DNA of 51,907 nucleotides from a virus (lineage: Duplodnaviria; Caudoviricetes). The notes below the pieces were generated by a model. That model did no database searches and was not told the DNA's origin. It worked only from the letters and a program-made list of their open reading frames with translations. The stretch's first letter is position 1, and each line of letters begins with the position of its first letter. A program made the position numbers and the translations under genes. Shown here piece by piece: positions 1 to 51,907 of this stretch. Location: positions 1 through 51,907 of the IMG/VR virus record IMGVR_UViG_3300029319_000077. One strand, written 5' to 3'.

Positions 1-13
1 CATTTTTGGAAAA
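1..13. repeat. Terminal overlap, left copy (circular junction)
   Basis: catttttggaaaa (1-13) matches cattttttgaaaa (51895-51907) at 12/13; the difference is synonymous (TCC/TCA Ser) in csgG. Confidence 0.8.
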
Positions 14-160
14 ACATTGAGCCTTACCAACAATGGTTACGAGATCTTTGTAATCTCGGTCCGGGTTAGTTAAGCAAGGTGAAATATATTTCCAGTGCGC
101 TGCACAACTAGCCAAACCCAAAATCGCCAATAGGAATAGTAATTGTCGTAGTTGTATCAT
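1..160 (-). CDS. csgG: Curli secretion lipoprotein CsgG, 5' part (continues across the circular junction into the segment ending at 51212)
   Basis: Hand translation from ATG at 160: MIQLRQLLFLLAILGLASC-AAHWKYISPCLTNPDRDYKDLVTIVGKAQCFSKN. Lipoprotein signal peptide with lipobox LASC. The frame is open to base 1 and joins the FSKNAF frame at the window end. Confidence 0.85.
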   Translation of the reverse strand, partial: MIQLRQLLFLLAILGLASCAAHWKYISPCLTNPDRDYKDLVTIVGKAQCFSKN

Positions 161-566
161 CTAAGCTGTTATAAATTTCTAAAGTTATTGTAGACCCGTC
201 TGAGGTCCAGGTTATTATATTATCAAATAAAGTAAAAGAACCTTCCGTTGCTGGGTTTTCTCCAAACAATTGTTCTACTATTTGTCTGCTTATTTGAGCA
301 AAAATGCGCGACTCAAGGTTTTTAGTAAATCTACTTATAACAGAATTTTCTTCATCTCTTTTTCTTTGTTCTTCCAAGGCCCGAAGATCTGCAAGAAGTT
401 GTTCTTTCCGGGTGAACTCTTGGTTCTCAATAGTCATATAATGCGCGGATGTTCCAATACCGCTAAAACTAGGAGACTTAAATTGAAATTTTATTTCATC
501 TGCTTGTAAATTATTTACACAAAAAAGTGTAATTAGTAAGGTCCAATTAATCTTTTCGTTGGTCAT
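108..566 (-). CDS. csgF: Curli assembly protein CsgF-like
   Basis: Signal peptide, then DEIKFQFKSPSFSG resembling the CsgF N-terminal FxNPxFGG motif, plus FTKNLESRIFAQIS and a C-terminal TTITIP. Overlaps the csgG start. Start placed at ATG 566; the ORF track uses 584. Confidence 0.8.
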   Translation of the reverse strand: MTNEKINWTLLITLFCVNNLQADEIKFQFKSPSFSGIGTSAHYMTIENQEFTRKEQLLADLRALEEQRKRDEENSVISRFTKNLESRIFAQISRQIVEQLFGENPATEGSFTLFDNIITWTSDGSTITLEIYNSLDDTTTTITIPIGDFGFG

Positions 567-897
567 CTCTTTCTGCTTTTGCAATTTTATTAGTATCTAT
601 TAAATTTGGAACACCTAACATTGTTTTTAACAATGTGTCTTGTCTTATTATTTCGTTGTCGACAGATCTAACCCGATCTATAAGAGCAACTAAAATACTA
701 TGTTGAGCCGCAATCTTAGATTGCAAACGTTCTTCCATTGCATCTATTTTAGCATTAATTGACTCATCGGTTGTTGAGATAGCGGTTTCTATACCACCCA
801 TAATTTTATTAAGTAATTTATTAAGCAACCAACCCAACCCAATAAGGCCAGTTACAGGCACCCCAACCTCATTTATAAGCTGTATAACTGTTTCCAT
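547..897 (-). CDS. Membrane-anchored coiled-coil protein heading the curli cassette
   Basis: N-terminal hydrophobic helix (VGVPVTGLIGLGWLL) followed by a coiled coil; overlaps the csgF start by 20 nt. Confidence 0.6.
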   Translation of the reverse strand: METVIQLINEVGVPVTGLIGLGWLLNKLLNKIMGGIETAISTTDESINAKIDAMEERLQSKIAAQHSILVALIDRVRSVDNEIIRQDTLLKTMLGVPNLIDTNKIAKAERDDQRKD

Positions 898-900
898 TTA

Positions 901-1209
901 TCACCACTTAACTTTGTCAGCCCACCAGGCAGCAGACATTTTACCTTTTGCAATATTTTTTCTATGCCTTGCTTTGAAAGATTTTCTTTTAGCTTTCATC
1001 CTAGCAGACTCGCCTTTTTTGGGTTTACCGGATGTGCCTTTTAGAGTGCCAACCTTTTTACCTTGTTGTCCAAATCTAATCGTTTTAATTTTGTCACCTT
1101 CTTTGGCAACAACTACATGAGATTTTGTTGGGTGTTTTGGCGTTCTTTTAGGTTTATTGTAACCGCTTACTCCAACTCTCGCTAATCTTGGATCTTTTTT
1201 TTTCGCCAT
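901..1209 (-). CDS. Small, very basic conserved phage protein
   Basis: K/R-rich with IRFGQQG, FKARH and SAAWWA motifs typical of a phage late-region family. Confidence 0.65.
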   Translation of the reverse strand: MAKKKDPRLARVGVSGYNKPKRTPKHPTKSHVVVAKEGDKIKTIRFGQQGKKVGTLKGTSGKPKKGESARMKAKRKSFKARHRKNIAKGKMSAAWWADKVKW

Positions 1210-1211
1210 AT

Positions 1212-2015
1212 TTATTCAGGATAAGGTCTGTTCTCTATATATATAATATCCATAGCAGCAGATATTGCAATATTGGCACCTGAACTGTCGCCTATACATC
1301 TAAATTCTAAATCAGTTTTTTCTTCAAACTTGAGGGGTGTGTCGTATCGTTGATGGTGTGAGCTTTCAGCTTTTACAAATTTATCTTTGACTTGAAAAAC
1401 ACCACCATTTTCTCTAGCAACAAAAGTAACTGTTGCATATTTATTATTTTGTGTTGTCGCAGCAGTAACATCTGTTTGTGTTACAAAAGCGGTATAACCC
1501 CTTGGTACTGTCCACAAAGCCATTAGAGTTTGATTATCTCCAATAGCTATTGTTGCGTACTTATTGCTAGGTACACCACTGGTGGGGGACGCTTCATCGC
1601 CAACGTAAATTACTCCAGCGTTTTGACCGCCACTTCCTGCTGTATTAACAGTCACCCTGTTAACTCTAATCCAATTAGAGGCGCTTCCTAATTGCACACC
1701 GTTTTGCCCATCTAAATCGACAGTAACCGATACCTCGTCGTAATTAGCATCTAAGCCTGAAACAGTAGCGGTTCTTGCGCCTGTTCCCGCCGCATCGTCT
1801 GCGGTTGATGAGCTAGATATGTAAAGAGTAGTAGCTGAACTTAGGTAAGAATACAGACCACCCTGGGCCCATATAGTCTCTAAAGAGTCATCAATATCCG
1901 GGTTAAAACCAAACTTAAATATACTTTTATGAAAAGCAATTTGTCCTCTTGCAACCTGAAGCTCAAAGGGTTCAGAAGTCCCAACTCTTGAAATTGATGA
2001 AACTTCTTGTGTCAT
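1212..2015 (-). CDS. Putative virion structural protein
   Basis: 267 aa, S/T/G-rich and beta-type; lies in the operon downstream of the capsid genes. Confidence 0.55.
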   Translation of the reverse strand: MTQEVSSISRVGTSEPFELQVARGQIAFHKSIFKFGFNPDIDDSLETIWAQGGLYSYLSSATTLYISSSSTADDAAGTGARTATVSGLDANYDEVSVTVDLDGQNGVQLGSASNWIRVNRVTVNTAGSGGQNAGVIYVGDEASPTSGVPSNKYATIAIGDNQTLMALWTVPRGYTAFVTQTDVTAATTQNNKYATVTFVARENGGVFQVKDKFVKAESSHHQRYDTPLKFEEKTDLEFRCIGDSSGANIAISAAMDIIYIENRPYPE

Positions 2016-2018
2016 TTT

Positions 2019-2321
2019 TTATGAATGAAAAACAGTTACACGATCTATATTAGATAAAGTTGCATGAACGCCGTTTTCAAACAAAACGCCTGAGTCAGGA
2101 ATATTTAAGGTTTCGGTATCGTTGGCGTTACAAGGAGCAATAAATATTGTGTCTCCTGAAGCAGAGCCATTTCTAAAAGTTACGGTTCCATCAGCAGCGC
2201 CGCCTGCTATTACATATCCCCTGAGTCTTGATCTATGGGACGTTAATGCAACACCACCAGTTGCAGTGCTGGTGGTGCTAGCTGTTTTTACATCAGATCC
2301 AGTAATTTTGCTGAATGACAT
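2019..2321 (-). CDS. Putative small virion structural protein
   Basis: 100 aa, beta-rich, abuts its neighbours. Confidence 0.55.
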   Translation of the reverse strand: MSFSKITGSDVKTASTTSTATGGVALTSHRSRLRGYVIAGGAADGTVTFRNGSASGDTIFIAPCNANDTETLNIPDSGVLFENGVHATLSNIDRVTVFHS

Positions 2322-3038
2322 TTATCTCTCTATTAAAACATTAACATAATCTATGGTCATAGTTTTTGCTGCTGCCGCACCATTTTGTATACCAAAAGAT
2401 ACTGTTAATTCTTCATCATCAGGAAGATTTGTGTTTACAACACCAACTGGCTCGCCGTTATTTATTGAGTAATAAACCTTTGAAGCATCCGGATCTATAT
2501 ACCAGGCTACAGTTACAAAAGTATCGTCTTCCATAGTGTGAACGGCTGTTGTATCTGTTGATGTGCTATCTTTTTCAACGATAAAGTCTAAATTGGTATC
2601 ACCATCGTCTTTGATAAAGAAAACTCCATCTGAGACTGCAAGTGGTGATGTGTCTGTTATTTGTAGACCCATCACAAAATCAGATTGTGTTGCATCAGAA
2701 ACTTTAAATCTAGCTGAGAAATATGCTCTTTTGCTTGATGATAATTTAAATGACTCTCCTTTTAGATTAAAAAAGTCAGCATCGTTATCAGCGTCATCAT
2801 TTGTTATAAGCAAAGCACCGCCAGCTTGAGATGTGACTGCCTCTGAAGCATTACCTGATCCTGCCTCTGTTGTAGTGATAGTCCAGTCACCTGCATTATA
2901 AGTCATAAAATCATTGAAGTAACCGTAATAGGTTTGATCAGACGGATATGGTTGAAACATTGGTAAATCTTTTTTTGATTTACTTGCGACAGTATTACCT
3001 GCCCATAAAATTAAATTTTGAAAATGTGGGTTAGCCAT
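2322..3038 (-). CDS. Putative virion structural/decoration protein
   Basis: 238 aa, acidic, jelly-roll-like composition; AAGGAG RBS upstream. Confidence 0.55.
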   Translation of the reverse strand: MANPHFQNLILWAGNTVASKSKKDLPMFQPYPSDQTYYGYFNDFMTYNAGDWTITTTEAGSGNASEAVTSQAGGALLITNDDADNDADFFNLKGESFKLSSSKRAYFSARFKVSDATQSDFVMGLQITDTSPLAVSDGVFFIKDDGDTNLDFIVEKDSTSTDTTAVHTMEDDTFVTVAWYIDPDASKVYYSINNGEPVGVVNTNLPDDEELTVSFGIQNGAAAAKTMTIDYVNVLIER

Positions 3039-3111
3039 TATGAACTCCTTTAAAAATAATGGAACGCTTCATTGCGCCTCATTAGCTAATAGTTAATATC
3101 ATATCATAATT

Positions 3112-3137
3112 AAAAAAAAGGGGCCAAAAGGCCCCTT
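3112..3137 (-). terminator. Rho-independent terminator after the major capsid gene
   Basis: Minus strand reads AAGGGGCC-TTTT-GGCCCCTT followed by a T run, just downstream of the MCP stop. Confidence 0.85.
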
Positions 3138-3155
3138 AGAAAAGATCGTTATTGG

Positions 3156-4073
3156 TTATGCACCTTGTGATCCGTAAATTCCTCTCCAGTTTGAGAAACC
3201 AAAGCTATATCTTTCTCTAGCTTTGTATCTGATATTACCGGTTGAGAACTCAGGTTCCATTGAAGTTTCCATAGCGGATCTTTGGAACATTTTAAGCCCT
3301 TCACCTTGATCATTTACTGAAGTTAATAGGAAGTAAGCATCAGGGTCATTTAGATAATGATTGACACTATAACCGCCAGGTAAAACACCTGTATTTCTTA
3401 TAGCGTTAACATCATTATCTGATGTTCCTGATCTTAGCGGAGAATTTAAAATTCTATCAGCAACAAATACTAATTGTGGTGGCACAATTAATTTTGTGGC
3501 TTGAACAGAAATTGTTAATCCTCTGTCATCCTGGAATGTTGATATATCAATCAAAGCATCCTCAAGCGAAGTTTCGTTTAAGTCTGCCATGGTTGTAGCT
3601 CTGTTGGCCTGATTGCCACCACCAGCTGTTGGGTGAGCAGTGTTAATTAATGAAACACCGTCCCCACCAGTGAAGTCTGAGCTGAATGCGTTGTTTAAAA
3701 CATCCGCGCCTTTTACTTCTTTAGTGTGTGCCATTGATCTTGCCAAGGCTTGTGTATATCTACGTCCAAGTGCATCGTAAAGGTTATCTTCAATTGCTTC
3801 TTCAGTTAAAGCGAAAGCTAAAGCTATTGTTTCGTGATTATATCTTGAAACAAAGCTCTCTGAAGAGTTATCGAAAACAACGCCTTGACCTTCTGATTTA
3901 GAAGGTGCTGCACCAAAACCAGTCACTAAAACTTCCTCTTCGAAAGCTCTTTGTGAGTCTTCAATCGCAAAAATTTCTTCATACTCTTTTGAATATTCAT
4001 CATAAGATAGTCCGAAAATTGCGTTCAAACCTGGCTCGAGTTCTTTTGCTAGTTGTGCTCTTGAAATTGCCAT
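3156..4073 (-). CDS. Major capsid protein
   Basis: N-terminal MAISRAQLAKELEPGLNAIFG and C-terminal YKARERYSFGFSNWRG match a marine podovirus MCP family; head-module position; followed by a terminator. Confidence 0.85.
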   Translation of the reverse strand: MAISRAQLAKELEPGLNAIFGLSYDEYSKEYEEIFAIEDSQRAFEEEVLVTGFGAAPSKSEGQGVVFDNSSESFVSRYNHETIALAFALTEEAIEDNLYDALGRRYTQALARSMAHTKEVKGADVLNNAFSSDFTGGDGVSLINTAHPTAGGGNQANRATTMADLNETSLEDALIDISTFQDDRGLTISVQATKLIVPPQLVFVADRILNSPLRSGTSDNDVNAIRNTGVLPGGYSVNHYLNDPDAYFLLTSVNDQGEGLKMFQRSAMETSMEPEFSTGNIRYKARERYSFGFSNWRGIYGSQGA

Positions 4074-4660
4074 TATGCTAATCCTCCTGATCCTTGACCA
4101 AAAATATGATTTTGTATTACAACTAATACGTTTGTATTCGCTGACGCTACATCATCGTTATCGGGATCCTGGGATATATCTATTGCCTTGAGTGGTAATG
4201 TGTTGGTGGTTGCACCAGTTGTCACATCTAGCTCAAGATTAGATTGCCCACTTTTTACATCTCCTGTAGTCGATTGATCAACAATATCAAAGTTACCAAA
4301 CAAGTCAGCTACTGGAAAAGCAGCGTCTGCCTGAACTTCAAATACTACTCTAGGATCATCGATTACAAAAGCAATTATATCATCCGCAGCAATACTGCCA
4401 GGATAATGATTTGAGAATACCTGTTCGCCTGAAGTTGGATCAGTGTATTGGACTCCGTTAAAAACGCCCACAAGTGGAACGGTGTTAGAAGCTGCTGCTC
4501 TCTCGATCCCTCCGCCGGTGACTTGTTTTACTAAGTCTCCTTGGAAAATCGCACCGCTTAAATTGTTAGCAATTCTATAACGGCTTTGTCCGCCACTATA
4601 TGGAGATCCACCTACTTGCCTAACAGGTTTTAGCCCGAAGGCTGCATCCTTATTTGCCAT
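4073..4660 (-). CDS. Minor capsid/decoration protein
   Basis: MANKDAAFGLKP N-terminus; translationally coupled to MCP; GGAG RBS. Confidence 0.65.
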   Translation of the reverse strand: MANKDAAFGLKPVRQVGGSPYSGGQSRYRIANNLSGAIFQGDLVKQVTGGGIERAAASNTVPLVGVFNGVQYTDPTSGEQVFSNHYPGSIAADDIIAFVIDDPRVVFEVQADAAFPVADLFGNFDIVDQSTTGDVKSGQSNLELDVTTGATTNTLPLKAIDISQDPDNDDVASANTNVLVVIQNHIFGQGSGGLA

Positions 4661-4683
4661 TATTAGTCTCCTAAAAAATTAAA

Positions 4684-5160
4684 TTATTTATCTTGTTTTC
4701 CAAAGCTTACACGAGAGTCTCTGCTCGGATCATACTTAACGTATCTACTGTCCCTGGAGGCATCTCTAAACATATTATTGTCTAAAGCTGCATCTCTATC
4801 GGCTGTTTTTGCAGCATAATACTGTCGCCTTTCTTCAACAGTTTCAACGGGTATTTTCGCTAACAATAAACCTTCGTTGTAAACTACACCAGTATGTCTG
4901 CCTGACTCTAGTGTCGGAAGTTTCCACTCTGCTGGAAGTTCTTCGCCTCTTACAAGGTCCCAACCTTCTCTAAGCCTATAGCTCACATTGTTTCTATCTT
5001 CTTGTCCTAAAATACTTTCCCTTATCCAGCGATATTCATAACCAGCTGGAGGTGGTGGAGTATCAAGCTTCTTTACCGGCTTCCACGGTTTTCTTCGAGT
5101 TTCTTTATCGTGCATCTCGGCCGCACGACTTGTTCTATTGGTGTTTTTTTTATCTGACAT
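4684..5160 (-). CDS. Conserved head-module hypothetical protein
   Basis: YRWIR and REGW motifs; between the scaffold and capsid genes. Confidence 0.55.
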   Translation of the reverse strand: MSDKKNTNRTSRAAEMHDKETRRKPWKPVKKLDTPPPPAGYEYRWIRESILGQEDRNNVSYRLREGWDLVRGEELPAEWKLPTLESGRHTGVVYNEGLLLAKIPVETVEERRQYYAAKTADRDAALDNNMFRDASRDSRYVKYDPSRDSRVSFGKQDK

Positions 5161-6091
5161 TTTGCGCCTCCTTAGATTGAACCTTTACTTTTTCTTTAGC
5201 AACCATTTTTAACCATTGCTCTTCCGATAAGTTATGTGGTTTTAATCCTCGAAGTCTTTCAACCTCAGCTTTAGAAAAAGACACACCGTTCTTCTTACCT
5301 TGTGTTTGTTGTCGACTTCCAGCAGAAGTAGAGGCGACTCTTTGCACAGCGGGCCTGCCCTCATTTTGTCCGACATTCCCCGAATTTACTAAATTCGGAT
5401 AAACTTTTCCAACTCTTGTATTGAGTTCTTCGTAGTAATCATCAGAGTCTGCTTCAAAACCCTCATTCACTAAATTAAAGTGAGTAAAGTAAGCAAATTG
5501 TGTTGCTTGAGCATTTTCAGGATTATCCTGATCTCCATACCACTTATTCTGTTCGTGCCAACTAAGAGCTTCTTTAGTAGGCTCAATTTTTTGTGGTTGA
5601 GCCTGCTGTTGAGCTGGTTGTTGATACACTGGTTGCTGATAATTATTACCAGCGACCTGTTGTCTTTGTTTAGCAACTCTTATTTTTTCTTTTTGAATTG
5701 CTATATCGTTTTTCAGCGTATCTGCTTTTGACAAGGTATCAGCATCATTTGCCTGTAATGCTTGTCTATAAATATCTTCAACTTCTCTTTGCTTCGACTC
5801 CAAGGCTTCTTCTTCTTTATCAAGATAGCTTTGGCCAAGAGAGACCGTTTGATTTTTAAGGACAAGGTTCTCTTGTTCTTTAGCTTGAAGTTGTTGCTCT
5901 AAGTAAGCAGATTTTTCAGCTTCACGTTTTATTTTATCATTTAATTTGTTAACGCGTTTTGAAACTGACCTGGTATATTTTTCCAGTTCGTCATCAGACG
6001 AAGCTTCAACTGTTTCTTGTTCAGTAATATTTACTTCAACTTCATCATTGGCGTTGGTTTCTGCGTTTTGGTTTTCAATTATATCAGTCAT
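5150..6091 (-). CDS. Putative capsid scaffolding protein
   Basis: Acidic, E/Q-rich coiled coil of 313 aa upstream of the capsid genes. Confidence 0.6.
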   Translation of the reverse strand: MTDIIENQNAETNANDEVEVNITEQETVEASSDDELEKYTRSVSKRVNKLNDKIKREAEKSAYLEQQLQAKEQENLVLKNQTVSLGQSYLDKEEEALESKQREVEDIYRQALQANDADTLSKADTLKNDIAIQKEKIRVAKQRQQVAGNNYQQPVYQQPAQQQAQPQKIEPTKEALSWHEQNKWYGDQDNPENAQATQFAYFTHFNLVNEGFEADSDDYYEELNTRVGKVYPNLVNSGNVGQNEGRPAVQRVASTSAGSRQQTQGKKNGVSFSKAEVERLRGLKPHNLSEEQWLKMVAKEKVKVQSKEAQNVR

Positions 6092-6529
6092 TTATACACT
6101 CACTATATCATCAGGATCTAATATGGTTCCGATTACTTCATCATCATTGATAATTCTAACCTCGGACCCATCTCCAAGTTTAAATCTAGCTCCAGCATAG
6201 CGACCTATTAAAACCCATTGCTTTTCAGCACACCAGGCCTTGCCATACTTTTCTTTATCAGAATAGCAAAGAGGTCCCATTTTTACAACATACGCAACCA
6301 CTGTAGCTAAAGAGTCTTTATCAATTGTCTCTTTAGTTAATACAATTCCTCCTTCCGTCACGCCTTTGCCTTTATAAGGTAAAACAAGAATACGCCAACC
6401 GGTTGGTTGTGGCATTCTCTCAAGTATCGATTTGTCATCAAGCAAAGATGGATCTAGGACTCTTTCATTTGCACTTACATAAGCATCTTCAAGAGATAAA
6501 TCTTTTTTCTTTTCTTTTTTTTCTGACAT
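6092..6529 (-). CDS. groES: Co-chaperonin GroES (Cpn10)-like
   Basis: PTGWRILV, TEGGIVL, VVKMGP, YAG and IINDDEVIG match the Cpn10 pattern. Confidence 0.85.
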   Translation of the reverse strand: MSEKKEKKKDLSLEDAYVSANERVLDPSLLDDKSILERMPQPTGWRILVLPYKGKGVTEGGIVLTKETIDKDSLATVVAYVVKMGPLCYSDKEKYGKAWCAEKQWVLIGRYAGARFKLGDGSEVRIINDDEVIGTILDPDDIVSV

Positions 6530-6711
6530 TACTTTTCTCCAAAGAAATCTTTTATCGACTCTTCCACATAGTATAAAGCAGTCAATTCACCTTGCAAGTA
6601 TTTATATTGATCCATATTTTCAATACCACCATCCATAAGGGTATCTCGGATCTGTTCACGCCGACTTTTTATCGTTCTTTTTATTTTGTCAGCTAGATCT
6701 ATAGAGTCCAT
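6529..6711 (-). CDS. Hypothetical protein
   Basis: 60 aa, TAATG-coupled on both sides. Confidence 0.6.
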   Translation of the reverse strand: MDSIDLADKIKRTIKSRREQIRDTLMDGGIENMDQYKYLQGELTALYYVEESIKDFFGEK

Positions 6712-6962
6712 TAATAGGTGATTTTAAAATCAAAGCCTTTAATTGCTGCACCTGCACCTCTTGCTTTTACAACTTGAGGTTTTTTAGGTTTTTTATACGG
6801 CTTTACTTTTGGTGCAACCGCTCCGCCTTGAGCCATTTTTTTAGCTTTGCCAGCAGATTGTAGTGAAATAGCTACTGCTTGTTTTCTTGGTTTTCCTTCT
6901 TTCATAAGTTTCTCTATATTTTTTGATATTGTTTTTCTTGATGTTCCTTTAAAAAGTGGCAT
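6711..6962 (-). CDS. Small basic protein
   Basis: ISKNI..L..EG and QAVAISL motifs; contains KMAQGGAV. Confidence 0.6.
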
Positions 6963-6963
6963 C

Positions 6964-9447
6964 TTAATTTCTAAGTTTACTTTGTAATTCTAACAGTTTC
7001 AAATCAGCTTGTTGCTCAAGCCTCTGTAGAGCAAGGTTTAATTTGTCGTCAGCAATAACTTTTTGAGTATCAATTCTCTCTTTAGATAATTCATTCTCAA
7101 GTAATTGTTCTTGTTCTCTTTGCTCAGTTTTGACTCTAAATTGTTCCTGGTCTATATCTAACTCTTTGTCTTTTAGATCTAATTCTTTTTGTCTTATTTC
7201 AACCAAAGGATCAACTTCATTTGATTGACCTATGGACTGTAAAAATTCAGACGTGAGTTGAGCCAAGATCGGTGAGCTAAATTGCTCAACAACCATGCTT
7301 ATCTGTTGCTGTATCATTTGCGCTTCTTGTGGTGATAATTGTGCAATTTGCCCTTGTGTTTCTTGAATGCTTTGCATGATTTCAGGAGGCATTTGATCTT
7401 GTGCAATTTGTGTTGCCAAGAATTGTAAATGCTGCATTATATGTGCAATTATTACTGATTGTATTGCTGGATTTTCTTTTACAACATTTGTTAAAAATAA
7501 CGATCTATGCGCTTCTATGTGTGCTTGATGATTTTGCTCAGGAAATGCCTGGGCTGGCATTCCTTGTAATAAGCCAGCGTTTTCTAGCCCCGCATCAATA
7601 GGCATTGGTGGTTGTGGTTGCGCTGGAGGCTGAATAATTGACTCAATGTTATCTATTCCAAGAGCTGAATACATTCTTCTATAGGCCTCATATATTCCCA
7701 TTGGCCCGTGTATTTCAGGATTGCTCTGCACCATTTGCAATAACTCTTGAGCCATAGTAATTCTTTGACTTTGTGAAAAAATATTTGGATCTGACACTGG
7801 CACAACATCAACCCGATCATCAAAGTCTTGCGCCATAATTTCAGACGGTCCTGATCCGCTTTCAAAAGTATAAACTGGTGGTAAATATTCTTGAAATACT
7901 TTTGCCAACAATCCAAATTCTAATTTTTGCGAATAATGTAATCTTTTGTGAATTGCTGACATGACTTTAGTTCCTCTTTCAAGCAAAGCAACAGTTGTGC
8001 CTACAGGCATTGCTTGGTTCATATCGCCAACATTCATATCTGCTATGGAGGCAAACCTTTGGCCTGATTGAACCAGTAGACCTAGCAAGTTATATAAAAC
8101 CCCGCTTGGTTCTTTTACAGGTAATGGAACAAGATTTTCTTTTAAAGATCCTCCTGTTGTATCAATGTCTCTAAACTCTCCAGGCTGTAAGGGTGAGGCC
8201 TCGTCCCTAATCCTCATCCCTCTAGCCTTGAAACCTGCTGGTAAATTTGCAAGTGTTCCTGCATCTATAAGTTGTCGCAAAATAGATGTAGAACTTTTAG
8301 CTAATCCGCCAATCATGTGTGATAGACCCAATCCATAAAAACCTAATCCAGGCAAAAATTTGTATTGGATAAAGTAATTAATTTTTTGCTTGAGTGGATC
8401 TTCTTGTTTGTAATTTCTACGAATTGCTAGAATTTTTTCTGACTGCTCGTCAATAGTAATAATGTAAGGAACTTTGAGTCCAGTTTGCTCGCCGTCTGCG
8501 TCTGCGTCCTCGAAGCCCTCAAGATCCATAACCGTATGCACCTCATAAATGGTACGGTTTCTATCTTCGGTATACGAAGGTTTGACGCCTTGTATTTCGT
8601 CTATTTCATCGTCAATTTCATCTTGTTGGTATTCGGTATTGTTAGGTATTTCAATGTCAGCATAAAAACCTGAAAGTTGTTGTTTTTTAATTTCATTTGT
8701 CGACATACTAATTACGTGGGATACCCTTTCCGCTGAAAATAAATCTGTAGCCTCGTAAGGAACAATTAGATCTTCAGGTGCAATAAACTTAGAAACCGCT
8801 CTTTGTAGAGTGCTGTCATAATAAACTTTTTTAAATGCAGATCCCGCTAGTGGTAAATAAAATAAAAGTTGATCAAGCTCAGGATCATATTCTTTCATTT
8901 CATTCATTATGTAGTAATTCATAAAATCTTTGACCCTATCTGCCTGGTATTCAATCTCAGGCGTTCTTTGTCCAATTATTTGCGTTTTTACTGGTCCTTG
9001 CGGTGGCAGCATTTCTTTATATGCTTGAGCTTGGAATTGCGTAACAGACTCAGCCAGTATTGGGTGTACAACACCGGTTGAACCCTCGAACGGCTCAGAT
9101 CTTGAGTTGTCAAATTTCATTCCTAAATACTTAAGGCCATCGGTGTAAGTTTCTTCCCACTCTTTGCGAGAAGTTTTATCAGACTTTATTGATTGCAGTA
9201 AGTCTTTAGCTATTATTGCTAACGTTTGTGGGTCAATAAATTCAACTAAATTATCGTAAAATCCAGCTTGTGGAATTTGTTCATCAACCAAATTATCACC
9301 GACAATAATATTTTCTTCATCGACAATTATTTGCGCTGCATCGGATATTTCTTCTTGCAAAGTTTTTTCAGGAAATACTTCCATAGATTTTGCTTGATTA
9401 TTTATATTGGGATCGTTTTCAGTCCCTAATTTTTTCTCAATGGCCAT
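6964..9447 (-). CDS. Portal protein
   Basis: 827 aa directly downstream of TerL; [10 protein letters not shown] and GFYGLG motifs and a Q-rich C-terminal coiled coil as in P22-type portals. Confidence 0.85.
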
Positions 9448-9473
9448 GCTTTAAATTATACCTTGTTTTATGT

Positions 9474-10955
9474 TTAGTAATAAACTGTTCTATTTTTTTT
9501 CATTAATTGTACTTCATCTTGATAATCGCCAGTCAAAGAAACAAAGCCACCCTGGCGGAAACGCATAAGAGCCATGGTGCTACTGTCGCACAAGTCATCA
9601 TAGTCGCCGTACGGAAAGCTTGCCATTTCTTCAATAACATCATCAGCAAAATCTCTATCCGGGGCCCACACCATGCCGGACTCAAATATCGGTGCAACAG
9701 AGTTCATCCTGGCTATTTTGTCTTGACCTTTTGATGGCGAGTATTGCGTAACAGGTATGCCCATTCTTTTGAGTTCTTGCGCTAAAGGTGTGCCGGAAGC
9801 TTTGGCTTCAATTAAAACGCAATCAGGATCCCAATATTTGTATTCTTCCATAGCTATTCTTTTCAGGTCAGGAAAATCAACTCTAAATTTTTTGGCATCA
9901 AGCAATATGATGTTTTCGCCCTCGCCCTCAACCGGCTCAAAAATACCCCAGGTTGTGATTGCCGAATAGTCTGCTGTTTCTTTTTTTGAAAAAGCTGTAT
10001 CCATTGACATAATCACATAGGAGTGACTGGGCACATCTTCATGCCACTTATTCCACCACTCTCTTTTGACGATAGAACCCTCTTCAGCTGTAGGATTTTG
10101 TTGCCACTGCGCGTTCCACTTACCGACAGGAAGTGAGGCTTTAACCGACAGCAATTCATCTTTTTTCCAAAATTCAGGCCATAAAGGTTTTTTTGACTCG
10201 GGCATAATTGCGGGAAACTCGACTATATCCCATTGATCTGCATGATCCTCAGATTGTTTTTTTAACAACTTACCCACAAGATCTTTTGTACTCCAACGAG
10301 TCATTACAATTACTATGGATCCTCCAGGCTGTAGACGCTGTCTAGGTCCGGATGTATACCACTCATAAGCTGACTCCATTGCTTTCGGAGACAGGGCATC
10401 TTGTTCTGAGTGTGGATCATCTATAATTAAAAGATCAGCACCACGACCTGTTATTGCTCCACCAACACCAGCATAAAAAGCTTCCCCACCCATATTTGTT
10501 GTCCAACGCCCAGCTGATTTATTGTCAGCCGATAGACTTACTTCCGGAAAAACAGTTTTGTAATCAGGGCTGTCCATAAGGTTTCTGACTTTTCTACCAA
10601 AATTAACAGCAAGCTCTGCGGTGTGTGTTGATTGAATTATTTTTAAATCACCTCTGAGGCCCATCATCCAGGCCGGTAGATAAATAGAAGCGAACTCAGA
10701 CTTTGAATGTCTAGGCGGTAAACAAATCATAAGTCTTTTAATTTTGCCTGTTGATAACTTATTAAATTTATCTGCAATAATTTTATGATGACGACCTTCA
10801 ATAAAGTTTGGCCACATATGATTTATAAAATTTAAAAAGTCATTTCGACAAGTATCTTGTTTTTCTAATTTTTCGTATCGATCTAAAAGAACAAGGGCTT
10901 CATTTTTTTCCTGGTCGGAAAGTATGTCAAAATCTTTTAAGCTCCATTCAGGCAT
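9474..10955 (-). CDS. terL: Terminase large subunit
   Basis: Walker A-like PPRHSKS, Walker B LLIIDD, MTRW coupling motif, and nuclease DTA, IEAKASG and DDLCD motifs. Confidence 0.93.
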   Translation of the reverse strand: MPEWSLKDFDILSDQEKNEALVLLDRYEKLEKQDTCRNDFLNFINHMWPNFIEGRHHKIIADKFNKLSTGKIKRLMICLPPRHSKSEFASIYLPAWMMGLRGDLKIIQSTHTAELAVNFGRKVRNLMDSPDYKTVFPEVSLSADNKSAGRWTTNMGGEAFYAGVGGAITGRGADLLIIDDPHSEQDALSPKAMESAYEWYTSGPRQRLQPGGSIVIVMTRWSTKDLVGKLLKKQSEDHADQWDIVEFPAIMPESKKPLWPEFWKKDELLSVKASLPVGKWNAQWQQNPTAEEGSIVKREWWNKWHEDVPSHSYVIMSMDTAFSKKETADYSAITTWGIFEPVEGEGENIILLDAKKFRVDFPDLKRIAMEEYKYWDPDCVLIEAKASGTPLAQELKRMGIPVTQYSPSKGQDKIARMNSVAPIFESGMVWAPDRDFADDVIEEMASFPYGDYDDLCDSSTMALMRFRQGGFVSLTGDYQDEVQLMKKNRTVYY

Positions 10956-10973
10956 GGATTTATTGTAAAAGTT

Positions 10974-11402
10974 TTATGAGCCTTCAACTATCATTTTTTC
11001 AAGTCTTTGACTTCTTTCGCCAACTTGTTTAGCCCAACGACTATCTAGCATTTCAACACCAGCAGTTTCGTAATCTTCAGCTTCCATTGCCGCTAAAAAT
11101 TTTTTGAATTGTAAAAGTCTAGTGAGACCAAGATTAAAACACATATTGATAATAGCTCTTTGTCTTACGTCGTTTAAATTATTAAACCAGGGAAATGTTG
11201 ATCGCACTTCTTTTTCGCATTCCTCTATATCATTGGCAAGCATATATTCAGCTTCGTCTTCAGACAATCCTCGAGAAAATCTATCGTCACATAGACGCCC
11301 TATGCCTATTGTCCAGTATCCTTCGCTGTCTTGGTAGCAATTAGCACGGAACCCTTCGTCCCTTTTTAACTCTGCTACAAGTTTATTTTTATCATAACTC
11401 AT
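10974..11402 (-). CDS. Endolysin, T4-type lysozyme (GH24)
   Basis: Catalytic E-D-T pattern in DEG...YQDSEGYWTIGIG; NMCFNLG; SRWAKQV. Confidence 0.9.
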   Translation of the reverse strand: MSYDKNKLVAELKRDEGFRANCYQDSEGYWTIGIGRLCDDRFSRGLSEDEAEYMLANDIEECEKEVRSTFPWFNNLNDVRQRAIINMCFNLGLTRLLQFKKFLAAMEAEDYETAGVEMLDSRWAKQVGERSQRLEKMIVEGS

Positions 11403-11878
11403 TAGTCTCCATCCTTGCCATTTGAGGCACCAAAATAAAAAGATATAACAGCGCTGGCCAAACCTCCAAGATAACCTAACACAAGGTTAATTAATGCTTC
11501 AGAGTTTTGCTCCGGTGGCTGTAAAGTTACAAGAAATATATATCCTAAAAAACCTGCAAGGGTGGCAATACCCATTATCCTGGTTGTCCAATCTTTAGAA
11601 AAATTTTTTCTTGCGTCTTGTGTATCTTCAACTTCAAGTTTGAAAATATCAACCTCAAGCTCTTTCATTTGCAATTCAAATTCGTTTTCTGCTTCTTTGA
11701 GTTTAAGCATTTCGGCGGGTGTTGCTTCTCGGACTGCCTTTTCAATAGCGGTAGGATTATTAGGCACTCCAAGCTTTTCAGCAATCATGCTGGCTGCCGC
11801 TCCTCCAAGAGGACCACCAAGAGCCTGTCCTAAAGTTGGTGCTAAGGTGCCAACCAACCCCTTGATTTTATTTAACAT
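11402..11878 (-). CDS. Putative holin (3-TM type)
   Basis: Gly-rich N-terminal helix, two C-terminal TM segments, SFYFG motif; coupled to the lysozyme gene. Confidence 0.65.
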   Translation of the reverse strand: MLNKIKGLVGTLAPTLGQALGGPLGGAAASMIAEKLGVPNNPTAIEKAVREATPAEMLKLKEAENEFELQMKELEVDIFKLEVEDTQDARKNFSKDWTTRIMGIATLAGFLGYIFLVTLQPPEQNSEALINLVLGYLGGLASAVISFYFGASNGKDGD

Positions 11879-11890
11879 AAAAAAATTATA

Positions 11891-12130
11891 TCAGACGAAT
11901 GTGCGAATGATAAGTGTTATGAGTGAGGCTATAAGGGCAACTAAAAAAGATATTATTACTTTAGAACCGTTATCAAACTTATCTCTAATATGCCCTATGT
12001 CAGATTGGAGATTTTTGATGTCGTTGTTAAGATCATCAAATTTAGAAAAAGCTGTCTTCCAACGCTCAGAGCATTGTGCCTCATGTGATTTCAAGTCCGT
12101 GTGGACGTCTTGTGCAGTAACTCTTGCCAC
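11891..12130 (-). CDS. Coiled-coil protein with C-terminal TM helix (lysis-associated)
   Basis: HEAQCSER motif, coiled coil and hydrophobic C-terminus; GTG start. Confidence 0.55.
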   Translation of the reverse strand: MARVTAQDVHTDLKSHEAQCSERWKTAFSKFDDLNNDIKNLQSDIGHIRDKFDNGSKVIISFLVALIASLITLIIRTFV

Positions 12131-13044
12131 TAGACCATTTGTGGGACAAATCCTCTTTGAGATCTTCCAGCAAGTAAGGATCCTATACCACTCATTCCCA
12201 TAAAGGGTGATAGAGGTAATCTACCTGAAGGCATTCCCATAAAAGGTGATGGAGATATTCCCATAAAAGGCATTCTAGGTCCTGCTCCAAACATAGGGAA
12301 CATAGACGTATCCATACCTCTGACACTACTTAATCCCGTTCCAAGCCCACTTAAGTCAGGCATTCTAGGTCCTGATCCAAACATAGGGAACATAGACGTA
12401 TCCATGCCTCCGCCTCCGACATTGCTTATTCCTTGGTCTTGTATTGAGCCAGGATCAAAAGTTGGTGCTTGTAAATTTGCTAGCCTTGCTTGCAACCGCT
12501 CGTTTAATGAAAGGCCATCGCCAAGCCTTTGGCTAATACTCATATCGCCTGTCATTCTTCTTGCAATACCTTCATCAACAGGACTTATAGGTTGAGCGCT
12601 ATCTGAAATATCGCTTAATCTTCTTCTAAGGTTTGCAAGCCTGCCCTCAAGTGCCTGAGCTCTTTCGCCTTCAGCACCTTCAAGTCTTGATGAAACTCTA
12701 TCAATTCTGTCTTGCAAATTTGTTGCACGATTTGGTCTTGCTCCTTGTAGTCTTGCAGCATCCATTGTTTGAGACATAATGTTTGGCTGTTGTCCTGGGA
12801 ATGGCCTAATAGGTTGTACTGATGGTTGTGGTACTGGTTGTGGTGCTGGAACTGGTCTGCCAATTGCCGTGCCGCCGCCTGGTCCACCTATTGAAATTGG
12901 TGGTACTGGTCTGCCAACCGCCATGCCAGGACCAAAACTTGGTCCAGTTAGTGAATAACCAGGTCCTGGAAAGGGTTGTCCAGTTCCTGGGCCACCTGGT
13001 GCGTAAAAACCTGGTGTTCCGCCTGCATACATCATTTCATCCAT
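12130..13044 (-). CDS. Low-complexity G/P/M-rich protein, possibly internal virion
   Basis: 304 aa, AAGGA RBS, internal repeats, MYAGG and GIGSL motifs. Confidence 0.6.
   Translation of the reverse strand: MDEMMYAGGTPGFYAPGGPGTGQPFPGPGYSLTGPSFGPGMAVGRPVPPISIGGPGGGTAIGRPVPAPQPVPQPSVQPIRPFPGQQPNIMSQTMDAARLQGARPNRATNLQDRIDRVSSRLEGAEGERAQALEGRLANLRRRLSDISDSAQPISPVDEGIARRMTGDMSISQRLGDGLSLNERLQARLANLQAPTFDPGSIQDQGISNVGGGGMDTSMFPMFGSGPRMPDLSGLGTGLSSVRGMDTSMFPMFGAGPRMPFMGISPSPFMGMPSGRLPLSPFMGMSGIGSLLAGRSQRGFVPQMV
12268..12410. repeat. 53-bp direct repeat pair (12268-12320, 12358-12410)
   Basis: Two mismatches, 90-bp period; encodes GMDTSMFPMFG[SA]GPRMP twice. Confidence 0.9.
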
Positions 13045-13097
13045 TGTTCTATCCTTTGTTAAAAAGTTGTAATTATTATTCTATCACAAAAAAAAAT

Positions 13098-13322
13098 CTA
13101 GCTTTTGATTACGGGCTCTTCATCTTTTTTAAAAGATCCTATAAGAGCGCTTTCAAAACCACCTAAGGCTACCTCCAATTGTTGTAGCTTAAAATTGATT
13201 TGATTTTTTTGTAATTTCAAATCTTCAATTTGGCGGCAAAAATACTTTTGTTCATCCGTCAAACTATCAACATCAATATCCTTACCATCAATGGTAAGGT
13301 ATTGTTTTTTCTCCTCAGACAT
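13098..13322 (-). CDS. Small coiled-coil protein downstream of the tail fibre (possible chaperone)
   Basis: 74 aa, AAGGAG RBS, TIDGK..V..L..EQ pattern. Confidence 0.6.
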   Translation of the reverse strand: MSEEKKQYLTIDGKDIDVDSLTDEQKYFCRQIEDLKLQKNQINFKLQQLEVALGGFESALIGSFKKDEEPVIKS

Positions 13323-13331
13323 AATTTCTCC

Positions 13332-13415
13332 TTACTTATTAATTTTGCTCCATAAATATTTTACACTATTTACAATTTTGTCTTTACACACTTGTAACCA
13401 TTCTAAAATTTTCAT
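13332..13415 (-). CDS. 27-aa amphipathic peptide
   Basis: MKILEWLQVCKDKIVNSVKYLWSKINK with an AGAGGA RBS; fills the gap between two genes. Confidence 0.5.
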   Translation of the reverse strand: MKILEWLQVCKDKIVNSVKYLWSKINK

Positions 13416-13425
13416 TTAATTCCTC

Positions 13426-13794
13426 TTAACTGTTTATTGTTTTACCTACAGAGTCGGGTGTTATTTGTTTTGCAATTTTTGCATCTATCAACCTTTTATA
13501 TTCTGTAACTTGATCTGCGCCGATTGCGGCTTCAGCCCAACCTTGCACTTGTGCTTGATTTACACTTGCAAAACTTGTAAAGCTTGCAAGGTTAGAAACG
13601 TCTAACCCGATAGATCCATAAACGTCAGCTTTTTGCGGGTTGCCATCGGCATCGTTATTTACATCATCTTCACCGGTCAAACGCCAGTGCACTAAATAAA
13701 TTACATCAGACTCAGTGTTTGCTGGGTCTTGACTATCGGTGTGGGAGGGATATGTTTCCACCTTTTTTACATCCCAAGTATAAGAAATTGCCAT
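13426..13794 (-). CDS. Tail-fibre-associated protein
   Basis: MAISYTW, VHW and QVQGW pattern; coupled to the fibre gene. Confidence 0.6.
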   Translation of the reverse strand: MAISYTWDVKKVETYPSHTDSQDPANTESDVIYLVHWRLTGEDDVNNDADGNPQKADVYGSIGLDVSNLASFTSFASVNQAQVQGWAEAAIGADQVTEYKRLIDAKIAKQITPDSVGKTINS

Positions 13795-15938
13795 TATGCA
13801 TTCTCCAAAGTTTCAATTCTTGCTGTCAATGCATCTATTTTATCGTCTGCTTCTTGTAAAGCTTTGATCAGCATTGGAACAAAGACAGAATATTTTACAC
13901 TTTTTTTGCCTTCATCGTCTGTCTTTACAAGACCTGGAAAAACACTTTCTAATTCTTGAGCTATGACACCTATCTGTTTGTGATCACTCCCAATAAAATT
14001 AAAGTTTCTTACTTGCACTTGATTTATGTCGGCAAGTTTATCTGTAGCATCTACTATGTTTTCTTTCAATGTTTGATCTGATATAGCCCCGTAAGAGTTA
14101 TTAGTGTTTTGCAAATCTCCATCGCCTTTAACCCTAAACTCTCCAGCATTACCAAACATTTGAGTTACATTACCGCTTCCACCAACATCTATTGAATTTT
14201 TGAACCTACCATTTGATCCATTTAATAAAAGCCCAAAGTTGCTGGAGTCAATAGTTGTGGAGGTCGTTCCTATTAATACGGATTGAGAGTTAGTTATTCT
14301 CATGGCTTCTGTATCGTTGGTTTCAAAAGTCATTGGTTCAGAGGTAGAAGTTTTAATGGCTAGGCTGTTGTCTTCAGCATCTATAATGCAGCCCTCACCG
14401 GAAGTAGAAGCTTTTAATTCTAAATGGCTTCCTGCTCCTGTTCTTGCTATTCGTATAACTTGAGTGGTAGAACCTTCGATGTCTAACTCAGCTGCTGGGG
14501 AAGTTGTTCCAATACCTAAGTTGCCTGATGAGTCTATGACGGCTCTTTGAGTTGCAGCGGTGAAAAATCTCATTTCATCCGTACCAGTACCGTGCACATA
14601 TCTAATTTCACCAGCAGCAGAATTATCATCTGCAAATTTAATTGAGCCATGATTAGCTGCATTACTCAAAACGGTTACATGACAGTCGCCGTTTCTTTCA
14701 AAAATACCTACTGTTTGTGCAGTTGCGCTATTGGATGTATCGCTTGTCATTGCGTGGAATGTGACATCAGGGCTTGTAGTACCTACCCCAAGCCTGGTAT
14801 CACCAGTTACCCTGGCCTGTTCAGAGCCATCCACTAAAAATTTGATAACCGAGCCTGCGCCCTGATCGTTGTTATCGGCTGCTAACTCCAAATTATCAGT
14901 AGCGCCTTTTATGAAATTATCTCTATCGGATCCGTCTTGTTCAAGCTTGATACTGGGATTAGAAGACTTGATATGCAAGGTTCGGTCAATTGCGGCTGAA
15001 CTAAAGTCGCCGATACCAACTTTTTGTGCGTCATCTACTTGTACCGCCTCGGTTAAGGATCCGCCTGCTTTCAAAGTCTTAATAGATAGATTACCGCCGG
15101 TCGTGTTTGTGCGGGTACCTGTTAAAGTAACTCTATCGGTATTATTGGTTTGTAGTGTTAATAAAGTTGATCCGCTTGCGTTACTGTTGGAGGTTCCTAT
15201 TCGCAAGCCATCGCCAGTCGCAGCAGCGCCTTGTAAATTAATTAAATTGCCCGACGGGTTCATAACTCCGATTGTTGAGTTATCAATTTTGAACTGAATT
15301 GTGGTGCTGGAGTCAGCATCGTCCGGGTCAGCGTTAATTTCAACACCTGAGTTATCTAAACTTCTTATCTCAGAATAAGAGTTACTTACACCGCTGCTAT
15401 CTTCTAGTCTAATATTTGCTTCCGTGCCAAAAATGTGTAACTCAGCTTGTGGATTTGTGGTTCCAATCCCTAGTGTTGTATTGACGATTACATTGTCTAT
15501 TTGAATGTTGTCAAGCGCATCGTTGATAGCGCCGTTGGTACCGCCAGCTCCGTCTGCATAAATCATTGCAGTTTTACCATTAGCTATAGTTTTTGTGCTT
15601 CCTGAAGATCCTTGTTTAAAGGTTAAAGACTGGCTGCCTGTTGTGGCATTTTCTATCATCCAAATCTTTTTACTGTCTGAGGGTGCAAGTGTAATAGTCC
15701 TGGTGGCTGTCAATGAAACCGAGGAAGTAAATTTAATGTAAAAAAACCTTGCATTGGAGGCTGTGCCTTCAGAAACAGTAAGTGTTGCGTCTGCATCAGA
15801 AGCAAGATCATTAGCTACATAAGAAAATGCATTATCAAATAATTCATATTGTGTATTGGTTTCCGTACCCCAGGTTCCGGATCTTGTGCCGGACTCTATT
15901 TGTCGTATTCCTAAACTTGTTGTAAATGTGTCAGCCAT
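13794..15938 (-). CDS. Tail fibre/spike with C-terminal intramolecular chaperone (peptidase S74)
   Basis: GTWG N-terminal anchor, repeated GIGTTxP units, and SDQTLKENI and GVIAQELE..FP chaperone motifs with a terminal coiled coil. Confidence 0.85.
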   Translation of the reverse strand: MADTFTTSLGIRQIESGTRSGTWGTETNTQYELFDNAFSYVANDLASDADATLTVSEGTASNARFFYIKFTSSVSLTATRTITLAPSDSKKIWMIENATTGSQSLTFKQGSSGSTKTIANGKTAMIYADGAGGTNGAINDALDNIQIDNVIVNTTLGIGTTNPQAELHIFGTEANIRLEDSSGVSNSYSEIRSLDNSGVEINADPDDADSSTTIQFKIDNSTIGVMNPSGNLINLQGAAATGDGLRIGTSNSNASGSTLLTLQTNNTDRVTLTGTRTNTTGGNLSIKTLKAGGSLTEAVQVDDAQKVGIGDFSSAAIDRTLHIKSSNPSIKLEQDGSDRDNFIKGATDNLELAADNNDQGAGSVIKFLVDGSEQARVTGDTRLGVGTTSPDVTFHAMTSDTSNSATAQTVGIFERNGDCHVTVLSNAANHGSIKFADDNSAAGEIRYVHGTGTDEMRFFTAATQRAVIDSSGNLGIGTTSPAAELDIEGSTTQVIRIARTGAGSHLELKASTSGEGCIIDAEDNSLAIKTSTSEPMTFETNDTEAMRITNSQSVLIGTTSTTIDSSNFGLLLNGSNGRFKNSIDVGGSGNVTQMFGNAGEFRVKGDGDLQNTNNSYGAISDQTLKENIVDATDKLADINQVQVRNFNFIGSDHKQIGVIAQELESVFPGLVKTDDEGKKSVKYSVFVPMLIKALQEADDKIDALTARIETLENA

Positions 15939-15972
15939 AAAAAAATCCTAAAAAAAATAATTATATCAAATA

Positions 15973-16740
15973 TTATGCAGCGGCATCTTCAATCTCTTCG
16001 TAATTCGGAGTCTGCGTATCATCTATCTCACTCCATCCAGGAGTTTGACTGTTATCTATATTACTATAGTTTGGTGTTTGTGTATCACTTAATGGCGACC
16101 AGCCTGGTGTTTGGCTGTCATCAATCGGTGCATAGTTTGGAGTTGATGTGTCAGGTATCAGTCCCCAAATAAAAACTTCTCCACTGCCGCTAGTAATATC
16201 CAAGCCTGTCAAATTAACAGTGCCCTTGGCATTTGTTGTTATGCTTCCTAATCCTGAGGTGATTGCTTGGCCTGTAACGCTGACATTAATTGACAAAAAG
16301 ATACTTACCGTGCCAAGAGCAGAGGTTACACCTAGCCCCGTTAAGGAAACATTAGCGTCGGCTGTTGTGGTAAGTGTGCCCAGGCTTGATGTTATTTGTT
16401 GACCGTCCACATTATATGCAGAGTCAAAAGTAGGTGTTCCTAATCCTGAGGTTATACCTTGACCCGTTGGTGTAATATTTGCTTTTGCAATTACTGTTGG
16501 AGTGCCAAGCGCTGAGGTAATGCCAAAGCCAGCTACAGTTATGTTAGCGTCTGCGGTAGTGGTTGGTGTACCTAAAGCCGAGGTTATGCTAAAACCGGTG
16601 ACGGTAATATTAGCATCAGCATTGATGGTGAGAGTACCAAGACCTGAGGTAATTTGTTGACCACCGACATCTACGCCAATAGGTTCGTTCCAAGCTCCTT
16701 GACCAAAAGTGCCGCGGCCCCAACCAGTAATATTAGCCAT
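15973..16740 (-). CDS. Virion structural protein with tandem repeats
   Basis: Roughly 20-aa repeats (VTG..ITS.LG), GWGRGTFG N-terminus and C-terminal TP[NG][YW] repeats. Confidence 0.65.
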   Translation of the reverse strand: MANITGWGRGTFGQGAWNEPIGVDVGGQQITSGLGTLTINADANITVTGFSITSALGTPTTTADANITVAGFGITSALGTPTVIAKANITPTGQGITSGLGTPTFDSAYNVDGQQITSSLGTLTTTADANVSLTGLGVTSALGTVSIFLSINVSVTGQAITSGLGSITTNAKGTVNLTGLDITSGSGEVFIWGLIPDTSTPNYAPIDDSQTPGWSPLSDTQTPNYSNIDNSQTPGWSEIDDTQTPNYEEIEDAAA

Positions 16741-18089
16741 TAGTCATCCTCAAATATATCTATTTCATTTAGGTTGTAGTTTTTTGTATATTTTTGTATA
16801 CTAGGGTTGATGGAAAAAGATACATTATATTTTGCTTGGGAAGATGGTCCTGCTGTTGTTGCTCCAGTTGAAGCTGGATACTTGGGATATTTTATATCAC
16901 CAGGTAAAACAGGTTGGACTCTTGCAGATCCAGGCCAATTAGTTGACTTTTTCGTCGACGGTCTAAAAATGTCTAAAACATCATTTGAAAGTAGATTTGG
17001 TGTGATTGGTGAAGCATTACCAGTATTGCCAGCGGCTACATAGCCTCCCATTGCAAACTTTTTAACGTCTGTTTTATAAAAACCTGGGTCAATTTGTTTT
17101 TGTGCGTCGCCAAAAGACTTTGCCATTTTTCTCTTCAATGCTTCGCCTTGTTTGACTATATCGTCACCAATTTTTGCTAATTCATTAATATCTTCAGGCA
17201 TACCTTTAGGGAACAGGCTTCTAAACTGCTCAAACAGTTTGTGGTTTTTATCAGAGGCTTTCCACATAGGTTCAGTTATAGCAGATATTTCGCCAACAAT
17301 AGGTTCACCTCTTGAGTTGGTAAATTTAATAATAAGTTTTCTGTCAACAAAACCTTCAGGTTTTACAAGTCTGCCTTTGTCAAAGACCTCATAATTTTGT
17401 TTAATAGCCAGGACTAATTTTTCTTCATCATTTGGGGTTTTGACTAAAACTCTTGTTCTGATTGGGTCAGTAAGCTTGCTTACGTCGTTGCCATATTTTG
17501 TGCGTGACTTTTCTACTATTCTAGGTATCTTTTTTACTTTTCCAGCTGGAGCTAAAGTTTCTGCATCTATCTTGATGGTTTTGCCAGGCAAATTTGTTTG
17601 TAAATTCAGCTGGGCTGCAATATTGTCAATTTGTTGATTAAACTCAGGCGCGGAGCGTTTTGCCCTATCATAGATTTTTATTGAGTCTCTTACAGGATCG
17701 CCACTAAAAATATCAGCTTGATGTTTAACTACATCATCAACAGTGTTGGATGTCGCTAAGCTGGTAATGCCTTTTTTTAAAACTTCCTTACCTGGGCGAA
17801 ATAATTCACCAATCAGAGGTATAGCTCCTAAGGTTGAGAGTCCTGCAATACCTGCATACATTAAACCTGGTTTGATATTACCTTCTCTAAACTCTTCAAT
17901 TGCATCTCGACCATATTTACCACCAGCTGCAATATCCAGGGCCATTCCTGGTGGAGTAAACCCAGCTAGTATTTGTGCTGGTAATGGAACATTTTGTTCA
18001 TAGCCTTCAACGAAAATATCTAATAAATCTGCATCGGCTGCTCCGCCGGATTGAAAAATATCTATGTTGTCGAGCAATCTTTGGTTCAT
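16740..18089 (-). CDS. Protein with a central RelA/SpoT-like (small alarmone synthetase) nucleotidyltransferase domain
   Basis: KVKKIPRIVEK, LTDPIRTRV, GFVDRKL, GEISAIT and HKLFEQFR follow RSH synthetase motif order; N-terminal amphipathic pre-toxin-like segment. Confidence 0.65.
   Translation of the reverse strand: MNQRLLDNIDIFQSGGAADADLLDIFVEGYEQNVPLPAQILAGFTPPGMALDIAAGGKYGRDAIEEFREGNIKPGLMYAGIAGLSTLGAIPLIGELFRPGKEVLKKGITSLATSNTVDDVVKHQADIFSGDPVRDSIKIYDRAKRSAPEFNQQIDNIAAQLNLQTNLPGKTIKIDAETLAPAGKVKKIPRIVEKSRTKYGNDVSKLTDPIRTRVLVKTPNDEEKLVLAIKQNYEVFDKGRLVKPEGFVDRKLIIKFTNSRGEPIVGEISAITEPMWKASDKNHKLFEQFRSLFPKGMPEDINELAKIGDDIVKQGEALKRKMAKSFGDAQKQIDPGFYKTDVKKFAMGGYVAAGNTGNASPITPNLLSNDVLDIFRPSTKKSTNWPGSARVQPVLPGDIKYPKYPASTGATTAGPSSQAKYNVSFSINPSIQKYTKNYNLNEIDIFEDD
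16774..16802 (+). promoter_or_regulatory. Sigma70-like promoter for the antisense ORF
   Basis: TTGTAG (16774-16779), 17 nt, TATACT (16797-16802); ATG follows 7 nt later (leaderless). Confidence 0.55.
16810..17043 (+). CDS. Antisense 77-aa protein, candidate antitoxin/immunity protein
   Basis: MEKDTLYFAWEDGPAVV...; globular aromatic/acidic composition, own promoter, nested in the 3' tail of the RSH-like gene. Confidence 0.55.
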   Translation: MEKDTLYFAWEDGPAVVAPVEAGYLGYFISPGKTGWTLADPGQLVDFFVDGLKMSKTSFESRFGVIGEALPVLPAAT

Positions 18090-18103
18090 AACAATATTGT
18101 ATC

Positions 18104-19828
18104 TTACTCTTCCTTCAAGCTTGCTATACCTGCAACGCCTGCAACTGGTATAAAAGAAAACATTTGATCTTGGAAATGTTTTTGTCGTGCTTTAGTTTTG
18201 AAAAAATCTTTTTCAAAGTCGGCATCGGTTTGCTTAATAACCTTCAAGCCGCGTTTTTGTAAAATATCGATGACATCTTGGCTAGCATTTTTAGGCACAA
18301 TAGCACCTGCAAATTCATCAAAGCCGACAGCTCGGGTTGGTTTAGCCTCAAAGTATTCAACATTGCGGGTAGCATTCTTGATAAATATATCTTCGAGATC
18401 ATCTAAAAAACCATATGGAGGGTCATTGTATTTAAACTCATTGCGCGTAAATTTTTCTAGCTCGTCAAAGTCAATGTTTTGATTGTAAACATCTTTTAAT
18501 AATTTTTGGTCAAATTTTTTGCCATCTTCAATGGCGATACCAATATCGTTAAGCAAGTTATTGCCGACGCGTGAATAAAATAGGTTGTCTGATCCAGGGA
18601 AGTTATATTGAACCAGCAAATCATCAATTTGCTCACCTAAATCCATTGCGCTAGGTGGTTTATCAGTTAATCTTCCGCGTTCAGCTCTTACGGCTGGAAA
18701 ATCGGCAAACTCTTTAGACATAATCGCTTTCATACGAGCTGGCGAATAGCCACCAGCAAAACCTTCGCCACCGCGTTGCGTTTCTTTTATCATGCTATTA
18801 ACTGCGTTCTCAAGAGTGTAGGGTTTGGTAACTATGGTTTGTTCAAAGTCGTCAAAGTATTGCAGCACGCCGTCTTGGGAGAGAAAACGATCTTTTTCTT
18901 TTTGTCTCCATTTATAAAAATCTTTGGTTATTTTAAACCCAGGATCAGCGGTAGCTTGTTTGAAGAATGGCGAGTTTGGATTAAGTGCAGCCAAGCCGCT
19001 GTCAAAATTAACCATAGCCATGCTTCTTGGTCCCTCAAGAAAGTCGTCTACTTTAAATCCTTGATCTTCTAAAAACTTAAGTTTTGCTAGATCCGAGTCA
19101 AAAAACCTGTCAAGCTCATCTATTCTGTTTTGAGGTTGAAATAAATTATTTTTTTGTAGATTGCGTAAAGCATATTGACCTTGTTCAAGTGTTTCAGTTT
19201 TGTTGTATTTATCAGATAAAGCTTTGTACTCTTTGGTTAGTTTCGACTCAGATCCTTCTTTGGCTAAACGAATTTTCTTTGGCGCTCTAGGTGTGTAGGC
19301 GTCAGCTGAATATATTTTATTGCGAGGATCTATACCTGGATCAAATTTTTCCGGCTTGCCAATAAGTTGAATTTTACCAAACCCTTTGAGCGGAATATCA
19401 CTTTCAGTTACCGCTAGACTTGGTGAGGGTATTCCTCCCATTGCATCAAAACTGCGGATTGCTTCCTCGGAGGTATTGTGAATGAACATTAGGTTTTTTT
19501 TATCTATATTGTCAGCAAGTGTTTCAATACCTTTTTTAGCAACTGCTTTAGCTGGTGCTCCCGCCGCTCCAAGAAAATCTAAAGAGGATAAAAGCATTCC
19601 GAGTTTGTCGCCCTCCGCTTTCGCAAGTTCGCCACCTAGAAAAGGCACAAAAGAAGCAATGTTGCGTAAAACATCGCGTCGACGCATAGCGGGAGATGGC
19701 ACCATTGGCCTGGTAAGATAAGACATAACCGGACCAAGTCTTTCACTTGGTGCTTGGGGCGGTAGAATAGCGCCAAGATCAGGAGATGGTTCAAATATAT
19801 CTATGTTGTCGAGTGTTTCTTGGGCCAT
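18104..19828 (-). CDS. Polyvalent-type protein with a putative ADP-ribosyltransferase-like fold
   Basis: FIHNTS, GGIPSPSLAV, FGKIQLI, DAYTP and YFEAKPTRAV motifs; shares N-terminal LDNIDIF with the next gene. Confidence 0.5.
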   Translation of the reverse strand: MAQETLDNIDIFEPSPDLGAILPPQAPSERLGPVMSYLTRPMVPSPAMRRRDVLRNIASFVPFLGGELAKAEGDKLGMLLSSLDFLGAAGAPAKAVAKKGIETLADNIDKKNLMFIHNTSEEAIRSFDAMGGIPSPSLAVTESDIPLKGFGKIQLIGKPEKFDPGIDPRNKIYSADAYTPRAPKKIRLAKEGSESKLTKEYKALSDKYNKTETLEQGQYALRNLQKNNLFQPQNRIDELDRFFDSDLAKLKFLEDQGFKVDDFLEGPRSMAMVNFDSGLAALNPNSPFFKQATADPGFKITKDFYKWRQKEKDRFLSQDGVLQYFDDFEQTIVTKPYTLENAVNSMIKETQRGGEGFAGGYSPARMKAIMSKEFADFPAVRAERGRLTDKPPSAMDLGEQIDDLLVQYNFPGSDNLFYSRVGNNLLNDIGIAIEDGKKFDQKLLKDVYNQNIDFDELEKFTRNEFKYNDPPYGFLDDLEDIFIKNATRNVEYFEAKPTRAVGFDEFAGAIVPKNASQDVIDILQKRGLKVIKQTDADFEKDFFKTKARQKHFQDQMFSFIPVAGVAGIASLKEE

Positions 19829-19851
19829 AATAGATAATTATAGCCCAAACT

Positions 19852-20649
19852 TTAATTTGATTTTTGAAACGTAAGGCCCTGAACCTTTCTGTTTAAGATG
19901 TTTCTTACTTTCCAATAAGGGAAGTCTGCAAAATCCGGATGATACGCCTGAACTTGTTTAGCAATTTTTCTCGGGCCTAGTCCTCTCTCTCTGCATTTTT
20001 CGATTGTTTTTAAAACCTTTTGTTCTGCAGGGATCTCAACCAATTTCCATCTTGTTTTTCGGCCATGCTTTTCTTTCACTTTTTCATAGCCAAACGGAGC
20101 TGACCCACCAACTGCATAAGACTTCGCAGCCCAGTCAAGTTTGCCGTCGTTAAATCTATCTTTAATGTTGCCGTGTTCTATCTCGGCTACCGCAGATAGC
20201 ACCATCAACATAATCTTATTGGCCATTTCATTCATATCAAATTTTGATCGTAAACCTTTTTCTTCTTTAGGTTTTGGATAAGCAATTGGTATGTCGCCAA
20301 ATTGTTGACAAAAATATAAAGTCACACCGCAGTCTTCAAGGTGCGGAATGATGTTCAGTAGATCTGATGATGTTCTTGATAATCTATCTAAACGAGTCGT
20401 GACAACAATATCGTGTTCGTCAATAACATCGGTCATTGCTCGAGATCCTGTCCTGGTTAAAATAGGCACGGTTCCTGGTTCTCCAGCATCTTCAAAAAAA
20501 TGATCAACCGGTCTATTAAACTTTTCCTGGACAAACTCCTGGATTAATTTTTTTTGCGTTTCAAGTGAGCAGCCACTGGTTGCTTGTTCATAAGTTGAAA
20601 CACGCACATAGCCATAAATATTATTAATTTGTTTTTTTGGTGCGATCAT
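19852..20649 (-). CDS. Serine recombinase (resolvase/integrase family)
   Basis: YGYVRVST catalytic motif, SLETQ, RLDRLSR, GGSAPFGY and a C-terminal HTH-like segment; AAGGAGG RBS. Confidence 0.9.
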   Translation of the reverse strand: MIAPKKQINNIYGYVRVSTYEQATSGCSLETQKKLIQEFVQEKFNRPVDHFFEDAGEPGTVPILTRTGSRAMTDVIDEHDIVVTTRLDRLSRTSSDLLNIIPHLEDCGVTLYFCQQFGDIPIAYPKPKEEKGLRSKFDMNEMANKIMLMVLSAVAEIEHGNIKDRFNDGKLDWAAKSYAVGGSAPFGYEKVKEKHGRKTRWKLVEIPAEQKVLKTIEKCRERGLGPRKIAKQVQAYHPDFADFPYWKVRNILNRKVQGLTFQKSN

Positions 20650-20672
20650 GGTCCCTCCTTTTTCATTTCTCT

Positions 20673-20701
20673 ATATTAAGGTATTTTTATTTTTTTGTCT
20701 A
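20673..20701 (-). promoter_or_regulatory. Sigma70-like promoter for the recombinase
   Basis: Minus strand reads TAGACA, 17 nt, TAATAT. Confidence 0.55.
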
Positions 20702-20716
20702 GTTTTGTATAAATAT

Positions 20717-20778
20717 TTGCATATTTGTGCAATTTATGTATAATTATAAATGTGGTTATTAATTTTACAAAAGGAGGT
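20717..20778 (+). promoter_or_regulatory. Early promoter and leader
   Basis: TTGCAT, 16 nt, TATAAT (20739-20744), then an AAGGAGGT RBS. Confidence 0.65.
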
Positions 20779-20783
20779 TGTTA

Positions 20784-21257
20784 ATGAGTGCATTTTTAGT
20801 TAATCCAAATCATGTTGCAGAGATAGTTAAGTTCGCAAGCAATGAAAGACTTGACTATGCCTACAACTGTTTTACCAAAGAGAGAATAAATTGCGAGCCT
20901 AAGAATATGGTCAAGCTTTTAGCTCAAGCCAATATCGATAGCCTGGTCGCAAGATATGACGAGGATCCAAATGATTATGCGGGTTATGTTGATCAATGTT
21001 TAGAAAACCTTCCGTATGCTACGGATGGTGTTGGCGTCAGCTTGTTGGACGGCGTTGGTTATTGTCAGCTTGGAGCTGACGACATTTACAACATGCTTGC
21101 CTGTTGGAATTATCAGTGTTGCGAAGTTGACAACTGGTTCGAGACTGACGCTTACTGGTTGCATGTTTATTTGAAAGATTTGGCCGCTAGAAAGATGGCT
21201 AAAGAAGCTAACGTGCAGTGGGAATATGTTCCAAACAACGATAAGGAGGTTGCGTAA
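20784..21257 (+). CDS. Hypothetical early protein
   Basis: MSAFLV, N..SL.ARY and YQCCE motifs; strong RBS; ends KEVA. Confidence 0.7.
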   Translation: MSAFLVNPNHVAEIVKFASNERLDYAYNCFTKERINCEPKNMVKLLAQANIDSLVARYDEDPNDYAGYVDQCLENLPYATDGVGVSLLDGVGYCQLGADDIYNMLACWNYQCCEVDNWFETDAYWLHVYLKDLAARKMAKEANVQWEYVPNNDKEVA

Positions 21258-21403
21258 TGGAAATGATTGGTGGATATACTTTGGTTGAAAGACTTGAAAT
21301 GACTATTGAAAATATCAAGTTTCAAAAAGGTAAGGTTTTTTGGGACGATCTTGAGAAACTTGAGTTGATACTTGAGGCGCTTAAAAAGAAGGAGGTGGCG
21401 TAA
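21257..21403 (+). CDS. 48-aa hypothetical protein
   Basis: MEMIGGYTLVERLE...KKKEVA; RBS and TAATG coupling; absent from the ORF track. Confidence 0.7.
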   Translation: MEMIGGYTLVERLEMTIENIKFQKGKVFWDDLEKLELILEALKKKEVA

Positions 21404-21540
21404 TGGAACTAATAGATAAAATTAAAGAATGGTTAGAAAATGAAGTCAAGGCAAACAACAAATATGGAGATGATCCTACTAACACTGCCGAAGACTTGCT
21501 AACAAAAATTAAAGATTGGGAAGCGAAGGAGGTGGCGTAA
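21403..21540 (+). CDS. 45-aa hypothetical protein
   Basis: MELIDKIKEWLE...EAKEVA; RBS and TAATG coupling; absent from the ORF track. Confidence 0.7.
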   Translation: MELIDKIKEWLENEVKANNKYGDDPTNTAEDLLTKIKDWEAKEVA

Positions 21541-21908
21541 TGGGATTACACGTAAACATTTATAAGCAAGACAGAACCGACAGTTGGTTAGGTGACGTTG
21601 ATTGCACGAAGGGTGGATTATCTTCTAAGGTGAAGGGTTTTACAGTGACTAATTGTGAGGGCCCATTTGAACCTTGTGAGGATTATCCTGCTGCTCAAAT
21701 CCTGAAGCAAACGTTTGGGTTTGGGTGTTCTTTGAAACTCGTTCCTGAGTCAAAGATTGATAACAACATGACAGCGTTTGGTGGCAACTATGCATCAACA
21801 TCTGACTCAAGGTTCGGTGAGGCTTGCAGAGAGATAATGGGTGAGGACATTGGGAATGTATACAGTCTTGGCCCTGTTGCAATACATGATAGGGTGTTAA
21901 ATGACTGA
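21540..21908 (+). CDS. Hypothetical early protein
   Basis: MGLHVNIY, DCTKGGLS, FGGNYASTSDSRF and IHDR motifs; start set by the junction repeat. Confidence 0.7.
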   Translation: MGLHVNIYKQDRTDSWLGDVDCTKGGLSSKVKGFTVTNCEGPFEPCEDYPAAQILKQTFGFGCSLKLVPESKIDNNMTAFGGNYASTSDSRFGEACREIMGEDIGNVYSLGPVAIHDRVLND

Positions 21909-22392
21909 TAAAAAAATATTTATTGATATGGACGGGGTCCTGGCTGATTTTATCGCCGGGATCGAAGGTCCTGATTATTTAGATGGCATGTTGTTGGGCG
22001 AGGAAATGTATGACGACAGAAAATATGAATTTATTCACAAAAGACTGTTTAAAAACTTGCCACCTATGGAAGATATGTATGACTTGATGTTGTATATCAA
22101 AAAAACCAAGCTTGATTACGAGATCTTAACTTGCACCGGGCAAATTGAAAGACAACTCGTGCACTATGATAAGGTTGCTTGGATTAAAGAGCATGTTGAT
22201 CCTTTTGTGATTGTAAATTCTACTCTGAAGGGTAAACACAAAGCCGCTTTTGCTGCACCCAATCATGTTTTGATTGATGATAAGGCTGCAAACATCAAAG
22301 CTTGGGAAGAGGCTGGGGGCAAGGGTATTTTCCATGTCAACGCTATGCAAACCATTCTTAAATTACATAAGTGGATCAATGATGAAAAATAG
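21901..22392 (+). CDS. HAD-family 5'(3')-deoxyribonucleotidase-like
   Basis: IFIDMDGVLADF, ILT, K..W and LIDD...N...W...GG.GI motifs. Confidence 0.85.
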   Translation: MTDKKIFIDMDGVLADFIAGIEGPDYLDGMLLGEEMYDDRKYEFIHKRLFKNLPPMEDMYDLMLYIKKTKLDYEILTCTGQIERQLVHYDKVAWIKEHVDPFVIVNSTLKGKHKAAFAAPNHVLIDDKAANIKAWEEAGGKGIFHVNAMQTILKLHKWINDEK

Positions 22393-22582
22393 GCTCAGTT
22401 TTGACCAGGCACAATACAAATATAAATGTATTTGTTATGATGTGTTTCGGCAATCTAATGTCGAATACCCCGACAGGGAGAAAAGTTTTATTAACGAGTT
22501 TGGTGAATGGTGTTTGCGAAATCATCAAGGGGACCCTGTCGCTAAAGTTCAACCAAACGGCTATGTCAAGGTGGGATTATGA
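22382..22582 (+). CDS. Hypothetical protein
   Basis: MKNRLSFDQAQYKY...; overlaps both neighbours in the operon. Confidence 0.55.
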   Translation: MKNRLSFDQAQYKYKCICYDVFRQSNVEYPDREKSFINEFGEWCLRNHQGDPVAKVQPNGYVKVGL

Positions 22583-22953
22583 ACACAAAATTTGAAAATA
22601 TGAAATCGCAAGAACTTTTACAATACGTTTTTGGTGAATATACCCCGGATAGGTTCGTACCCTTTATTGAGAGCTCAAAAAATGATCTAGGACGCACCAG
22701 CGGTTTTATTGATACAGCTACCAATAGTAAAGTTTATCGTAGAAACTTAATTGACAAGGCCATTGAGATCAGAATGCTAGAAATTTGCGAAATTGAAAAA
22801 GAAATGCTGGAGTCACAAATCAAAACAGCAGATCCAAACGATATTGATAAACTTACACGTCAACTTGATCAGTTAGATCATCTAATAGATGAAGTCAACG
22901 AAAATGCTTTGCGTATTATCGGCGAATACGAAAAACGTAACAAGGTTATCTAA
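22579..22953 (+). CDS. Hypothetical protein
   Basis: 124 aa, helical C-terminus, ATGA overlap with the previous gene. Confidence 0.6.
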   Translation: MNTKFENMKSQELLQYVFGEYTPDRFVPFIESSKNDLGRTSGFIDTATNSKVYRRNLIDKAIEIRMLEICEIEKEMLESQIKTADPNDIDKLTRQLDQLDHLIDEVNENALRIIGEYEKRNKVI

Positions 22954-23401
22954 CCGCTTTAGCAATAGCTATAGCATTCTCCAGGGTTCCTATGGTGTTT
23001 TGTTTTTTTAAATAACTTAATTTTTTTTGAAAAGTTTTTCCAAGCTTGTGGTTGGCCACAAAAACTGCTTTATCTATGGGTAAGCACACAAAGGCGAAAA
23101 TATCGACGTCCTTAGGATCGTAGGTGCGGTATTCTTTGCTCCCGGTTTTTTTCTTTTTAATATCCCAACGCACCCATTTATCAGTATGATGATCAAACAC
23201 ATATTCGGTGGTTTTTACTTGAATTTTGAAATTTCCTTGTTCTGAAGTAACCAGGTAATCATAGCGGCAACTCTCTCCAGTGTGTAGAACCTCATCAAAG
23301 ATCCTGGCTAAGTAACTAGCTGCTAGATATTCACCAGCTTTTCCTATTTGAATATTTCTCGTTGGCACAAAGTTTACTTTTTTGTAATAAATAAAATTCA
23401 A
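22946..23401 (-). CDS. PD-(D/E)XK endonuclease (homing-type)
   Basis: GKAGEYLA, YDYLV, IQVKT and VDIFAFV motifs; start uncertain. Confidence 0.75.
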   Translation of the reverse strand: MNFIYYKKVNFVPTRNIQIGKAGEYLAASYLARIFDEVLHTGESCRYDYLVTSEQGNFKIQVKTTEYVFDHHTDKWVRWDIKKKKTGSKEYRTYDPKDVDIFAFVCLPIDKAVFVANHKLGKTFQKKLSYLKKQNTIGTLENAIAIAKAVR

Positions 23402-23408
23402 TCATACC

Positions 23409-23549
23409 TTATTTACCTTGACCACGATATTTCTTGAATGAACGCTTTTTGTGTTTGTTCATTGTGGATGTGTCCGGGCGTCTACCCTGGCTTGTGCCTT
23501 TTTTTGTGTATGTATGCTTTTGTGTAAAGGCTCCAGCTTTTTTAGCCAT
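23409..23549 (-). CDS. 46-aa basic peptide
   Basis: MAKKAGAFTQKHTYTKKGTSQGRRPDTSTMNKHKKRSFKKYRGQGK; the KxYRGQG end is typical of a small phage protein family. Confidence 0.65.
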   Translation of the reverse strand: MAKKAGAFTQKHTYTKKGTSQGRRPDTSTMNKHKKRSFKKYRGQGK

Positions 23550-23641
23550 TATTTTTTACCTTTTTTTAAGACAAAACGCCATACTTTTTGAATACGGCTT
23601 GATTTCATAAGTTTATGGAAAGATTTGAAAATATCTATCAT
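23549..23641 (-). CDS. 30-aa basic peptide
   Basis: MIDIFKSFHKLMKSSRIQKVWRFVLKKGKK; TAATG-coupled to the next ORF. Confidence 0.45.
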   Translation of the reverse strand: MIDIFKSFHKLMKSSRIQKVWRFVLKKGKK

Positions 23642-23642
23642 T

Positions 23643-24071
23643 TTAGGCACACACACTGCTGTAAATTTTTGCATATTTGTGCCAATTATTTTTTAAAATC
23701 TGTAACCAGTCGTTAATCGGAATAATTGCTACTGCATCATTGTTCGCTGGCCAATCAGTATTTATCGCATGCAGTGGTATGCAGACCTCTATAGGCTTGC
23801 GGTTGTATTTGTATACCAGGGCTGGAATGTTATCGCCTGCTGACTCACAAACTTGTTGCCACCAGGGCGACTTATAGCCACAACCCTCTTTGTAAAACTT
23901 ACATTCGACTGCATGAAACGGTATTGTGAGATCACACTCGTTTTTTGTTTGATATTGGTCCAGGTTTCTTTTGGTTTGGAAGTCAATATTGTTATCAGTA
24001 AAGAATGTGTTAAGAATTTTTGCTACTTCTCGCTCAAATTGAGCTCCTTTGTTTCTTGAATTGATCGGCAT
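23643..24071 (-). CDS. Holliday junction resolvase (Hjc-like PD-(D/E)XK)
   Basis: NSRNKGAQFEREVA, CDL, VECK and WWQQ motifs; start set at MPINS. Confidence 0.75.
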   Translation of the reverse strand: MPINSRNKGAQFEREVAKILNTFFTDNNIDFQTKRNLDQYQTKNECDLTIPFHAVECKFYKEGCGYKSPWWQQVCESAGDNIPALVYKYNRKPIEVCIPLHAINTDWPANNDAVAIIPINDWLQILKNNWHKYAKIYSSVCA

Positions 24072-24537
24072 TACTGTTGTATTGGATTGTTTGTTCAAAT
24101 TTGCATAAAAGTATAAACCAAATGTTAAAAAATTGCGAAAAATTTTTGTGGTTTACCTCCCCTAGGTTCATATATAGAAAAAAGGGGGGTAGGGCCTGGA
24201 GCAAGAAACCTTTGCTTTGTAAAAAAGTCATTATTATTTGCGTTCAACTTAGTTTTATACGCTTGCCGACAGCTGCAATATTATATAGGGGTGTGCGGGG
24301 TCCAAAAAAAATGCAAAATCCCTGTAAAAAAGGCATTCCATAGGGGTCCCTGGCAATAGTGTGACACCTCTGCTCAGAGCTACGCGTCTAGGCATTATGT
24401 TGTTCTTTGTATCCTGGCTCTTCTTAGTCCTTTGTTTATGGGCTTTTCCGCGATAGTGCACACTAACTTGTAATTTTTTGTTTTTTTTGGGGGGAGATTG
24501 GTCGAGAGGGGCGTTGTAAGTTTTATTGCTTACTTTT

Positions 24538-25065
24538 TTATTTTTCTTTGTCGAGGTATTTTACTTTGGAAAAATTTGCTGACCTATCTAATTCTTGTAT
24601 TGTTTGCAGAAATTCCATGAAGTCCTGCGGTATAAATCTTACTAAGGTTTCAATGCTTGATAAAACTGATCCTGGATCTTTCCCAAACTTCTTGGCAGCA
24701 GCTGGCACCTCGTGTTCAAAGATTGTGAGCAATATAATTTGTTCTCCATATTCAAAACAATGAATGTTTGGTTCTATCTTTTGATAACCGTTGTCATCTA
24801 ATTCTTGGGTAATAACAGTCCAGGCTCTTTGCATCATGTTAATGCAATTGACTATGTCTTTATTTGATTTCTTGTCCAAGGCATTTTTAAACATAGACTC
24901 AGCTTTGAGAAATTTACTCATAGTATCTGTTGAGAGTAGGTGCATTATTCTTGCGCGGCCACCCCAATCTGTATAAAAGTCTTGTTCTTTACTTCTATAT
25001 TCTTTGATAAGAGTTTTTGTAGAGTCCGTGATCTCTTCGTAACGTTTACGAACTCTTGATCGCAT
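24538..25065 (-). CDS. Hypothetical protein
   Basis: 175 aa, coupled to TerS. Confidence 0.6.
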   Translation of the reverse strand: MRSRVRKRYEEITDSTKTLIKEYRSKEQDFYTDWGGRARIMHLLSTDTMSKFLKAESMFKNALDKKSNKDIVNCINMMQRAWTVITQELDDNGYQKIEPNIHCFEYGEQIILLTIFEHEVPAAAKKFGKDPGSVLSSIETLVRFIPQDFMEFLQTIQELDRSANFSKVKYLDKEK

Positions 25066-25601
25066 TACAGATCTGTTGGTTTTAGGTCATCGTCAACACC
25101 AAGTAATTTACCCAGGCGTTTTTTGATGTCATCCTTATTCATGGCATCTAAGTTAGCGTTGATGTTGAGATTTTGTGTTCTGTTTATGCTCAAACCAGCT
25201 AAATTGTTTAATTCTTTGATCGCAGAGACTGAAGCGTTGTAAGAACCGTTTTCAAAAGCCTCTTCAGCTAATTTCCAAAGCATTGTGCCGGTTTTTTGTG
25301 GTGTTATAGCGTATTTTTGGGCTAATTCGTCCTGTTTTACCCTAATTGCTTTCGTAACATGCGGCATATCTTTGCCGTTGAGCATTTTATTGGCCGCTGA
25401 GGCTGGAAATTCGTATCCAGCACGTCTTGCAGCTTCAGTTTGGGCGCAAGCGCCTTCAGTATAGTGCCAAACAAAGGCTGCTTGCATTTCAGTAAGCCCA
25501 AATTCGTCATCTTTGTTGAACATTTCAGGTGAAGTAGCTAAAGATCTCTTTTTTTCTTTCGTAGATCCTTTTGGGCGTCCTGGTTTTCTAGTTTGTGTCA
25601 T
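25065..25601 (-). CDS. terS: Terminase small subunit
   Basis: LTEMQAAFV..Y, TEAARRAGY HTH and C-terminal AIKELNNLAGL. Confidence 0.75.
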   Translation of the reverse strand: MTQTRKPGRPKGSTKEKKRSLATSPEMFNKDDEFGLTEMQAAFVWHYTEGACAQTEAARRAGYEFPASAANKMLNGKDMPHVTKAIRVKQDELAQKYAITPQKTGTMLWKLAEEAFENGSYNASVSAIKELNNLAGLSINRTQNLNINANLDAMNKDDIKKRLGKLLGVDDDLKPTDL

Positions 25602-25809
25602 AGCTTTTAACCATAAAGTCTAAAACTTGTATTTTGTCATTAATGTTAGTGATCTTGTCAAGATATTCTTCAATTGTTTTCACAACATGTGTGTGATCAG
25701 GTAACGTTTGCAAATTGTCTAGGAATATTTCAAGTTCATTAGAAATACAAACACGTTCGCCTTCCAACTTTTGTTTAATGCCTTGCAACAATTTTATCTT
25801 TTCAGTCAT
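25588..25809 (-). CDS. Hypothetical helical protein
   Basis: 73 aa, AAGGAG RBS. Confidence 0.6.
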   Translation of the reverse strand: MTEKIKLLQGIKQKLEGERVCISNELEIFLDNLQTLPDHTHVVKTIEEYLDKITNINDKIQVLDFMVKSYDTN

Positions 25810-25870
25810 AACATTCTCCTTTTGTTTGTGTTGTTGTGATTATATACGCTTTTATACATTTGTATAGAGA

Positions 25871-26150
25871 CAGGGTACAGTGTACAGGGTACAGCTACTT
25901 TAAACTTTCTATTTATTACACCCCTAAATACCCCATCCAGCACCTAATAACCAATAATCTAAATGTTTACCTATTTTAGGTACACTGTACCCTTTTATGT
26001 GGTAAAACCCTTATAAACAGGGGCTTTGAGGACAGGGTACAGCTCAGGGTACAGCCAGGGTACAGGGCACAACAGAATATCCATTATTGTATAAAAATAT
26101 AAAAACAGGTGCAAAAGTGTAAATAATTACAAGTTACCAACAGGGTACAG
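25871..26150. repeat. Iteron-like cluster, candidate replication origin
   Basis: Six direct CAGGGTACAG copies (25871, 25885, 26033, 26045, 26056, 26141) and a 14-bp inverted repeat (25872-25885/25980-25993) around AT-rich DNA; non-coding. Confidence 0.75.
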
Positions 26151-26165
26151 CCACAAGCTATACAC

Positions 26166-26426
26166 TTAATGAATGGTCCCAAATAATTCTGTTCCGGACA
26201 TGGTGTTGACAAATAATGGCGTGTCGTCCCCCATCTTTATCTTGATCATGTGGTCGCGCATAAACTCATTAGCAGCCATCGCATCTAGTTGCGCCTGCTC
26301 TTGTAAAATAGCAACACATTTTTCGTAATCATACACAACTCTCGACTTATCAGTGAGCGGATCGGAAGCGATCCCCAGGATTGCCTCATCAAAGCCATTG
26401 GCAGTTATAAAAAGTTTATTTGTCAT
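26166..26426 (-). CDS. Conserved hypothetical phage protein
   Basis: GFDEAILG, VVYDYEKC and TPLF motifs. Confidence 0.65.
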   Translation of the reverse strand: MTNKLFITANGFDEAILGIASDPLTDKSRVVYDYEKCVAILQEQAQLDAMAANEFMRDHMIKIKMGDDTPLFVNTMSGTELFGTIH

Positions 26427-26444
26427 TTTTGTAGTATACAGTAT

Positions 26445-26636
26445 CTAAGACAAGACACCGAGTTGCCAATTCTCAACTATACTCTTGGCGTAATGTATGC
26501 TCTTGTCATGTATTTTGATCACACGCTTGCGCACTCCATGATCATAAAGATCGACTTCTAAGCCCTTGTCGACCTGAATTATCATTGCTGACTTATCAGG
26601 ATCTGCGACGGTCGGCATTTCATGTTTGTTATCCAT
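26445..26636 (-). CDS. Hypothetical protein
   Basis: MDNKHEM...HYAKSIVENWQLG; start placed just after the stop of the upstream gene. Confidence 0.55.
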   Translation of the reverse strand: MDNKHEMPTVADPDKSAMIIQVDKGLEVDLYDHGVRKRVIKIHDKSIHYAKSIVENWQLGVLS

Positions 26637-26638
26637 AG

Positions 26639-27079
26639 TTATACTGTAGCAAATCTTTGGATAATTTTGCAATCTTCAGCCTCTATTCGAAAAACAGGCT
26701 CAACGTCCATGACGTCACGAGTAGTTAAAGTGCGGCCGGAATACTCAAACTTGTATGCAGCGTCAAAGTCCCATTCGTGATAGCAAAGAACATCTTTGCA
26801 TTTGAAAACCAAAATGAATTTGCATCTTGAGGTCAGCGCCAATAATCTTGCAGCTTCGATCTTTTTGTACGAGATCATAAACGGATAATCACCAAAATTT
26901 ATATGTGCTCGCTTGATTTCACACCAGGAATATTTTTCGTCACGCTCCATTAAGTAGTCCACTTTGTATTTTTTTGCGGGTAGTTTGATAAATCGACACG
27001 ACCAAAAATCTGCTAGGTAGTCAGCGATTTTTTGTTCGCTATCTAAATCTGCTTGCGTTTCGTAATGTGACCGCATCAA
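26639..27079 (-). CDS. PD-(D/E)XK nuclease-like protein
   Basis: YKVDYLM and WCEIKR motifs; coupled to the primase gene. Confidence 0.6.
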   Translation of the reverse strand: MMRSHYETQADLDSEQKIADYLADFWSCRFIKLPAKKYKVDYLMERDEKYSWCEIKRAHINFGDYPFMISYKKIEAARLLALTSRCKFILVFKCKDVLCYHEWDFDAAYKFEYSGRTLTTRDVMDVEPVFRIEAEDCKIIQRFATV

Positions 27080-29229
27080 TCATTACCGAAAGATCCAAAG
27101 AACGGATCGTTGTCCGGCCCTCCTTCATAGTCCAGGTCATAGACCTTCTTGCCGTTTGAGCGTCTTGGTTGTAGCCCCATATTAGTAAGCACTCGTGCTG
27201 CTTCTTTAATATCGGGCATCCTCGGATTGGAGATACCCAAATCACGCAATAGCTGAGTTACTTGCACGGGAGCAACGGCAGTAGACCCAAATTTAACATG
27301 TTGCATGATTAGATCCTCCACCGAGGAATGCGTTCTGTAAAGTTCATTTGACTCATGCAGCATCTCTCTTTCGTCAGGGGAGAGATACCAATTCTTTTGT
27401 CCTGGGGTATACATAGTCTCAGCCACTTCGGCCCACAACTGTTGCATGTCCACCCCGTGATTTACATTGATGTCTTTAACAGAAATAGTCCAAAATCTTC
27501 TATTACCGCTGGTATCTGTTAAAAACTCCTTAGCATTAACAGAAGCAAAAAAGGCTGTTCGTCTTTGATAGATAGTAAATGCTCGATCGTAAGGTAAACG
27601 CAATTCATCGCTCTTGGCCGTCACAAACGCTTTGAGTTGATCGATATCTGATTTCTTGAAGGTAGACTCTATCTCACCCAACTCAACGATCCAGTGGCTT
27701 ACAGCGCGTTTGACTGAGTCTTTATCAGAGGGATTTAAAGTAGCACCCTCCAATAACCAACCCCGATCATAGTCAGCCAGGCGTTTGAACCATAAAGTTT
27801 TGCCCAACCCCTGAGCCCCCTGGAATACTAATATTCCCTCAAGCTCCACACCATTGGGCTCACAAGCAGCGGCAACACAAGAGATCAGCCACTTCTTCAT
27901 TAACATCTCTTTGAGCTCCTCACTGTCATCAGACACAATTGAGTCCAGGAACGTTTGTAGCCTGGATGTCCCATCCCAAGGCTTCGACTGGATCCACTCT
28001 TTAACTGGATTATATTCGCGCGCCAGGATCTTCAGATAGTCCCTCACTTTCGTGTGCGGTATTCCCATCTTGATACAGCGATCTTCGATCTCCACGAGCG
28101 ACGCCTCCTCTGCAAGGTCCGAAATAAATTGCATATCCGGGATCTGTATTTGCATACGTTTCTTAATGACGTTGTATCGCACATCAATATTGTTTTGCTG
28201 CAACACACCATTGACGTTGTCCTTAGTGTTGAGGAACCGCCCAGTGGCACTGCGCTCAAAGTCGGTGTCGACCGGGACCGTCACATTAGCTAACGCAACG
28301 GCATTGCCAGTACTGGTGCGGTGGTCATTGTAGTCCCCTTGCGTGGAGGGTAATAAAACCTCGGCCTTACCACCTTTTCTCTGAATGATCTGACACGCCT
28401 TGATAGCTTCATTCTCACCCGTCTTACTATCATCATTGTCGGCAATAAATATAAAGTTGTAATCTTGTAAAAATTCGTAAATGTTCTCTGCGACAGCGGA
28501 AAGATTGTAAGCATCAAAGCAGACTATAACGGGCTGCGAGAAATCTGCATATACGCTCGCTGCTGTTGCATATCCTTCTGCAAAGTAAATAGTGTCTGCT
28601 GATTTAACAATCTCTCGACCTAACATGAAAAAGCTTCCGCTTTTTCGAGAACCAGTGAGGAAACGCTTTTGGCCATCGGCAGAGATATACTGTATGCCAA
28701 CGATCGCCGATTGCTTATCGATCAGCGGTATCATTAATAGGCCGTCAGCACTCTCTCGTAAGCCATACGACAAAACTTCTTTTTTGGTTAGGTAGGGGTG
28801 CTTCTCACATTCACGCGCAGCATTCCAAAGAGTTTGGGCCCGCTCTGCTGCTTTGGCATGAGTAGCTTCCTTCTTGATCTCAGCTTCCTTTTGTAAACGT
28901 TTAATCTCAGCTTTTTCAGCCTGGGTCATTACATGGCGTTTACTATTCTCAGGTTTCCATGTAGCTGTTGGTTGATCCATAGAGATACGATAATCACCAC
29001 ACCTACCATAAGGCACACTCTGATCCAGCCACACCTGATACCAGCCACTCATTTTTCTTTTCTTACCGTCCATGACATAAGCACGGCCAATCGAACCATC
29101 AGTGACCAGGCCTTTATTAGGATCCGGCTCCAGTCCATGGTTGCTGAGAAAGTTTAAAAAGTCAGAGCGTGGATCACCGGAAAGAGGTCTGTCAAAATTC
29201 TTAGTGGGTCTTGAAATTTTTAAACCCAT
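27076..29229 (-). CDS. Primase/helicase (Toprim plus VirE/VapE-like P-loop NTPase)
   Basis: Toprim: AEGYATA, IADND, GDYND. NTPase: GAQGLGKT, WIVELGE, RLPYDR, SGNRRFW. Confidence 0.88.
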   Translation of the reverse strand: MGLKISRPTKNFDRPLSGDPRSDFLNFLSNHGLEPDPNKGLVTDGSIGRAYVMDGKKRKMSGWYQVWLDQSVPYGRCGDYRISMDQPTATWKPENSKRHVMTQAEKAEIKRLQKEAEIKKEATHAKAAERAQTLWNAARECEKHPYLTKKEVLSYGLRESADGLLMIPLIDKQSAIVGIQYISADGQKRFLTGSRKSGSFFMLGREIVKSADTIYFAEGYATAASVYADFSQPVIVCFDAYNLSAVAENIYEFLQDYNFIFIADNDDSKTGENEAIKACQIIQRKGGKAEVLLPSTQGDYNDHRTSTGNAVALANVTVPVDTDFERSATGRFLNTKDNVNGVLQQNNIDVRYNVIKKRMQIQIPDMQFISDLAEEASLVEIEDRCIKMGIPHTKVRDYLKILAREYNPVKEWIQSKPWDGTSRLQTFLDSIVSDDSEELKEMLMKKWLISCVAAACEPNGVELEGILVFQGAQGLGKTLWFKRLADYDRGWLLEGATLNPSDKDSVKRAVSHWIVELGEIESTFKKSDIDQLKAFVTAKSDELRLPYDRAFTIYQRRTAFFASVNAKEFLTDTSGNRRFWTISVKDINVNHGVDMQQLWAEVAETMYTPGQKNWYLSPDEREMLHESNELYRTHSSVEDLIMQHVKFGSTAVAPVQVTQLLRDLGISNPRMPDIKEAARVLTNMGLQPRRSNGKKVYDLDYEGGPDNDPFFGSFGND

Positions 29230-29274
29230 TTATTGTTTGCTCCCGTCAAATTTTTTTACCGTTAAATTTCTATT

Positions 29275-29336
29275 TTGCAAATTGTATATCTTTGTGTATA
29301 ATTTTACAAATCATATTTTACAAATTCTGAGGAGGA
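29275..29336 (+). promoter_or_regulatory. Promoter and RBS in the divergent primase/SSB intergenic region
   Basis: TTGCAA, 16 nt, TATAAT (29297-29302); GAGGAGG RBS. Confidence 0.6.
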
Positions 29337-29342
29337 TTAATT

Positions 29343-29984
29343 ATGAGTTTAACTGTAAGTTCAGGTGGTGGCGAATTTGAAGTAGTTCCAGCTGGTCAAC
29401 ATAATGCGGTGTGCTATCAAATCATAGACGCCGGGACCAGGGACGAACAATACAAAGATCAACCTGCAAAAAAACGCCATTGTGTTTTTATCTATTGGGA
29501 ATTGCCGGAAGCTAAGATGGATGATGGCCGTCCTTTTATAGTAAGTAAAAAATATACCTTGTCGTTAAATGAAAACGCGGCACTGTATAAAGATCTAAAG
29601 ACCTGGAGAGGTAAATCCTTCACTACTGAAGAACTTCGTGGGTTTGATCTTAATAATATTCTTGGCATCTCAGCATCGCTTGAAGTAGAACATACTGAAG
29701 AGGGCAGAGCGCGTGTTGTTAGTGTTTTTAAACCTGACGGCGGTGCCAAACCAAGTACAACAGAAAACGAACAGGTTGCTTTTGACCTTGATGTTTATTG
29801 CTCAAAGTTTTCAGACTCAGTATCTCCGGAAGCTGAGAAAATGAATGATATTTTTGAGAGCCTACCAACTTGGTTACAAGGCATGATAGAAGAGTCATAT
29901 GAATGGCTAGCAGCGCAGAAAAATGCTCCTGCACCAAAGCCAGTTAATTTTGAGGACGAGCAAGACGACCCCTTGCCGTTCTAA
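29343..29984 (+). CDS. Single-stranded DNA-binding protein-like
   Basis: OB-like N-terminus (VPAG.H.A.C..I.D.GT) and acidic tail DEQDDPLPF. Confidence 0.7.
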   Translation: MSLTVSSGGGEFEVVPAGQHNAVCYQIIDAGTRDEQYKDQPAKKRHCVFIYWELPEAKMDDGRPFIVSKKYTLSLNENAALYKDLKTWRGKSFTTEELRGFDLNNILGISASLEVEHTEEGRARVVSVFKPDGGAKPSTTENEQVAFDLDVYCSKFSDSVSPEAEKMNDIFESLPTWLQGMIEESYEWLAAQKNAPAPKPVNFEDEQDDPLPF

Positions 29985-29990
29985 CAGTTT

Positions 29991-30125
29991 GTAAGCATGT
30001 CCATGTACCCCTCAATTGAAAATAATTATCCGTTTTCATTGGATGTGCTTGCAGCCTATTTGCGGGAAAAGTTCATTCCTCTTTGTAACCACGAAGCATT
30101 AACTTGCTTACAGCCTTTCCCGCAA
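29991..30125 (+). ncRNA. Candidate structured RNA (two tandem stem-loops)
   Basis: 13-bp stem with three G-U pairs (29991-30003/30040-30052) and a perfect 10-bp stem (30060-30069/30116-30125), each with nested hairpins. Confidence 0.45.
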
Positions 30126-30129
30126 TTTT

Positions 30130-30417
30130 ATGCAATATAAATTTAAAGAGGATCAAACTCTGAAACAAATAAAAAAATATATCGATGAAACATATCGATC
30201 GCATTATGCACAAGATAAATACCAAGCTACAGATATTATTATTGACCAAGGGCTAGGGGAGGGTTTTGCCCTTGGCAACATAATAAAGTATGTAATTCGG
30301 TTTGGTAAAAAAGATGGTAAAAGTAAAAACGATCTAATGAAGATTGTGCACTACGCCATCATCGCTTTATTTGTTTTAGAACAAGAAGAAAAGGTGGGGC
30401 AACGACTTGAACGATAA
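30130..30417 (+). CDS. DUF3310-like protein (putative nucleotide kinase family)
   Basis: HY, GEGFALGNIIKY..R.GKK and DLMKIVHY motifs. Confidence 0.75.
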   Translation: MQYKFKEDQTLKQIKKYIDETYRSHYAQDKYQATDIIIDQGLGEGFALGNIIKYVIRFGKKDGKSKNDLMKIVHYAIIALFVLEQEEKVGQRLER

Positions 30418-30488
30418 TCTGAGGAGAGTCAGTAAGGGGGTTTATTCCCGTGTTGCCCCTGACTCAAATTATAACATGGTTAAAAAAA

Positions 30489-31262
30489 ATGGAATTTAAA
30501 ATTGGATACTACGAAGATATACCCTATGAGGACTATGCAGAAATAGAAGCTTATAGATCTCACGATCTTACAACAGCTATTAAATGTCCCTACACCTGGA
30601 AATATCAAAAACCATTAACAGAAACTCCAGCCCTGTTAGAGGGCCGAGTGCAACATACGGTGTTCCTGGAGCATCATAACTTTGCCAAAGAGTTTGTGAT
30701 CGAACCTAAGATCGACAAACGCACCAAAGCCGGTAAAGCAGAATATGAAATATTTAAAAAAGAAATAGGTAATCGCAGAGCTATTAGTGTAGATCTTTAT
30801 GACACCTGCATGGAACGTCGATCAGTAGTCCAGGAATACATACCAAAGAAAACCGACAAGATTGAGCTGACGGTTTGTTTCGAGTTTTGCGGACAACCTT
30901 TTAAATCAAGATTTGACTGGTATGACAACGAACAAATATGGGATTTAAAAACATGCCGAGACGCATCAAGTCGTGGGTTTATTGCGGCCATCAACAACTT
31001 TAAATATCATATGCAAGCTGGGCTCTATGTCCATGCTGCAAGAAGCGTTGATTTGCCGTGTAAAGGTTTTTCTTTCCTAGCGCAAGAAAAAGTCCATCCC
31101 TATTGTTATGCTGTTTATGAAATGGCTCCTGAAGCATTAGAGTATGGGTTAGCACAATGTGAACAAGCCCTGGATAGAATATTGCGTTGTGAAGCAGACA
31201 ATGAATTTAAACCGTTTGGGTATAAAGAAAAACAGGTAATCGCTTTAGAAAATCTTTATTAA
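30489..31262 (+). CDS. RecE/exonuclease VIII-like PD-(D/E)XK protein (DUF3799)
   Basis: G...H..FLE, RTKAGK, KSRFD, DLKT and YHMQAGLY motifs. Confidence 0.85.
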   Translation: MEFKIGYYEDIPYEDYAEIEAYRSHDLTTAIKCPYTWKYQKPLTETPALLEGRVQHTVFLEHHNFAKEFVIEPKIDKRTKAGKAEYEIFKKEIGNRRAISVDLYDTCMERRSVVQEYIPKKTDKIELTVCFEFCGQPFKSRFDWYDNEQIWDLKTCRDASSRGFIAAINNFKYHMQAGLYVHAARSVDLPCKGFSFLAQEKVHPYCYAVYEMAPEALEYGLAQCEQALDRILRCEADNEFKPFGYKEKQVIALENLY

Positions 31263-31972
31263 GGAGCCTGGGCCAGCTCAACGGCCCGCTCTTTATCATA
31301 CAACCAAAACACCAACAAATATCTATCACCACCTTCAACCGGTAAACCCCGGTGCATTTGTGAGAATGATGGAAATATTAAAGCATGGCCTGTTGGCAAT
31401 GGATTGACCTTACCGTAATTATGAAACTCAGTACCACCGCCTTTGTATTTACCTGTATTCAAAGGCACTACAACAGATATGTCTGCTGACTCATCATGGT
31501 GCCAGGCACCTTGTTTTTTGTCTTTCAAATTATAGTTAGCAATTTGAATGGTAGAGGCATGTGAAATTTTGCGTTGATACAAACTTATAAAAATTGGATT
31601 TAAGATTGTGTGTACTACAAACCACATAGATCTATAAAGCTCAGGGCAGTTATCACGCAAAGTTATTTCAGGTATTTGTCGCAACTTATCTTCATGTGGA
31701 TTTGGTGTAAACCCGATATGTTTTTGCATTTTTGGAATTTCGTCCATTAACATTTTGCAGAATTGTCTGCGAAACAATGGCACTCTAAAAATTTCAGGAT
31801 GTATTCTTTTTACGAGTTTATCTATTTTGGTTTTAGGCATTTTGTCCATTACACCGTCGTTAGTGCCAAAGGTAAGTAAATCGTTATAGGACTCTTCAAC
31901 AGCTTTAGCCAGGGACGGATTGACCATCCAATTGGACTGCATACTTAATAGATAATTTTTTAGCTTATACAT
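31259..31972 (-). CDS. 2OG-Fe(II) oxygenase (prolyl/lysyl hydroxylase-like)
   Basis: HHD, YKGGGT.F, HRGLPV and RYLLV motifs. Confidence 0.85.
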   Translation of the reverse strand: MYKLKNYLLSMQSNWMVNPSLAKAVEESYNDLLTFGTNDGVMDKMPKTKIDKLVKRIHPEIFRVPLFRRQFCKMLMDEIPKMQKHIGFTPNPHEDKLRQIPEITLRDNCPELYRSMWFVVHTILNPIFISLYQRKISHASTIQIANYNLKDKKQGAWHHDESADISVVVPLNTGKYKGGGTEFHNYGKVNPLPTGHALIFPSFSQMHRGLPVEGGDRYLLVFWLYDKERAVELAQAP

Positions 31973-32012
31973 AGACTCTCTTGAGCCTATTTTACATGGA
32001 TGATAATTTACA

Positions 32013-32177
32013 TCAAGTTGACTTGTTTATCTCTTTTTTGTCAGAAACAAAAACATCTTGGCCCTTTAGTCTTTTTCTATTAGCACAATCAAGGGCGGAC
32101 CAGTTATCTCTGAACTTAGCAGTTCGCACGTACTCACCATCTAATTTTTCGTAAACATAATACTTAAGTTTTTTCAT
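32013..32177 (-). CDS. 54-aa hypothetical protein
   Basis: MKKLKYYVYEKLDGEYVR...; GGAGGT RBS; absent from the ORF track. Confidence 0.55.
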   Translation of the reverse strand: MKKLKYYVYEKLDGEYVRTAKFRDNWSALDCANRKRLKGQDVFVSDKKEINKST

Positions 32178-32475
32178 GTATCGCCACCTCCTGCTGATCT
32201 AAAAACTCTTGATAAATATCAGGGTGCTTTTCTATAAATGTATCTACTGCTTCTTTGAGATCACCAACTAAGAAAAATTTATGATATAAACATTCAACAT
32301 GTATTGATTGACCACCAATTCTAATTGGATGCTCATTTATAAAATCTGTTTTGCAAGTATCTATAAGATAACACATAGAACCTATACTATTACCTTTTCT
32401 CCCTCTTCCACTTTTTTTTCTTGACCACCACATTCGGCTATATTCAAAGCCCTTATAATTTTGTGTTTTTTTCAT
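32164..32475 (-). CDS. Hypothetical protein
   Basis: Start MKKTQNY after a GGAG RBS. Confidence 0.55.
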   Translation of the reverse strand: MKKTQNYKGFEYSRMWWSRKKSGRGRKGNSIGSMCYLIDTCKTDFINEHPIRIGGQSIHVECLYHKFFLVGDLKEAVDTFIEKHPDIYQEFLDQQEVAIHEKT

Positions 32476-32704
32476 TAAGCTGCTCCCAAGTAGTAAATTG
32501 TAAATATAACTTACCAAGTTTTAGTTGTGGACCATAGTGTTCACAAACTTCTAAATTAAAAAATGGTCTAGGATACTTGTAATTTCTTTTTGTAAAGTCC
32601 AACCAAACAAAAAATGACCAACAAGGTTTCCTAGAGTTTATTTGAAAACCATACTCCTTCTCCCTATTTGTAGGTCTTATAAGCTCCACAAAATAATTAG
32701 ACAT
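32453..32704 (-). CDS. Hypothetical protein
   Basis: 83 aa, GAGGAGG RBS. Confidence 0.55.
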   Translation of the reverse strand: MSNYFVELIRPTNREKEYGFQINSRKPCWSFFVWLDFTKRNYKYPRPFFNLEVCEHYGPQLKLGKLYLQFTTWEQLNEKNTKL

Positions 32705-33121
32705 TTATTGGACCCCCTCCTCATCTGCATAAACAAACCCATCGATGTCAAAGTTGTCTATCGGCAGTGTTTGGCCATGAGTTTTGTAAAGCTCTTTGTA
32801 ATGTCTAGGACCAAGAGGAACCAAGAACCAGTGCTTGTCACCGTCAAACAAAACGTCACCACTTGAAGTAGATCTTAACCCCATAACGTTACCAGTTTTT
32901 TTGTTCACCGGAAGATCAGCTGTAATCTTTATCAAGTCACTGTAATCTTCGTTAACAACTGTCTCGCCATCGTAGACAAACTCGGCCTCTCTTGACCAAG
33001 AACCATTTAAGTTCTGAGTTAGATGAAAAGCTTCTCCTATAGAATTGACATTGACCTCAGCAACCTTTACATAGCCCTGGGTATTGTCACCAAATTTTTT
33101 TGCGTGAAATACTGTAATCAT
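32705..33121 (-). CDS. YodL-like domain protein
   Basis: AF..TQN and LRSTSSGDV resemble the YodL RSxSxGD motif; AAGGAGG RBS. Confidence 0.5.
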   Translation of the reverse strand: MITVFHAKKFGDNTQGYVKVAEVNVNSIGEAFHLTQNLNGSWSREAEFVYDGETVVNEDYSDLIKITADLPVNKKTGNVMGLRSTSSGDVLFDGDKHWFLVPLGPRHYKELYKTHGQTLPIDNFDIDGFVYADEEGVQ

Positions 33122-33125
33122 TTAT

Positions 33126-33187
33126 CCTCCTTTGTTAAAAATAAATTACCCACATACTTATTATACACATTTGTATACTTTTGTATA
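33126..33187 (-). promoter_or_regulatory. Early promoter and leader, homologous to that at 20.74 kb
   Basis: Minus strand: TATACA, 16 nt, TATAAT, then ATGTGGGTAATTTATTTTTAACAAAGGAGG. Confidence 0.6.
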
Positions 33188-33261
33188 TATTTATTTAGCC
33201 TTATTTATAGATGAATATTTATTTGCAAATCATTGTAAAGATGTATAAAATAACACCCAAC

Positions 33262-33438
33262 ATGAATGATAACGAAACAAATCTCAAAGGACGCAAAAGT
33301 CTTGCGGTAGATATTGATACCTATAAAATGCTGGAGGATATTTGCAGAACCGAGAGAAGAACCAAAATTGGCCAGCTTAGGCTGCTTATTGAGAGAGAAC
33401 ATAGTAAGATCAACGGTAGCGAATTACAGGCGGTTTGA
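33262..33438 (+). CDS. Putative ribbon-helix-helix transcriptional regulator
   Basis: RKSLAVD strand, TYKMLEDIC helix and KIGQLRLLIE helix; divergent from the early operon; start uncertain. Confidence 0.55.
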   Translation: MNDNETNLKGRKSLAVDIDTYKMLEDICRTERRTKIGQLRLLIEREHSKINGSELQAV

Positions 33439-33440
33439 AC

Positions 33441-33782
33441 ATGAGCTATAAAGACAGGAACCTCATTGTATTTAATGAGACTTCCTCTCTTGATATGGAG
33501 CCCTGCATCGGAGTATGCACTCTTACATATCTACCTCACAAACGCTGTCAGGGTTGCGGATTATCATACGAAGATATGTATGGCGATGATAAAAAAGAAA
33601 TTAAATCCTGGATTAAAAAAACTGATGTTGAAAAAAAACTTGCAGTGATTGACGCTTGGACCGAGGGGTATTTCCCAAGACAGCGATTAGAGTATATCGC
33701 AGAAAAGAAAAACATCTCGCTCAATCAAGCACGAAAAATAATACAAGAGGAGATGATGAAAAATGCTAAACAAGTTATTTAA
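33441..33782 (+). CDS. DUF1289-like Cys-rich protein
   Basis: PCIGVC, CQGCG and EIKSW motifs. Confidence 0.65.
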   Translation: MSYKDRNLIVFNETSSLDMEPCIGVCTLTYLPHKRCQGCGLSYEDMYGDDKKEIKSWIKKTDVEKKLAVIDAWTEGYFPRQRLEYIAEKKNISLNQARKIIQEEMMKNAKQVI

Positions 33783-34017
33783 CAAAACAAAACGAATACC
33801 TTCAACCTATCAAGAAAAACTACAACCGCAAGAAGTCATTGAACTTTACACAAGACTAACCCTGCATCAACAAGCAGCGATGATTAGACTTATGGCAAGA
33901 AACCTTGTTGTTAAAACTGACAATGAAGATTTATATGGTTATGAGTTAGACTTTGATGTCGTTGGCGCTATGATTGAAGCCAAGCCTTCAGGGTCAGACG
34001 ACGTTGTCGAAACCTAG
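33763..34017 (+). CDS. Hypothetical protein
   Basis: 84 aa, GAGGAG RBS. Confidence 0.55.
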   Translation: MLNKLFNKTKRIPSTYQEKLQPQEVIELYTRLTLHQQAAMIRLMARNLVVKTDNEDLYGYELDFDVVGAMIEAKPSGSDDVVET

Positions 34018-36456
34018 TCTTTGGGCTATCTCTCTATCTTTTTCATCCGGCAAAACACTGGGTGATAGAGCTAGCCCCAAGTCCGGCTCTGCAAACAAAT
34101 CTGCTTCTACATCAGGTATATCTATTTGATTGAGCCTATCCTGTAACGCAGCAATATTTATTTGTGGCTCCTCAACTATCGGCGCTTGTGGCACTGGTTG
34201 AAATACTTTATCCATTATTTCTTGGCTACCTATAGACTGCATAAATCTGCCTTGATTGGTCTGTAATTTTTCAGCTGGAACCTCTGATTTAGACTCATGT
34301 ATGTCAAGCGGCTCTACACTATCAGCTGTCAAGCCACTTACAACAGCTCTTACCTCTTCTCTTATGTCCGGATTAGCCTGGTATATTTGAAACAATCTTC
34401 TTGTATGTTGACCAAAACTTTGTGGATCGTATGCAGCTTTTTCTGCACCCTCAGTTAGCCAATCAACAAATTGTTTGTTTGTTAAAAGTTTTGCTGAAGC
34501 ATAAGGCCCAACCAGTCCACCCAGTCCATATTCAAAACCTTCTGATCCTAAAAATCTTCCGCCAAGCAAATCACCAGTCAAAAGTCCTAGCGTTCCTAAC
34601 GCATACCCTACTCTTGCAGTACCGGATGGATTAGCCATTTGTGCTGCTGACTTGCCAATTCTGTCAACAGTAAAGACAAGGTTGTCTAAAGAAGGAACCA
34701 AGTCTTGATATTCAGTTCCTTTGAATAAAGCTTCTTTGGCCTCTTTACTTAATTTGTTCCAATTAGTTAAAAATGTTTTTGGCGAAAATCCTTGTTCAGC
34801 AATATATTCAGCTCCATCTTTCAAAGCCTCCTCTCCTAGCTCTGCTGCGGTTGAAACTCCTGGAGTTGGTAATCCCATTCTACCAAGCATGTATCCTGAT
34901 AAAACGCTAAACTCTTCCGGCTTAAGTTCACCTCTTAATTTAATTAAATCTTCACCACCATCTCGAGCACCACTGAGAACATACTTTAAAGCATTGGTTG
35001 ATCTTACTTCACCCTTTTTGATTATTTCATCTATATATTTCATGCCACCAGCTTTTGCTGAATTTTCGCGCACAAACTTATTTGCAGACTTATACATCTT
35101 TAAAGCATTAGGATTTTCTGATCTAGCAACCAAAGCATCAAGATCTTTTGTAACATAGCCTACAAGCTCTTTTACTTTTCTTTGTGCACCTGAAAGAGCG
35201 CCCTGGCTTTCAGCCCTTCTTAGGTCATGCATTACTGAGGATCTAAAATCTTTTAGATTGTTATAACTTAACACACCCTCTTTTGCATCAGACAATACTT
35301 TTTCTGCTTGACGTAATGCTGTATGAAGCTCAGGTTTTCCGGTAGCTGTTTTAGATCTAGCTAAATATTTATTAACAAATTCAGTTGTGTGCTTTGCGTC
35401 AGAAACTAAATTATCAGGAATAAACTCGTTTACTTTGTTATACATACTTGTAACCTGGTTGTCGTATCTTACTCTTGCTGCTCTTGCAGAGTTCATTAAT
35501 CTTTCAGCAGCTTCAGAGGATGTTCTTACACCGCCATATTGTTCGGCCAACTCTTTAGCAAAATTGTCAATCTGATTTATAGTTTGTGTTGCATTGTCAT
35601 GCATAATTTTTGTTGAGGTCGGAGCTGCTGCTAACGCTGACTCAGCTAAATTTAAAACAGGGTTTGCAGTTACTTGTCCTGCTGTTGGATCTGTTATACC
35701 GGCTGACTCCATTCTTTGTTTTGCAATTTTTGCCTCAGGTGTTAAAGAACCAGTTGCATATCTGATAGGTTGTCCAGCAACATACTTAACGCCTTTTACT
35801 ATTTTATTTATAACAGGTCCACCAGCTGCATTTATTGTAGCTGTTGTGCCAACATCAAATAAACGCTCCATACCAGTTCTGCTATCTTCAGTCTCGCCAA
35901 AGAAATCTAAAATACCTATGTATGCCTCTCTTGCAGCAGCACTTCCAGCTCCTTCTCCAGCAACTACGCCAGCTGTCACACCAACCGGACCAGCGGGTGC
36001 GCCGACAATACCACCGCCAATAGCACCACCAATAGCACCGACAGTTTCAGCTATTTCAGGACCCACATCTAATAAATCTCTACCTGTTGGAAAAGGTATT
36101 CCAAACAATCTAAAGTCTTCATCAAATAAAGTAAGCTGTCCTGTTGCTGGGTTTGTAAAAACGAAATTACCTCTACCAAATTTTGCAGATCCATTTTCAG
36201 GATCTAAAATCTCAACGGGTAATGCGTCCGGAAAATACTGTTGTAATGTTGCTAACCTATCTTCAGGTTTTTGGGCTGCGCCAACAGCTGCCCGAACATT
36301 TGCGGGTGCACCAGTTCTTGTATCAACTGAATTTACAATTCGCTCCTGGGCGATTTGATCTATCAATGCATCCTCATAATTTTCTGATGAAGGTTGTTCG
36401 CCTTCAATCATTGAAAGCAAAATATCGTTGTCTAGTTGTTTAAAACCATCATTCAT
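33994..36456 (-). CDS. Large internal virion (DNA ejection) protein
   Basis: 820 aa, helical, with a G/A-rich membrane-like segment; last gene of the ejection cluster. Confidence 0.65.
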   Translation of the reverse strand: MNDGFKQLDNDILLSMIEGEQPSSENYEDALIDQIAQERIVNSVDTRTGAPANVRAAVGAAQKPEDRLATLQQYFPDALPVEILDPENGSAKFGRGNFVFTNPATGQLTLFDEDFRLFGIPFPTGRDLLDVGPEIAETVGAIGGAIGGGIVGAPAGPVGVTAGVVAGEGAGSAAAREAYIGILDFFGETEDSRTGMERLFDVGTTATINAAGGPVINKIVKGVKYVAGQPIRYATGSLTPEAKIAKQRMESAGITDPTAGQVTANPVLNLAESALAAAPTSTKIMHDNATQTINQIDNFAKELAEQYGGVRTSSEAAERLMNSARAARVRYDNQVTSMYNKVNEFIPDNLVSDAKHTTEFVNKYLARSKTATGKPELHTALRQAEKVLSDAKEGVLSYNNLKDFRSSVMHDLRRAESQGALSGAQRKVKELVGYVTKDLDALVARSENPNALKMYKSANKFVRENSAKAGGMKYIDEIIKKGEVRSTNALKYVLSGARDGGEDLIKLRGELKPEEFSVLSGYMLGRMGLPTPGVSTAAELGEEALKDGAEYIAEQGFSPKTFLTNWNKLSKEAKEALFKGTEYQDLVPSLDNLVFTVDRIGKSAAQMANPSGTARVGYALGTLGLLTGDLLGGRFLGSEGFEYGLGGLVGPYASAKLLTNKQFVDWLTEGAEKAAYDPQSFGQHTRRLFQIYQANPDIREEVRAVVSGLTADSVEPLDIHESKSEVPAEKLQTNQGRFMQSIGSQEIMDKVFQPVPQAPIVEEPQINIAALQDRLNQIDIPDVEADLFAEPDLGLALSPSVLPDEKDREIAQRLGFDNVV

Positions 36457-37067
36457 AACAAGCCTCTCTCTTGTAGTTTTGCTTTGAGCTCAGGATCGGT
36501 TTTAGCTCTCTCTAACAATTCTTTAAGGGCATCCTCAGCAGTAGCAGAGCCACCAAATTTTTCAACTTCTTTTTTTGTTCTCTCATAAGCCTTACCCGCC
36601 TGGCCCTTCATCCCGGCATATGCATCTCTTCTTGCTTGTCTTTTAGCAAGCATGGTTCCTTCATCATCGCCAAACTCAGGAAAATAAGTTTTGTTAATCC
36701 AAACAATCTCACTGTCATTTATTACCGCACCAGTTTCTTGTCTAAGTTGAGCTGTTGAAAAATCTAATTTTGCTCTTTCGTATTGCTTATATTTTGGCGA
36801 GGACAGAAATCGTTCTATAGCATCGGGAACAAAAGGTAAATTATTCACTGCTATATCATAAACATTAACAGGGTTAAATCCGCTATCCTCCAACTCTTCT
36901 AACTGACGCAATGCATTCTCCATTCGAATAGCAAAGTTTGCTTGCCTTTTTTGTCCCTCAGTAAGAGGATCTTTTACTTTTTCAGTTCCAGGCAAAATTT
37001 CTGAAACTACTGCTGTAGTAGGCTCAGTCGCTGCAATCTCTTTTTCATCTATTTTTCTAAACGGCAT
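36453..37067 (-). CDS. Putative ejection protein
   Basis: LTEGQ, LRQETGAVI..SE and YFP.FGD motifs. Confidence 0.55.
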   Translation of the reverse strand: MPFRKIDEKEIAATEPTTAVVSEILPGTEKVKDPLTEGQKRQANFAIRMENALRQLEELEDSGFNPVNVYDIAVNNLPFVPDAIERFLSSPKYKQYERAKLDFSTAQLRQETGAVINDSEIVWINKTYFPEFGDDEGTMLAKRQARRDAYAGMKGQAGKAYERTKKEVEKFGGSATAEDALKELLERAKTDPELKAKLQERGLL

Positions 37068-37069
37068 AA

Positions 37070-37861
37070 TTATTCAAAAACTCCTTGGTTGCCCTCAGCA
37101 TCTACATAAACCGGTAATCCAGTCTTTGGATCAGTTTTTCCTGTATAAGTATAAATGACTCCGTTTTCTTCTACGGTTGATGGTATCGTTCCAACATTAG
37201 AGCCTCTCTTTTGTAGGATACCTTTTATGTCTATGCCAGGCTGCTGAACTTGTACAGTTCCTTGTTCGGTCTGTTGTAAAGTCACTTTTGGCTGTTCTGC
37301 TACAGCGACAGCTAACTCATACTCGGGTGTGTTTTTAAGATTAGGATTTTCTTCTGCTCTTAAAATAAAATTTAAAGCTGAAGCCAAAGTGCTTGTACCT
37401 TGGAACAGGCCGCCTTGTTCAATAGCTTGGTCAAACTGCATTTCTAAAATTTCTTTGGAAGTCTCAAGCTCTGCCTGCTTTTGTGCTTGTAATTGTTGAT
37501 AAGCAAGCATGGCTAGCTCTTGTCGCATTTTATCAGCGTCTGCTTTTCTTTTATTTACTTTGTCCGCAAAAGCATTGAAGCCCTGGGCTAATCCAAGACC
37601 TATAGAGGCCGGCCTGCCGCTTGCTGCTTGAGCAGATAAGCCAGCAGATAAAGAACTAGCTAATTCAAATATACTTGGTTTTTGATATTGAGGAAATAAA
37701 AAAGATAGCTCTTGCATTTGTGCTGCAATGTCATCTTGAGTAATAGGTGATTTTTGTAAGCCGCTATATAAAGCAATAATATCGTCCGCGCTTATTTCTG
37801 CTGTTCCACCATCTTGAAAAGCATCTATTTCTTCAGGTATCTGCGCTCTACCGATAGCCAT
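37070..37861 (-). CDS. Putative ejection protein
   Basis: Helical and Q/A-rich; FQDGG near the N-terminus. Confidence 0.55.
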   Translation of the reverse strand: MAIGRAQIPEEIDAFQDGGTAEISADDIIALYSGLQKSPITQDDIAAQMQELSFLFPQYQKPSIFELASSLSAGLSAQAASGRPASIGLGLAQGFNAFADKVNKRKADADKMRQELAMLAYQQLQAQKQAELETSKEILEMQFDQAIEQGGLFQGTSTLASALNFILRAEENPNLKNTPEYELAVAVAEQPKVTLQQTEQGTVQVQQPGIDIKGILQKRGSNVGTIPSTVEENGVIYTYTGKTDPKTGLPVYVDAEGNQGVFE

Positions 37862-39248
37862 AACTGCCTCCGAACAAACTACCTAATCCACCGAACACAC
37901 CGAGTCCAGCTGCTAGTCCTGTTTGCAAGGGGCTAGGTGGAGGCGCATATTGGATTTGAGAGGTAAATCCACCACCCATTGGTACCGACTGGATGAAAGG
38001 CAACAGCGCTTGATATTGTGCGAGGGGTGCTTGTTGTGCTTGTAACAATGCTTCTCTCTGAGCATCTAGTCTCGCTTGATCAAGTGCTTGTTGTTGGCCT
38101 CCTATACCTAGCAACATGTTGACATCAGCAGCTTGCGATCCTTGTAATTGTTGACCTAATCCAGCTAAGGCACCAGCCCCTCCAAATAGGCCTGCTTGTT
38201 CTGCTCCGCCAAAACCAGCTAAAGCTTGGGCATATCTTTCTCCAGCCCCCAACCTTTGTTGTGCACCTCTTGCTAAAAACTCTGCTAAATTTTGTTGTGC
38301 GGCAAATCTCTGTTGCTCGCCTCCTCTTAAAAAATCTGCCAAGCTTGTTTGTGCACCCAATCTTTGTCCCAATAATCCAGCAATACCACTTGCAGCAAGT
38401 CTCTCTGCTTCTTTTTGTCTTGCAAATTCTTCCAATCCTAATTCTTGAGCTCTACCAAATCCTTGTGCTCTAATTCCACCTATTGCTCTAGTTAAACCTT
38501 CTCCCAAAGCTCTAGCTCTTTCCTCAGCTCCTAACCTTGCCCTAGAGCCAAACGCAGACTCGCCGCCTCTAGCTATATCTCCAGCACGAGCTGCAATATC
38601 TGCTTGAGCACCTTGTTCGACAATATCGCCTATGGTTTTTTGTATGACCGCCTCTTCAAACGGATTGTAAAATTGTTCAGTAAGTGAGGGGTCATATTCG
38701 CCCACGGTGCCTCTGACTAAATCAATTGCCTCACGCAAAGATCTACCAAAACCGCCAACATCTCTTTGCAGTCCCGACTCAATATCTTCTAAACCTCTAC
38801 CAAAACCGCGAACATCTCTTCCTAGTCTTGACTCAATACCACTCAATGCGGGATCAAAAGATCCAAAGGCGCCGCCATAAATATCTCTTGCTTGACCCAA
38901 GCCTCCAATAAGCGATCCTATTCCTTGCCCATATAATTGTTCTGCTTGTTGTAGGTAGGGCATATACGACCCGACTCCAGCTCCTGCTAAATTGAAAGCT
39001 TGTTGCTGGAACGGACTAAAGCCTGCAATTTCTCGCGGTATTACAATTGGGTTTCCTTCAGCATCAAAGAATGTTCTCTCAGCTGCTTGCATGGCGCCAG
39101 GAATAAATCCACCCTGACCACCAACACCAAATAACATTTGTTGAATTATGGGATCCATCCCCTGCAATGTGGTTACAGCTCCAGTTGCGTAAGGAGCTCC
39201 GCCTTCTTGCATTTCTATAACTTCTTTTTTAACTTCTTGGTCTTGCAT
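37848..39248 (-). CDS. Internal virion/DNA pilot protein
   Basis: G/A/Q-rich; YNPFEE.VI, AFGSRA, IGGQQQ..Q..LD motifs and a Gly-rich hydrophobic C-terminus. Confidence 0.65.
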   Translation of the reverse strand: MQDQEVKKEVIEMQEGGAPYATGAVTTLQGMDPIIQQMLFGVGGQGGFIPGAMQAAERTFFDAEGNPIVIPREIAGFSPFQQQAFNLAGAGVGSYMPYLQQAEQLYGQGIGSLIGGLGQARDIYGGAFGSFDPALSGIESRLGRDVRGFGRGLEDIESGLQRDVGGFGRSLREAIDLVRGTVGEYDPSLTEQFYNPFEEAVIQKTIGDIVEQGAQADIAARAGDIARGGESAFGSRARLGAEERARALGEGLTRAIGGIRAQGFGRAQELGLEEFARQKEAERLAASGIAGLLGQRLGAQTSLADFLRGGEQQRFAAQQNLAEFLARGAQQRLGAGERYAQALAGFGGAEQAGLFGGAGALAGLGQQLQGSQAADVNMLLGIGGQQQALDQARLDAQREALLQAQQAPLAQYQALLPFIQSVPMGGGFTSQIQYAPPPSPLQTGLAAGLGVFGGLGSLFGGSYGYR

Positions 39249-40902
39249 AATTACTAAATAAGTCCATCATTTCATACATAAGATTAGTGCCTCTTTCGCG
39301 ATCCTCTTCAGCAGAAGGAATTAAAGAAACAATCCCACCGTCGTTTTTTTCTAATTTAAAAGAACCAGCTCCTCTCACGGCTTGGCCCGTCATAACAAAT
39401 TCTCCATCAGATAGCATAGCCGGTATATCATCACTTTTTTCTGTTCCAGGGCCGCCTATATATCCATTCATTCTTGGAAACTCTGCGGGAGCAACATTGC
39501 CGCCCTCTGCGTAACCCACTGGTTTTCCACCGCTTAACTCAGGAAAAGTGCCAGCTGGTAATAAACCAAACTCTACTGGGTCCGGAGCTTCTTGCCCCAT
39601 TCTTCTAGCAATCTCTGCTTCTATATTATATCTTCCTGTTGGACCCATTGTGACTGAAGGTGTTAATGGCACACCACGATCTCTTTCAGCTTCATCTGCT
39701 GCAAGTTTACCAATAGCGTATGCAGCTGCTCCTATACCTCCGAGTTTTAAAATATCTCCAAGGCCACCGCCGCCACCGCCTAAACCGCCAAGCAGTCCAC
39801 CGATACCTGAGCCGGCCATTTGTCCAAAGCCACCGCCCATACCAGTCATGCCGCCCATACCTCCCATACCTCCCATTCCTGGGATCATACCGCCAGCTCC
39901 TCCAGCAGCTATCGACTGTAATTGTTCTAAGGTATATTGGTTTCCAGCTCTATCTTGATACACTCCTGGTGCAATTTCTTGTACACCACCAGCCAAACCT
40001 TCAGTTCCAAATAAAGCTCCTTGAAGGCCTTGTGTATAACCTGTAATCATAGAGCCAGCTCTTGACATCAGCCCAGCATATTGATCTGCTGAAAGAACCT
40101 CTCCGGTTATTTTGTTAACAAAACTACCGTCAGCATTTTCAACGTAATCTGCTGGATTTTGTGATTTAAAAATGCCGCCAATTGTGCCAAGCGGGTCTTG
40201 AAACAAAGAACCTATGCCGCCTTGAAGAGCACCAGGAATATCTTTAAATGCTTGGCCTAGACCGCCAAAAAAAGTTCCTGACTGCCCCATTCCTTTCAAG
40301 GCGTTAAAGCTGTCACCAATACTAGGGCCAGTTCTTAATGGTCCTGCAACACTTAATAATGCTAATGGATTAGCGTCACCCTTTGCCACATCAACTACTG
40401 TTTTACCTTTCGTATAAAGAGCAGCAATGGGCTGCCAAGGCCCTGGAATAAATTGTGCAACTGGTGCAACTTTTTTTACAACCTTTTTAATTGATTTAAA
40501 AACTTTTTTGAAAAACCCAAATTCTTCTAAACCTGTTTGTGGATTTAAAGAAGCAATACCAGCACCTACAACTCTTGAAGCTGGATCTATGTCAAATTTT
40601 TCAAATTTAGTTTCTAAAAAACTTTCTATCTCAGGATCTTCCAACATCATAGTTGGTGGCACTATTACATCGCCAATCTCAGCATGCACTAATTGTGTGT
40701 CAGGTCCTCTACCACTCAAAGCTAATTCCTGAGCTTGAGCAGCCATTGGAGCTGATCCGATAGCGCCAAGTCTTTCCAGCTCTAAAAGCTCTTCTTCCGA
40801 CATTTGGTTTATATCGAGCGGAACATCGCCATAGTCAGCAGCTATTGCTTCAATAACTGGATCTCCGCCTTCTTGCATATTGATTGTGTTCTTATACATC
40901 AT
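39229..40902 (-). CDS. Internal virion protein
   Basis: GRGPDT.LVH, SLNPQTGLEEF and GPGTEKSDDIPAMLSDGEFV motifs; Gly/Met-rich linker. Confidence 0.65.
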   Translation of the reverse strand: MMYKNTINMQEGGDPVIEAIAADYGDVPLDINQMSEEELLELERLGAIGSAPMAAQAQELALSGRGPDTQLVHAEIGDVIVPPTMMLEDPEIESFLETKFEKFDIDPASRVVGAGIASLNPQTGLEEFGFFKKVFKSIKKVVKKVAPVAQFIPGPWQPIAALYTKGKTVVDVAKGDANPLALLSVAGPLRTGPSIGDSFNALKGMGQSGTFFGGLGQAFKDIPGALQGGIGSLFQDPLGTIGGIFKSQNPADYVENADGSFVNKITGEVLSADQYAGLMSRAGSMITGYTQGLQGALFGTEGLAGGVQEIAPGVYQDRAGNQYTLEQLQSIAAGGAGGMIPGMGGMGGMGGMTGMGGGFGQMAGSGIGGLLGGLGGGGGGLGDILKLGGIGAAAYAIGKLAADEAERDRGVPLTPSVTMGPTGRYNIEAEIARRMGQEAPDPVEFGLLPAGTFPELSGGKPVGYAEGGNVAPAEFPRMNGYIGGPGTEKSDDIPAMLSDGEFVMTGQAVRGAGSFKLEKNDGGIVSLIPSAEEDRERGTNLMYEMMDLFSNYARPRS

Positions 40903-41210
40903 GGTGTGTTTACTGTAATATTTCCTAATCCTACAACAGCTCCCAAACCAGTTAAATAAGTTCGGTGAGCGTATAAATCTCTAAACTCAGTGCCATCAAA
41001 AGCTTGATGGATTTCACGAGTGCTGTTAAATATTATAGCACCAGTTGCAAAACCAAGTGTTGTAATATCGCTATCTGTATAATGTTTGACTGTATCCGGG
41101 TCAAACATACCTAGGTTTATTTCTAATATTCTGACTAACCTATTGAATGTATCGGCATCTACTTTATCGCCTTGAGCAATTGGAAGCCTTGTTTCAAGCA
41201 GCTTTCCCAC
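40899..41210 (-). CDS. Small tail-associated protein
   Basis: 103 aa, GTG start coupled to the tail tube gene. Confidence 0.55.
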   Translation of the reverse strand: MGKLLETRLPIAQGDKVDADTFNRLVRILEINLGMFDPDTVKHYTDSDITTLGFATGAIIFNSTREIHQAFDGTEFRDLYAHRTYLTGLGAVVGLGNITVNTP

Positions 41211-43099
41211 TATCTTCTACCTGATTGAATTAAATCTAACCTCGTGTTTCCTAACCTAAATTTAAAATCCTTTTGATTGTCACCTGTATTATCGTCATCA
41301 GTTTCAAACCGCAAAACAAACTGTCTGCCACGAGATCTTACAAAAGCTTGTTTGCTTGTCGGAGTTATTTGCGATGTAGAGTTTGTTGTTAAAGTTTGAT
41401 TACTAAAATCTCTTGTTTTCAAAACTATATTGACACCAGGAGAATTATTAGCGTTACCTGTAAAAGATATATCAGGTAAAACTCTTTTGATAAAAGTAAA
41501 ACTTTCACCATTACCGATTTCTAAATCTGCTGACTCAACAAAGACATCAGTCATAGGGTTTGTATCATCGTTAAATCCTGACTCGTGATTATATAAAACA
41601 CTTGATCCATTTGCTGTTGCTGTTGCTTGAGGAGTGTTTTCTATACCAGCGTCAAGCCAAGCATAACGCACAAGTTTTCCGACGCTCCATAAATTTTCCT
41701 GATAATTATATATAACGTATCGCGATACTTCTCTTGTTCCATCTTCTATGGAGGGATAAAAGAACCACACTTCACCAAATTCTGCATTAAGGCCCGCATG
41801 TACTTTAAAAGCTTGTGTTAAGTCAAGATCAGAAAAAACAAAATCTTGAACAGTACACGGAAGTTTTTGCACCGAACCGTTGTAAACATAAAAAGAATTT
41901 TTGTCCATAAAGAACACCCCTGATGGCGCAGTAATAGCTGCCTTTGGTCCTACCAAACCGGTGTTCTCATTAACTAGGTTCATCCCAAAAACAAGAGGCG
42001 GACCAATAAACTGCATAGAATACAAAGATGTGTCTGTCCAAATTAATATTTCTTGCCTTGATTTTGTAGCGCCGATTATTTGTGATCCGGCAGACAAACG
42101 TAAAGATCCAGCTGTATTTTGTAAAGTTGGCTCAAAGTCAAGCTCATTTTCTTGATCCGAAAAAGCAACCAACATAGGATCGATTACACCAGTTCTTGAG
42201 CCTCCTGATATTGGATCTGCTCCTAATACAATCAAGTGCCTATCTACTTCTGAAACAATTACACCCAACCCTACAGTTGGAACTAAGTTTGCTCCAGTTC
42301 TTCCGGATAATTCTACTGCTCTTGTAGAAGTTCCGTCATTTTCAATCCACTCAAATATACCAGCGCCTCTTGCATTTATAATTAAGTTTTCTCCAAAATT
42401 ATCATGTGTCCAAGTTCTTAGCTGATTGGTTGCATCAAGCACGGTAACAGAACCATAACTTGAGGCGCCCCACAAACCAATACCCCAGCCCGTTGTTTGT
42501 ACATAATCATTCAGCCCGACATTAATTTGATAAGTGCCGACAGTGCTCGATCCGCCATTAGCCGTATCAGAGGCGTTTGCAGTGACAGTAGCACCTGAGC
42601 TATCTTTAGCTGTAATGTTGTATGAATTTGCGTCAACAATTTTATCAATTTGATATTCCTGATTAAGTACACTAGCTGTTATATTTCCGCCTAGTGTGGT
42701 TGCTCCACTAAAAGTGACTGAGTCGTTTGCTACTGCACCATGCGATGTATCTGAAACAACAATAGTCGAAGATCCGTTGGTTGCGGCGAAAGTTACATCG
42801 CCAGCACCTGTCGTTAGCCTTATAGGTGTTATGTCAAAAAAAGAACCGCCTGTATTGATATAGTATTTAAGCTCAGACCCAATACCCAAAAGCCTGGTGC
42901 CTCCTAACGACAACCATTCATGTAAAGCCCTACTAGTTCCTAAATAAGTGTTTTCTGAACTGTTTATCCAGCCGCCTATTTTTTCTACACGACTTTTTCT
43001 AAATCTAATTAAATTAGAGTCAACCCATCCTCCACTATTAGCGAGATCGGTTTCTTCTTTATTAATACCAGGGTTAAAATTAAAACTTTGTAAAGCCAT
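41210..43099 (-). CDS. Tail tubular/nozzle (stabilisation) protein
   Basis: 629 aa with beta-propeller-like composition; FNPGINKE, FSDQE and EVWFFYPS motifs as in P22 gp10/T7 gp12-like proteins. Confidence 0.75.
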   Translation of the reverse strand: MALQSFNFNPGINKEETDLANSGGWVDSNLIRFRKSRVEKIGGWINSSENTYLGTSRALHEWLSLGGTRLLGIGSELKYYINTGGSFFDITPIRLTTGAGDVTFAATNGSSTIVVSDTSHGAVANDSVTFSGATTLGGNITASVLNQEYQIDKIVDANSYNITAKDSSGATVTANASDTANGGSSTVGTYQINVGLNDYVQTTGWGIGLWGASSYGSVTVLDATNQLRTWTHDNFGENLIINARGAGIFEWIENDGTSTRAVELSGRTGANLVPTVGLGVIVSEVDRHLIVLGADPISGGSRTGVIDPMLVAFSDQENELDFEPTLQNTAGSLRLSAGSQIIGATKSRQEILIWTDTSLYSMQFIGPPLVFGMNLVNENTGLVGPKAAITAPSGVFFMDKNSFYVYNGSVQKLPCTVQDFVFSDLDLTQAFKVHAGLNAEFGEVWFFYPSIEDGTREVSRYVIYNYQENLWSVGKLVRYAWLDAGIENTPQATATANGSSVLYNHESGFNDDTNPMTDVFVESADLEIGNGESFTFIKRVLPDISFTGNANNSPGVNIVLKTRDFSNQTLTTNSTSQITPTSKQAFVRSRGRQFVLRFETDDDNTGDNQKDFKFRLGNTRLDLIQSGRR

Positions 43100-43161
43100 A
43101 TTATCTAAAATTTATAAAACTAAGTTTACCATAATGGTGCTTAGTTCAATTATAGATATGA

Positions 43162-43593
43162 TTAGGCTAATCTAATAATTGCGCCTGTAGCTGTTGGGCT
43201 AGGAAATACAATCGTAAAGTCACCAGCAGTGGATGTTTTTTGTCCACCAAAACTAATCGCTGCTATCGCCGGATCACCAGTAGCCGTGTCATTAAAAAGC
43301 AAACAACCGCTTGCGGTTATTGTGGCTGAGGAAAAAGTCTCATCAGCAAAATCACATACAGCTGTAGTTCCACTTGCTACAGGAGTAACATTAGTTAGCG
43401 CTTGCCCTTTGGCCGTATAACCAGTGCCGGTAATTTCTCCAGTGGTTGTATATGCAGTAGTGCTTGCCCCCAAAGAAGCGGTAGCGCCAGCATACAAAGC
43501 AACGTTAATTGTATTTGCACCATTACTTAAGTTGTGAACGCCTTTTAAAAGCTCAACCTTGAAACTTGTGCATATTGCTGATGTTATTGCCAT
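43162..43593 (-). CDS. Virion structural protein
   Basis: MAITSAICTSFK.ELL.G.H, GYTA.G and FGG.KTST.GDFTI.FP motifs. Confidence 0.65.
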   Translation of the reverse strand: MAITSAICTSFKVELLKGVHNLSNGANTINVALYAGATASLGASTTAYTTTGEITGTGYTAKGQALTNVTPVASGTTAVCDFADETFSSATITASGCLLFNDTATGDPAIAAISFGGQKTSTAGDFTIVFPSPTATGAIIRLA

Positions 43594-43887
43594 TTATAAC
43601 TCCTTCATTATTTTAGCTAAATCTTCGTGTCCTTGCTGTTTTAATTTGTGTGACATAGTTAGTCTATGTGAACGCAAAGCACTTTTAATATTGCTTAATA
43701 TAATAACATAAATATTTTTTTTGAATGCCTCAGCTTGTTGTTTTATGTGTGGAGCTGCGTTTTCTGATATGCCACAAATTCTGTTTGTAGCTTGTTCCGC
43801 CCAAAATTCAGGGTCATGTCCTTTATTGTTTGTAGTATGCACCTGGACGCTGCCAAGATCCATTAAGTTGTCTTCGGTAAGTTTCAT
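43594..43887 (-). CDS. Hypothetical protein
   Basis: 97 aa, V.TT...GH.PE.WA motif. Confidence 0.6.
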   Translation of the reverse strand: MKLTEDNLMDLGSVQVHTTNNKGHDPEFWAEQATNRICGISENAAPHIKQQAEAFKKNIYVIILSNIKSALRSHRLTMSHKLKQQGHEDLAKIMKEL

Positions 43888-44603
43888 CCTTTTGAAGGCT
43901 CCGGTGGTTTTACATCTCCTGGTACATTTATGACTTGATCTAATTTTGCTTTTTGGAAATCAGAGTTCTTTGATATAACCCATTTACCTTTATTTATATA
44001 TGCGACCACTGGATCATTTAATCTATGATAACCATATAGCCTCTCCCTATAATCAACGTTTGAGTCTAATAAAGATGATTTATGACTAGCCCCTATTTCA
44101 ATACCGTCGCTTATACACTTTGCCAACCAAAACTCAACACAAGCTCTGCCAGCCTCAGCAAAATGTAAATTACCCGCGTATGAAAAATCTATACCAAAAA
44201 TATCTAATTTAGCAACTTGGTTCCAGTGTGCAAAAGCTACAGCATAAGCCACAGTGTTATTCAAATAAGCGCACTTAGAATAATTTATAACTTCCTCGAG
44301 AGGATACAAAACAGCGTTTGGAACCCTTGCATCTAATTCGCATGTATATACTGGGACATCTAATTTTGGCAGTAGTTTACGCATTACATCAGTCTGCATC
44401 CCCGCATCTTCAGTATCAAAAAACCTTGAGGCAGGATCAAGCATAAAAACTCTATCGCATTTGTAAGTTGAAGCAGTTGAGTTGATACCCCAAGTTTCAT
44501 CATACTCAATGCTATTTTGAAGAGATACTGCGTAATCTACCTGAGATCCGCCCATACCTATAAGGGCAATCTTTTTGCCTTTAAGACTTTTTAATTGTTT
44601 CAT
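43884..44603 (-). CDS. Rossmann-like sugar transferase (Maf/sialyltransferase-like)
   Basis: KIALIGMGGS, WGIN, NTVAYAV and IFGIDF follow the GT29/GT42/Maf pattern. Confidence 0.5.
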   Translation of the reverse strand: MKQLKSLKGKKIALIGMGGSQVDYAVSLQNSIEYDETWGINSTASTYKCDRVFMLDPASRFFDTEDAGMQTDVMRKLLPKLDVPVYTCELDARVPNAVLYPLEEVINYSKCAYLNNTVAYAVAFAHWNQVAKLDIFGIDFSYAGNLHFAEAGRACVEFWLAKCISDGIEIGASHKSSLLDSNVDYRERLYGYHRLNDPVVAYINKGKWVISKNSDFQKAKLDQVINVPGDVKPPEPSKG

Positions 44604-45250
44604 TAACTAACATCTATCCTCAAACTATCGTATCTATATTCATCTCTCTGTAATCGTCCTTCAGAGAGGTTCTTAGCTCTCATTATAGCTTCTTTGAAAC
44701 GGTTTTCAAAATTTGCTACAACGTCAGGTGTTTCTTTTAAAAAGATAGCACCTTCAGCCAAACATCCATACAACAGAGCATCCGAATACTCAGTGGATAA
44801 ATAAGTGGTCCCACTATCAGAACCAGCAGTTAATGAAGTTGGTTTTGCAAGATAATGCAGTTCAACCGTGTAGTTAGAGTCAGGCTTTGGGCCTAACTCA
44901 AAAGTATTTTCATCGAATTGTGAATAATACCTTGGCCTTCCATTTGTAGAAGTATTAGTCACAAATTGTTTTATAAAAGATGGGTGTTTTAATTCCAAGT
45001 AATGATAAGTTGTGCCATCTATTACAGCCAAAGAAAAAGCAGCGTTGTAATCAGAGGGTGTAGATAAAAACCTATTATTTGTTTCAGCCGTGCCCTGTAC
45101 ATTTTTTCTTTGATCAGGAAGTTGTACAAGTTTAAAAATTCTTTCTTCTGACTCTTTTATTATATTATCAAGATTATTTACAAAGGTTGTTTCACTTGAC
45201 TCCAAGTAATCTTGAATTGCAGTTTTTAATGTGCTTAGTGTAAAACTCAT
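44603..45250 (-). CDS. Head-tail adaptor/tail tubular protein
   Basis: LKTAIQDY.E, GRPRYY, P.PD..Y.VELHY and LLYGCL.E motifs. Confidence 0.7.
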   Translation of the reverse strand: MSFTLSTLKTAIQDYLESSETTFVNNLDNIIKESEERIFKLVQLPDQRKNVQGTAETNNRFLSTPSDYNAAFSLAVIDGTTYHYLELKHPSFIKQFVTNTSTNGRPRYYSQFDENTFELGPKPDSNYTVELHYLAKPTSLTAGSDSGTTYLSTEYSDALLYGCLAEGAIFLKETPDVVANFENRFKEAIMRAKNLSEGRLQRDEYRYDSLRIDVS

Positions 45251-45561
45251 GTTGTTATTATAACCGAACCTACTTCGCTAGTTATTTCGTAAGTATCTAA
45301 AAGAGTTGGTATAAGACCATCTCCAAAATTAGTAATTACTTGAAAAGACGTGTTGTCATCTTTTTCTTGTGGCCTTGGATTTTTTAAAGCTTGAGGGTCG
45401 ACAACATTTCGCACTGGCGTCAATTGTGGATGTTTTGCATCCCATTGATCAGGTCCAACCAATAAACCATCCCAGGTTTTTTTCATGTCTTTCAGCCTAT
45501 ATCTGAAGCCAGTAATATCGCATATACCATAGGCTTTTGAGCCTTTTGCGTAACTTGTCAT
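45247..45561 (-). CDS. Conserved neck-region protein
   Basis: CDITGFRY, WDG and KHPQL..DPQAL..PRP motifs. Confidence 0.6.
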   Translation of the reverse strand: MTSYAKGSKAYGICDITGFRYRLKDMKKTWDGLLVGPDQWDAKHPQLTPVRNVVDPQALKNPRPQEKDDNTSFQVITNFGDGLIPTLLDTYEITSEVGSVIITT

Positions 45562-46256
45562 TATGGACTGTTATATTGTGTAAGGTCAGGACTAATTCGA
45601 AAAGAAGCTCTTTCCTCGTCCTGGCTCATGGCCCTATTAAACTCTTCTTCATAAATTTGTTTCAATATGGCTGTTCTATCAGGCGCCTTCTTTAATGATA
45701 TGTGATACGCAAGACCAGCTGCTAAACAGGGATAAAACCTAAAAGGCATTTCAAGAGTATTGGTTGCTTCGTCTGCATCATCCATTCTTGACAATACATT
45801 TAGATATACCGTGTATTCGCTAGATTTGTCAGGAGCAGGATAAACTGTAATTGTTGGGCTTAGTGCCTTGTCAACAAAATATTGATTTGGTTTTCCAGTT
45901 GAGGCTTTATCGGGAACTTGCGAATATTCTGCGCGACTTATTCTTGTTAAAGGTAAATCGACCACTGAGTTATTTACAGTTTGTCTTATGTATGCGTCCA
46001 ATACATCAATAGTTGCCGTAGAGTTTGTTGTGTCTATTGTGTAAGCAGTGGTGTCTTTTACCATTGCTATACTTTTTTCAACAACAGTCCACTGATTAAG
46101 CCCACGATTAGCCCATTCAGCTAAAAGTAAATTCAAACTTCTTGTAGCGGTTTTTAAATCATAACCAGTTCTAAGTTCAAGACCGCACCTTTCAAAAGCT
46201 TCTTCAATAAACTCAACTACATCAGGCTCAAAATTTTTGCTATTGGAGACAGCCAT
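45561..46256 (-). CDS. Head-tail adaptor/tail tubular protein
   Basis: IEEAFERCG, WANRGLN.W and PFRFYPCL.AGLAY motifs. Confidence 0.7.
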   Translation of the reverse strand: MAVSNSKNFEPDVVEFIEEAFERCGLELRTGYDLKTATRSLNLLLAEWANRGLNQWTVVEKSIAMVKDTTAYTIDTTNSTATIDVLDAYIRQTVNNSVVDLPLTRISRAEYSQVPDKASTGKPNQYFVDKALSPTITVYPAPDKSSEYTVYLNVLSRMDDADEATNTLEMPFRFYPCLAAGLAYHISLKKAPDRTAILKQIYEEEFNRAMSQDEERASFRISPDLTQYNSP

Positions 46257-46260
46257 TTAT

Positions 46261-46557
46261 TTATTTGCCGTAAAGACCTTTGCCTTTGTTTTTAGATGGG
46301 CTCATGCTAAAACCAAATTTAAGAGCTTTTTTAGACATAGCTCCGCCGCTCATCATTTTTTTGACGCCAGCTCTACCGCCGCCCATCATTTTCTTCACAC
46401 CTGATCTGCCTCCTGGAACACCGCCAGCGTTCATTTTCTTCATGCCTGATCTACCGCCAGCAGCCATTTTCTTCATACCTGATCTTCCGCCAGGCATACC
46501 ACCAGCAGCCATTTTCTTCATACCAGCTCTACCGCCTTTTTTGTTTTTTTGTTTCAT
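46261..46557 (-). CDS. Basic G/K/M-repeat protein (candidate core/DNA-condensing protein)
   Basis: Five KKMxxGG units; start set at ATG 46557 after a GGAGG RBS. Confidence 0.65.
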   Translation of the reverse strand: MKQKNKKGGRAGMKKMAAGGMPGGRSGMKKMAAGGRSGMKKMNAGGVPGGRSGVKKMMGGGRAGVKKMMSGGAMSKKALKFGFSMSPSKNKGKGLYGK

Positions 46558-47092
46558 TTTGTAAATGCCTCCGTTTTTCAACAAATTCGTAAAAAGTTTC
46601 TTTATCCCAATATTTATAATAGCCTTTTTCTTCTAACTCTTTTGAAGCAATATTGAGCTTATCAAGAGCTTGAATAAAAACCATCAAATATGGTTCATCA
46701 TAAATAGGTTCAAAGTCACTATCTACTATAGTTCCCTTGCTATCATGCTCAATGTGAAAACCCATGGCCCATAAATTTTGTCTGACCAAAAAATGATTGA
46801 GAACCTGAATTCTAGCATCAAAAACTTCACAAGAAGTTTCAAGGTTAAAATCACAATAAATTAAAACATCATTCTTTTTGAAATCTGTTTGATATATGTG
46901 ATCAACCAGGTCATCCCAATCTTCTTCACATCCGCTTTCTATTATAACTCTTTTTTGTTGCCAGGCTTTTTTTGCATAAGGACATACGGGCAAACCGTTG
47001 CAAAGTAAGGTTTTTTTCTCTATTACAGCTTTGGACCAAGCTCTTAATTCGCGGTTTAGTTCTTGTTGTTTTAATATCTTTACATACTTCAC
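46529..47092 (-). CDS. DUF1415-like protein
   Basis: W...V, CPYAK, GFH and PY.M motifs. Confidence 0.5.
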   Translation of the reverse strand: MKYVKILKQQELNRELRAWSKAVIEKKTLLCNGLPVCPYAKKAWQQKRVIIESGCEEDWDDLVDHIYQTDFKKNDVLIYCDFNLETSCEVFDARIQVLNHFLVRQNLWAMGFHIEHDSKGTIVDSDFEPIYDEPYLMVFIQALDKLNIASKELEEKGYYKYWDKETFYEFVEKRRHLQNETKKQKRR

Positions 47093-47352
47093 TTTGATGT
47101 AAAGGTCTTTACATTAGTTGGTTTTCCACCAACACCTTGTTTCACTGACCTCTTTCTCCTTACTGCTGATTTTATCTGAGATTTGGTCATTCTGCTAGCT
47201 TTAGCAGCAGGCACACATTTTGGATAGCCTCTTTTTGATTTTTTTGCACCAGGTCTTCCGCATTTTTTAAAGCCGCCACCTTTTTTTGGAGCCGATATAT
47301 CAACCCAATTTTCATTAAACCATTTAGTAAGGCCACCTTTGGTTTTGGCCAT
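47089..47352 (-). CDS. Small basic conserved phage protein
   Basis: GLTKWFNENWVDI, CGR and YPKCVP motifs. Confidence 0.65.
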   Translation of the reverse strand: MAKTKGGLTKWFNENWVDISAPKKGGGFKKCGRPGAKKSKRGYPKCVPAAKASRMTKSQIKSAVRRKRSVKQGVGGKPTNVKTFTSK

Positions 47353-47696
47353 TATGAAATCCTTGTTTTTTTCCTTTTAGAATTAAGCATAGATCCGCAA
47401 CCTCTACCCTGAACCATTACAGCGCCACCATTTTTCATGTAGCCCATTTTGTTTCTGACTCTTGTCGGAAGCTTGCTAAGACCTTTATTTCCTTTAGGAA
47501 TTGGCTTTAAATTTTTTTTCACGGCTCCTCCGCTTGCTTTTGAACCCTTGTATTTACCACCCATTTTTTTGTATTCCTTAACCATGTAAGCGTTTGCATA
47601 AGCTGATGGGTAAACATCAAACTTTGCTTTTGCTTTACTTTTTGCTTTTTTATACAAACTTGGGTTTGCAACATTTTTTGGTATATTATCTGCCAT
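47352..47696 (-). CDS. Small basic conserved phage protein
   Basis: KFDVYPSAYAN and YK..GG.YK motifs; carries KASGGAV and MKNGGAV. Confidence 0.65.
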   Translation of the reverse strand: MADNIPKNVANPSLYKKAKSKAKAKFDVYPSAYANAYMVKEYKKMGGKYKGSKASGGAVKKNLKPIPKGNKGLSKLPTRVRNKMGYMKNGGAVMVQGRGCGSMLNSKRKKTRIS

Positions 47697-47707
47697 AATT
47701 TATTTTA

Positions 47708-49459
47708 TCACTTTTTTACTGTCCATATTTCTACAAGTTCCTTTATACCCTTCATTGATATAGGTTGCAACTTTATTAAAGGCATGTTTGTTGCTTGTGC
47801 GGTGTTTTTAGCTATTACTATATTTTTGCCAACATCCTTGCAACTACTTTCGCATCTTGCAGCAAGATTAACGTCTGAGCCAATAGCAGTATAATCAAAA
47901 CGTGTATCGCTTCCCATATTACCTATTATCGCTTCTCCTGAGTTTATGCCTATACCTATCTCTATCCCTAGATCGGCTTTCTCCATATCTTCCTGTATTT
48001 TTAATGCTGCTGCTATGGCTCTATTCTCATGTTCAGGCAAATCTATAGGTGCCGAAAAAATTCCCATGCAGGCATCTCCAATAAATTTATCAATCATGCC
48101 GCCATTTTGCTGTATAGCATTTACTTGGATCGTTAATGCCTTGTTCATAATCTTAGTGACTTCTTCAGGCTCTAGTCTTTCTGACAAGGATGTAAAACCA
48201 CGCACATCGGTAAATAGAAAGGTGCAATACTTTCTCTCACCACCTAGTTTCAAAAGTTCAGGATTATCTTGTAATTGTTTGACTTGTCTTGGATCAAGGT
48301 AATGTTCAAACTGTTTTTTGATCTCTCGACGTAATTTATATTGTTTTTGGAAGTTTATATAGTATGCAATGGTCGAAACTAGTATTTCAGATACAAAAGT
48401 CCATGAAAAATCCAATAAAATACCTTTTTGAACGCTAAAAGCTCCTGAGAGGCCCGTGGTGAAGAGCAAAATTGCAACGAGACCTAAACCCTTCCCTATG
48501 CTAAGAAAATTGATTGTGAGCCAAACTGAAGCGACAAAAATTCCCAAAATCAATAATTCTGCCAATAAATGCCAATCAGGTATGTATGGGCTGTCTGCTA
48601 TTAAAATTGACTCAGCTAAAGCCGCTTGTATTTTATGTGCCTCTAACAATCCGACCGGAGTTGCAACTTTTGGATATACTCCTTTTGCTGTTACGCCTAC
48701 AAAAACAAATTTATCCTGGACATTCATTTCGCTTAAAGTTGTTTGTGGTGTATCGACCCAGCTAATCCATTTGCGGCCATAACTATCTGTTTTAACTGGA
48801 GGTATTCCTCTTATTGATATTTCTGATATACCATTATCATTAGTTTTTATAATATAAGTTTGCACACCAAATATAGCTTTATATACTTGTGTGCCAAAAC
48901 TTGGAACCCAGCCATCAGGCGTTTTATATAACAAAGGGATTTGTCTCAGTAAGCTATCGACATCAACAGGAGCTGACACAACACCCTGTTCAGTTGACGC
49001 AGCAATTTTTGGTATGTTTGGAAGGTGTCCTTGTAAATTTATGCCTGGAACATCTTTACCTAAAACCACTGTTCCTGTTGGTGTTGGATATTCCTGGTTT
49101 GCATATTCAAAGGTAGCAACAACGGCCGGCGGGTTGTTTTTAAGAATTGTCGCAAACTTATCATCACCGCCAAACCTATCTTCATCTACAAAACTTAATA
49201 CCCAACCTACGCCTATTGCTCCATTTTGCAAAAGTTGTTCATGTATTTCTGCTAGCCTGTTTCGCGGCAAGGGCCAACCGCCTTCAGATTGTATAAGCTC
49301 TTCTGTTAAATTTAAAACAACAAAATTTCCTGAGGGCGCTGGTTGTTCTATTAAGTAGTCAAATATTTTTAGTTTTAAAACCTGTAAAGGAAAAATTTGT
49401 AAAACAAGCGGTATGGCTAAACAAACATAAAGTAAAAAAGGCAGCGCAAATTTTTTCAC
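47708..49459 (-). CDS. CHASE2-domain membrane class III adenylate cyclase
   Basis: N-terminal TM; periplasmic GGWPLPR, DRFGGD and DVDSLLRQIPL; three TMs; catalytic FTDVRGFT, DKFIGD and YTAIGSDVNLAAR (Lys/Thr pair indicates ATP specificity). Confidence 0.92.
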   Translation of the reverse strand: MKKFALPFLLYVCLAIPLVLQIFPLQVLKLKIFDYLIEQPAPSGNFVVLNLTEELIQSEGGWPLPRNRLAEIHEQLLQNGAIGVGWVLSFVDEDRFGGDDKFATILKNNPPAVVATFEYANQEYPTPTGTVVLGKDVPGINLQGHLPNIPKIAASTEQGVVSAPVDVDSLLRQIPLLYKTPDGWVPSFGTQVYKAIFGVQTYIIKTNDNGISEISIRGIPPVKTDSYGRKWISWVDTPQTTLSEMNVQDKFVFVGVTAKGVYPKVATPVGLLEAHKIQAALAESILIADSPYIPDWHLLAELLILGIFVASVWLTINFLSIGKGLGLVAILLFTTGLSGAFSVQKGILLDFSWTFVSEILVSTIAYYINFQKQYKLRREIKKQFEHYLDPRQVKQLQDNPELLKLGGERKYCTFLFTDVRGFTSLSERLEPEEVTKIMNKALTIQVNAIQQNGGMIDKFIGDACMGIFSAPIDLPEHENRAIAAALKIQEDMEKADLGIEIGIGINSGEAIIGNMGSDTRFDYTAIGSDVNLAARCESSCKDVGKNIVIAKNTAQATNMPLIKLQPISMKGIKELVEIWTVKK

Positions 49460-50553
49460 GAGCCTTGTTTAATTGTTATTGTTGAAGAGGATCCGGAGTT
49501 AATTTGAATTATTTTAGAGACACCATCTTGTATAAAAATTACAGTGTACGCTCCATCGCCATCAACATTTACCTCAGCATAGTGTTGTACATTTCTTATA
49601 AGTTTTACATTGCCTCCTTGTAGTATGGTGGTTATCTGCGTGTCTAAGTCTTGACCCAGTTGCGTCCCCGTTATGTTTATAGATCCTACCATTTGAGATA
49701 ATTCGTCTTGTTCTTCTTGACTGTCAAGAGCGTCAATAGCATCTAACAAGTCTTCGAGAAAATCGCTTGCTAATAAATCAATGTCAAGCTCAGAAAAATT
49801 TATTGACTCGTCTTCAGCAAGTAAATCCTCATCTAAAAAATCAACTTCAAGATCTGCAAAATCAAGATAATTATTTTGTTGTTGTATTTGTTGCTCCTGA
49901 ACTTCTTCTATTTTTTTTGGTGGAGATACAATGAGCATGTTATCTATAAAGTCCAGGGTCAAATCTAACGTAACTGGTTTTGACGGGTTTTGCTCATAAA
50001 CCGTTGTTGTGGTTGCCTGATAAGGTTTATTAAGAACCACTTGACCAGTTGCGGTGGACACAACAATTTCTCCACTAGCTTTACCATCAAGACCTGGTAA
50101 AAGTATTATAAGACTGGCCCCAGTTTCTTCGACAACCGTGCAAGTAAAATCGGTTCCTCTTATAGCTATATCAGCGGTTGGTGTTTTTAAAGATATATTT
50201 TCTTTGTCAAGTTTGTTTATATTGCCGCTTACAAAACGAATAGTCCCGCTAGCAAACTTAAGAGCCATTTTACTCTTTGTTGGGTTTGGGTCGTATATAT
50301 ATTCATCTATAAGCAATTGTGAATTTTCGGTTAATCTAACTATAGACTCGTCCAAAAATGTTATTGCTATTCGACCTTTTCTTGTTCTTACATCATCGTA
50401 AGAATTTATGTCAAAATCTAAAACAGCCGGATACGGTTGATCTCTTAAGATTTGACCGTATCCTTTAAGCTCTGTAATGTCGCCTATATTGTCAGCATGA
50501 AGTGGTAGTACCACCATCATTTTGCACAATACAAATCGTAGAATTGCTCGCAT
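49456..50553 (-). CDS. Secreted/periplasmic FecR-domain protein
   Basis: Signal peptide; D.VRT..G...I.F.D.S...L.ENS and TPTADIAIRGTDF motifs; acidic C-terminal half. Confidence 0.85.
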   Translation of the reverse strand: MRAILRFVLCKMMVVLPLHADNIGDITELKGYGQILRDQPYPAVLDFDINSYDDVRTRKGRIAITFLDESIVRLTENSQLLIDEYIYDPNPTKSKMALKFASGTIRFVSGNINKLDKENISLKTPTADIAIRGTDFTCTVVEETGASLIILLPGLDGKASGEIVVSTATGQVVLNKPYQATTTTVYEQNPSKPVTLDLTLDFIDNMLIVSPPKKIEEVQEQQIQQQNNYLDFADLEVDFLDEDLLAEDESINFSELDIDLLASDFLEDLLDAIDALDSQEEQDELSQMVGSINITGTQLGQDLDTQITTILQGGNVKLIRNVQHYAEVNVDGDGAYTVIFIQDGVSKIIQINSGSSSTITIKQGS

Positions 50554-51211
50554 TTGTTGTAAGTGATAACCAATCTTTTGCTAGTGTTGAAGATTGTGTT
50601 ATATCAATAGTGTTTGAGCTACCATCTAAATCCAAATTAAAATAACCTGAGTCGCTTGAGGTTGTGCCTGCGTATCCGCTACCTGCAAAATTGATAGTGT
50701 TGCTATCACCGAAAATATCTAATATATTTGTAGCATTTTCATAATCAATATCAAAATTTAATGTATTGCTGTCACCATCAATAATCCAGTCAAGATCTAA
50801 ATAGGAAGCATTGTTTGCTTCAGCTATTTCAATATCAAAAGTGTTAAGTCCTCCAGTGACTTCTATATCTAGGTCAGCATAATCTGCTGCATAAACATCA
50901 TTGCTATTTAGTAAAATATCAAAAGTGTTACCGTCACCTTGAAAATCAAACAATCCATTTATGTAATCTGAATTGATACCGTCTGATCTAAAAATATTAT
51001 TAGAACCTATTTGGTTTATTTCGAGCGTCATGTTTAATCCGTCAAGCGAAAGAGCAGTCATTGTGTTTGATACAGCTGAAGTCCCTCCAATTAAGTTTGA
51101 CGATCCGAGCTGTTCTAAATTTATAGTCGCGTTAGATCCACTTTGATCTACATATATTTCGTTATCAGCTACAGCTGAAAGCGATAAAAAAGTTAAAAGT
51201 AATTTTTTCAA
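50492..51211 (-). CDS. Curlin-like repeat protein (CsgA/CsgB-like)
   Basis: Signal peptide and about eight [Q/x]xGxxN beta-solenoid repeats (QLGSSN, QIGSNN, FQGDGN, IDGDSN, IFGDSN, LDGSSN); directly after csgG. Confidence 0.7.
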   Translation of the reverse strand: MKKLLLTFLSLSAVADNEIYVDQSGSNATINLEQLGSSNLIGGTSAVSNTMTALSLDGLNMTLEINQIGSNNIFRSDGINSDYINGLFDFQGDGNTFDILLNSNDVYAADYADLDIEVTGGLNTFDIEIAEANNASYLDLDWIIDGDSNTLNFDIDYENATNILDIFGDSNTINFAGSGYAGTTSSDSGYFNLDLDGSSNTIDITQSSTLAKDWLSLTTNASNSTICIVQNDGGTTTSC

Positions 51212-51907
51212 TTATTCCTCCGTAAATTCCCAAAAACCTTTTTTTTGTCCTTGGTAAATAATATCAACCACCGCAGTTTCTATGGCTGCTTGTAAAGCTA
51301 TAGATTTACTTTCATTCATTACATTTCCACTTTCAAGCTCTACGAGCTGAGTTGAGTCTGCAACAAACCTAAAAAAATCATTAGATAAGCCAACTGATAA
51401 AATGGTTTTACTAGAGAGATTTTCCATTAAAATTTCTCCAGTGCTTACAGATACTATTCTAACAGAAATAGTAACAGAGTCCTCTCGGTATTGTTTTGAG
51501 TTGCCAATCCCTAACGTCCTGGCTCCCAAACCGCCGCTGAGAAGATTTGTATTATAGTCGACGACACCGCCTTCGAAAATAAGGCCAGCAAACAGTAGTG
51601 GCATTTGTTCAGTAGACTCATTAAATTTTTCTCGTGTAGATCTTATTATTTGTCTTTCACGAGTAACATGATCTATGCCACCTCTTTCAACAACTCTAAA
51701 AAATTTGCTTTGCTTAATAGCTCTAATCAAATAAGTTTCGGGAGCTTGTGTTATTGCTGTTGAAAAAGAAGCTACGTTATCTGCGCTTTTTCTTTGTCCT
51801 GTAAGATCGCCAAATTTATAAACAGCGACAACAGGCTTTTGTTTTGCAGTGGGTACATTTTTAATTGCTGAAGTAACCGGCTCGTTTATAAAAGCATTTT
51901 TTGAAAA
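51212..51907 (-). CDS. csgG: Curli secretion lipoprotein CsgG, 3' part
   Basis: Frame open to the window end: VAVYKFGDLTGQRK, FSTAITQ, FRVVER.G, RERQIIR, GG.GAR.LGIG, QYRED.VT and VSTGEI motifs. The joined gene is 280 aa. Confidence 0.9.
   Translation of the reverse strand, partial: FSKNAFINEPVTSAIKNVPTAKQKPVVAVYKFGDLTGQRKSADNVASFSTAITQAPETYLIRAIKQSKFFRVVERGGIDHVTRERQIIRSTREKFNESTEQMPLLFAGLIFEGGVVDYNTNLLSGGLGARTLGIGNSKQYREDSVTISVRIVSVSTGEILMENLSSKTILSVGLSNDFFRFVADSTQLVELESGNVMNESKSIALQAAIETAVVDIIYQGQKKGFWEFTEE
51895..51907. repeat. Terminal overlap, right copy
   Basis: 12/13 match to bases 1-13. Confidence 0.8.

Follow-up and report, generated by a model that had tools for sequence, protein, structure and literature searches.

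A viral curli block ending in a predicted CHASE2 adenylate cyclase in an HTVC023P-type podovirus: a possible envelope sensor with cAMP output

Described relatives of the block and its layout

A gene block that joins csg genes with genes for a FecR-domain protein and a cyclase has been published for HTVC023P-type podoviruses and for myophages of SAR11 and OM43 (Wittmers 2022, PMC9599517, in its accessible part). The block studied here is, with near certainty, this published pelagiphage viral curli or type VIII secretion partner-gene region and is already known. An earlier note on the same DNA was right in that csgF and csgG had been reported from marine myophages, but it overlooked the 2022 publication of the complete block, with its FecR and cyclase genes, for this type of phage (same source). 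The accessible part of that article describes a region that resembles ours in phage type, genes, gene order and the lack of CsgE; the single curlin-like gene of our copy, in place of two, is a variant also published there, and the CHASE2 domain has 0 occurrences in that part of the article. The csg gene order, the FecR gene followed by a terminal cyclase gene, the phage backbone and the preceding small gene all place our copy in the module of Wittmers 2022. Pelagibacter phage HTVC008M (KC465899, 7562-13807) and Methylophilales phage Melnitz (MZ577097, 50731-56876) carry genes for CsgF, CsgG, a curlin-like protein, a FecR-domain protein and a cyclase in the same order, with 30-44% protein identity. 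Unlike the phage studied here, both are T4-like myoviruses, with a further curlin-repeat gene placed after the FecR gene and before that of the cyclase, and with the small upstream gene in two tandem copies.

Each half of the block also has a bacterial counterpart. The curli genes of E. coli (csgBAC, csgDEFG) likewise provide a CsgG lipoprotein pore, CsgF and a secreted repeat subunit; the block, however, is without CsgE, and its subunit is far more acidic than that of E. coli and falls under the Curlin_rpt cut-off. Bacterial curli operons, in turn, hold neither FecR nor cyclase. For the other half, a relay from the outer membrane to a CHASE2 cyclase has been demonstrated experimentally in S. 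meliloti with NsrA and CyaK (PMC7529298). As far as the accessible parts of the reports go, the outer-membrane-associated NsrA is needed for an external signal to activate the inner-membrane CHASE2 cyclases CyaK and CyaD1/D2, but NsrA is a beta-barrel protein and not CsgG, and the reader, Clr, is known (PMC7529298, PMC13001267).

The window, meaning the whole 51,907-nt stretch of DNA analysed (IMG/VR record IMGVR_UViG_3300029319_000077), is a 98%-complete genome of an HTVC023P-type podovirus. Its large terminase is 64% identical to that of phage 023Pt_psg01, 59% to that of HTVC027P and 57% to that of HTVC023P, and portal, head and primase-helicase genes are also encoded. The block comprises six genes on the minus strand, spread over both ends of the window and given below in block order.

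547..897, minus strand: small upstream bitopic protein of 116 aa, first gene of the block; phrog_18771
108..566, minus strand: CsgF, with ATG at 566 and the ORF open from TTG at 584; Pfam CsgF 5.4e-17; phrog_35372
1..160, minus strand: N-terminal part of CsgG, with signal peptide and L-A-S-C lipobox; continues at the far end of the window
51212..51907, minus strand: main part of CsgG, 231 codons; Pfam CsgG 4e-45; phrog_20175
50492..51211, minus strand: curlin-like protein, a beta-solenoid as judged from alignment, Curlin_rpt search and structure model
49456..50553, minus strand: FecR-fold protein; Pfam FecR 4.8e-12; phrog_37870 over its full length
47708..49459, minus strand: CHASE2 class III cyclase; Pfam CHASE2 1.6e-28, Guanylate_cyc 3e-17

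This arrangement of overlapping or abutting genes, as the earlier note had described it, was reproduced from ORFs and Pfam matches; by their coordinates, successive genes overlap by 38 or 20, 53, 0, 62 and 4 nt. The block leaves no intergenic room for a promoter region of its own, no terminator-like site was found inside it on the coding strand, and it is co-oriented with the late virion genes. Its products span the cell surface, outer membrane, periplasm, inner membrane and cytoplasm, also as claimed before.

IMG/VR classes the record as linear. The first 13 bases of the window recur as its last 13 with one synonymous mismatch, and the N-terminal part of CsgG ends in FSKN, with which the part at the opposite window end begins. 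Among 81 related loci holding both parts, 56 have them collinear in one frame with exactly this 4-residue FSKN overlap. CsgG is therefore a single intact gene of ~280 codons spanning a permuted window end, which bears out the claim that the block crosses the junction.

The small upstream protein and the export genes

The 116-aa upstream protein has a moderately hydrophobic N-terminal helix followed by a coiled coil, and no Pfam family matched it. In 53 of 69 loci a homologue of its gene precedes that of CsgF (tblastn); the myovirus clades have it as one or two tandem copies (HMM), and the Atlas clusters of the protein are viral only. The gene at 547..897 is labelled 'HK' (histidine kinase) in the accessible part of Wittmers 2022 (PMC9599517). 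This assignment was not reproduced: a search of the genome gave no HisKA or HATPase_c domain at E<=1, and the sole His is replaced by Y or N or is absent in 4 of 9 homologues. Atlas gave leads to releasin and holin families, all <0.9 and under the tool's meaningful level.

CsgF carries a signal peptide, and its gene adjoins that of CsgG in 72/72 viral and 7/7 bacterial loci. The main part of CsgG hits the solved structures of its E. coli counterpart at 2.6e-39, and the lipobox reported earlier, L-A-S-C, was found in the N-terminal part. CsgE (PF10627) had no match in the genome at E<=1. Buchholz et al. proposed, in the accessible part of their article, that CsgG and CsgF make a gated secretin or a pinholin-like channel that times lysis, with the other genes modulating its opening (PMC9004378). 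The lack of a CsgE gate, the co-orientation of the block with late genes and the releasin and holin leads agree with this proposal; however, those leads are under the meaningful level, a channel in the outer membrane does not depolarise the inner membrane, and a conserved secreted solenoid and a receptor cyclase would be left unexplained. We regard a lysis-timing role as improbable.

In a family alignment the curlin-like protein shows a signal peptide, periodic GxxN and an invariant C-terminal Cys, and the mature chain of the window member has 33 acidic and 2 basic residues. At E<=1, 12 of 15 members of the family have a Curlin_rpt match; the window member (E 0.017) reaches 15.5 bits, below the cut-off of 20.7. 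Its structure model is all-beta (pLDDT 79), and the top VIA match of the solenoid is Pontibacter CsgA (8c50_A, Z 16.8), with unrelated beta-helices scoring nearly as high. The product of 50492..51211 thus models as a secreted curlin-like beta-solenoid. The earlier note had favoured a sensor rather than a biofilm-fibre machine; that opposition was not supported, since with CsgA as the best match export and sensing are not alternatives.

Wittmers et al. interpret the genes as making curli-like fibres on infected SAR11 cells, the FecR protein and cyclase merely regulating secretion, and propose that the fibres aggregate cells ('sibling capture'), shield them from superinfection or promote recombination (PMC9599517, accessible part). 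The signal peptide, the GxxN period, the CsgA-like model and the intact CsgF and CsgG argue for fibres. Against them stand the extreme acidity of the window protein and its score under the Pfam cut-off, the lack in the phage of a cAMP-responsive regulator or ECF sigma factor that would link cAMP to the csg genes, and the lack of promoter room within the block; moreover, the authors of the Melnitz study, in its accessible part, saw no clumping of cultures (PMC9004378). Fibres with a purely regulatory FecR protein and cyclase are, in our estimate, a possible but unlikely explanation.

The FecR-fold protein and the CHASE2 cyclase

The FecR-fold protein consists of a signal peptide, a FecR domain (~residues 21-175), a linker and a small C-terminal beta domain. 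The linker is acidic (26 acidic and 0 basic residues over 216-290), G133-T134 is invariant in the alignment, and the model is confident over residues 21-140. Foldseek found the best matches among periplasmic domains of anti-sigma factors (4m0h and PupR, 6ovk). A role as a FecR-type anti-sigma factor of cell-surface signalling was rejected, as the signal peptide leads directly into the FecR domain with no anti-sigma part and the protein has no TonB-dependent partner; ECF sigma factors (Sigma70_r2) had no match in the genome at E<=1. What the protein has in common with anti-sigma factors is the periplasmic fold only. An import channel, in which an ungated CsgG pore admits cofactors or iron complexes for the FecR protein to sense, was suggested in the accessible part of PMC9599517 and would fit with the lack of CsgE. 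We find it very improbable, given a FecR protein lacking both anti-sigma part and TonB-dependent partner, a genome in which no ECF sigma factor was found, and nearest bacterial FecR relatives that are fused to adhesin-like repeats and do not belong to iron systems.

The cyclase is built of a transmembrane segment, a CHASE2 domain (~residues 24-296), a transmembrane bundle and a C-terminal class III cyclase domain, with hydrophobic stretches at residues 1-32 and 296-343. D418, R420, K458, D462, D522, N531 and R535 are invariant in 10/10 viral homologues, and position 524 is T or S in all 10, in agreement with the intact catalytic motifs noted before. Class III adenylate cyclases have two metal-binding Asp, a purine-specifying Lys with Thr or Asp, and a transition-state Asn and Arg, which D418, D462, K458, T/S524, N531 and R535 would supply here; K458 and T524 would presumably be the residues specifying ATP. 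In the alignment K458 falls opposite a K in an adenylate cyclase construct and an E in the enzyme from which the construct derives. The closest solved relatives are 6fht and 2w01. The protein is therefore predicted from its residues to be a membrane receptor cyclase that makes cAMP. PycC models also match it (4.9e-28), which we read as common class III ancestry; a Pycsar defence cyclase was rejected because the specificity residues are purine-type and the genome has no cNMP-binding gene. The cNMP_binding domain had no match in the phage genome at E<=1, so that a cAMP reader is absent at this threshold, as are CsgE and Sigma70_r2; the earlier note had likewise seen no csgE, ECF sigma factor or CRP.

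Linkage of the two halves in phages and bacteria

The phage loci counted are the nearest relatives of three seeds, without dereplication, and of the CsgG-seeded ones 109 extended far enough downstream to be informative. FecR was present in 109/109 of these (47/47, 46/46 and 16/16 by seed set) and the cyclase in 108/109 (47/47, 46/46 and 15/16), while CsgG was present in 10/10 cyclase-seeded loci having at least 5 kb upstream. Every block match lies on one strand and in one order, and the block sits at no fewer than 5 distinct backbone positions with its genes still together. The exception, a locus of HTVC008M type (L385), has CsgF, CsgG, curlin and FecR genes but lacks a cyclase in the 6 kb that follow the FecR gene downstream. 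Podovirus copies without cyclase are also described in the accessible part of PMC9599517; therefore the FecR protein can work without cyclase output. Two curlin-like genes occur in 30/46 and 14/16 loci, and in many blocks the second one follows the FecR gene and precedes that of the cyclase. In phages the block genes are almost inseparable and travel as one unit.

Identities differ along the block: one type of locus (L035) has 72% for CsgG and 33% for the cyclase, another (L084) 58% and 68%. The cyclase has been replaced by a distantly related enzyme that keeps the architecture.

Bacterial loci gave a different picture. No csg gene was found in 80 bacterial cyclase loci, and neither FecR nor cyclase in 7 bacterial csgFG loci. 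Independent assortment of csg and FecR/cyclase genes, which the earlier note had named as refuting its reading, is thus seen in bacteria (0/80; 0/7) and not in phages (109/109, 108/109). Since the halves were never together in the bacteria sampled, it is from phage synteny alone that we infer their coupling. The cyclase and FecR protein might instead serve host takeover, raising cAMP independently of the curli genes, with both halves in one cassette only through joint acquisition. Their separation in bacteria and the discordant CsgG and cyclase identities between phage clades point that way, but order and adjacency are held in 108/109 informative loci of three clades and two phage families, and a curlin-like gene often lies between FecR gene and cyclase, so that we give such unlinked cargo little credence.

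Type I secretion operons encode the closest cellular cyclases (25-33% identity), with genes for adhesin-like proteins that bear a FecR domain alongside. A FecR ORF was present in 29/69 bacterial cyclase loci, directly upstream on the same strand in 10/69, and the FecR partners are of two kinds, large proteins with cadherin/Big/RTX repeats and short FecR proteins. An adjacent ABC and HlyD gene pair was found in 19/80 cyclase loci and in 13 of the 20 best-scoring; the HlyD gene is directly 5' of the cyclase in 10 loci, and one HlyD bears a cNMP-binding domain. Alphaproteobacterial operons (L141, L146, L199, L201, L184, L137) resemble the block in combining, often within a single operon, an exported FecR-domain protein, a secretion machine that spans the envelope and a CHASE2 cyclase. 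In contrast to the block, secretion there is of type I instead of type VIII, cadherin/Big/RTX repeats are joined to the FecR domain in one protein, and Crp-type or other cNMP-binding genes, the possible readers, lie nearby in 10/80 bacterial cyclase loci. A Burkholderia operon pairs a FecR/LysM protein with a CHASE2 kinase (PMC5192318). In bacteria, CHASE2 sensors are repeatedly accompanied by proteins with a FecR domain.

Our favoured explanation, to which we give an even chance, is that the block couples curli-type export to a FecR/CHASE2 envelope sensor with cAMP output. In the infected cell, lipoprotein CsgG and CsgF would form an outer-membrane channel through which the curlin-like beta-solenoid, a very acidic protein, leaves the cell. 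The sensor pair would consist of the FecR-fold protein, exported by Sec, and the CHASE2 domain of the cyclase in the periplasm. This pair would have been inherited together from alphaproteobacterial operons, in which it goes along with secretion of FecR-bearing adhesin-like repeat proteins, and it would turn an envelope cue tied to export or to the surface protein into cAMP made from ATP. As the phage has no recognisable cAMP-binding protein and the block no promoter region, the cAMP would act on host targets, with no feedback on transcription of the block. The contact between FecR protein and CHASE2, the coupling to the pore, the cue and the cAMP reader we infer; as a whole, the trans-envelope sensor of the earlier note appears plausible by analogy.

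A bolder version, which we consider rather unlikely, is an envelope-spanning device installed by the phage, in which the secreted solenoid, itself extremely acidic, and the likewise acidic FecR protein catch an external cue and the CHASE2 cyclase reports it as cAMP, retiming or reprogramming the infection. The cue could, for example, be basic proteins from lysing neighbours or superinfecting phage, by analogy with basic uL2, the signal to which NsrA and CyaK respond. If true, phages of the most abundant marine bacteria would encode a way to sense lysis or superinfection, and a FecR surface protein, a secretion machine (type I in bacteria, type VIII in phages) and a CHASE2 cyclase would make up a general class of secretion-coupled cAMP sensors.

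Composition of the block and its published precedent

The earlier note had described six minus-strand genes running across the two ends of the window. Their coordinates, their Pfam assignments and the overlap of the two CsgG parts at the ends confirmed this arrangement, which is as follows.

547-897, minus strand: small upstream protein, 116 aa, no Pfam family
108-566/584, minus strand: CsgF (Pfam CsgF, 5.4e-17)
160-2, continuing 51907-51212, minus strand: CsgG (Pfam CsgG, 4e-45)
50492-51211, minus strand: curlin-like protein, no Pfam family
49456-50553, minus strand: FecR-domain protein (Pfam FecR, 4.8e-12)
47708-49459, minus strand: CHASE2 and class III cyclase (CHASE2, 1.6e-28; Guanylate_cyc, 3e-17)

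Among 81 related loci with both CsgG parts, the parts were collinear and in frame in 56, with exactly the same 4-residue overlap as in the window, and CsgG is therefore intact. Its N-terminus carried a signal peptide followed by an L-A-S-C lipobox, and across 212 residues the protein matched the E. coli CsgG structure at 2.6e-39. The identity of CsgF follows from Pfam and PHROGs, a PDB sequence search having returned no match at E<=1. No terminator-like site was present on the coding strand inside the block, and promoter-like sites occurred there at the level of shuffled sequence.

Annotations of Pelagibacter phage HTVC008M and Methylophilales phage Melnitz show the same gene order. Wittmers et al. 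2022 (PMC9599517) describe a T8SS region from pelagimyophages and from nine podoviruses of the HTVC023P type. It runs 'HK', CsgF, CsgG, CsgA/B, FecR and adenylate cyclase, with a second CsgA/B before the cyclase in some copies, and more podovirus copies are mentioned that lack the cyclase. The authors argue that the region is of alphaproteobacterial origin and was transferred between phage families, find viral curli proteins at 65 of the 65 GOV2.0 stations analysed, infer expression at sea from metatranscriptomes, and give bacterial T8SS operons as being without FecR, HK and AC. For Melnitz, Buchholz et al. 2022 (PMC9004378) propose a pore that times lysis and record that no clumping was seen. 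The block is almost certainly the published viral T8SS module; it is thus already known and is not new as a discovery.

One difference from the account of Wittmers et al. concerns their 'HK', which is here the 116-aa gene and is not recognisable as a histidine kinase. That assignment could not be reproduced: the genome contained neither HisKA nor HATPase_c at E<=1, and the sole His of the protein was not conserved. A PDB profile search with it returned coiled-coil noise only, and its Atlas neighbours were viral proteins without a family. The protein is nevertheless a conserved member of the block, in one or two copies. Two annotated 93-aa 'hypothetical proteins' upstream of csgF in HTVC008M (L317:6850-7415) were tandem homologues of it, and tandem small upstream genes were seen in other myovirus loci too; the small upstream gene is hence part of the block in all clades.

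At 51,907 bases, the window is a single virus record that CheckV rates as 98% complete and IMG/VR treats as linear. Its genes encoded a large terminase, portal, major head protein, tail-fibre protein and primase-helicase. The large terminase was closest to those of 023Pt_psg01 (64% identity), Pelagibacter phage HTVC027P (59%) and HTVC023P (57%), which identifies the phage as an HTVC023P-type podovirus; judging from phage type, the host is presumably SAR11. Positions 51895-51907 repeat positions 1-13 with one mismatch, synonymous in CsgG, and this 13-base repeat probably reflects overlapping ends in the assembly of a circularly permuted genome, drawn from a mixed population. The stretch was present in six DNA runs from marine metagenomes of three studies, two of which may have supplied the record itself, and no RNA run was listed as containing it among public sequencing runs. 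Two adjacent small basic genes (47089-47696) matched the two halves of DUF5872 (profile positions 3-51 and 51-103), both slightly under the Pfam cut-off, and the family looks to have been split into two genes there. Directly downstream of neighbours of the block lay a very basic 107-aa protein (46261-46584) with repeated G-G-R/P-x-G-M/V-K-K-M units.

Linkage in phages and in bacteria

A blastn search of the block region against the phage collection gave no match, and relatives were reached through protein searches only. The window CsgG (best 80 of 196 relatives) and the window cyclase (53 loci) served as viral seeds, together with two divergent CsgGs that gave 78 new and 80 loci.

Genes downstream of CsgG in viral loci with enough downstream DNA; counts are of the nearest relatives of three CsgG seeds, not dereplicated
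Seed; loci; curlin-like; FecR; cyclase
Window CsgG (best 80 of 196); 47; 47; 47; 47
CsgG of viral locus L108; 46; 45; 46; 46
HTVC008M CsgG; 16; 16; 16; 15

CsgF was found upstream of CsgG in 72 of 72 viral loci, and of the cyclase-seeded loci, 10 extended at least 5 kb upstream and all 10 had both CsgG and FecR. The sole copy without a cyclase among the 109 informative loci (not dereplicated) was an HTVC008M-type locus (L385:6841-16789), in which the 6 kb following the FecR gene held no cyclase; this locus retained two small genes, CsgF, CsgG, the curlin-like gene and FecR. Since the block adjoined at least five different backbone genes in HTVC023P-like contigs, it moves as a unit.

Identities to the window's proteins were discordant between loci. 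In L035, L056-L058 and L067-L082, CsgG was 64-72% identical and the cyclase 31-35% (72% vs 33% for the L035 type), and in L084-L087 CsgG was 57-59% identical and the cyclase 65-68% (58% vs 68% for the L084 type). Within the block the cyclase has thus been swapped between lineages, its architecture remaining unchanged despite the discordance.

In bacteria, the cyclase had at least 600 genomic relatives, and the best 80, mostly from Alphaproteobacteria (25-33% identity), were taken. Searched over 10 kb with HMMs of the viral proteins, 0 of these 80 loci had CsgG, CsgF, a curlin-like protein or the small upstream protein. A CsgG match at E<=1e-10 was present in 11 of 401 sampled alphaproteobacterial genomes, seven of them close (37-46% identity). 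Around these seven, CsgF was adjacent in all and curlin-like repeats were found in three, and FecR and cyclase in 0/7, two of the seven stretches stopping at contig ends. One genome had both CsgG and the cyclase, with ~150 kb between them. The csg half and the FecR/cyclase half are held apart in the bacteria sampled. Independent assortment of the two halves, which the earlier note had set against its own reading, was therefore seen in bacteria but not in phages, where the cyclase accompanied the csg genes in 108 of 109 loci (not dereplicated).

Of the bacterial cyclase loci, 69 extended at least 1.5 kb upstream, and 29 of these held a FecR-domain ORF, which lay directly upstream of the cyclase and on the same strand in 10. 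Five FecR partners, 1,227-2,026 aa long, combined cadherin-like with Big_9 domains, and three of the five had RTX repeats as well; three others were short FecR proteins. An adjacent ABC and HlyD pair was found in 19 of the 80 loci (13 of the 20 best-scoring); the HlyD gene stood directly before the cyclase in 10 of these loci, and FecR was also present in eight. Genes for cNMP-binding proteins, Crp-type regulators among them, were present in 10 of the 80. Representative bacterial loci are listed below.

L141: FecR-cadherin protein, ABC transporter, HlyD, cyclase, in this order
L184:6026-20919: C39-ABC transporter, HlyD with N-terminal cNMP-binding domain, CHASE2 cyclase, second HlyD/ABC pair, FecR-RTX protein
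L137:6775-17176: type I secretion cluster with cyclase, and in addition a TolC-like OEP
L199:13006-13737, L146:13000-13764, L170:12350-13177: Crp-type regulators (cNMP_binding and HTH_Crp_2) beside CHASE2 cyclases

In L184 and L137 the bacterial cyclases nearest to the phage enzyme lie in type I secretion clusters, a layout which suggests that cAMP gates the secretion of a surface protein with a FecR domain. In further bacterial loci a cNMP-binding domain was fused to a SpoIIE phosphatase, a rhodanese or an MscS-type channel. FecR with CHASE2 is an ancestral putative sensor pair that accompanies bacterial secretion of surface repeat proteins. Published parallels are the operon of FecR/LysM with a CHASE2 kinase in Burkholderia (PMC5192318) and the CHASE2 cyclases of S. 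meliloti, which need outer-membrane NsrA (PMC7529298, PMC13001267). Nothing linking CHASE2 to type I secretion or curli was found in the literature searched.

Properties of the curlin-like, FecR and cyclase proteins

An alignment of the curlin-like family showed invariant G and N residues spaced ~25 residues apart and an invariant final Cys. Pfam Curlin_rpt touched 12 of 15 members at E<=1, the window's protein falling under the cut-off. The mature chain had 2 basic and 33 acidic residues, and its model (pLDDT 79) was an all-beta solenoid. Foldseek gave nothing at E<=0.001, and a wide VIA structural search placed Pontibacter CsgA first (Z 16.8, 196 residues aligned, 20% identity, rmsd 8.8), with unrelated beta-helices scoring close behind.

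The FecR protein had a signal peptide and a confidently modelled FecR-fold domain, whose best structural matches were periplasmic domains of anti-sigma regulators, PupR included. Its Gly-Thr site (G133-T134) was invariant in the family alignment. The linker contained 26 acidic residues and not one basic residue, and the C-terminal beta domain was modelled with low confidence. That the protein ends in curlin-like strands was unsupported (hhalign of the two family alignments, probability 1%). A search for longer forms, weak evidence by the tool's own grading, returned one Gallionella protein and no viral fusions.

In the cyclase, hydrophobic segments 1-32 and 296-343 flank the CHASE2 domain, and D418, R420, K458, D462, D522, N531 and R535 were invariant across 10 viral homologues. 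K458 aligned with a position that is Lys in an adenylate cyclase construct and Glu in its parent enzyme; by class III rules, Lys458 with Thr/Ser524 presumably specifies ATP as substrate. When CHASE2 (24-296) was predicted in complex with mature FecR protein (21-365), both runs scored 0.00, which the tool reports as 'no answer', neither for nor against binding.

A putative envelope sensor and its meaning

The absence of CsgE, an ECF sigma factor and a cAMP reader, remarked on in the earlier note, held on domain searches: CsgE, Sigma70_r2 and cNMP-binding domains were not found in the phage genome, and the FecR protein lacked an anti-sigma domain. The phage thus has no recognisable cAMP reader, and it differs in this from the 10 of 80 bacterial cyclase loci that hold cNMP-binding genes. 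The earlier note had also taken the block for a trans-envelope sensor rather than a fibre machine. Synteny and the bacterial analogy lend partial support to a putative sensor, but sensing and fibre export are not exclusive, and the opposition between them did not stand. On this analysis, the chances are roughly balanced that the block would be a secretion-coupled envelope sensor whose cAMP output acts on the host.

The block takes up several percent of the genome in very abundant ocean phages and supplies SAR11 cells with functions absent from their own genomes. Its function would bear on the infection-altered cell surface, aggregation, carbon export and competition between phages.
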